NCBI GenBank assembly: GCA_033442325.1 | Contig: JAWQFM010000018.1 | Span: 843,172-907,171 of the forward strand | From: Salpingoeca rosetta | Lineage: Eukaryota; Protista; Choanoflagellata | Length of the DNA stretch: 64,000 nt | Reading direction: 5' to 3' | Shown here: piece after piece, positions 1 to 64,000 of the stretch | How the letters are laid out: each line of letters opens with the position of its first letter | Numbering within the stretch: the first letter of the stretch is position 1 | Translations under genes and position numbers: made by a program | Notes under the pieces: generated by a model | Databases searched by the model: none | Told to the model about the DNA's origin: nothing | The model's input: the letters and a program-made list of their open reading frames with translations, nothing else

Positions 1-6
1 TAGGGT

Positions 7-47
<41 letters not shown>

Positions 48-125
48 GAGGAAGGGGAGTGGCACACCGCCAACACACACACACACCGCCAACACAATGC
101 CGCCGTCAACGCATAGGCCACGCAC

Positions 126-1587
126 CGGATGATGCGGACGAGCTCGTGGAAGGCAAAGTCGACGTTGACGCGCTGCTTGGCGCTCGTCTCCACGTGTGGA
201 ATCTGCAGGGTGAGGGGCAGGTGGGTAACAAGGGTGAGGTGTGGGTTGGAAGACGTGTGTGCAGATGATGCATACAAGATAAGGAGGGTAAGGGTGCTCG
301 CATATGCATCATGGCTCACCCGCACGCAGCAAACACACACACACACAACAAACACACGCACAACAACACACGCACAACAAACACACACGCATACGACGCA
401 CAACAAGCACACACACAATAAACACACGCACAACAAACACACAACAAACACCAACACATACAACACGTGCGCACCTTAAGTTGCTTGGCAAGCTCCTGGC
501 CTTCGCTGGTGCTGACTTGTCTCTCGTTCTCCAAATCAGACTTGTTGCCAACAAGAATCATGGGGAACTCGTCCCTGGTGTTGTGCGACGCGAAGGTGGT
601 GGGGGTGCGGTGTTGTGAGTGTGCGTGTGTGAGTGAGGATGGTGTGATGGCGAGAGTGTTTGTATGTGGGGGAGGGAGAGAGAGAGAGAAAGGAATTGTA
701 AGGGCATGAGAAGGGTACGAGTCGACACACGCACAAAAGCTTACACACATTGACACACACACATGCACACACACACACACACACTGACACACACACACTA
801 ATACACACTTATACACACACGCAACGCACTTGTCCTTGACGCGGAGGATTTGGCTGTGGAAGGTCTGGATTTCCTCGAAGCTGCTCTTGTCAATGATGGA
901 GTACACAAGCAGGAAGCCCTCGCCAGTGCGCATGTACTGCTCGCGCATCGCGCTGTACTCCTGTTGACGTCAAAGGGGGCATGTGTAAGCACATGTGAGG
1001 ATGATATGCATGCACGCAGCGAAACGGAAACGTGCATATGCACGCAGTGAAACAGGACTGCTACGATGGCATTTGTGTTTTGTCTCCGCGCAGACACACG
1101 CACCTCCTGTCCGGCTGTGTCGAGAATGTCGAGGAGTGCAACCTCCTCGTCAATCACGCACTGCTTGCGATACGAGTCCTCAATCGTCGGATCATACTCG
1201 TCCTGTTGGTGGGTGGGTAGGTGGTGGAGAAGGGGGGGGGGGTATGGTGGATGGGAGAGAGGTAGGGGTGGGTGAGTTGTTGTGCAAGCATGCACACGGG
1301 GACAGTGGGGAGGGAGGGAGGGAGGGAGAGGGAGAGTAGAGGAGGGGTTGGGGGAGGGGTTGGAAGCAGACCTCACACACACACACACACACAGCACGCA
1401 CACACACACACCGCACACATACACACACATACACACACATACACACACATACACACACACACACACGCCACAGCGCACGCACCACAAAGTGTGACTGGAT
1501 AAACTGGATGGTGAGGGCGGATTTTCCGACGGCACCGCCGCCAACCACCACCAGCTTGTACTCCTTGATAAAGCTCGACTTGCTCAT
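126..1587 (-). CDS. RAS: Ras-family small GTPase; 5 exons visible (1587-1483, 1202-1104, 960-830, 574-475, 202-126); C-terminal/CAAX exon lies beyond the window start
   Basis: Spliced at GT-AG sites: [35 protein letters not shown]|[33 protein letters not shown]|[21 protein letters not shown]...|[14 protein letters not shown]...|[10 protein letters not shown]1-G5 boxes and the Ras effector loop YDPTIEDSY are present and exon phases are consistent. Confidence 0.97.
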
Positions 1588-2241
1588 CGTCGCTCGTGAA
1601 CTAAACAAACAAATAACAAGAGTGAGTGAGAGGAGGGAAGAAAGAGGGAGAGGGGGAAGAAAAGAAAGAGAAAGAGAGAAGGAAGGAGAAAGAGAGAAGG
1701 AAGGAGGGGAAAAGAGACAACAGGAAGAAAGGGGTGTCAGCGGATCAGAGTTGTTGCCAACGGGGATGATGAGTTGTCAGGAACAAGGGAGGTGGGCGTG
1801 GATGCGAATGGATGTGTGTATGATGAGGAGGAGGAGGAAGGGTAAATGAACAACAACAGATGGAGGAAATGAACAAGGTACACCACATACACACATACAC
1901 ACATACACAGGCTTGGTCGGTGTCGCGATCCTTCCTCTTGACAAGCAACAAGCAACAAGCAGGCGCAGGCGCAGGCGCAGACCTGAGACAGTTGTTCTTG
2001 ACTTGGGGATGGTGGGTGGATGGATGCCAAGTTTGGGGGTTGTTTGGTTTCTGCCTGGAATGTGTTGGTGTGCCTTTTTTTGGCGATTGAAGAAGAATCG
2101 TAGAACTCTTTCAGCGAAAATCCACCTGACGAACGTGAAGGGGTTGGTGGTAAAAGGGAATATGCCACCAAGCTGAAGGTTTGTGCGCCGCGGGGCTTTT
2201 GAAATGGATAAATGGGTGTGCTGGAGTGTCAATGTTCTTGC

Positions 2242-2279
<38 letters not shown>

Positions 2280-2866
2280 GCTGTTGTGCTTCCCTTACTT
2301 CCCTTGCACCTCCTCCTCCTCCTCCTCTTCTTCTTCCTCCCCCTCGTCTTCTCGTTGTTGTTCCTCGTCCTTTCCTTCGCTTCTCTTGCCTCTTGTTCTT
2401 GTTCTCCCCCTCCTACGCCTATCTCATGTCCCCTCTCCCGCATTCCTGCATTCCAGCCGCCTTGTTCGCTGCACACACACACACACACCCTTCTGTGCAT
2501 GGATTGGGTGGATTGAGAAAACGACTTGATCTCTCTTGATCATGATATTGCGCTTGCAGGGAACGGGAGGCGAGAACGGACGAAATGCAAGAAGGAAGCA
2601 GGGAATGCTGAGAGGAAATATGTAGTCACAAGAAGGACGAGGCCGCACGCAAGAACACAAAGCAACGAAAGAGTAACAGCACGCAACAAAACAAAAAGGG
2701 GGAAATGGCGCTGGAACGGCACGCAAGGATGGCAGCAGGATAACGCAAGGCCAGAGCAAGAAGAATGGCGTCACGGCCGAAAGGAGAAGTACGTGTTGCG
2801 GAAGAAGGCATGCAGACCACATGGTGACACGCAAGGGCACGGGAATGTCACGTCCGCCAACGCTGG

Positions 2867-4488
2867 CTACTGCCAACGGGTGTTGGTGGTGTTCGCGCCA
2901 GAGAAGTGGGGGCCGTTCCGGTCGAGTCCTTGGGCGCCTCGGAAGTCCGTGTGGGTGAGGTTGGCGTTGGTGAAGGTCGCGTTCTGGAGCTGAGAATAGT
3001 AGAAGCTGGCACTTGCAAGTGCTGCGCCCGAGAATACCGCACCCTGAAGTTTAGCATGGTTGAAGTTGGTACCTGAAAATGTTGAAACACACGAACACCC
3101 GAAAACGAAAACCTTGGGCGTTAAGAAATTTCGAGACGTGCAATAGGCAGTGAAGAGTGTTCGTGCGCACACACATACGACATACACAAACAGAGAGTGT
3201 GTATGGTGTGTGCGTGTGTGTGTGTGCGCGCGTGTGCGTGTGTGCGTGTGTGCGTGTATGTGCGTAATTGTGCATGAGATGGCCCAAACCTGTGAGGTCA
3301 AAGTTGCTGAAGTCCCGGTTGTGCAGGTCACACCCACTCAGGTTCGCCCGGGCAAGCTTGGCACCAGTCAACGTTGTCCGTTGCAGGTTTGTGTGGCTCA
3401 GGTTTGCCTTGCTCAGGTTTGCCTTGCTCAGGTTGGTGTCACTTAGGTCTGTCCCTACGTTCAACGTTGGTCAGTGGGTATACACGCGTGAATGAAGGAA
3501 GGCATTGTTACATAAACCCCACAGCAATGAGCCGCAAATGCAAACCCCAGCCCAATACAAGAACACGCGCACTCAGCTCACCAGTCAAATCCAAACCGTT
3601 GAAGATGAAGCCGTGCAGGGCGCACCCGCTGAGGTTTGCGCCAGTCAATTTTGCACCTTGGAATTGGAGCTGCAGTAAAGTAGCCCCACTCAGGTCAACG
3701 CCGGTGAGGTTGGCATTTGTCACGTTTGCTGCTGTGAGGTTGGCGTTCTTCAGCACAGCTTTGGTTAGGTCGGCACCAGCGAGCGTCGTGTCCTGTAAGT
3801 TCGCATTACTCAGGTCAGCACCTTCAAGGTTGGCATTGGTAAGGTTCCAGCCTTTCAAGTCGAGATTGCTGAGGTCCAGTCCGGACAGGTTCAGCCCAGT
3901 GGCGTTGATGAAGCATTTGACGTTGGGCGAGGCCAGATGGGTGTTGAGCCTGTTGGTGTGACTGTCGTAGACCACGTTGTTGACCATTGCTGGATGGGCA
4001 CCAGCGTCCATGTACATGCGCATGAACTGCTGCTGCGTGAGCTGGCTTCCACTCTTCCTCTTCTTCGCTCTGCGCCTCTTCACAGGTGCGTCGCCGCCAC
4101 CAGCTGCTGAGCCCGTGCTTTCAGGTTCGTCGCCCAAGTACTCCAGCAGCTGTAGCAGGTGGAAGAAGGTGGCTTCACGGTGGATGCACTCCAAAACGCC
4201 CGCGTCTGCAAGAGCCTCCGACTTGAGTTCTCCGGTCCGCAGCCAGTACATGACGTGGGCGAACGTGTCGCCGTCGCGGTCGATGAAGAACGCGTGTCCT
4301 CCCGTGGCCGCATCAATGGCGTCCGACACGGTGTCGGATGGTGGCTGCTGGAAGGTGGCGGCGAGACGGCTGCCTTCCGCTCTGCCCTCAGTCAGAGTGG
4401 TGCGTGCGGTCACATACACGACACCGCCAACGTCGAGCGTGAGTCGCTCCTCGCTGCGCACAAGCGGCAGCGGCAGTGGCTGGGCCAT
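2867..4488 (-). CDS. BTB/POZ (T1-type) plus pentapeptide-repeat protein, KCTD9/FIP2-like; exons 4488-3582, 3454-3290, 3072-2867
   Basis: BTB motifs LTLDVGG...TTL and FFIDRDGDTFAHVMYWLRTG, followed by long A(N/D)Lxx pentapeptide runs. Two phase-1 GT-AG introns restore one frame to TAG at 2867-2869. Confidence 0.9.
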
Positions 4489-4925
4489 CGTAGTCGTACG
4501 TGCGTCTGTCTGCAAACGAGACTGAAGCCAGAGACGCAAGCTTGGTTTTGTCGTTGTCCTGCTGTCCTGCTGTGGCTGTGGTGGTTGTCCTGTTGTGGAA
4601 CGTTTTGTTTGCTTGCACGCAAGAGTGTGCTTCCGTGTGCTTGTGGACGCGTTTTGCTTTTTGGTTCGCTCGTGCTGCAGCACACAATACACAGGAGAGA
4701 GGGAAGGTGAGTATGTGGCGTGAGAGGCAAGCAGCATCAGCAGCAGTCTAGCAGTGCTGCAGTGGTGTCGTCAGATTGGTTGGCAAAACGAGTTGAGGTC
4801 TGCTGGTCGGGGAGACGATGGCAAGGACAGCTCAACAACAAGGACGCACAGTCATTCAGCTCCAAAAATCGTGCGACACTGAAAACTGCCCACAACACCA
4901 CAAACTGCAACAAACCCACACGACG

Positions 4926-7436
4926 ATGTCTTCTCCCTCTTCTCCTCCTTCTTCCTCCGCCAATGTGTGGCGGCCGCACGTGTTTGTTGACGGGTCGTGC
5001 AAGCTTGTGTCGTGCGGCGATGAGGTGTATGTGCAGAGCGGGCGGCGCGTGGTGGCGAGGCGGGACCTGGAGCCGGGCACGACCGTGATTCTGCAGCGCG
5101 GCGTGGCCGTTCCGACGCCCTACCTGCCAGACCCGCTCACCGCCCTCCTGCACGGCGATGATGATGATGGTGATGCTGATGATGATGGTGATGACGACCA
5201 CGGGGATGCGCGCGAGAGCCTCGCGTGGGCGGCGTCGATGCAGATGTGCTGCCCCATCTGTTTTGCGGCGCGCGGGGAGCCGCATGCTGGCGGGGAGAAG
5301 GGCTCGCGCACGTGTGCGACGCTTGCCGCGCTGCTGGCGCCCGTGGAGGGCGTGCTGTACCCGCGCGTGCAGGAGAACAAGGGCAAGCTGAAGGTGGACG
5401 ACACGCTGCTCCGGCTGTGGCTGCGGGTGATTGCGGTCCTGTGCATTGACCGCCAGCCGCAGGACGCCGAGGCGACGGCGTTCATCGGGGACTGGCACGA
5501 GGCCCTGCGCCAGTGCAGCCAGCTGGACACGTCTGCGCCGGACGGCGAGTGGATCCTGGACGTGTTCAGCGCCGCCAACGCCTTTGTGGAGCTGCTGGAC
5601 CCGGAGCACGTGCAGGCGCTGGAGGCGAAGCTGTGCCCCGCCATTGCCATCTCCCAAACGGCAGAGCGGGCCACCAGCGATGGCGCCACCGGTGGCACCA
5701 ACGATAATAGCGACGGCGACGGCGATGGCTCTGCTGCGGCGACCGTGTCGGCGGCAGAGGCGCTGGTGGTCATTGCTGGGCAGATGAACTGCAACGGGTA
5801 CCCGCTTCGGCTGTCGACTGCGCCCAACACGCTCGTGGGCATGGGCATCTTCCCTGCTGTGGCCATGGCCAACCACTCGTGCTCGCCCAACTGCGCGGTG
5901 GTGACGCGGCCTGGCGGGCGCCTGGCCGTCGTCACCCTGCAGCGCATCCGCAAGCACCAGGAGCTGACCGTCTCGTACGTGGACCTGCTTCGCCCGCGCG
6001 CGCACCGCCGCCAGTACCTGCTGGCCTCGAAGAACTTCCACTGCCGCTGCCTGCGTTGCCAGCACCCGGACGCGTTCACGTGGGACCGTGCGCTGACGCT
6101 GCCGCTGTGCAGCAGGTGCGGCTGTCTCCCGCGCTGGTCGCTGCCCTGGCGCAAGGGCGAGCCCGTCATCGTCGAGGATGGTGATGGTGGTGGCGACGAT
6201 GGAGGTCAGGACAACAGCAGTAGCAAGGACAACGACAGCAGCAGCAAAGGCGACGCAACAACAACGACCTCCTCACCCGGCACCACAACAGCAACCACCC
6301 CCTCTTCCAACACCACGACCACGACCACCACCACCACCACGACCGCATCACGGCAGCGGACGGCGAGCGTGAGCGGCGGCCGGAGCGGAGAGGACGATGC
6401 AAGCGAGTACGAGTCGTGGACAAAGGACGGGCACGTGCTGGTGTGCTGGACGGAGGACGGTGGTTGCGGGCACATGCTGCCGCCCTGGCTGCCATCGGAT
6501 GTGCTGCCGCCACTACACGCCGCTATTGACCAGTGTCAGGCTGCGCTGGCGAGGCTCACGCGCGCGCAGGTGCTCCGCGCCCAGAAGCAGAAGCAGAGGG
6601 AGAAGGAAGCAGAGGCGAAGCGAGAGAAGGCCAGGGCGGAGGAAGAAGCACGTGCCAAGGCCGCACAACAGCAGGAGGCGTTGGACGATAGCGGCACGCC
6701 ACGTGTGGTGGATGTGACCGAGGAGATGGAGAAGCAAGAAGCAGCCAAGAAGAAGCAGCAGCAGCAGCAGCAACAACAACAACAACAACAACAGAAGGCA
6801 GCACGTAACCAGGAAGGCACTGCCAGCAAGAGCGCCGGCAATACAAACAGGCCCAGCACCGACAACGCCGGCAGCGCTGAGAACACCAAGCATGACAGCA
6901 GCGGTGGTGATGAGGATGACAGTGCAGATGTGACCCGGATGTGTGAAGAGGCAATTGCGAATGCACAGCACGTGCTGAAGACGAGCGTTGATGTGACCGT
7001 GTCCTGCTTCCACCACTCTGTGATCCAGCTGCAGTGCGTGTTGTTTGCGCTGCTCATCCGCACGTCCCCACGGGCCAACATGCCTGCAAGCATTGCTGTG
7101 CTCCACGAGGCCGTGCACGCGATGGGGCGCCACCTGCCCTCGCTCTGGCCCGAGCTGAACGAGTGGCGCATTCGTCTGCTCGAGGCAAACCAGGTGCTTG
7201 CACGCACGAGGAAGGACCACGGAGCCAAGAACGCCGGCAGCAGCAGTAACAGGAAGGACAGCGGGAAGGACAGGAAGAAGACGAAGAAGAAGGCAGGCAA
7301 AGATGAAGGTGAAGCGGGCCTGAGTTCCAAGCAGCGCACGAACCTTCGCCAGGACGTGCTCGCTGCTGTGCGAACCGTTTGCGGCGAGGACCACCCGCTC
7401 TACACACGCGCCAGCACCGCGTGCGCCAACGTGTAG
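4926..7436 (+). CDS. SMYD-like split SET-domain lysine methyltransferase, single exon
   Basis: N-SET GRRVVARRDLEPGTTVI, C-SET GIFPAVAMANHSCSPN and ELTVSYVD, post-SET FHCRCLRC, C-terminal helical region ending GEDHPLY. The start ATG is taken as 4926; the ORF is open from 4818. Confidence 0.88.
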   Translation: MSSPSSPPSSSANVWRPHVFVDGSCKLVSCGDEVYVQSGRRVVARRDLEPGTTVILQRGVAVPTPYLPDPLTALLHGDDDDGDADDDGDDDHGDARESLAWAASMQMCCPICFAARGEPHAGGEKGSRTCATLAALLAPVEGVLYPRVQENKGKLKVDDTLLRLWLRVIAVLCIDRQPQDAEATAFIGDWHEALRQCSQLDTSAPDGEWILDVFSAANAFVELLDPEHVQALEAKLCPAIAISQTAERATSDGATGGTNDNSDGDGDGSAAATVSAAEALVVIAGQMNCNGYPLRLSTAPNTLVGMGIFPAVAMANHSCSPNCAVVTRPGGRLAVVTLQRIRKHQELTVSYVDLLRPRAHRRQYLLASKNFHCRCLRCQHPDAFTWDRALTLPLCSRCGCLPRWSLPWRKGEPVIVEDGDGGGDDGGQDNSSSKDNDSSSKGDATTTTSSPGTTTATTPSSNTTTTTTTTTTTASRQRTASVSGGRSGEDDASEYESWTKDGHVLVCWTEDGGCGHMLPPWLPSDVLPPLHAAIDQCQAALARLTRAQVLRAQKQKQREKEAEAKREKARAEEEARAKAAQQQEALDDSGTPRVVDVTEEMEKQEAAKKKQQQQQQQQQQQQQKAARNQEGTASKSAGNTNRPSTDNAGSAENTKHDSSGGDEDDSADVTRMCEEAIANAQHVLKTSVDVTVSCFHHSVIQLQCVLFALLIRTSPRANMPASIAVLHEAVHAMGRHLPSLWPELNEWRIRLLEANQVLARTRKDHGAKNAGSSSNRKDSGKDRKKTKKKAGKDEGEAGLSSKQRTNLRQDVLAAVRTVCGEDHPLYTRASTACANV

Positions 7437-8159
7437 TCGACGCTTGTCTTTGTGCTGTGTGTTTTGTGTATTGCGTATTTTGTGTGGTGGTGTATGCGTT
7501 GCGTGGTGCGTTTTGTTTGTGTGGTGCGTTTTGTTTGTGTGTTGCGTTTTGTTTGTGTGGTGTGTGGTGCGTGTTTATGTTGTGTTTGTATGCGCGTGTG
7601 TGATGCGTGTGGTGCGTGTTTATGTTGTTTGTATGTGCGTGTGTGACGTATCATATGTGAACGTTCGTGTGGATTGCCTCACATCAAGTCACCTTGCACA
7701 ACAACACTTCTTTTCTGTAGTACACGTTGTCACACATCGCGTTTCCAGTGTTTTTACGGGTTTTGGTTGGCCTAAGCTACACACTGCAAATATGAACACG
7801 ATGAGCAAGAACAAACGATGCGAACACATGCAGAGAGATGGAGAGGAAAGGAGAGGCGATGGGGAGCAAAGGAGGGAGCGCTGAATGCAACAGATGCACG
7901 AGGGAGGTAGAGTTGAAAATGCACGGTGGACATGGACCGCGGAAGGGAGACGTGTGATATCATGTCATGTCATATGTCACGTAACAAACAAGTTGTGCTG
8001 TTGAATTGAGCATGGGCAGGCGAAGGATTTGGATTTAGCACACAGGCGGAAGTGTGTGCACGCGGATGTGTGCACAGCGGAAGTGTGGACTGCACAATCA
8101 CGCAGAGGCACGGACAAACACAGATACACAACAAAACACAACACAAACCCACACAAAAC

Positions 8160-16770
<8,611 letters not shown>

Positions 16771-16944
16771 GGTGGCGTGCACGCGCGCCCCAAGGTGGAG
16801 GTCAAGCCAAGCAAGCAGGCAAAGCGAGCAAGGTGTGGTGGTGCAGCAGCATTCAGCAAGCGAGGGTGGGTGCTGCTGTCTGTCTTTGCCTGCTGTCTTT
16901 GCGCTTCTGCCAAACAAACAAAACACAGAGGAGCTGTGTCTTTG

Positions 16945-16981
16945 GTCAATTTTGCCTTATTGCCTCAAAGGCAAATTTGAC
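16945..16981. promoter_or_regulatory. Inverted pair GTCAATTTTGCC (16945-16956) and GGCAAATTTGAC (16970-16981) in the SNX / orphan-gene bidirectional promoter
   Basis: The same 12-mer recurs at 42646 and 58654, each time between divergent ATGs. Function is inferred. Confidence 0.55.
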
Positions 16982-17028
16982 ATTCCAGCGCTGGCAACGA
17001 CGACCCACAACAACGGCAAGCAAGCAAG

Positions 17029-17591
17029 ATGGCGGACGATGACAAGCACCACCAGCAACACACACACCACCACCAACACCAGCAGGAGGAGCAGGAGGAT
17101 AAGCGCGTGTGGTGTGCAACATGTGGGCGGTACGAGGTGCCGGGAGATCCTGGCCCTGCGGTGATTCGCGTGGGCAGCGCCCCACCGCCGCTCAGTCACC
17201 ATCAGCAGCACCGACAGGGGTACCCGTCTGACATTCCACCACACGAATTCTACAAGCATTACCCGCAGTACCTGCTCCAGCACTCGCGTCACTTGCGAGG
17301 AGGCCACGTGCACTTGCAAGTGGTGCCCTCAATGAGTGACCAGCACCCCACAAGCACAGGTCGGGCCAGTGGCGATGCCCCTGCCGCCCACGACGACACA
17401 GAGAGCAGCACCGTGGATGAGGAGCGCAGCCTGATTGGAAAGCCATCACTGGAAGTCATCAGCCAGCCTCCATTGCTGCCCACCTTGGAAGACGATGCCC
17501 TCACGTGCCTCTCCTACGTCAATCGCACCAACGAAGTGCTGCGAAACTTCCAGGTGGGCCGACTGTGCTTGCGGTATTGTTGTTGTTGTGG

Positions 17592-17626
<35 letters not shown>

Positions 17627-17637
17627 GCTGCTGCTGC

Positions 17638-17679
<42 letters not shown>

Positions 17680-17735
17680 AGTTGTTGTTGTTGTTGTGGT
17701 TGTTGTTGTTGTGGTTGTTGTGGTTGTTGTTTAAG

Positions 17736-17789
<54 letters not shown>

Positions 17790-19870
17790 TGTTGTTGTTG
17801 CTGCTGCTGTTGTTGCTGCTACCTTTACACATGTCACTATTCTTGTTGTTGCTTTACTCACCCGGCATCCCCCCAAACCCTGCACATCATCCCGCATCGT
17901 GCACACAGAGCAACGTGGCTGTGATGCTGCGCCAGGCTGGCGCTGAGCACCAGAGCGAGGCCCTGTTCCGGTTCGTGCCGCCACAGCTCGGAATCGCCGC
18001 CCAGCAGCTGGAGTCGCTGCGGAGAGAGGCAGAGACACAGCACCTTCAGGTGTGTCTTGCGAGCAGGTTGCTTAAAACAAAACAAAACTACCATCTCGAC
18101 ACATGCGCGCGTGTGTGTGCATTTGTGTGTGTGCTTGATGGATCACCATGAACCAACGGGTGATAACCCGTGCTTGGTGTGTTTGCGTCCGTGCTGCAGG
18201 TGCGTGTGGCCCCAGAACTTGACAAGCTGCTGCACATCTGCGTGGAGCTTCTGAGCCGGTCAGTGGACGCCCAGTGGTAGTGGTGGCGGGGATCATGGGC
18301 GGTGGCGATTGCGGCGGCCGGGGGGGGAGGTTGTGCGATGGTCATCGCCGACAGCAGCCCGTATGAGAACGCTCGCACGAACACACCCACACACACACAC
18401 ACACGCACGCACACACACGCACGCACGCACGAATCATCTCACCTTTTTGTTGAACCATGTGTATGCCATATGACCCTGCCCTGGTCCACACCACCCGCAG
18501 AGTGCAACATGGATTCCAGCGAGCCCTGGAAGCGTTGCTGGCGCAGGTCGGTGTGTGTGTGTGCGTGTGCGCGCGCGCGCGTGTGTGTGTGTGTGCGTGT
18601 GCCTGCGTATCCTTGCTGTTCCCCTTCCTCCTCCCACCACCATCTCCTCCCTAACATGTACACACACACACACACACTACACGCAACATCACTGCCCATG
18701 CCACATCTCCACAGGACAAGAAGCTGATCCAGGATTTGGCGACAGAGAACGCGGAGCTGCGGGACACTCTCCAACGGCAAGCAGAGGATATCGATGCTCT
18801 TGACGCAAAACGTACGCGCAGCATGTGATGCGACAAGCGCTGCTGTCTTCACACACCACACACACACACACACTAACCAACCCACTCTTTCTCTCACACA
18901 CCACACACACACACTAACCAACCCACTCTTTCTCTCTCTCAGAAACACACACACACTAACCAACCCACTCTTTCTCTCACCCCAACACACACACACACAC
19001 ACACATTTCTCTCACTCCCTCAACACCCGTCACTCCCCCTCTTCTGCGTGCAGTGTATGCTGAGCAACAGCGGCACAGCGAGGTGCTGTACATGTGGCCG
19101 TCAATGTCCAACGACGCGCTTGTTGCAAACAAGATGCGCGATCTTCAGCGCGCACACAGACAGCTGCAGACAGCGGTGCGGTGCTTGCACGCATGCTGGT
19201 GGTGGTGGTGGTGGTGGTGGTGGTGGTGGTGGTGGTGGGAGGAGGAGGAAGATTACTCGTGGTGTATGTTGACATATGCCTTGCGACATGAATGTGTGCG
19301 TGCGCGCGTGTTCTACTCGCTGTCAAGTGCGGTACCACTGCTGTTGGTACATCCATCATAGCTCTCACATCACATTTCCTTTTCTCTTCAACACCACCAC
19401 CACCACCACCACCACCATCACCATCACTTCACCATCACCAGCACGAGGAAGCCCTGACGGAATTGAGTGAACTGCGACGCGAGAACAGAGAACTGAAGAA
19501 AACAGCAACAGCAGCAGCAGCGGCAGCAGCAAATGGTGGCGGGGGTGTGACGGACACGTACAGTGTGGGCAGTCACAATGAGGGTGTTACTGGCACACCA
19601 GCAAGAGGTCGACAAAAGGGTGCAGATGCAAGTCGTTTGATTGCTGGCAACAGCAGTGGCGGTGGTGGTGGCGATGGTGACAATGGCAGTAGTGGTGGTG
19701 GTGGTGGGGTACGTGCACCCCATGCTGCCGCCGCTACAAAGCCGAAAGGAACGACTATTGTACATGTGCCTGGAACCAACATTGGTGCTGATGGCGATGG
19801 CGATAATGAGGAGGAAGAGGATGTTCACACCGCCGTCAATGTGTTCCGAGGTATAGTCCCCGTTGCCGAC

Positions 19871-19911
<41 letters not shown>

Positions 19912-20090
19912 CGTGCGTGTGTGTGCTGTATTTTGCTTGCTTGCGTGTGTGTGTGTGTGTTTATGTGCGTGTTGGTGCGTGTTGGTGCGTGTTTGTGTGT
20001 GTTTGTCTCTCTGTCTCTCTGTCTCTGTCTCTGTCTCTGTCTCTATCTCTGTCTCTCTGTCTCTCTCTGTCTCTCTCTCTCACTCACTCA

Positions 20091-20134
<44 letters not shown>

Positions 20135-20644
20135 CTCTCTCTCTCTCTCTTTCTCTTTCTCTTTCTCTCTCTCTGTTGCACCTTGCATGCGCTGCTGTTG
20201 TGACCGCCCCCGCCTAATCTTGTCAACACTGCCCTCATCGCTGCTGTTGTCACAACAATTACAGGCGTGACGGGAAGCGGACTTGGGATAACAAGCAACA
20301 TCGGGCCATCGTCGTGAGTGGGCGGCACTGCACTCTTGTTGCCTGCAGGCATGCACTCCATGGCGTGCTGTCGTGTTGACATCACCCGAACACCCTCGCC
20401 CAAACAGGTATATTCCTCCTCAAACTCTCACTCACACTCCCGCATCACATCATCTACCCAATTCAGGTCTGGCGTGTTTGAGTCGTCGGCGTCGCGTTCG
20501 TTCTCGTCATATTCGCAAACGGCCGCTAATCGCCTTGCAAAGATCCCAGACCTCAAGGTGCACACAAGAGGAGAGGGGGGGGGGGCAAGAGAGAGGGTTT
20601 GTGTGTGTGTATTTGTGTGTTTGTGTGTTTGTGTGTTTGTGTGT

Positions 20645-20687
<43 letters not shown>

Positions 20688-21690
20688 TGAGTGAGTGTGT
20701 GTGTGTGAGTGAGTGTGTGTGTGAGTGTGTGTGTGAAGTAGTTGTTTTGTCCAACTGAGGCTGTAGAGAGTGTATTTCATTATCACATTCCTACATAGTT
20801 GGGAGCCTTGGTTTCACATCACATCACTCACCACTTCGAGACATACACACACGCACACACGCATACACGTGCCCAGCTTGCGTGCTTGTTCCAGATGTAC
20901 ATTGCCCACCACCGCGCCAAGGACATGGCGGACACGGCTGGACAGGAGTTCCGGCTGGTTCGTCGGCGCCTTGATCTTGCGCAACATCGCATCCACCAGT
21001 GGAAGGACAACAAAATTGGGGATTGGGGCATTCGCTTGCAGCAGGTGCAGTTGCCACCGTCGTTGGTGGCGGTGATGCGTTTGAAGTGGGTGTGAGATTG
21101 AGAGAGTGGGTGTGAGGGAGGGTGTGAATGGGAGAGTTGAGTGGGTATGAGGGTGGCTGAAAATGCGTCCATGTGAGTGTTAGACAGATGGAGACAGGCG
21201 GAGATTGAAAGAGACCGGCCACGAATGCACTGTTTGATACACGTGTTTGTTTCGCCTGCGTACCATTCATGTGTCATTATCCACACAGTTCCCCATCCTA
21301 CCCTCACTGCACATTCCCAAACCACCATCGCGATCATCAGCTTGCTGCCATCCAGGACCAGCTGTCGCTCCTCGTCGCCGCCATTCAACCAGCGGACAGC
21401 GGCACCTCCGTCCCGCAAACGGATGTGTCAGAGACCACCGGTGCTGGAACGAGGTGCGGACATGTTTGGGCAGGGGATTGCTGCGGTTATTGTCGGGCTG
21501 TGTGGGAGCTTAGTTGGCCGGGGTGTGCAAGTCGAGTCATCATGCCACCGCATCACACTCACATGCAAGCATATGAACCGCATTTACGCACAGTCTTTCA
21601 CGCACACACAATGTCTGATGCCCACAATCATAGATACACGTCCACACACACACACACACACACACTCACACACACACACACACTTACTCA

Positions 21691-21722
<32 letters not shown>

Positions 21723-22395
21723 CTCACTCACTCACTCACTCACTCACTCATGTATTATCTCTGTCGCCTCTTCCTCCCCTCTTGTTGTGTGCAGCCCCTC
21801 TGGCACGACGCTTGCAACTGCTCACAGCAGCGCGACGTTTGGGTCTGTATCGCCCGGCGCGAGCCACGAGTCTGTGATGCGTTCTCGATTCGGCGGTGGC
21901 CGCATGCGCAGGCGAAGCACCCTGGTGAGCAGTTGGCGGAAAGGAAGGGAGTGGAGATAGAGAGCTGTGTGTATGTGCGTACGTGTGTGTGTGTGTGTGT
22001 GCGTGTGTGTGTACGCGTGTGGTTGTACGAGTGTGGATGTGTGTGTGTGCACGCGTGTGGATATGTGTTCACTTGTGCTTGTGCGTCCATGGTTGCCCAA
22101 CGCTGCGTTCTCACACGCACATATGCGCCCTTCACGCGCACATAAATGCCTTTCACACGCATCCCTGATCAACTCCCCTCCCCCCCTCCTTTCCTCCACT
22201 CCATCAGACGTTTGGGGAGGCGAGCGACAAGTACTGGTCGGCGAGCATCACGTCTGGTCTTGAGTCCACAGTCGACAGCTCGTGGCTCGTCACACCGCAC
22301 TCCCTCGTTCTTCAGGCCACCAGGGCACACAAGTACGACATGCGTGCCGTTTGGGATGTGGGGTGGTCGTTGTGCTGTGCTGTGTGTGCTGTGCT

Positions 22396-22462
<67 letters not shown>

Positions 22463-22849
22463 CGTGTGTGTGTTGGGGGGGGGGTTCGGTTTGTACAAGT
22501 ACCCTGGTGTACATTGTCGTGGTTTCCACTTGCCATCATGAACCGTTTCAGTTTCACTTCACACCAACGCACACCAACGCACACCAACCACCACCACCTC
22601 CTCCTCGCCAGGGGGCCTAGTTTGGTGCCGACGGAGACAGACGGAGCATCACACCATGCGGGCGGACACGACGCAAAAAACAGCAGCAGCGACGGTGCTG
22701 GTCACGGTCACGCTAGTAGCAGCATGGGAAGCAGGAAGGACAGCAGCAACAGCGGTGGTGGTGATGGCGAGCCAGCACGCAAGAGTGGTAGCAAGGGCAC
22801 CGCCCCCTCAACCCCAACAGCATCAACCCCCGTCACCACCGCCTCTACC

Positions 22850-22883
<34 letters not shown>

Positions 22884-23323
22884 TGACTGCAGCGAGTGCA
22901 GTTGCAGCACCTTTGGGTGCAGCGCGACCAGGGCGACCGCAGCTCTCGTCTCGCTCGCGACTGCACACACCAACAACACCAACAACACCAACAACAACGG
23001 CGGCGACGACGACGACGATGGCAACTTCCATGACAGCACAGCCATTGTCGCAACCATTGTCGCAGCAGCAGCAGCAGCAGCAACAACAACAACAGCGTGG
23101 TGGCACGCCCATTCTGTCTCGGTCGATGCCGCTATCACCGCACCCCAACACCGCAGCGAGCAGGGCGGGCGCCAGCACGACCACAAGTGGCAGCAGTGGC
23201 GGTGGCGGTGTGAATGCGAATGTGTTTATGCAGGCGTTGAATGAGATTTCGCAACCGGCGCATCGGTCCTTGAGTCCGACTGCAGCAACTCGCACGCGCG
23301 ATCTCAAACTCCCGCCCCTCTAG
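17029..23323 (+). CDS. Uncharacterised multi-exon coiled-coil protein with low-complexity N- and C-termini
   Basis: About 14 GC-rich exon blocks bounded by GT/AG, e.g. QQLESLRREAETQHLQ, KMRDLQRAHRQLQTA|HEEALTELSELRRENRELKK, MYIAHHRAKDMADTAGQEFRLVRRRLDLAQHRIHQW. Ends RDLKLPPL-stop. No family recognised; it could be more than one gene. Confidence 0.6.
17577..17820 (+). repeat. (TTG)n/(CTG)n intronic microsatellite
   Basis: Direct reading; lies near the 5' end of intron 1 of the orphan gene. Confidence 0.95.
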
Positions 23324-23954
23324 CTTAGACAACAGCGTGTGTGTGTGTGTGTATGTGTGTGTGTGTGTTTGGGTGTGCGTGTATGTGTGTGTGTGTGTGT
23401 GTGTGTGCGTGTGTGTATGTATATGTGTGTGCTGCATCCCTCTTTGTGAATGTTGCATTCCCCTATGTAAGTGTGCGTCCCTGGGAGCGAAACGCTGGCA
23501 GTGCCAGGCACAATACCAACAGTAAACGAATGATTCATGGGAGGCGACAGCACGGAATGTGTTGTTTTGTTTGTTTAGTTGCAGGTGCAGGTGGTTAAAG
23601 AGCAGGGAAAGGAATTGGGGGGGGGGGGTTGGCGGCTGTGATAAAACATTGGCAGTTACAGCAGCAACGCAGACAAGACAAGGAAGGAACGAACCAAGGC
23701 ACACGCACACGCACGCACACATGCACAAACAAACAAACAAACGAACAAACAAACGAACAAAACAAACAAACGAACAAGCAAAGAACGCACACAAACAACG
23801 CACACACACACACAAACAAACAAACAAACACGGACACACACACACACACACACACACAAACAAACAAACAAACAAACAAACAAACAAACAAACACGGACA
23901 CACACACAAAAACAAACAAACAACACACACACGCACACAAAACAAAACAAATGG

Positions 23955-24860
23955 TCAGAGGAGCTTGAAGTGGGAGATGGAGTCGAGGATCCATTGCCGC
24001 GTAACGCAGCGGACGCGGTGACGACGGTGCTTCCGCGCCAACCTGTTGATGAGGATGACACGATGGTGGGGGTGGTGGTGGAATACAAGTCGTGGAATAA
24101 GTGGAAGCTTGCAGTGGATGGGTGGATGAGAGGGATTGGAAGAGGGCGTCGACAGCTGGTGCCTGAATACCACACGCATGCAAGAGCACTCATGCATCAT
24201 GCATCATCACCATCACCTGTCGCAGTCTGCCTCGTCGGCAGCGACGATGAACGTCTCTGGCGACATTGCATCGGCGGCGTGATGCGGGCGGTGCGTCACG
24301 GCTGCAAACTCCGCCGTCGTCCCAAGCGGCTCCCGACACAGCACCTGCGTGTGTTTGTGTGGTTGTGTGTGTATTTGCGCGTTGTGCGCGTGTGTGTTGT
24401 GTGCATGTGTGTTGTGTGGATATGTCAGTCTTGATTGCGACTGCTTGAAGGTGTGTGTACGATTGTGTTTGTACTCTTCGTGTCTGCATGCGTACATGTT
24501 TTCACCAGTTACACTTCCTCATATCTCATGCCCCCAACACTTTCACCACCACCACCACCACCACCACCACCACCACCACCACCACCACCACCACCATCAC
24601 CACCACCACCACAGCACGCAGACACACGCCTCCCCACGTCCCAACACCCCGCCCCCCCCCCCAACACGCCTCTCCTCACCACCCTACATCACCCCACCTT
24701 GCCGTGTCCAAGGGTGACGAGTGCCCGCAGGTCCTTAACGGCGGGTCGGCCAGCAGCAGCAGCGCCAGGGGGCGACTTGGCGAAATAGAACGAGCAGCCG
24801 GCAAACAGACGTGGCTCCTATTGGTGATGATGATGATGGTGGTGGTGATGATAAAGACGG

Positions 24861-24896
<36 letters not shown>

Positions 24897-25573
24897 GGTG
24901 GTGGTGGTGGTGGTGGTGGTCAGATCAAAAACCATAGGGTGATGCAAGATCGAATGCAAGTGCACATATGGTGATTTTGTGACGGGCAATCCCCCACGAT
25001 TCAATCAACTTACGTCGTTGAGGCGAGAGAGTCGGCTGCGAATTGCTCCACCCTGAACAAAAAAAACAATGCACCATGCAACCAAGTCAGTGAGCCCAGT
25101 CGAAGACACACACACACACACACACATGCACACACACACACCCATGCACACACACGCACCTCCGCGACGGTATCTGCCTTGACTTCGTACGTCTCCTCTG
25201 CCAACCACGCGCCCTTTTTGTCGCTCGCATATACCCCTGCACACACGCGCGCACACACGCATCATATCAGCGCCAGGAAATCACGCAACAACAGCTGACA
25301 GTGCGCGTCACTGCCCATACTCACTCCCCCGTTCCACCACCACCACCACCATCACCACCAACACCATCCTCTTAAACCTCCTCGAACAACAACAACAGCA
25401 GCAGCAGCAACACGGATCGCACATGCAGCATCGAGGACCCAGCATCCGAGCAGAATGCCTTGAAAGTACTTGATGGTCCTCTTGACACGCCCATCGTCGT
25501 TGAGCGCCGTCAGCACATGTGTCACTGCAATTGGACACAGCAGGGGTGAGGAAGGAAGTACGCCGGGTGTCAG

Positions 25574-25608
<35 letters not shown>

Positions 25609-26216
25609 TTCGTATTTGTGTGTGTGCGAACAAGAACATCTGGAAAGAAGGAAAGACGACAGCAAGCGCAACACACACACACACACGTATGCACAGTCAC
25701 AACCACCCACACGCACACATGCACACATCCGGCTGCCGACCTCCTTGTGTGATGTTGGTCTGCACTTCACCGCCCAGATTGCGACACGCCCGCTGCGTCT
25801 TGCGCTGTGGTACGATGAGCAGAGTCAAAGTGGTGTTGCGTTGTTCGGAAGAATAAACAATGGGGAGGAAGTGTTAGCATGCATTCCGCGTAACGTTACA
25901 TTCACGCACGCACGCACATATTGCTTACATGCTCGCATGCACAGACAGTGCACAGCGCGGCGCACACAATACATACATACACACACACAATACACACACA
26001 GTGCACAGACAGTGCACAGCGCGGCGCACCCTGAGGTCGTCGTTGACGGCGGTGATGGTGAGGATCGGGTGGGCGACATCAGACAGCGCATCGCCACTCA
26101 CGCCGCTCGCCTGCGACGCCTGCAGATGCAAAAGGTGGAGCGTTGCGTGTCATGTGTGGGGGGATGATGATGTGATGGAAGGGAAAGACGTGAGGAGTGG
26201 TTGAAGTGTCAGCACG

Positions 26217-26273
<57 letters not shown>

Positions 26274-26547
26274 GCGCGCCCAAAAGCAAGCAGGTGTGAA
26301 CCTCCATCACGCTTCAGCTCACCGGCAAGCTCGACGGCTCCACGTCTGGTTCATCCCCATCATCACCGTCATGACCATCACCATCTTGACCTTCACCTTC
26401 ACCGTCATCATCATCATCGGCACCATCGGCACCATCAAAGAGCACGAGCGTGCCCCCTGGTCCAAACAGCGGCGCTGACTCCACGCTCTCGCACGCACCG
26501 CGCCCACCACCACCTGACGTTGAGCTTGATGCTACTGTTGTTGTTGC

Positions 26548-26593
<46 letters not shown>

Positions 26594-27556
26594 GCTGTTG
26601 CTGTTGTTGCTGTACCCGCGCCACCTGTTGGATGTGTTGTTGGTGTTGCTGGCTCTGTTGCGTGTGTGGTCGTCGTCGTTGCCGCGGTCAAGGACTGCTT
26701 GAGGGATTCGTTTGGACAGACGTCCAAGGGGGTGTGACCCTGTGCATTCTTCACATCGACGCGCGCACCGCGCTCCACCAACAGCTGTTGCGCAGACACA
26801 ACACGACACACACGGCGGTCGTGAGGGCGATGTGATGATCGAAGTGGTATGTTGTTAGTTGTGGTGGTGCGTGGTAACGTAACAAACATACGTATGAGTC
26901 GGGTTGATTCGCGCGTGCATACATACATGTACAAGCCCGCACACGAACACATGTCATCAGCGCGTGTGCATGTTGCTGTCGCTCACCAGCGCAATCTCTG
27001 GTGCATTTGCGCAAATTGCGTCATGCAGGGGTGTGTCGCCTTCAATGGTGGCAGTGGCGTTCACATTCGCACCAGCATCCAGCAGCGCCCACACAATAGG
27101 CTCTGATGCAATCTGACACGCCTCATGCTGCGATGTGATGTGTATGTGTGTATGTGTGTGAGTGTAGGCGTGTGTGTGTGCGTGTGTGCGAGTACGCATG
27201 TGTATGTGCATGTGCATGTGTGCTCATGTGTTTGGGTATACGTGTGTGTGTGTGTATGTGGAAGTGAGATACAGTCATGTCGCGTCCAAGTCACTCACAA
27301 TCACCTTCTCCCGACCACCTCGTCACACAATCACAACTACCACTCCCCTTTCCACCCCTCCCACCTCCCCTCCCAAGCACCCGTCTGCTACACCAGCGCG
27401 CATCCCCCCACCAGAGGCGTCCAGCCTGCGTGGTCGGCGTGATTGGCGTTGGCGCCGGCTGTCAACAGCTCCTGCACACGCGTCAACTGCCCTTTCTTGC
27501 ATGCAACCTGCAGCGCCGTCTCGCCGTGCTGGTTCACCCGCTCCTTCTAGTGGTGG

Positions 27557-27618
<62 letters not shown>

Positions 27619-27631
27619 GTGATGATGATGG

Positions 27632-27698
<67 letters not shown>

Positions 27699-29506
27699 GG
27701 TGGTGGTGGTGGTGGTGGTGTATGAGTTGAGTGGGAATGGATACAGTCCACTTCTTCAGCAGAACTCCAACCACACAGATAAACACGCGCACACATCCAA
27801 ACACGCCGCACCCCCACCTTTGGCTGCTTCTGCTTTACGCGTGTGTTGGTTGTGCGGCGGTGGCGAACAGGCGTGGCTACTTTCGATGACAATGATGGTG
27901 ATGTTCTTGTTGATGATGATGCTTCCCTCGTGTCAGCCTTGCGAGCTCTGCTTTGCCGCTGCCTCTGCTGCTTCTTGGGCTGCTTGCCATCTTTGTTGTG
28001 TGCAGTGTGCCGCGCTGTCCTGCCATTTGCTGCACTCCCACTCGTCTTGGCCCTCTTGCTGCGCACCGGCCGTGCATCCTCTTCATCCTCTTCATCCTGT
28101 TCATCCTCTTCACCTTCATCTTCATCTTCGCGTTTGCCACGGTTGTGACGTTTACCACCTCCACTGCCGGCGGCCTTGCCACTGCCGCTGCCTCCCTCCT
28201 CCTCAGCCCTACCCTCTTCGTCGTCTTGTTCCTCTGCCATGGCGGTGCTGGTGCTGGTGGTGGTGTTGTTGCTTCGCTTGGGCGTTGCCTTCACCCGCCG
28301 CGGCTGTGTCGGCTGTGTCGGCTGTGCCTGATCCGCACGTTCACTCACCACCCCGCCCGTGTTGGTCACCGTTGTGAGGGGAGCGCCGCGGCGACGTGTG
28401 CCGTTCTGTGTTGCCAACTTCCTGGCCCCCTTATTCTTCCTGTTGTTTGCCTTTCCGCGGGTGCTGATTGCAGCATACTCGTCGCCTGCCTGGCTCGGTG
28501 GGACGCTCCCCAGCTTCAGTTGGGAGCCGGCGATGGAGGGCGGGTCTTGCGTCTCCATCAGCTTCTCCATCGTCTTGACAAACAGCACCACCTCCGAAAT
28601 CTACACAGAGAATGGGGGGTTGGGGGGTTGGGGGTTGGGAGGGAAAGTGTGTCGGGAGGTGAAAGGCAAGCGAGTGTGGGTGAAGAAGGAAGCAGGAGAG
28701 ATGACGGTGTGCGACACGACAATTGCGCAAGTGGGCACACCCAGACGCACGCAATTAAAGGGAGAGCGAGAGAGCAACGAATGGATGCAATGGCAACTAC
28801 ATTGCTAGCAACAGCATAGCTGGCAAGCAGCAACATAGCCACGCATTACAAACCTGGTCACTTTCGACAATGTCACGGGGAAAGCTGGGCCGCTTGCACT
28901 CGGGACACACGCTGTTGTCCTCCAGTGCTTCAACGATGCACTCCCTGTGATGCGAGTCAAGGCAGAGGGAGAGAAAGGGAGAGAAGGGGGTGTGAGGGGG
29001 GGGGGCGAAGAGAAGCTGGCTTGCAGGTTGGCGTGGGTGCAAACTCGTGTGTAAGCTCGTGTGCATGTGGTTTGGACGTGTGCAAGTACCGCTGAACGCA
29101 CTTGCAGAAGAGATGATCGCACTCCAGGAGACAGCGTGGTTCCTCAGGCATGTTGCAGCTGTAAAGAGGACGCGAGCGCGGAGAGCGAGATAGAGAGAGG
29201 TGGGGTTGGTGAAGAGGTGCAGGAAGCAGCAAGCGGGAAAGAGAGATGGGGGGGGAAGGCAGGGAGAAGGAGAGGGGTAGGGAGAGAGGGGGAGGCAGGG
29301 AGAAAGGGAGAGGAGAGAGGAGAGGAGGGGAGAGGAGGCAGGGAGAAGGAGGGGAGGCAGGGAGAAGGTGGGAGGCAGCGAGGTGGGAGACAGGGCAGGC
29401 ACACAGACAGACACACAGACACACACACACACACAGACAGAGAGACAGACACACACACACACGCACGCACACACACACACACAGACACAGACACAGACAC
29501 AGACAC

Positions 29507-29581
<75 letters not shown>

Positions 29582-29731
29582 CACACGCACACACACACAC
29601 ACACATGTACACACAGACACACAGACACACACACAGTACACCGAGCGCACTCACCAGAGACGACAGCGCGCTGCGTTGCGCACAGCGGCCATCCCCGCCA
29701 CACTTTCGCGCCATTCGCGGCTCACATCCAT
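23955..29731 (-). CDS. BARD1: BARD1-like protein: RING, ankyrin repeats and tandem BRCT
   Basis: Spliced [46 protein letters not shown]. Ankyrins [20 protein letters not shown]...GDTPLHDA...GHTPLD. BRCT VTHVL...[27 protein letters not shown] and terminal [16 protein letters not shown]-stop. The domain order is diagnostic of BARD1. Confidence 0.88.
27551..27720 (+). repeat. (GAT)n/(GGT)n intronic microsatellite in the BARD1-like gene
   Basis: Direct reading; on the sense strand it is (CAC)n(CAT)n running up to the acceptor. Confidence 0.95.
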
Positions 29732-29909
29732 CGTTCTTATCGAAAAATGAACAAGATTTAATGGGATTGTAACGCAGTACACGACATAAAAAAAAAAACC
29801 AGAAGGCAGCAGTCGCGGCTTTCTCTCTCTCTTCCCCTCTCTCTTCCTCCTCTCAACTCTTACGTCACCCACCTCACGTCACCCCACCACCACGCAAACA
29901 GCGCCATCT

Positions 29910-30814
29910 TCAAGCTTGCAGCGCCATCTGCTGGTTAGGGGCTCGAAGAGGGGTGAGGTTAGTTCGCTCCGCAAATGGGAGCTGTCGCTTGGCGCCGGGA
30001 GAGCGTGTGATGTCGTTTGTGTGGCTGTTGGTGTTTGTTGTGGTTTTGAGGGTGATGAGCGGAGCGGGCACAAACGTGGCGTCCTCTTCTTGCCGCTGCT
30101 GCTGCTGCTGCCCTTGCTGTTGCTGGTCGGTGCTGTCCTCGTAGTCGCTACTGTACATGGAGGATTGTGAGCGCTCGTCCTCGTTTGCAATGGCAGCAAA
30201 CGTTGGGCTCTCGAGGTCGTCCTGCGGCGCGTCCTCGTAGGCGTGGTAGTCGTCTGCTTCGGCGCTGTCTTCCTCGTCCTCTTCCCCATTGTCACCCTCA
30301 TTGCCTTGCTCTGCGATGGGGTGCAGCTGCCTGGTACCCGCGTTGGCTGCGTTCTGGCCAATCTTCGCCTCACGCATGGAGCACATGATGGCGTTTACCG
30401 CGGCCCGCTCGCCTGCTCTGTCGACTTCATCACACGACTCTGTCAGGTCGCAGCACGGCAGCGGCGAGTCGTCTCGCGACTCAATGGGAATCTGCACACA
30501 ATCACATCCAATCGGGCAAGAGTGGGGAAGATGTGTGTGTGTGTGCGTGTGTGCGTGTGTGCGTGCGTGCGTGCGTGCGTGCGTGGGTGTGTGTGTGAGC
30601 TGGAAGAGAAAGCGAGACAGGTTATGAGGGAGGGGAATCATGCGTGTTCCCGATAAGAGAATTGTGTGTGGAGCGAAGCTTACGTAGTCGGAGGTGACGG
30701 GCAGCGGGGTGCGAGGCACTGTTGTCGACTACACATTTGCGTGGCATGAGATGAAGGGAATGCAGGGCGAGCCATTACGGAGCAATGCAGGGTGAGCTAG
30801 TGGGCGACCTTCTT

Positions 30815-30849
<35 letters not shown>

Positions 30850-31000
30850 GGGACACAACAGCACCTCAACACACACACACACACAGACACACGCAAACAC
30901 ACACCGGTGATCGAGGGTCGATGAGACGTGCTTGAAGATGCTTTGATGGGGTGGCGGGCTCTGGTTTGGCCGCGCTACTGCGAGACGCGTTGGCACCCAT
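29910..31000 (-). CDS. Small disordered protein resembling CDCA3/Tome-1; exons 31000-30905, 30728-30684, 30491-29910
   Basis: Spliced N-terminus MGANASRSSAAKPEPATPSKHLQARLIDPRSP|STTVPRTPLPVTSDY|IPIES, all phase 0. It has an MGxxxS myristoylation motif and the KHL..R..DPRSPS....RTP motif recalled from vertebrate CDCA3. Confidence 0.65.
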
Positions 31001-31870
31001 GGCGATGACGATCAATTGATGTTCCAACCGCTGGGTTTTGTGAAGCTGAAGCTGGTGAATGGAGTAGGGAAATGGAAGTGTCGTGGGCACTTGGGGTCTG
31101 TGTGCGTGGCTATGAATCCTTCGTGGGGTTTCCTGTTCAGCACAAGAGAAGAGACACAAGCACAGCAATCAGTCGGGTGAGCGCGGGAGCTCGAATGCAT
31201 CGACCAGAGGCAGAAGCTGTTTCACCAGAGAAGAACACATCAGAGGAGGCAAGGCAAGTCACGCCACAGGGTTCGCTCGGTTGCGTACGGTAGCAGATGA
31301 ATGCGATGCTGCTCTGACAACACAGCACAAGGTCGGGCCAATGCTTGGTGCTTGTTTGGTGCTTGCTTGGTGCTGGTTGCTTGGCTTCGTGTGTGGGTGT
31401 GTGTCTTCTTTCCTGCCTTGCGTCGTCTGTGGTGGTGGTTGGTGATGATGGAGATGGCGTGTGATGCAAGGAGGGGAAAGAAAAGCAAAGGTGAGGGACC
31501 CTTTTCCGGAAGCCTGAAGCTGCCGCAGCTTGCGATTGCTTCTGCTGCTGTTGTGACTGCTTCTGTTTGGTGCTGTGTGTGATTGTTGTGTGCGTGCAGA
31601 TGAGTCAGCGATGGCTGCGTGTCATAGGCTATGTGTATGTGATGATGTTTGGTTGCTTGTTTGCTTGTTTGCTTGTTTGCTTGTGCGTGATGATGATGAC
31701 AATGCCGACCTTGAGGCGTGTGATTCACGATGAGAGAGTGTGTGTGTGGGCTGGCGCAGGGAAGGGTGCGTGTGTTTGAGTGTTTGAGTGAATGGAGGCT
31801 CTTGCTTGGTTTGGTTGCTTGTTCGTCATCGATGTCATCAAACCTTGAACAACCGTCACCCACCTGCGCT

Positions 31871-31885
31871 GCCGCGAAATTTGAA
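31871..31885 (+). promoter_or_regulatory. E2F/CDE plus CHR-like element GCCGCGAAATTTGAA between the divergent CDCA3-like and WDR74 genes
   Basis: GC-rich box immediately 5' of TTTGAA (31880-31885). This is a motif match only. Confidence 0.35.
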
Positions 31886-32034
31886 ATTGCTGCTGACTCA
31901 TCACTATTCGTAATGTGGACAATTTGCTTTGTTATTCGTAAATAATCTACACAGCCACAGCACAGGGTGGAAAGGACCACACGCACGTTGCCGCGAACAG
32001 CCAGACGAACCAACCAAGCAACCAAGCAACCAAG

Positions 32035-33542
32035 ATGAAGGTGGTCACGTGCGACGAGACAGGGCTGGTGAAGACGGTGTCAGTAGAGCGGACGGCTGTG
32101 GAGAGCAAATGGCGCAAGCAGAGCCGGGCAAAGGCGTCGCAGCGCATGTGTTTTGCGCACCAATCCGATGATACGGTGAGGCTCGGGGATGTGTTGTTGT
32201 TGTGGTGTGTTGTGTTGTTATTGTTGTTGTGTTGTTTGTTGTGCACCTTGTGTTTGTGTTGTGTCGTGTTGTTGTTGTGCACCTTGTGTTTGTGTTGTGC
32301 TGTGTTGTGCACCTTGTGTTGTGCTGTGCTTTCTTCCTTGCACGCCACAGGGCCAGCGACCACTGCGCTCATTGACCGACAACCCACTTTGATTTGTGCG
32401 TAGGTGTATTTGGGATTGGCAACCAAGAAGCTGGAAAAGGTGGATTTCCTGAACCGCCATCCGATTAGCTTGACCAAGACGGATGTGGAGTCCTTCGCAG
32501 GGCTTGCCGTCACAGAGAACAGGTGTCATTGCAACAGAGAGGCTGTGGGTTTTTATGGGCGTGTTAGCTTGTGCGTGTGATAGTGCGTGTATGTGAACGC
32601 ACGGATCAGCGTGTGAGCATGTGTGTGTATGTATGTCATTATGTGTACACATGCATTCGTAGTGTGTATTGTGAGCTGGCGTGGTTCGAAATTCACTGCA
32701 CTTGGTCGTGCATGGAATGGCATTCCCAAGTCTCATACGCTGCTCGTATCGACGTGCTGTAGGATTGTCACATGCTGCTCAACGGGTCAGGTTACCCTCC
32801 GCGACCTGAACGCGCCATCGGAAGTTGTGGTACGCACACATGCTTGCGGTTTGTGCGGGAATGAAAGGGTCACTCACGTATGTGCAACAAGAAAGGAGTG
32901 CGCCTTCTTGTTGTGTTGTGTTGTGTTGTGTGTGTGTGTGTGTAAATGAACATGTGTGTGTGTCGTGTGCCTCAGGTTTGTGTCTCATTTCGGTGCGATG
33001 AAACAGGCGACGTTCAAGGGTCACGTGCGCAGCAGCTGCATGAAGTTGGGATTGCAGAACAAGAACATTCTCGCCATGGGCGGCAAGGTGTGTGTGTGTG
33101 TGTGCGGTTGAACTTTTCATCCTGCGTTGCGCGGTGCTTACTGGTTGCAGCTGCGAATCGGCCAGTCCCTGCACGTGCTCACCTGCTCTCTGGCGCCAAT
33201 GAAAACCCGCAGGACGCGGACCTCAGGATATGGGACGTCAACTCGACAGACAAGCAGATCTTCAAGGCAAAGAACGTCAAGAACAACCGCTTGAACCTCC
33301 AGGTCATTGCAGAGCAGTTGCACACGCGCGCATGAGAAACGCATGTGCATACATTGCTGCCTGCTGTGCCTTGATCCCGGTTCTTGCTCACGCCCTCACC
33401 TGTGATGTGTGATGCGATATGTGTGTGCGTGATGTGTGTTCGTAACAGGTTCCCGTGCACATTCGCGACGTCGCGTTTATGCCAAACAGCGATGATCGCG
33501 TCGTAGTCACCGTTTCCGCACACAAACACGTCCGTACATGCA

Positions 33543-33587
<45 letters not shown>

Positions 33588-34068
33588 GTGTATGCGTGTA
33601 TGTGTGTGCGTGTGTTAGCGTGGAGAGGTGTCAATCTTATCCCTTGGTGTTGCTAACTTACTTCATCACCTCTCATGTCCCCCTCATGTGCACATCACCA
33701 CGTACGATTCCGCCTTTATCGCCAAACAGTTTCGGATCTACGACAGCAGAGTGAAACAGCGGCCTATTTTCAGGTGCGGCCTGCGAATGCGCAGCGCGTT
33801 TCATGTGTAAATATCTGCGCAGTGCGCATATATGTGTGCGTGTGTGTGCGTATATATGTGCGTGTGCGTACGCTCTGTTGGTGTTCTTCAACGAGTTCAT
33901 ACTTGTCCTTGTGCGCATGTTCATGTTCATGCGTTCACGTTCATGCGTTCACGTGTGCGTATGTGTGTGTGTGCAGTACCGTCTACTCCGAGGCCGCGCT
34001 GAACTGCGTCGCCCTCACAAACGACGGACGGTGAGCACATGTATGCAGAGGGGGGGGGGTGTGGTGCA

Positions 34069-34122
<54 letters not shown>

Positions 34123-34123
34123 G

Positions 34124-34161
<38 letters not shown>

Positions 34162-34785
34162 ATGCATGCGTGTTAATGTGTGTGTTGAAGGCATCGACGC
34201 CACGCACCACACCGCATGCTCCCACGCAACCACGGCTGCACATTGTCCACCAAGTCGGCTCTCACGCTGCCCTCCCCTCCCCATGCTCTGTCACCACCAC
34301 CACCAGCCACGCCATCACTGGCGATGCGCTCGGACACACGCACCTCTTCGACATGCGCGCACGTGAGTGGCACCGCCCATGTGTATGTGTGTGTTTGTGT
34401 GTGTTTGTGTGTGTTTGTGTGTGTTTGTGTGTGTGTGTGTGTTTGTGTGTGTTTGAACTTGAGAATGTTATGTGAGCTGTGAGATAGACGTTCTATGCTT
34501 CCTTGCTCACGTGCATACACACACACGCACAATACACACACACACACACACACGATACACCAGGGCGGTCGATTGGCAAGTTCCACGGCCCCGTCGGCGC
34601 TGTGCGCAGCGTGTCCCTGCACCCGGTGCTGCCGTTTGTCGCTGTTGGAGGACTGGATCGACACGTGCGTGTGTACGACGTGACGACGCGCCAGCTCATG
34701 ACGAAGGTCTTCCTCAAGCAGCGCATTGAACACGTCCTCTTCACCAGTGAAGACAAGGTGCGTGTGTGCGTGTACGTGTGCGTGC

Positions 34786-34865
<80 letters not shown>

Positions 34866-35214
34866 CTTGCAAGTGTATGTGCGCGCGTTTGTACCCGATC
34901 CTGATATGGTGTATGTGTGCGCTTTGGGGTTGGACTGGCAGGTGGTTGTAAAGGACGACGAAGAGGAGGAGGAGGAAGCAGCTGTGAAGGCAGAGGAAGG
35001 CCATGGGGAGGAGATGGATGAAGACGATGTGATGTGGGCAGCGCTCGCATCGGCCAACGTGCCGAAGAAGGCAAAGATGGAACCAAAGAAAGAGGAGGAA
35101 CAGCAGGACGATGATGATGATGACGATGATGATGGTGGTGATGATGATGATGATGATGAGGACGATGAAGAAGAAGAAGAAGATGATGATGTGAAGGAGG
35201 AAGAGGACGTGTAA
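32035..35214 (+). CDS. WDR74: WD40 ribosome biogenesis factor WDR74/NSA1, multi-exon
   Basis: MKVVTCDETGLVK; AMGGK|DADLRIWD...IFKAKNVKNNRLNLQ|VPVHIRDVAF; FRIYDSRVKQRP; GGLDRHVRVYD...KVFLKQRI; acidic tail containing DDVMWAAL. Confidence 0.9.
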
Positions 35215-35447
35215 TCTGCCATGCCATGTCCTCCCCCCCCCCTCTTCCTGCCTCCCTGCTCTTGCTGTTGCCTCGCTCGTGTCCACAGAAGAGGGCGTTC
35301 ACTCGCGTGCTCTCGCCAATGAATGATTGAATGAATGAATCCGTGCATGCATGGACAAGTGGAACGAATTGAGGGAACACACAACCAACTCCAACAACAC
35401 TTTGCACAACCACCGCCGCAAGAACAACACCAGTCAGTGCGCGTGTG

Positions 35448-38392
<2,945 letters not shown>

Positions 38393-38680
38393 CACACTTG
38401 GCCATCACGTGTATGTGTGCGTATGTCTGTGTATGTCTGTGTGTGTGCCTCCTTCTTATCATCCTGACTCTCCATCCGCTGTTCGGTCGAATCACTGCGC
38501 TGTTGCCACGCTCTGTTCTAGTTTCTTCTCTCAGATGTGCACACATAATCCATTGAAGCGGAAGAAGGAACAATGAGCAAACTAGTCAATGCAAGTGGCT
38601 GCTTGGTGCTCCAAGCACACACACACACCATACACACTCACACACAGCGCGCACGTCTCGATCATGCTGGCTCCACAGTG

Positions 38681-39102
38681 CTATTGATTGCGTGTGTGCC
38701 CGTCCATGAGCGCCACGGCGGCGTTTAGATCCAGATCGTGCTGCTCTTCGGTCTGAACATTCTTCAACCGCACCTGGATTGTGAGGTGAGAGGTGGACAA
38801 GAATGGCACGGAAGGCATTCGGCGGTGGGGGATAAATCAAGTCGTGCATACGATGGCCAGAAGTGAACGTGACAAGAGGATGACACGCAAACACACCGAA
38901 ACGAGAAGGCGCAACAAAGAGCGAGCAAGCAAGCACACGCACGCGCATACACCACCACACCACACCTTGCCCGCCTGTGCTTCTTGGGTTCCGATGAATA
39001 CGAGATACGAAACGTTTTGTTGTAGCGCCTCCTTGATCTGAAATGTGACGTCATCATTATCATCAGCAGCAGAAGTAGCAGCAGCAGCACGGAAACATTG
39101 AT

Positions 39103-39153
<51 letters not shown>

Positions 39154-39155
39154 GC

Positions 39156-39189
<34 letters not shown>

Positions 39190-40175
39190 CTGCTCGTGAG
39201 TTGTTAAAGCACACCTGACGAAACATGCTGAAACACACACGCACACAACACAAAACAAATGCAACATATATGCAGCGCGCGGCAGCCAGACGCCCACCTG
39301 CTGCTTGACGCGGGCGCCGTGCGTGTGTGTCGTGGAAACACCACGACACCGCAACATATGCGCAACGCTGAGGGCGAAGCGTGACACCTCCGGCAGTGGT
39401 GATGATGATGACGATGACGACGATGATGAAGATGATGATGATGATGATGATGAGGTGGTGGTGGCGGAAGAAGCTGGCTGGTCGTGGATCTACAACAAAC
39501 GTATTGGCGTGATGCGATGTGTTTGTGCTTGGGTGAGACTGACATTGATGCAAGCAACATAATCCATGAACATGCACACGTACAACAAGCGATCATGAAC
39601 ACACCCACACACACAGACCCACACACATAGACACAGACACACAGACACACAGACCCACACACATAGACACAGACACACAGACACACAGACACACAAACAT
39701 ACAGACACACACACACACCTCGATGACGGCTGCTGTTGGCGGTGGCGGCGGATGAGAGACGTTGCACTCCTGCAGGAGCAGCACAAGTCGATCAACCCCG
39801 CACGCCCATCCGATGGCCTGATAGTGGTGGTGGTGGCGGTGAGTGGTGGTGAGGGATGCATGAAGAGAAGGGGCCGAGAGCTGCTGCTTGAAGACGCGGA
39901 TCACACAAACAAACAAACAAACATTGCCCTTTGTTTGCCGCAATTGCTTTCCCCATCTCTGAGCGCTGGGAACAGTGTAAGATTTCAGCGAGTTTTCCCC
40001 AATAAACCAGAACAAACAAACAGCACAGCACAGCACACCATACCGGGATTTGCCGCTTTGATCCGAGGATGGTGGCGAGTTGGTCGTATCGACCGCCAGC
40101 GAGCACCGTGTTCTGCGCACCCAGCCCTTCCGTCGTCACAAACTCCCACACCGTGTGCGTGCTGGTAGTAGGTGC

Positions 40176-40219
<44 letters not shown>

Positions 40220-40223
40220 GTGC

Positions 40224-40274
<51 letters not shown>

Positions 40275-41633
40275 TGTGTTTGTGCGAAGCAAAGAAAACA
40301 TGCATGAAGAACAATGTTCAAAACACATTATGCATGTACACACACACACACACATACGCACATACGCGCACACACACACACACTCACTAGTAGTCCAGCC
40401 CCCGTACAAGCTGCTCGTTGACGCTAAACGGAATGTCCAGCGCACGAAGACCATCAAGGACGCACTCCTTCCTCTCAAGGCCTTCGCTGGACGCAAAGTC
40501 CGCCATGCGCGGGGCACGTGCGGCAAGAACTTGATCGCCGCTGTCTTTGCTGTCCAGAATACGGAGTGGATTTCCACCGTCCAAACGCTCCTGGCTCGCG
40601 CGCGATAACGACGCCCGGTGCTCTAGACAGTTGTATTGAATTGTGTGTTGTGCATGTGTGTGTGTGTGTGTGTGTGGGCACGTGAGTACGTATGTGTGAG
40701 CATATTTGTGTGGATGTGTGCACGTGAGTACGTATGTGTGTGAGCAAGTGCGTGGATGTGCGAGCAAGTGCGTGCGTGTGTGTGTATATGTGTATCCCCG
40801 TTGCAGTAACAACCACGAAAGCCCCAATGATCGGCACCTTGGAAGTAGCTGGTGAGGGCCGTGCGGTGCTTTGCGCGCGTGTCCGCGTCAAATAGACTGT
40901 TGATCTCGAGCTGCGAATGACAGAAGCGCAGCGGCAGGGGCGATTGGTGAGGAGAAGCAATATTGTGGACACACCACCACATGGCTCATTCAATACTTGA
41001 CATCATTTGCTCTCACACACACACACACACTACATACACTACACACATATATACACCACATACACACACACTACACACACAAACAACACGCACACTCTCT
41101 ATCTCTCCCCTACAACACACAACACTGAACTGCACGCACCTTGACGTGACTGTCGAGCCCGAGCGAGCAGAGGAAATCGCGTGCGGAGGCGATGCATTCG
41201 ACGTCGGTGACTGGCAACGCGCTCCCAAAGCACTCCACCCCGCCCTGCCAAAACTGCAACATCCACACGCATGTGTGTGTGTGTGTGTTTGTGAATAACC
41301 TTTGTGAATGGTATGGAAGGTGGCACATGCTGCTGTGGTTGTCCAGTCCCGTCCAGTAACGGGTGTCATCAAGTTTCAACAGCATGCGTGCCGCACCTGT
41401 CGATATCGGCCCTTCTGCGGGCGCTCACGGCGGAACATGGGCCCAAAGTAAAACAGTCGCTGCCGCACAGATTCCCCGGCCAAGTTCTGGATCACAGCCC
41501 GTGTCACCCCTGGCCACAACAGCAGCGCATGCAAGGCGAGGGGATTCCCAAAAAAAAAAAAAACCATCAGCCTCTAACACGCTTGAATGTGGGCATTGGA
41601 AACACTCGCATGCACCATCAACACTCGCATTGG

Positions 41634-41667
<34 letters not shown>

Positions 41668-42606
41668 GCGCGCGCGCACACACGCACACACACACACCGG
41701 CAGTTCCTTCTGGGCGGAGACAGACGTTGGAGCCGTCTGCATCTTGGAATGCGAACATCTCCTTGTTGACCACGTCTGAGGTTGCGCCGAGGGATCGCTG
41801 GAACAGCTCGCTGTACTCAACTATCGGTGTACTCATCTGCAAGATCACACAGTGCAAAGCAAGCGGGCGAGGCAGCGAGCAGCGTGTGTCAGCACCGCAT
41901 CTTACTTTGCATGAATAGAAGAAAGCAGCGCGGGGTTCACACGTGTGTGAGTTGGTGCGCGTTGTCTACTTGGGTGTTTGTTTGGGTGTGTGTGGTCATG
42001 ATGAGATACACAGCTCCTTCTTCTACCTCGCTGTAGTTGTAAGCGTGAGCTGTTTCCTGAAGCGCCTGATACACAAAGCTGAACTCACGCTGCAAGCCTG
42101 GCATCACATCCCGTGTTCCCTTCACCAGCTGCAAACATGTGTGTGTGTGTGCGTGGGTGAGTGCGTGTGTGCGTGTGAGTGAGTGAGTGTGTGTGTGTGT
42201 GAGTGAGTGAGTGCGTGTGTGCATGTGCGCATGTGTGTGTGTGAGTGAGTGAGTGAGTGAGTAAAGGTGAGTGTGGTGGAAGATGGAGTCAAGGATCAGG
42301 ACAGCACCACTGCTTGTTTCAAATCATCGCAATGTCATACGCGCGCGACGCACACGTGCAGCCAGCTCAGCTCACCCGATGCTTTTGTCTTCGCTGTTGT
42401 CGTTGTTGTTGTTGTTGTGGCAACTCCGTACGCCTGTTTCCACTCACATTCCTTTGGCCACAGCTGCGCGCAGACACGACACCACTCGTCCAACACCTGC
42501 TGGTGCCGCTGCTGGTGTGCAAGTGTCGGTCCAGTGACCGCAGCAGCATCTGCATCTGCTGCCAGCGTGCAGCCCGACTCGTTGTCCTCCTTCCCATCAT
42601 CATCAT
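38681..42606 (-). CDS. hisS: Bacterial-type histidyl-tRNA synthetase with a putative mitochondrial transit peptide, multi-exon
   Basis: [114 protein letters not shown]. The first exon is Arg/Ser-rich and poor in acidic residues. Confidence 0.93.
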
Positions 42607-42619
42607 TGGTTTACATTAG

Positions 42620-42657
42620 GTCAAACTTGACAATGGCAGCGCAAAGTCAATTTTGCC
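42620..42657. promoter_or_regulatory. GTCAAACTTGAC (42620-42631) and GTCAATTTTGCC (42646-42657) in the HisRS / CAPZB bidirectional promoter
   Basis: Second exact copy of the 12-mer, with a near-palindromic variant starting 26 bp upstream. Confidence 0.55.
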
Positions 42658-42830
42658 CTCCCACAAATTGGCTGGCGGCCCCACAATCAATTCCTCGATG
42701 CCGAATTGTCTTGGGTGTTTTCCGCAGCTTTTCTTGCCTGTTTGGATTCACCAGCTCAGAGCAACAGCAAAGACGACGACAAGCAACCCAAGTCAGCACC
42801 GCCTCTCCAACACACACAAGACAGCCAAAC

Positions 42831-43090
42831 ATGGTGAGCGCAGTGAGGGAGGGCTTGCTCTGTCAGCGATGGCGGCGGCGGTGCTGTGATTGCGGATGTG
42901 AAGAACGAGGGTACACATAGGCCACGCAGCCGCGTGTCCTTCTTTGCTACGATGGAGCGTCTTGATCCAGTGTCTGTGAGTCTGAGTGTGTGTCTGTCTA
43001 TCACCATTGTGTAGAGAGTTTTGTTTGTGTTTCAATGACCGTGATTGCAGCAGCGACGAGGACATGGCGCTCACCGTGCTCGCTGAACTG

Positions 43091-43147
<57 letters not shown>

Positions 43148-43795
43148 ACGTGCCAGACGGAGCGCCAATTGGACTGCGCATTGGATCTGATGCGCCGCCT
43201 TCCTCCCCAGAACATTGAGGAGAACCTGACGGGTGTCATTGACCTGGTGCGTCGCAACACATGTGCCTGAAAAGAAACTGTGGTGGCGGACGAAGTGCAC
43301 TGTGGACCGCTCGTCAGCAGGGATGTGTGAGGGAGTTTGTGTCAATGTCTTTGTGACCTTGCATGCTGGCTTGTGAATCACATAGTGTGTGTGCGTGTTG
43401 GTGTATTCTCGCAGGTTCCCAGCCTGTGCGAGGAGCTGCTGTCGTCCATTGATCAGCCCTTGAAGATTGCCAAGGACGAGGCAAGCGGCCGCGACTACCT
43501 TCTCTGCGATTACAACCGCGACGCCGACTCATACAGGTGCTGCAACTGTCTTGTACAGCAACGTGTGTGTGTGTGTGTACGCTTTGGAGTGTCGTTTTTG
43601 CGTGTGTACGTGTTTCAAGTTGTGTCTTTGCTGCAAGCCCTGTTCTCGAGTGGGCGAATATGAGTTGGCAGCACCAATTGTTGATGCCTCCGCTCCTCAC
43701 GCCATCATGCGTCAGGTCACCATGGTCCAACAAGTACGATCCTCCACTGGAGGATGGTGCTGTGCCCTCCGACTCTCTTCGCGAGCTCGAGATCC

Positions 43796-43843
<48 letters not shown>

Positions 43844-44574
43844 ACTTGTACCTGTGTGCATGTGTGTCTGTCTACGGGCTGCTTTCCTTCTGTCATCGAC
43901 TCACCATCGCCACCATCCTCGTCGCCGTTGTCACTAACACAACCCCCCCCCCACAACCACCCCCACAACTGCCCCCGACCAATGCAGGCGAACCAGGCCT
44001 TTGACACATACCGCGAGCTGTACTATGAGGGCGGTGTTTCCTCCGTGTACTTGTGGGACCTGCAGGAGGGCTTTGCAGGCGTCATCCTCATCAAGAAGGG
44101 TGGGTTTTGAGTCGAATGCTGTCCACCTCGTGGGCGTGTGCGTGTGCGTGTGTATGTGTACGCGTTTACTGCTGCGTGCATTGCATTGCATTGCACTGCA
44201 CCGCAACCGCTTTCTGCCTCCTTGTCACCCCACCCCACATGCATGCACATGCGCGCATTTCCTCACACACACACATCCACACACACACACACTAACACAC
44301 ACACACTCACACCACCATCGCAGTTGGCGATGGCTCGAAGAAGATCAAGGGCTGCTATGATTCGATCCACGTGTTTGAGGTGCAGGAGACCAGCCGCGGC
44401 TCCAACGCCACATACAAGCTCACCTCAACCGTCATGCTTTGGCTCGAGGTGCGTGTCGGGACGTGTGTGTGTGTGTGTGGGTATGGGTGTGCGTGTGCGC
44501 GTGTGTGTTTGTTTGGGCGGATAACGGCGTCTTCGTTCTTTGTGTCAAAGTTTGGTTGTGTCCCGTCTCACTCC

Positions 44575-44649
<75 letters not shown>

Positions 44650-44949
44650 CACACACACATGTGCCGTGTGCAGACGAACAAAGAGACCAGCGGGATGATG
44701 CAGCTTGGCGGTTCGCTGACGCGCCAGGCGGAGAAGACGCTGACGGTGTCGCAGAGCAGCCCGCACATTGCCAACATCGGCACCATGGTGGAGGATATGG
44801 AGAACAACATGCGCAACACGCTCGACCAGATTTACTTTGGCAAGACAAAGGATGTTGTCAACTCGCTCCGCTCCGTCAACCCGCTGTCGTCCGAAGGACT
44901 CAAAAAGGACCTTCAAGCAGAGCTCTTCAAGACCCTCAAGCGCAAGTAA
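42831..44949 (+). CDS. CAPZB: F-actin capping protein beta subunit; the first coding exon is ATG only
   Basis: ATG|gtgagc...cag|[24 protein letters not shown]; [15 protein letters not shown]|[14 protein letters not shown]; [17 protein letters not shown]; [14 protein letters not shown]; [15 protein letters not shown]. Confidence 0.98.
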
Positions 44950-45453
44950 ACGCCTCCATTCCTGCCCTTCTCTCCCTCTCCTTCTCCCCATCACCCTTTC
45001 TTCCCTCCTTCCGCTTTATGCTTGTTCATTTGCCTGTTGGTGTTCGTGTGTGATTGTGCGTGAGCGACCGCTTGCTTGTCAGTGGCGTGTCCCTGTTGGA
45101 GCTTAGAGAAAGTCTTCATGTTGTGTGGCAGATGTGTGTACACGTGAGTGCCGTTGATGGTGTGAGTGCATGGAGCGAATGACAATGTGTCTGTCTACGT
45201 CTTGATGTTTTGTTTGCTTTGGTGTGTTCATTGTCATGGCGCGCGTGTGTATGTGTGTGCGTGTGTGTGCGTGCAACATTGCGGGAGGTACAGAGTGCAG
45301 TGTGCAGTGCGTGGCCCTCGTTCTCATGTCCTCTGTTATGAGTTACAAAAGCAATACAGCATTTTTTTCTTTCTTCATTTCCAGCATTGGGTTGTGGCAG
45401 AAGCGCACAAACGGCGGGCGGGCAGGTAACGTGTGCTCGAGCGAGCGCGCGCA

Positions 45454-45552
<99 letters not shown>

Positions 45553-45617
45553 ACACAGACACACACAGACACACACAGACACAGACACACAGACAGACAC
45601 ACACACACACACACCGT

Positions 45618-48500
45618 TCACGGTGCAGTCTCCTCGCGGTAATCACGTGCGCGTGCGCGCAGGCGGGTCTTGAGATCGTTGTCGCCGGCGGCGTCATGTG
45701 CACACACAGTCAACCGCGGCCTGTGTGGTTCGTAAACACGCTTGGACGCCGCAGTCACCTTCACCATGCGTGTGCCAGGCCCAATCGTGTCTGCAAGTCG
45801 CTCGCACGTGCCTGCAAGCAACTCCTGTTTAGTGTCGACCACGACGCGATGCACCTGCGACAGGCACGCAAAGTCACTGGGCTTTGACTTGTTTAGGTGC
45901 AGCGTGTGTACGTTGGAGAAAGACAGGTCTTCGCAAATTGACAGGTCACAGTCGCTCAGCGTGCACTCTCTCACGTTATGTACCCGATTCAGGCGCAGCT
46001 TGGAGCACGCTGTCAGCTCCACCTTGCGCGTGTTCACGAGCGATACACGTCCTTGCACATTGCACAATTTCGCCTCCGCTAATCCGTCAAGCACCACCTC
46101 GTTCCTGTTGCTCCCACGCCGACGTTGCTTGCCACAGTTGGCGCCCACGCTGCCTCCGTCATCGCCACCACCACTACCGTCATTATCTTCATTCAGACCT
46201 ACAGCTCGCTCACCGGGCTCTTCTTGCTCGTCACGCGCATCGCCTTTGCCGTCGTCGTCGTCGTCGTCATCATCATCATCAACGCAAGCATCGTGATGCG
46301 TGTGCCCTGTGCGTTCGTCTCCAGTCTCATGCATGCCGTTCTCATCATCCCCGCCACCTCGCCCTCCCTGTTTGCCCTCCAACTCACCGGCTTCATCCAT
46401 GAGCAGCACACGCGAACAGCTCACGCGTTGCAAGTGCCTGTGTGCAGCAACACCTTTCACGACTGGCGGGTCAGCCATCGGCGCCGCCATCACGAGCGAC
46501 ACGACCAAGGAGTGCGCGCCAGACACAGTCAGGTGGCGAAGAGCCGGCAGCAGCGACACGTCAAGCGTATACACAAGGTCGCTGACGTTGAGGCTGGTGA
46601 GATGGGCGTGTGCTGGTGTCAGCAGCTTTGCGTGTGATGCGTAAAGCTTCAACGAGCGAAGGGTCGGGACCAGGCTCTCCAAGCCAGCATAATTCTCACT
46701 GCAGAACTCAACTCTAACTGTCAGCGACTGTAGTTTCCTCAGCCGCTGCAGTGGTGTCAGGTCAACGTGTGTGTGGCTGGGCCATGTCATTCTCTCTGCT
46801 CTTGTCAGCACCAGGTGCTCCAGATGTGGGAACATCTCCTCCTCGCTTGCAAGAGTGCGACCTGCACGGCGAAGCAAAGGAAGGAGCTGCGTGTCGGTTG
46901 CACTCAGGTGCCTGCAGCGGGGGAGGTTGGGAACAGAGACGACGTAATCGCATGCACTGAGATGGAGCTCCTCCACGTCCACCAGTGCATTAACACTTGT
47001 CAACCCTTGCAGGTTGGTGAGACGGACACTCGGCACGCACGCCAAGGGGCCCAGCGTCTCATTCGTGATGGACGCTCCGCTACTGAGTGTCACGTGCTGC
47101 GCCTGTGCAAGCGGCTGCAGGTCAAGGCTGAGGTCCATGTCAACGTCGGCGTCTGTGTGAACAAAGTTGAGCACAACGCGCTGGACGCCACGCAGGCAGC
47201 CCAGATCCATCCGTCGGCGCACGCTCAGGGTGACCATGCGCACGTTGGTCAGCTGCGCCACGCGCCGCAGGCTGTCAGCAGCAAGCTCCAGCTTCTCGAC
47301 ATCGTAAATGTTGGAGACCTCCTCAACGCCGGCAGCCAGGACGCGCAGCGTCTGCACGTTGCCAAGGTTTGACACGGTCCGGGGTGGTCGGAGGGTCTGG
47401 AAGAGCGGGTTCGATCGTAGAGACAATTGCTGGATGGGCGGGAGGCCCAATCGCACGCGAGAGCGCAGGACGCAGTGCAGCAGCTCCAGCGCACGTGCTG
47501 ATGCCTGCTGCAGGGTGACGCGTGTCACGCTGGTGCACCTTGCCATCATGTCGAGCATCGCGTTTGATTCACGCGTGTCAACATGGGGCCAGAGTTGAAG
47601 TTCGTTGGCGTGAACAGGCAGTGCGCCCAATGCGGCGGCAGCGGCAACAGTTGGGGTGTCTGCAGTGTCACAAAGAATGTGTTTGCTGCAGAGATTTGGG
47701 ATCATGGAGCTGAGCGTGCTCTCGGATACGGTGCCTAGGGCAACGCAGGCGCACCCGATGTACATGTGCAGGCGGCGATCGGGCCACAGCGGGTAGAAGC
47801 GCACGGATGAGCTGCATCGGGGATCCGCTGCTAGCCACGCGAGCTCTGCTTCTGTCATGGCACAAGGGTTGATCCAGAGGCCAATCCACGCGTAGGCAAA
47901 CAGCCGCTGGCGATTAAAGACAATGTCGTTCATGTCTGTTGTGCGATCAAAGAGTGGATACGCCGCCTCTGGCCACGGCGCCAACAGTCGCGGATCTCCG
48001 CCTGCGTGCGGGTGGGATCTGATTGACTTTGCTGGCTGCGAATCCTCCTCCTCCTCTGACCGCACCCAAGCTTGGGGCAAGGTTGAGCCGGATGTGCTTG
48101 CACTGGGTTGTTGGTAGTGTTGGTGGCGTCTGCTGGCGGTGTCGACGGGCAGGGCGGGAGTTCGACGGTGTGATGAGCCTCCGCTGCGCCTCTGTTCCTT
48201 CTTAGGCCTCTTAGCTCTCTGACCATCACCACCACCATCACCGCAATCACCGCAATCACCGCCATCACTGCTGCGGTGAGTGGGCAGAAGAGGTCGATCC
48301 CAGCGGAGGAGTAGGCCTGGTTGCGAGCCGCGGACGGGCGGATCTGTGGCGATGGAGTGCTTTGGAACCTGATACACCAGTTCATCAAACATGCGCTTGG
48401 ATGTCCTGCTCAGCGCAAACACGTCCAGCACGTTGTCTAGATGACGTGCAACCAGCCCCCAGTGATGCACGTCCAGGGAGAGCGAGGAAGAGGACGACAT
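45618..48500 (-). CDS. Single-exon degenerate leucine-rich-repeat protein with an F-box-like N-terminus
   Basis: 960-codon ORF from ATG 48500. N-terminal [31 protein letters not shown], then LxxLxL repeats ([41 protein letters not shown]). Confidence 0.75.
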
Positions 48501-48569
48501 GCTGCATGGGCCCGCAGAAATAGGAGGGATGGGGATGATCTGAGAACACAAACACGTACATAAACAAAC

Positions 48570-48579
48570 AAAAAAAAAA
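48570..48579 (-). terminator. Pol III oligo-T terminator of tRNA-Val
   Basis: T10 run 8 nt after the tRNA 3' end on the minus strand. Confidence 0.85.
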
Positions 48580-48587
48580 GGACGATG

Positions 48588-48661
48588 TGTTTCCGTCCGG
48601 GCTCGAACCGGAGACCTTCAGTGTGTTAGACTGATGTGATAGCCAACTACACCACGGAAAC
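48588..48661 (-). tRNA. tRNA-Val, anticodon AAC
   Basis: GTTTCCG-TG-GTGTAGTTGGCTATCAC-A-TCAGT-CTAACAC-ACTGA-AGGTC-TCCGG-TTCGAGC-CCGGA-CGGAAAC-A folds as a full cloverleaf with A and B boxes. Confidence 0.98.
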
Positions 48662-48723
48662 AACTCTTGTTGTTGGGAATGGAGAAATTTATGTATATGA
48701 AAACAAATCGACTTGGGGTTTGG

Positions 48724-48788
<65 letters not shown>

Positions 48789-48811
48789 GTCAGAGAGTGT
48801 GTGTGTGTGTG

Positions 48812-49162
48812 TGTGACAGGACGCGTGTGAGTGTGAGCGTGTGTGTGTGAATGAGTTCGGACAGAATGTGAATAGGAGTGGAGTACCTCACTTCCTCGTG
48901 GCGGTGGTGTACGCCGGTGCTGTTACGATTCAAGGGAGTAAGCCATACGAGAGTACACTGAGCACAACACAGTTAAGAAAAATAAAATAATATCAACATG
49001 CACAACGCAGACGCGACGAGTCGTGTCAGGATGGGGATCGTCCGTGACTCGTCCAACACCAGAAGAGTCCGAAAAGAACTGCAGGTCTGGGTGAATGTAG
49101 TTTGTATGAGCGGACGGACGTAGTGATAGGCATAAAGAAATAACAGTATTACGTGCAATGGC
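48812..49162. mobile_element. Possible transposable-element terminus (LTR-like) running into an assembly gap
   Basis: Non-repetitive non-coding block starting TGTGACAGG within a (TG)n tract, containing AATAAA and inverted repeats, and ending at a 100-N gap beyond which (TG)n resumes. No TE coding sequence is visible. Confidence 0.3.
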
Positions 49163-49262
49163 NNNNNNNNNNNNNNNNNNNNNNNNNNNNNNNNNNNNNN
49201 NNNNNNNNNNNNNNNNNNNNNNNNNNNNNNNNNNNNNNNNNNNNNNNNNNNNNNNNNNNNNN
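49163..49262. other. Assembly gap (100 N)
   Basis: N run. Confidence 0.99.
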
Positions 49263-49272
49263 GGTTGGTTGG

Positions 49273-49336
<64 letters not shown>

Positions 49337-49849
49337 CTGTCACTCGCGCACACAACCACACATTCCCCCATCCCCCCCCACCCAACACATCCCGAACCCA
49401 CAACCCGCTTTGAGAGTGATTTTTTTTTTTTGCTCATGAGCAGAGCAGCATAATCGGAAGAGGGGTAGACCCATCAACGAAGAATGTGTCGTGGGTTGGG
49501 GAAGAGTTGTGGTGATGGCCACAGAAAAGAGAGAAACAAGAAGCGAGGTCAACCAACAACGACAAAACCACCTATGCCTTGCTTGGAGTTGAGAGGAGGG
49601 GGAACGATAAGGAGGGGGGGGGGAGTTGTGAAAAGTACACCGGGGAAAACATACGCCAGCAACCAAAACCGATTCGATGCACGACACGCAAAGGTCTACC
49701 AAGCACACGCACGCACTCATTCGCACACGCATGCATGCACACATTCGCACGCAAAATGCACGCACACATGCACGCCCAGGCACACGCACGCCCCTGCACG
49801 GTCAACACAAACAACTGCTGCTACTATGTGCAACCTGACACGCGCGCGC

Positions 49850-51634
49850 TCACATCTTGGAGGGCATGCCAAAGCGCTGGAGAAAGTCCTTGTGGAAGGA
49901 GGTGAAGAGGTCGATGACACGCGGCATCTGCTCCTCGGCGGGGAGGATGGTGGTGCGGAAGTGGAAGGTGCCCTCCTCCTGGCCAAAGCCAGACCCGGGC
50001 ACAGCGCAGATGCCCGTGGCATGCAGCAGCTCCAGGCAGTAGAAGAGGTCTGGGCCCATGTCCTTCTTCTCGGCCTCCTTCACCGCAGCCTCTGGCAGGC
50101 GCACACGCGGGAACGCATACAACGCGCCCTGCAAGAGAAGCACAGGGCGACCAGTTGAAAAATAAATGTGTGGGGAGGGGAGGGCAAGGGAGGAAGAAGG
50201 GAACAGAGTTGATGTGTATTGCAGAGTCACGATGAAGAGCACAGACGCAGCAGCTCTCGAGCACACAGCACAAAAGTGCACATACACGCACACACACACA
50301 CACAAGCATGCGTGCACATACCCCATGCACACACGCACAAATACAGACACACACACACACAAATACACTCATACACACATGCACGCATACACACACAACA
50401 CACAGAAATACACAACACATACACACAGAAATACATAACACATACATACACACACATATACACACACCTCGACGTTCTGGCAGGAGACGCCGGGGAGGGC
50501 GTTGAAGGCGTTGGAGATCATCTCGGCGCGGCGCTTGAGGGACTGGAAGATGGCATCGCACTCCTGCTCGTACTGCTCGTACGAGGCGTCGCCGGGCTTG
50601 GGCGGGTTGCACATGAGGCCCATCATGAGCTGGCCGTCAACGTTGGACGACAGGCCGATGGAGAACACCTTGTACAGCTGGTCCAACGCGCCCGGGTGGA
50701 TGTTGGTGGCCTCCAGGTACCCGCCGCGGCGGCCGCACTCGCCAAACACGCCCTTGGACACGGTGTGGAAGGAAATGAGCTCGACATTCTTGCCCTCGTC
50801 GCCCATCTCCGTCACCACCTTCTTGAAGGAGATGAAGGGGCGGGAGCCGTAGACGTTGGTCTGGTACACCTCGTCCGCAAGGAGCACGACGCGGTTGACG
50901 GCGGCCCAGCGGGCAATCTCCTCCATGTTCTCGCGAGAGAGCACCTGGCCGGTCGGGTTGCCCGGGTTGATGACGACGAGCGCGCGCACGGTGAGGCCGC
51001 GCTCCTTGGCGTCGGCGACCACCTCGTTGAGGTTGTCGATGGACAGGGACCAGCCCTGCTCCTCCTGCAGGCCGTAGCCGAGGATGACGCCGCCAAGCAG
51101 GGCAACGGAGGCAGAGTACAGCGGGTATTGCGGGGTGGGCAGGAGGATGCCATCCTTCTGGTCGCGGATGAGCATGTTCAGGCAGCGCTGGATGGCGGGG
51201 GAGGCGCCGTCGCTGAGGAAGATGTGTTCTGGGTTGGCCGGGTGCCCGTCACGGCGGGCGATGAAGTCGGCCACCTCCTGGCGCACGTACATGTTGCCGC
51301 GCGAGTCCTGGTATGCGCCGGAGCCACCGGGGAGGTTGTCCAGGTACTTCTTTGCACGCGCGATGGCGTCCTCGGGGAACAGCTTGCCCACGTCGGGGTG
51401 CTCCAGCAGCTGCGGGCATGTGACCAGGGAGATGACCTGGCGCGGGAAGGTGATGGGCTTCTGGCCAAGGGACTGCGGGTTGCCGATGTTGGTGAAGATG
51501 ACTTCCTTGCCGCTCGCCTTGCGCTTCTGCGCCTCAATGTAGATGGTGCCGCGCACGGCATAGTGGGAGGCGATCACAAACTGGTTGATGCGGCCTTCAG
51601 GGTGCAGCACGGCGTCGGGGCGGGGATCCGTCAT
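49850..51634 (-). CDS. Alanine aminotransferase-family enzyme resembling glutamate:glyoxylate aminotransferase, ending in PTS1 (-SKM); exons 51634-50468 and 50128-49850
   Basis: YAVRG, IFTNIGNPQSLGQKPITFPRQV, PQYPLYSA, VINPGNPTG, ADEVYQ, PLP-lysine motif SFHTVSKG, GECGRRGG, VPGSGFGQEEGTFHFRTTILP; terminates GMPSKM-TGA. Confidence 0.95.
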
Positions 51635-51997
51635 CTTTGCTGTTTGTTGTGGTCGCAGAAAAGGAGGAGGAGGAGGAGGAGGAGGGGAAGTGTAAGAGGG
51701 GAGTGTAAGGCGGGTGTAAGGGGGGAGGGAGCACTTGATAGACTGTGAGAGAGTGTGTGTGTGAGAGCGTGGGGTGGTTGATGTGAGCGTGGGTGGAGTG
51801 GATGGAGATCACACACGAGCACAAGAGAGAAGTGAGAGAGGAAGGAAGTGAAAGTTGGCTGCTGATGCGCTTGTGGCTGGACGAAGAAAGGCGGATGTTG
51901 CGGCAAGTTGGTGGGGTGGTACGATGATTTGCGAAAGATGCGCGCCACAATTCGACATGGGCTTGGTTGATAAATGGCGACGTTCGCCTTGAAAGTT

Positions 51998-52289
51998 GCT
52001 GGGTGATTGTCGACCACCTGTAGCCCGAGACGTTAAAGGGTGCAAATCTGCGGTGTGGTGTGCGGGTTGGAATCCTGCATGCAGGAATGGGGTGTTGATC
52101 TGGGTGTCCGACTGAGGCGACTCTCACCACGGACGTCACCACGGAGGTGGAGGCGCCCGGGGCGATAATGAGGCCCGCACCGGCGTAGGCTGGCAACAGA
52201 GCACGCAAAAGGGCCCGGGGCTGCCAGCAGTGGGATAGCACTCGTGAGCTTCAGCCTGCTTGTAGCCTTCCCAATACCATCGCGCTTTC
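51998..52289 (+). ncRNA. Signal recognition particle RNA (7SL) with Alu and S domains
   Basis: Alu hairpins GGTG..CACC-TGTA-GCCC..GGGT; conserved GATC.GGGTGTCCG; helix 6 CCAC-GGAG-GTGG (loop 52143-52146); helix 8 GCGT-AGG-CTG-GCAA-CAG-AGC-ACGC (loop 52193-52196); CAGTGGGAT. About 292 nt, followed by T12. Confidence 0.93.
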
Positions 52290-52301
52290 TTTTTTTTTTT
52301 T
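52290..52301 (+). terminator. Pol III oligo-T terminator of SRP RNA
   Basis: T12 directly after the predicted RNA 3' end. Confidence 0.85.
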
Positions 52302-52314
52302 GTCGTTATCTGCA

Positions 52315-52390
<76 letters not shown>

Positions 52391-52490
52391 NNNNNNNNNN
52401 NNNNNNNNNNNNNNNNNNNNNNNNNNNNNNNNNNNNNNNNNNNNNNNNNNNNNNNNNNNNNNNNNNNNNNNNNNNNNNNNNNNNNNNNNN
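52391..52490. other. Assembly gap (100 N) within (TG)n
   Basis: N run. Confidence 0.99.
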
Positions 52491-52567
<77 letters not shown>

Positions 52568-52784
52568 ATCTGTGAATGATGATGACTGTTTCTGTTCTTG
52601 TGTTTGGTCTCGTTTCTTGTCATTTCCTTCGAGTTGTGTACTATCTCTCTCGTTGGCCCCTCAATTCTCTGTCTCCAACGCACACAATACGCACACACAC
52701 ACGCAACACACACACACACACACGTGCACACCATGCACACAACACGCATACACGCAACACACACACACACCACATAATCCTGCG

Positions 52785-53079
52785 TCACTTCTGGGAGCCG
52801 CTGAGAACAATGTGCGCCTTGCCCGTCTGCTCCTGGTGCTTGCGCAGGCCAACCACAGAGCCCAGCGGCGTGTCCTCGGAGCTCATCTTCAGCAAGGCCT
52901 CCTCCTGCTGGCGCTTGCGGAGCTTCTTCTCCGTCTTCATGCGCCCAGAGGTCTTGCCGTGGAACTGGTGCGACATGTACGTAAACGCCTCCTTCGGCGT
53001 CAGCTCCCGGCCCGTGTTGTCCGTGTACGACAAGCGGAAGCTCGGCTGGTACCCGCGCTTCTCAAACGGATCCCTGCAG

Positions 53080-53172
<93 letters not shown>

Positions 53173-54949
53173 GGGACGGGTGTGAGTGTGTGCGTGTGTG
53201 TTTGATTGAGTTCGGAGAGAAGGTGAAGAGGAGTGGAGTATCTCAATTCGTCGTGGTGGTGGTGTTGGTGGTGGTGTTATGAGTTGAAGGAAGAAGGCCA
53301 TAGCGAAGATACAACGCAGCACAAACACAATTAAAAAAAAAAAAAAGAAGCGCACGCAGCACAGACACAGACACAACAAACAGCATCAAGACAAGCACCA
53401 ACACCGACACCTCCAACACCACAAAAGCGCCCAACTGACCCCCTGTCTCTGTCGCGTCGGCTGTCACGGCGCCAGTCGCGGGAGCTGCGCGAATCACGAC
53501 CGTGGTCGTCGTCCTCGGGTCCGTGCTCCTCCTGCTGTGCGTTCTTGCTCGTCAGCTCGGCCAGGCGGGACGCCGTCGCTTCCTCTTGCTGCTGTTGCTG
53601 CTTCTTCTTCTTCTGTGCAAGGTAGCCCTTGCGCAGGGCAAGGTTCAGGGCTGCCGTCACGCTCGAGCCCACGTTGCCTTCCTCGCCAAGCACAGGCGTG
53701 TCATCCACCTCCGTCTTGCGCTCCGCGTGCTCAGCATCTGTCGTGGCCTGGTCGGTCGTGAAACTGCTCTGGAAGTAGCGTCCCGTGCCATCGCCATCAC
53801 CACCCTCTTCAGCCTTGTCCTCGCCAGTCTCCATAGCTGCTGCTGCTGCTGATGATGCTGATGATGACGACGATGCTGGCGCTGCCGGTACGGGCGGAGC
53901 GCTCGTCTCTGTCGCTCCTGCTGTTGCTGTTGCTGTTGCTGACGATGAAGAGCCCTGCTTGTTTCGCTTGCGGGGCTGGTCGTCATCTTTGCTGTTGGCG
54001 CCAATGCCGCGCACAAATTCGCTCATCGTCGAGAACACAACACCGCCGCCAGCACTCGACCCTGCTCCAAAACACGCGACGGTGGCAGATGGGTGGTGTG
54101 AGACAGGGGAGCAGTGTTTGGACTTGAGGAGGGGAGATGGAAGCGGAATGGGTTGCATCAGAAGCATGAAAGAAGCAGCCCTGCACACATGCACAGACAA
54201 CCATACAGACACATGTGCACACGCAAAGAATCATATACAACTACACATGCACATACACATGTGCACACGCACCGTTGTTGTTCTCCTTGGACTTTTTCAC
54301 CGCAGCATCAAGCAGCTCCGTGACTGCGCAGTGACACCAATATGTGCACATGATGAATGTGGAAATTAGGGAAAAGGGTAAGGGAGCGTGATGCATGGGA
54401 ACGAAAATCACGCAACCGTCAAGTTGTGATGAGCAGCGAGACAAACGCAGAGAGAGTGAGAGATAGAGAGATAGATAGAGTGAGTGAGTGAGTGAGTGAG
54501 TGAGTGAGTGAGTGAGTGAGTGAGTGAGTGAGTGAGTGAGTGAGTGAGTGAGTGAGTGAGTGAGTGAGTGAGTGAGTGAGTGAGACAGAGAGACAGAGAG
54601 AGCCGTGACGGTCAAGCTGTGCGTGTGCGCGTGCGTGTTCACAAACATGAGAGTAACGCACCGTCTTTCTTCTTGTATGCGTTCTTGCGTGCGCGGCGTG
54701 CGCGTGTGAGCGACGCCTGCAGTTCGGCCTCAAGCTCCCGCTCTGCCGCTTCCAGCTCCGCATCTGTCCATATGGCGTAAAAGGGGAGAGGGGTGAAATC
54801 AATGGTTAGCACGAGCAAGGTTTAAGGGTTAGCACGAGCAAGGTTTAAGGAAGAGGAAGAGAGAGACAGGGAGGGAGGGAGAGAGGGAAGGGGGCTTTCA
54901 CGAACACGCACGCACGCACACACACAAGCACACACACACACACATACAC

Positions 54950-55031
<82 letters not shown>

Positions 55032-56426
55032 ACACACACACACGCACGCACGCACGCACCGTTTGCTTGGTTGAGAATATCCTCCTCATCGCGAACAGCG
55101 TGCGACACATCGGCGCCCGTCTGATGAACAGTGATGACACACAGATTTGGGTATGGCGAGGGTGTGAGGGGTAGACATCGAGTGGTTTCAGAGACCAGTC
55201 CGATCACCAAACATGCACACACGCACACATGCACACATGCACACATGCACACATGCACACACACATGCACAAACCTCCATTGTGTCGCCTTCTGCCTCTG
55301 GTTGACTGAAGATTGGATGAGCAGTCACGCACAAACGCAGAGCAGCGTGAGACGAGATGGAGCCGGAAGCCACAAGGCACGGATACACACACGCGCACGC
55401 ACGCGCACAAGGACATGTACGTGGCTCACGTCTGCTCTTCCTCGTCGTCAAGGCCAAGCAGGTCGTCCGCACGCACGCGCTGGCGGCGGTGGTGGGTGAT
55501 AGGTGGTGGTGGTGGCGGTGGGAACGGCAGGAAACCCAGGCGAGAAGGCGAGCGTAAGTTGCACAAGAGGCAACAATGTATGTGTGTGTGTGCATGTGTG
55601 CATGCGTGTGTGTGTATATGTGTATGTGTGTGCATGTGTGCATGTGTGTGCACACGACGCAAGTACAGCGAGGCAAGTACAGCGTGGTGAGCACGGCGCC
55701 TACCCGTGTCTTCTTGCGGCCCTTTGCCTTCCTCTTCTTCCGCTTCTTCTTGAACTTCTCCATCTCCTCCTCCGTGTAGAAATCGCTCACAGCCTAAACC
55801 CAATGGAAAATGACAGGGTTGCAGTGTGGGTGTATGAGTGGTGTGTGTATGAGTGATGTGTGCATGATATGTGCGTGCGCGTGCGTGTGTGCGCATGTAA
55901 GTGTGTGCGTGCGTGTTACGTGTGCACATGTGTGATGTGTGGACATGCGTGTGCCATGTGCATCGGAGGTGTCGTACGTTGTGCTTAAACTCGAGGGATT
56001 CAGCCTGCAGGAGCCGCTGGCGCACTTCCTCCTTGCGCTGCTCCTCACTGCTCTTCTCATCCTGAGATGTGGTGGTGGTGATGATGGCGGGTAAGGTAAG
56101 GGGTAACCACTCTCATTTACAAACACACACACACCATACTGAGCGAGGCAATTGCACGAACCTCAAAGCCGATTCTGAAGGTTTTTGTTTCCTTGAGCTT
56201 CTTGTCGCCCGTGAGCGAATCAATGTCGTCGTATTTGTCCAGAACACTCTTCTTTTTCTGCACACACACACACACATACACACATACACACATACACACA
56301 CGCACGCACATGTCAAAGGTTGGGGTGGTGGAGGAGGAAGCGCAGTGAGCGGTGAGAAAGAGGGCAAGTTGAACGGACGTGAGTCGAGTTGCATTGTCTA
56401 GAAGAGTGCAGATAGAAACACCCACC

Positions 56427-56474
<48 letters not shown>

Positions 56475-58130
56475 TACACACACGCACACACGCACACACA
56501 CACACACACTCGCTCTCTCTCTCTCTCATTCCCCTATTCATTCCCCTCCCTCCGCCCGCACTCTCCAAGACCATGGGTGCCCCACCAGGCCGAGCAGGGT
56601 GTCTTCGTCGTCGTCGTCCAGCCCGCGCTTTGGATCGTAACCGCCACTGCGCTGCGCCTCCGCAACCCGCCGCTTCGCCTGGACAGACAGGTGGTGGTGG
56701 TCGTGGTGGTGGCGGCAGTGGTCGTGGTGTTGATATGTGGTGTCGTGTGTTAGTCGTGTTGTCGTTGATACGTGGTGAGTGAGTGAGTGAGTGAGTGAGT
56801 GAGTGAATGAGTGAGCGAGTGAGTGAGTGAGTGAGTGAGTGAGTGAGTGAGTGAGTGAGTGAGTGAGTGAGTAGGTAAGTGAGTGAGTGGGAGAGAACGG
56901 AAGGAAGGGAAGCTGTACGTGCTGTGAATGGGCAGCAGCAGCAGGAGTTATAGTGCCATGACGCAGGTGATCTCGACAACAGGGGCGCAACGCGGATAAA
57001 GTGGCTCACGTGCTCATCCTCGGCAATGTTGACGTTGACAAGAACATCTTCCTCGTCGTCATCCAGCACACCTGCACACACGCACACACGCACGCGCGCG
57101 CACATAGCATGGAGAACACGCATGGTGAACACATGACGAGCACCGCGTCCATACGAGAGGGCGAGAAGTGGATCGATACATACCCACACATGCGCATATG
57201 TACACATACACACATGCACACATATCACACATCTTCATACAAAGCACACATGTGCATACGCATTGAGACATGTGCGCACCCCTGTCTTCGAGGGTGAGGA
57301 TGGTCTGTGCGCCCTCCTGGAACTGGTCCAAGTCGTGGCGCACTGTCATGCCGCGTAGATCCGTCGACGTGTACTGATTGGTTCACGCACGACCCACAGT
57401 CACGCAGTGCAGAAGGAAGGGGTGGAGGAGCAGCAGGTGAGTTGGCATGGCACCAGCACCAACGTTGACTTCAAAGACAACGTTGGCTGTACAAACACAC
57501 ACGCACGCACACACGCACACACGCACGCACACATATGCGCACACACACACGCACACATTCACACACATACATACACACCTCCTCTTGTTTGATGGTTGGG
57601 TTCTTGCTGCCCTTGCGCTTCCTGCTGCTGCCGCCGGCGCTGGCGCTGGCGCTTGAGCTTCCAGTGAGCTGCTCATCCATATCCTGGAGCATCTTTGCCT
57701 GCCGCTGCGCCTGTTTCTTGGCACGGCTGCGTTTCACCCACGCCGCCGCGCTGTCATCGTCGTCGTCGGCCTCGCCCAGCGTCTTGACAGATCGCAGCTT
57801 GGCCTCCACCGACCGCTTCTCCTTGCGCTCCTTCAGCTTGTCGCGCAACTGCAGTGGTGACAGCGTGAGCACAGTGAGCTTTGGTCGGCACGCGGGCTGA
57901 GACGCGATGCAGCCACAACAAACAGCACAGCGAGACGAACGTGTCTCGGACACGAACAGTGACGCATGCATGACAAACAAACCTCGGCCTCGCGCTGCTT
58001 CTCTCCAGGTACAACTGGCGCTAGGAGCACGTCCGTCTCCATGGAGCTCTGCCCTGGCTTTGCCTCTCTTGGCTCTGTTATGAAGACAACCAGCAATTGT
58101 CATTGTGTGAGTCAAGTCACGCCACCCATG

Positions 58131-58228
<98 letters not shown>

Positions 58229-58545
58229 GCGAAGCGAGGTACAACTGTGCGATGGACGTACCATCATCGCCACGCAGTGGAGCGAGACCGAGCTTGGCAC
58301 GAAGAGCATTGCTCTCCTCCACATTGAGGGAAATCTCCTCAGCCGCTGCAAGGGGGTGATTGTGAGTGAGACAGCAGTTGGTGAGCAGCAAACATATACA
58401 ATGGCGTACACGTGTCGCGTGTGCTTTGTGCTCGTCGCACACCGCCTGTCTTTCCGTGCACAACCCACACCCACAATCACAACCACATCTACCCATCCAC
58501 CATCCATCTAACCCATCCACCCACCACCATCCACTCACATGACAT
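52785..58545 (-). CDS. SART1: U4/U6.U5 tri-snRNP protein SART1/Snu66, multi-exon
   Basis: 7-nt first exon ATGTCAT, then HIND motif [22 protein letters not shown]; [26 protein letters not shown]; [14 protein letters not shown]; [35 protein letters not shown]...MSSEDTPL. Confidence 0.96.
54477..54584 (+). repeat. (GAGT)n tetranucleotide microsatellite in a SART1 intron (a similar tract lies at ~56776-56889)
   Basis: Direct reading. Confidence 0.95.
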
Positions 58546-58653
58546 GATGGCTGGCTGGTTGGTTTGCGCGTCCTCTTCTTCCTGCTCTTCTCTTCTTGCT
58601 GCTCCTTGCTTGTTGCTTGTTTGCTTGTGTTCTTTGTGGGCGTTCGCAAGAAA

Positions 58654-58684
58654 GTCAATTTTGCCTTTGAAAGGGAAACTTGCG
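58654..58684. promoter_or_regulatory. GTCAATTTTGCC (58654-58665), TTTGAA (58666-58671) and variant GGGAAACTTGCG (58673-58684) in the SART1 / PSPH bidirectional promoter
   Basis: Third exact copy of the 12-mer; only 164 bp separate the divergent ATGs. Confidence 0.55.
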
Positions 58685-58709
58685 TTTGCCAACCAGCGAA
58701 GGACTGCCA

Positions 58710-59969
58710 ATGCCCAAGATAAGCGCAGAGGAAGTGAGGGTGGCACTGCGCAGCCACGAGTGCGTGTGCATTGACGTGGACAGCACAGCATGCACGGATG
58801 AAGGCATCGACGTGCTCGCAGAGGCAGCAGGTTGCGGCCAGGAAGTGGCAGACTGGTTCGTCTACGTGTGTGTGTGTGTGTTTGGGGGGATAGAGAGAGG
58901 GTGGGAGAGAGGGTGGAGGGAGAGCGTGGTTTCTTGTGTTATTGTGTGCGTGCGTGGATGTCGTGCGCTTTCTCGTTTCTGAACTGCACAACTCTTCGCT
59001 TTCTGACCCACAGCCCCTCTCACTCACCGCCACACACCCTCTCACTCAATCCACAACACACGTTGTCTCATATACTCACCCACGTGTGTACAGGACGAGA
59101 AAGGCGATGGGTGGGAACGTGACGTTTCAAGAGTCTTTCGCAGCACGCTTGAACATCATCAAGCCCACGACTGACCTGGTTGGTACCAGGAGAACAGCAT
59201 GCACACGTGTTTGCATACGCCATGGACGTGCAGTGCTGGGTCTTTTCTCTTGCGGCGTCGCTCACTCTCTATTTTTTCCTTTCCCACTCACCCTCGTGCA
59301 ACACCACCTGAACTCACGCAGCTCACACTTGTTGTTATCCTTTTGCTTCTCTGCTGTCCTCGCACGCTCGTAGATCAGCAGAGTTGTGGCTCGCGGTCCA
59401 AGTCTGACTCCTGGCGTCAAGTAAGTGTTTCACACTCGTCAGCTTGTTGTCTGACTTTGTTCCGAGCAGACGCCCTCACGCTGCCCTGCATGCTTGTACG
59501 CTCATGCTTTGCAGGGAGTTTGTGGAACAACTGCACGCCCTGGACAAGAAAGTGTACCTCATCTCAGGTTCGTGCTTTGAGCTTCAACTGCTCGGCTGCC
59601 TTTCTTGTCCTCTCCACAAACACACACACACACATGCAAACACACACACACACATGCACACTCACGCACGCACACACACACACACACACGCTCAAACACA
59701 CATGGCAGGCGGTATCCGCGACCTTGTTGCGCCCGTTGCCGATGCGCTGTCCATCCCGCGCGACCGCATCTTTGCAAACGTCCTCCATGTGAGTGCACAC
59801 CTGCTCATGGCTGCTCGTGGCTGCTCGTGGCTGCTCGTGGCTGTTGTGCTGATTGCTATCGTCGCCGCTGCCGTGTTGTCGCCGTCACTGTCTGTATCGT
59901 GTCGTGATGGGCGTCGTTGCTGTTCTTCGTCGTTGCGGTTCATGTCACACCACACCCCAACCCCCTCAT

Positions 59970-60061
<92 letters not shown>

Positions 60062-60410
60062 GTGCGTGTGTGCGTGTGCGTGTGTGCGTGTGTGCGTGTG
60101 CGTGTGTGCGTGTGTGTGTGTTGGCAGTTCAACGACGCTGGTGAGTACACACATTTTGACGAGACACAGCCCACTTCGCGCTCTGGCGGGAAACCAGAGG
60201 CAATTCACGCCATCAAGCAGCGGCCAGGCCACGATAGGTGTGTGCGTGCGTGCGTGCGTGTGTGTGTGTGTGTGCAATCATGCGTCAGGTCTCTCCTTGC
60301 TCTGATCTCATGCGCGTGTGTGTGTGTGTGGTTGCGCTGCAGGGTTGTGATGATTGGCGACGGCGTCACGGACATGGAGGCTCGCCCACCAGCGGTGAGT
60401 GCGATAGTGT

Positions 60411-60453
<43 letters not shown>

Positions 60454-60780
60454 TGTGTCTGTGTGTCTGTGTCTGTGTGCTGCTCAACCGCACCCATGTC
60501 ACTTCCGTACCTTTCTTGATTGTAGGACCTGTTCATTGGATTTGGTGGCAACGTCGTGAGGGAGAAGGCAAGTGGAGGATGGTAGGGGGTGGGCATGGTG
60601 GTGCAACGCAGAAGAGTCGGGGTGTGATACGCCAGGCTCACTCATTCACTTGCGTCACACCTCGCTCACTCTTGATGAGCCATGCTTCGCCTCTGCTTTG
60701 TACGTGTGCAGGTGCAAGCTGGCTGCGATTTCTTCGCAACGGACTTTGACATGCTCACCACCATGCTCAAGGAACAATGA
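58710..60780 (+). CDS. PSPH: Phosphoserine phosphatase (HAD family), multi-exon, last intron GC-AG
   Basis: Motif [64 protein letters not shown]|[14 protein letters not shown]|[12 protein letters not shown]; TGA at 60778-60780. Confidence 0.97.
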
Positions 60781-61461
60781 TGCAAATGCATGCGACGTGA
60801 TGTGATGCGTCATGGATGGATGGATGGATGGATGGACGGTCGCGGAGTCAAGCTGAATTGCATTCAAGTTCGTTCGTTCGTTCGTTCGTTCGTTCATTCA
60901 TTTGTTAGTTTGGGGTCGCGCTTTGGCTGCCACGTAAGCAAACACATTTTCGTTCATGTCAGGCGAGGTGAGAATGTGTGTGTGTGGTCACTCCCTGGTC
61001 TCTTCAGGGTGCATGTGGTTGACTGTTGGTTGGCGCTGTCACCATCACTGCCACTGCTGCTGGGTGCGTTTCTTGATGGGCACAACAAACTTGAACGATG
61101 AAAGTGACTGGTCAACAAACGATAAACCACACACCACAAACACGCAGTCATTTCACAAAGCCATGGCTAACGCACGAGCAACAACGCTAATAACGACAAC
61201 GCCAACAACAACACACCACAGCACAGCAATGGAAATGCACAAATCAAACCACGCCGCTTGACACGGTCGTGTTGTGCTTGTGTGCGCGTGTTGTGTGTGT
61301 TGTGTGTGTTGTGTGTGTATGAGCTGACGCATGCATGCAGAACAAGAGACGCAAACTCGCATCCATTGCCAGCAGGCACGCAAAACACAAACGCACACAC
61401 GCACACACACACACACGAACACATGAACACGCACACGGACACACGCAAGGGCGCGGTGAAT

Positions 61462-61493
<32 letters not shown>

Positions 61494-62170
61494 CAAAAAC
61501 AAGCGAGCAGACACGCGAACAGGTGCTCGTGTAGGGTCATGGCATGTCACGTTGTGGCGAGGGTGACTGCCTGGCTGGGCTGGGTTGTAGTGGTGACATC
61601 ACGTCGAGTGGCAAAAAGAAAAGGATAAGCAAAGAACAGCAGAGGAGGACAACACATTGGGAGGCGAGCAAGCCGAGCGCGACATCAAACACACAATAGG
61701 AACGCACACGTACACACGTATGCACACGAACACGTGTACGCGTACACGTACACACATGCGCACGCATATGCATGAGGGGACGATAGGGCCGCAGCGACAC
61801 CATGACACCACGGCTCGTGAAGAAGAGAACAAGAGGAGGTAACAAATGCAAGCAACAAAGAAACCTCACGAGCACGTGAACGCGCGCACACAAGCGCGCG
61901 CACCAACACCAAAGCCAACACCAAAGTAGAGAAACGATACCAACAGCAACCACACAAAGGCGGAGAGGGGGCGGCTACGAAATGAAAAAAGAGAGAGAGA
62001 GAGAGAGAAACACTTATGAAGGCAGCGTTTGATAAAAACAACTGTGACAATGACAGCCGCGCCTCAACTCTGCATGAGGGAAAGAGGAACAAAGGACTGG
62101 TGGTGGTGATGGTGGTGGTGACAGCGTGGTGGTGGTGATGATGACAGCGTGGTGGTTGTGGTGATGGTGG

Positions 62171-63727
62171 CTATGCTGACTGCAGCATCACTTCGGGCAC
62201 GGGTGATCGAGCATGACGGGGTCGCGGTTGGAGACCTGAGATGGTGATGGCGATGGCGATGATGATCATGGTGGTGATGGCGATGTCAGATGTGGGATAC
62301 ATGTGCGGGTGACATGCAGCAGCTTCTCCAAACACACGCACACACACACACACATACACACACACGCACACAAAGAGCACACACACACACACGCAACGCG
62401 CTGGCAATGCGTGCATGCGAGCGTCACCTTGATCTCTGTGCCCTGGAAATACTCGACCAAGTCCGCCAGGTGCTCTCGGTAGCTGACGGCAACGACGATG
62501 ACGATGATAACAGCAGTTGTTGGTGATGATTTGTGGTTGAGTGTGGTGAAGGCAGAAGCACGTGAGAACAGCAATTCAAGACCGCCTGAGCAACGCAACA
62601 CACACACACACACAATCACACACAGCAATGATTGCCAGCATATACGCACATGTCGGTTCCACCGAGGAAGAAACCGCGCGCGTCGTCATGAAGGACTTTG
62701 AGATGAATGATCGTGTTGTCCTTTCCACTGGCAGTCCAGAGACGTTTGGCGAGGAGCGGGGGGTGCGTGCGTGTGTGTGTGTGTGTGAATGTGTGTGTGT
62801 GTGTGCGTGTGTGCGTGCGTGAATGTGAGCGATTGCGGTTTGATTGTGTGCAAGGTGATGAGTGTGTATGTGTGGAATAGATGGCTGTGACAAGGCAACG
62901 GGTGCCACGAACGAGCCACAACTGACAAACATGACAAAGCGGAAATACACTGGCAGGAAGTGCCACCACAACTCACAGGATGCTGAGTGTGCGGCTGTTT
63001 GGATGTGTGGCGGAGGGACGAATCATAAACGTGCCAACACGCGATCTGGATGAATGAGTGAATGCATGGATGGATGAGTTAAACGTGAGTGGACGCACGG
63101 CAAAAAGACAAGCACAGGACACTGCAGCGATATGCACGTGACACACACACACACAGAGTACAACACAGCACAGGACATATGTAACACAGCACAGCATAGG
63201 ACAGAACATGGGGTGTTGACTCACTGTGCCCTGAGGAGTCTCTCTGCCTCCATTCTGTTGGTCATCTGTGCGTGGAACCAACTGTAGTGGAGAAATGCGG
63301 CGAAAAGAAGGTGGTGGTGAGGGTGGTGGTGACGTGATACTCGAGCAGACAATGCACCAACCAAGGCAAAAGACAAGACGAACAAAACAAGATGAACAAA
63401 ACAGGCAAACCAATCCAATCCAACAACACAAGTAAGTTTAAACAACACGCAAACAACAAAGCGCACAGCAAACTCACGGCTGGTCCTCGTCCTTGACAGG
63501 GGTGGTGTTCTTGTCGACAACACCGCTGCCGCTGCCGTCGCTGCTGTGGTGGATGGACGTCGGGCGGGACGTGGGGGCTGACATGATCACTTCAACAAAG
63601 TTGGACGGGACCTTCGCATGTTGTCGTGGGGAGGGGGATGGGGTGGTGGCAGCGGACGGGCGGTAGTGGTGCACGCGTACATGCAATGTGGGGATGTGTG
63701 GTACTTCATGTCAGAAAGTGGGCGGAT

Positions 63728-63772
<45 letters not shown>

Positions 63773-64000
63773 CAACACACACAAACACATCCACACACGC
63801 ACACACACACACGCACACACACGTGTGCACTACGTTCATCACATGCATCATACACGTCACAAATATCAACCCGAGCTCTCACTCAAACACCAAGCACCAC
63901 GACCAGCACGCTCACCAGGCCCTCCTGCCCGCGCGCGTTTCTCGCGAGCCACCAGAGGGACGCATCGTCCTTGATCGTCAGCTGTTGGTGGCGAGAAAGA
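62171..64000 (-). CDS. SH3-domain protein, 3' part only (5' end outside window)
   Basis: Exon 63981-63916 LTIKDDASLWWLARNARGQEGL joins VPSNFVEVI, giving the SH3 WW...G.VPSNFV signature. Ser/Thr-rich exons follow to a probable TAG at 62171-62173. Confidence 0.75.

What the first reader, a model, noticed from the sequence alone, without database searches (positions are those of the whole stretch)
29910..31000. Candidate pre-metazoan CDCA3/Tome-1 revealed only after splicing
Seen: joining exons gives MGANAS...TPSKHLQARLIDPRSP|STTVPRTPLPV. Known (from recall): human CDCA3 begins MGSAKSVPVTPARPPPHNKHLARVADPRSPSAGILRTPI, is myristoylated, promotes Wee1 turnover and is an APC/C substrate. Here there is also a degron-like C-terminal RQLPFAERTN and several S/TP sites, including SPGAK and TPLR. 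The motif is split by an intron in a disordered protein, so pipelines would probably call it hypothetical. Inference: this mitotic-entry regulator predates animals.
Basis: partly seen in the sequence, partly recalled or inferred. Interest (0 to 1): 0.7.

Follow-up and report, generated by a model that had tools for sequence, protein, structure and literature searches.

The report
Choanoflagellate relative of cell-cycle protein CDCA3
An expressed three-exon gene of the choanoflagellate Salpingoeca rosetta encodes a disordered protein. Its first 45 residues match the N-terminus of animal CDCA3, so at least this part of CDCA3 is older than animals, but the rest of the protein and its function are not shown to match.

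Summary
The minus-strand exons 31000-30905, 30728-30684 and 30491-29913 give a 240-aa protein. Two assembled transcripts from separate studies and stranded RNA reads use these junctions. The same model is already public as "hypothetical protein PTSG_06893 [Salpingoeca rosetta]".

- **Forward search:** phmmer against 1.84 billion proteins gave one meaningful non-self hit (E 8e-4). It starts MG and carries four DPRSPSxxxxRTP repeats. Its relatives include NCBI-named CDCA3 of an insect, amphibians and reptiles.
- **Reverse search:** a profile of vertebrate CDCA3 N-termini scores P0001 at 34 bits (E 1e-8 at proteome scale). The best of 20,000 shuffles scored 10.8 bits.
- **Linker:** the stretch before the motif also matches on its own (9 of 20,000 shuffles reach it).
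- **Uniqueness:** the genome holds no other copy of the motif.

Only residues 1-45 are shared.
- There is one repeat, against two to five in animals.
- There is no KEN box, and the family's D-box profile does not match.
- The intron position is not shared, and USP5 is not adjacent.

A role in mitotic entry is therefore inference. I read it as a divergent pre-metazoan CDCA3-family member. I found no paper that reports one.

The parts
30905..31000 (-). Coding part of exon 1 (aa 1-32). It holds the MGANAS myristoylation signal, the TPSK site, KHL, and the first half of the motif (DPRSP, 30905-30919).
   Evidence: The Kozak context is GCCATGG. It is the first in-frame ATG after the TGA at 31725-31727 in the spliced 5'UTR.
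31001..31132 (-). 5'UTR part of exon 1
   Evidence: contig pieces reach 31131, and the joint 31131/31288 (cut +1) has 30 and 119 reads; no ATG and no stop in frame.
31133..31288 (-). 5'UTR intron (156 nt, GT..AG)
   Evidence: joints table and zero depth.
31289..31426 (-). Upstream 5'UTR exon. Most reads splice from its 5' end to an exon ending at 31710; some transcripts read on past 31500.
   Evidence: loose ends at 31428 (30 reads in X22) whose letters match 31711-31740, and contig pieces covering 31288-31500. One search gives the sequence.
30729..30904 (-). Intron 1 (176 nt, GT..AG, (GT)n-rich). It splits the motif between DPRSP and STTVPRTP, in phase 0.
   Evidence: zero depth in most of it, and two transcript contigs are contiguous across it.
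30684..30728 (-). Exon 2 (aa 33-47), STTVPRTPLPVTSDY: the second half of the motif.
   Evidence: an exon-wise match in the own genome.
30492..30683 (-). Intron 2 (192 nt, GT..AG, CA-rich in its 3' half)
   Evidence: joint 30491/30684 with 10 and 11 stranded reads and two contigs.
29910..30491 (-). Coding part of exon 3 (aa 48-240 plus the stop). It is disordered, with a very acidic centre (aa 106-175: 24 D+E against 1 K+R) and a Q-run. No relative was detected for this part.
   Evidence: only a self hit; no Pfam family; composition; the ESM Atlas model has pLDDT 0.45.
29940..29966 (-). RTNLTPLRA (aa 223-231): the only D-box-like RxxLxx[LIV] string in the C-terminal half. It is a candidate only.
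   Evidence: RxxL list; the family D-box profile does not pick it out above shuffles.
29742..29909 (-). 3'UTR, with the poly(A) site at 29742
   Evidence: loose T-runs before 29742 in X21, X22 and X5, and the contig piece ends at 29742.

Best explanation
PTSG_06893 is a real, expressed, single-copy gene of Salpingoeca rosetta. It encodes a 240-aa intrinsically disordered protein.

Its N-terminal 45 residues carry four elements:
- an MGxxxS signal for N-myristoylation;
- a TP site;
- KHL;
- one copy of the motif DPRSPSxxVPRTPL.

These residues share descent with the N-terminal module of animal CDCA3 (Tome-1). The gene is therefore a divergent, pre-metazoan member of the CDCA3 family.

The likely mechanism is inferred, not shown. 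The lipid anchor would place the protein at a membrane. The motif, with two proline-directed sites (PRSP and PRTP), would act as a phosphorylation-controlled docking site for a conserved partner, most plausibly within the CDK network. The acidic, rapidly evolving remainder would carry lineage-specific functions.

Shown: the gene structure, its expression, the motif match and its uniqueness in the genome. Inferred: myristoylation, phosphorylation, any cell-cycle role and any APC/C-dependent turnover.
For: - **Gene model and expression:**
- **Forward search:** phmmer of P0001 against 1.84e9 representatives gives P0003 (E 8e-4) as the only non-self hit that matches the N-terminal motif, through four DPRSPSxxxxRTP repeats. 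The other hit (P0002, a 2526-aa protein) matches aa 179-221 in nine stretches; I did not inspect it and took it for compositional.
- **Link to CDCA3:** P0003's relatives include NCBI-named CDCA3 of Anabrus, frogs, a caecilian, a newt and snakes. Most begin MGxxxS, and all but one carry 2-5 repeats.
- **Reverse search:** hhalign of the vertebrate alignment against P0001 gives probability 93%, E 2.6e-7. The vertebrate N-terminal HMM scores 34.0 bits, E 1.3e-8 at Z=12000, aligning 1-43 with 1-45; the best of 20,000 shuffles scores 10.8 bits.
- **Linker:** residues 7-27, outside the motif, match on their own (9 of 20,000 shuffles reach the score). This favours descent over convergence.
- **Motif quality:** the choanoflagellate motif has every invariant residue and the consensus residue at most variable positions (L at -2, V at +8, P at +9, L at +13).
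- **Uniqueness:** there is no other copy of the motif and no paralogue in the 55-Mb genome.
Against: - Similarity is confined to about 45 residues of a disordered protein.
- There is one repeat, whereas nearly all animal members in hand have two or more.
- The family's C-terminal D-box profile and the vertebrate post-motif segment do not match above shuffles.
- There is no KEN box.
- The intron that splits the motif is absent from the abalone and snake genes.
- USP5, head-to-head with CDCA3 in abalone and snake, lies 794 kb away here.
- The six-frame search of the genome with the vertebrate profile did not itself return this locus, because the motif is split.
Confidence: 0.7

Rival explanations
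1. Convergent short linear motif. An unrelated disordered, myristoylated protein independently evolved the same docking motif because it binds the same conserved partner. There would be no common ancestry with CDCA3.
For: Disordered proteins gain and lose short motifs readily. Nothing beyond residue 45 matches. The copy number, intron position and gene neighbourhood all differ.
Against: The match covers about 11 fixed positions, plus the same placement directly after an MGxxxS start (D28 here, D26 in vertebrates). The linker also matches on its own. That is far more than the 3-5 positions typical of convergent motifs.
Confidence: 0.17
2. Mosaic gene. Only the first two small coding exons descend from the CDCA3 ancestor, and they have been joined to an unrelated C-terminal exon in the choanoflagellate lineage. 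Alternatively the animal C-terminus, with its D-box and KEN box, is a later addition.
For: The homologous part coincides with exons 1-2, and the unmatched part with exon 3. Exon 3 has no relative in 5.8e9 proteins.
Against: Disordered acidic regions diverge beyond recognition without any shuffling. Overall length (240 aa against 214-448) and layout (N-terminal motif, acidic middle, basic S/T-P-rich tail containing an RxxLxxL) are similar to the animal proteins.
Confidence: 0.1
3. Chance resemblance, or an artefact of annotation or contamination.
For: The similarity is short, and the global E-value of the forward hit is modest (8e-4).
Against: The score is 34 bits against at most 10.8 in 20,000 shuffles. 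The motif is unique in the genome. Transcripts from several studies confirm the splice. The gene sits in a 1.38-Mb contig of the organism with its typical (GT)n introns.
Confidence: 0.03

Closest known systems
Vertebrate CDCA3 / Tome-1 (amphibian and reptile sequences P0012, P0019, P0020, P0023, P0034, P0041)
   Same: - An MGxxxS start.
- A TP site, then (K/R)HL, about 20 residues in.
- DPRSP[ST]xx[IV]PRTP[IL] at residues 26-39 (28-41 here).
- Disordered, with an acidic middle and similar length.
- 47% identity over residues 1-45 with the caecilian protein.
   Different: Vertebrates have a second repeat about 40 residues on, a conserved segment LNxLAKQLSExF, the D-box RSPLxILQxDNSP and a C-terminal KEN box. 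In human these are R198 and K258 (PMC8163776). None of these four elements is detectable here. The F-box-like, Skp1 and Wee1 activity (reported in the literature; cited in PMC8163776) could not be tested.
Invertebrate CDCA3-like proteins (Anabrus simplex P0005, named CDCA3 by NCBI; Haliotis asinina P0039, named "uncharacterized"; many unnamed transcriptome proteins such as P0003 and P0004)
   Same: Most have the same MG start, and all carry the same repeat. The first repeat of P0004, VVDPRSPSTLVPRTPISV, matches 14 of 18 residues of LIDPRSPSTTVPRTPLPV. Many of them also lack a KEN box.
   Different: They carry 2-5 repeats and a clear D-box (RTPLSCVAN, RTPLGVLNR or RSPLSTVVID). In Haliotis the gene is head-to-head with USP5, as it is in the snake.
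EukProt EP01112 Ceratiomyxa fruticulosa P011840 (P0038)
   Same: It starts MGxxxT, has three DPRSP..RTP repeats and ends in RTPL. It is a possible second non-animal member.
   Different: It is a transcriptome-only record from a slime mould, so contamination cannot be excluded. Its Asn-rich composition and at most 37% identity to any animal member argue for an authentic amoebozoan gene.

Membership tests
CDCA3 / Tome-1 | N-terminal Met-Gly with Ser/Thr at position 6 (N-myristoylation signal); seen in most members in hand | tested here: met
   MGANASR. M1, G2 and S6 are invariant in the vertebrate alignment and present in most invertebrate members. The modification itself was not tested.
CDCA3 / Tome-1 | Motif DPRSP[ST]-x2-[IVF]-x-RTP-[LIV] | tested here: met
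   DPRSPSTTVPRTPL at aa 28-41. It has all invariant positions, and consensus residues at -2, +8, +9 and +13. The vertebrate profile scores 34 bits.
CDCA3 / Tome-1 | Two or more copies of the motif | tested here: not met
   One copy here. Nearly all of the roughly 40 other members in hand have two to five.
CDCA3 / Tome-1 | C-terminal D-box R[ST]PLxx[LIV]x[NDE] (human R198, PMC8163776) | tested here: not met
   The profile of 31 family D-boxes does no better than shuffles (5232 of 20,000 reach the score). Only a pattern-level candidate exists, RTNLTPLRA at aa 223-231.
CDCA3 / Tome-1 | C-terminal KEN box (human K258, PMC8163776) | tested here: not met
   P0001 has no KEN. The KEN box is also absent from many invertebrate members, so it does not define the whole family.
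CDCA3 / Tome-1 | Reciprocal retrieval in sequence searches | tested here: met
   Forward: the only N-terminal-motif hit among 1.84e9 proteins is a family member. Reverse: E 1.3e-8 at proteome scale, and no competing locus in the genome. Caveat: the six-frame genome search did not list this locus, because the motif is split.
CDCA3 / Tome-1 | Head-to-head neighbour USP5 (seen in abalone and snake) | tested here: not met
   The only zf-UBP_var (USP5-type) gene is at C18:80168-80556, on the same contig but 794 kb away.
CDCA3 / Tome-1 | F-box-like region, Skp1 binding, Wee1 turnover, Cdh1-dependent degradation | not testable with these tools
   There is no Pfam model for the family. These are biochemical properties reported for the frog and human proteins.

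The most novel reading that the evidence does not exclude
The conserved core of CDCA3 is not its degrons or its reported F-box-like activity. It is a myristoylated N-terminal DPRSPS-x4-RTP docking module that arose before animals. If the Ceratiomyxa record is authentic, it arose before the split of Amoebozoa and Opisthokonta. Its still unknown partner would then be an ancient, unstudied element of cell-division control that could be worked out in the genetically tractable S. rosetta.
Probability: 0.3. Interest if true: 0.6.

Novelty: new member of a known kind. Interest (0 to 1): 0.45.

Why it matters
CDCA3/Tome-1 is studied almost only in vertebrates and in cancer. The two papers I opened set its N-terminal region aside as unstructured (PMC8163776, PMC9926468).

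This study shows three things:
- The N-terminal module is the most conserved part of the family across animals.
- It is present in the sister group of animals.
- It is there as a single copy in a single-copy gene.

That moves the origin of the family before animals. It also points to an uncharacterised motif as the ancestral function and offers a simple organism in which to find the partner. None of the papers I could search links CDCA3 to any unicellular holozoan.

The gain is moderate. This is one remote homologue of a mid-profile protein, and its function is still inferred.

Tried and rejected
- **Pfam on exons 1 and 3:** nothing.
- **Word-based search with exon 3, and with residues 1-50 of P0001:** only self.
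- **ESM Atlas feature search:** low-scoring unnamed animal clusters only, no structure.
- **Six-frame search of the own genome with the vertebrate profile:** two chance-level hits (HHLAHVLQPRS, LTHVIDPTTTTAGLPR), and not the locus itself.
- **Shared intron position as a test of descent:** the abalone and snake genes have no intron inside the motif.
- **Adjacent-gene synteny with USP5:** not adjacent.
- **Profile tests for the D-box and for the vertebrate post-motif segment:** no signal, even though hhalign had extended its alignment over that segment.
rejected as a D-box, because it reads RxL, not RxxL.
- **Neighbouring ORFs:** only a Peroxin-13 gene could be named.
- **Locus tag PTSG_06893 and the string DPRSP in papers:** nothing relevant.
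- **Genomic DNA for frog CDCA3 (P0012) and a record for snake isoform X2 (P0034):** not obtainable.
- **Joining exons:** not done by me; the joined model was used only as the database protein P0001.

Full report
**What is there**

On the minus strand the sequence reads ATG at 31000 in the context GCCATGG. An open exon runs to 30905, followed by GT. An AG precedes 30728, and a 45-nt exon runs to 30684, followed by GTAAGC. An AG precedes 30491, and an open frame runs to the stop at 29912-29910.

The window is contig C18:843172-907171 of a 55.4-Mb genome. An exon-3 search returned one protein, P0001, "hypothetical protein PTSG_06893 [Salpingoeca rosetta]". It is 240 aa, and its sequence is the three exon translations in order.

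Every search used single exons by reference or this database protein.

**Is the junction used?**

Yes.

- **Contigs.** Transcript contigs from two separate studies (X5 record 3 and X12 record 1) are contiguous over 31288 / 31131...30906 / 30729...30684 / 30491...29742.
- **Raw reads.** Raw stranded RNA reads of two further runs show the 30491/30684 joint (10 and 11 reads) and a 5'UTR intron, 31133-31288 (30 and 119 reads). Depth is zero in most intron bins and at most 2 elsewhere, against 6-200 in exons.
- **Direction and 3' end.** First mates lie on the + strand, as expected for a minus-strand RNA in a standard stranded library. A poly(A) tail starts at 29742.
- **Gap in the evidence.** The tool skipped the (GT)n stretch 30807-30905, so the first coding junction rests on the two contigs, the depth profile and the public gene model, not on counted reads.

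**Start codon**

In the main spliced 5'UTR the frame upstream of the ATG is open through 44 and 46 codons without an ATG. It ends at a TGA at 31725-31727. Gly2 is therefore the true second residue.

**Forward search**

- Pfam finds nothing, and word-based searches find only self.
- phmmer of P0001 against 1.84 billion representatives gave three hits at E <= 0.001:
  - itself;
  - P0002, a 2526-aa protein matching aa 179-221 in nine stretches, which I did not inspect and took for compositional;
  - P0003 (E 8e-4).
- P0003 begins MGASES and carries four repeats DPRSP[ST]xxxxRTP, each aligning to residues 26-41 of the query.
- Searching with P0003 returned 40 proteins. [quoted passage not shown]
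- Most begin MGxxxS, and all but one carry two to five repeats. Most also carry a C-terminal D-box R[ST]PLxx[LIV], and the vertebrates and some others end in a KEN box.
- The D-box and the KEN box are the degrons mapped in human CDCA3 at R198 and K258 (PMC8163776).

**Reverse tests**

| Test | Result |
|---|---|
| hhalign, seven vertebrate CDCA3 proteins against P0001 | Probability 93.4%, E 2.6e-7 |
| HMM of their first 48 residues against P0001 | 34.0 bits, E 1.3e-8 for a 12,000-protein proteome; end-to-end alignment 1-43 with 1-45; best of 20,000 shuffles 10.8 bits |
| Linker residues 7-27 alone, outside the motif | 10.8 bits; 9 of 20,000 shuffles reach it |
| Profile of 31 family D-boxes | No better than shuffles |
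| Vertebrate segment after the second repeat | No better than shuffles |

The motif has every invariant residue and the consensus residue at most variable positions.

In the whole genome there is no paralogue. No unsplit DPRSP-x(4-6)-RTP occurs in any frame. The vertebrate profile finds only two chance-level strings elsewhere. That six-frame search did not list the locus itself, because the intron splits the motif, so genome-wide reciprocity is shown only indirectly.

**What does not match**

- There is no KEN box.
- The D-box profile and the post-motif segment give no signal, as the table shows.
The only D-box-like string in the C-terminal half is RTNLTPLRA (aa 223-231), which a random sequence of this composition would often contain.
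- The abalone and snake genes have no intron inside the motif.
- In both of those animals a USP5-type gene lies head-to-head with CDCA3. In S. rosetta the only such gene is on the same 1.38-Mb contig but 794 kb away.

**Reading**

Chance is excluded. The choice lies between common descent and convergence of a docking motif.

Three points make descent the better reading, at about 0.7: the number of fixed positions, the same placement right behind a myristoylation signal, and the independent match of the linker. What can be claimed is homology of the N-terminal module, and on that basis family membership as a divergent member.

The mechanism is inferred: a membrane anchor, and two proline-directed phosphosites (PRSP, PRTP) forming a regulated docking site. 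Any role in mitotic entry, Skp1 binding or APC/C-dependent turnover is untested.

**Novelty**

No paper in the searchable library links CDCA3 to choanoflagellates or other unicellular holozoans. The two CDCA3 papers I opened set the N-terminal region aside as disordered (PMC8163776, PMC9926468).

The protein itself is already in public databases as hypothetical. This is a new, remote member of a known family, and it is of moderate interest.

Noticed in passing
L005:1-6441 (Haliotis asinina) and L008:1-8586 (Thamnophis elegans); own genome C18:80168-80556: CDCA3 lies head-to-head with a USP5-type deubiquitinase gene (zf-UBP_var, zf-UBP, UCH, two UBA) in both a mollusc and a snake, 460-680 bp apart. 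In S. rosetta the only zf-UBP_var gene is on the same contig as PTSG_06893, 794 kb away. That contig is 2.5% of the genome. This is a post hoc observation.
   Followed up: partly
P0038 (EukProt EP01112_Ceratiomyxa_fruticulosa_P011840): A slime-mould transcriptome protein starts MGVQHTK, has three DPRSP..RTP repeats and ends in RTPL. It is Asn-rich and at most 37% identical to any animal member in hand. If it is authentic, the family is older than Opisthokonta; contamination is not excluded.
   Followed up: partly
window 31872-31885, minus strand: The only TTTCGCGG in the 64-kb window (E2F-like) directly follows TTCAAA (the reverse of the CHR core TTTGAA) in the 5' region of this gene. One TTTCGCGG per window is expected by chance, and the transcription start was not mapped.
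   Followed up: partly
window 28797-29733, minus strand: A separate transcript (X5 record 2, with reads spliced at 29655) lies just downstream of the poly(A) site. Its frame reads ...[19 protein letters not shown]..., which looks like part of a RING-type zinc finger. A very long (GT)n tract covers 29500-29650. Pfam gave no hit on the raw ORF.
   Followed up: partly
window 36058-36909, plus strand: An ORF matching the Peroxin-13 N-terminal region (PF04088, E 2e-25).
   Followed up: no
window 30729-30904 and 30492-30683: Intron 1 is GT-repeat-rich from its donor onward. Intron 2 is CA/CG-repeat-rich towards its acceptor. This is the same kind of repeat-rich intron that another note on this window describes.
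   Followed up: no
window 31289-31500 and 31404-31428: The 5'UTR has alternative forms. Most reads splice at 31426 to an exon ending at 31710, a minor form splices at about 31404, and two assembled contigs read on unspliced past 31500.
   Followed up: no
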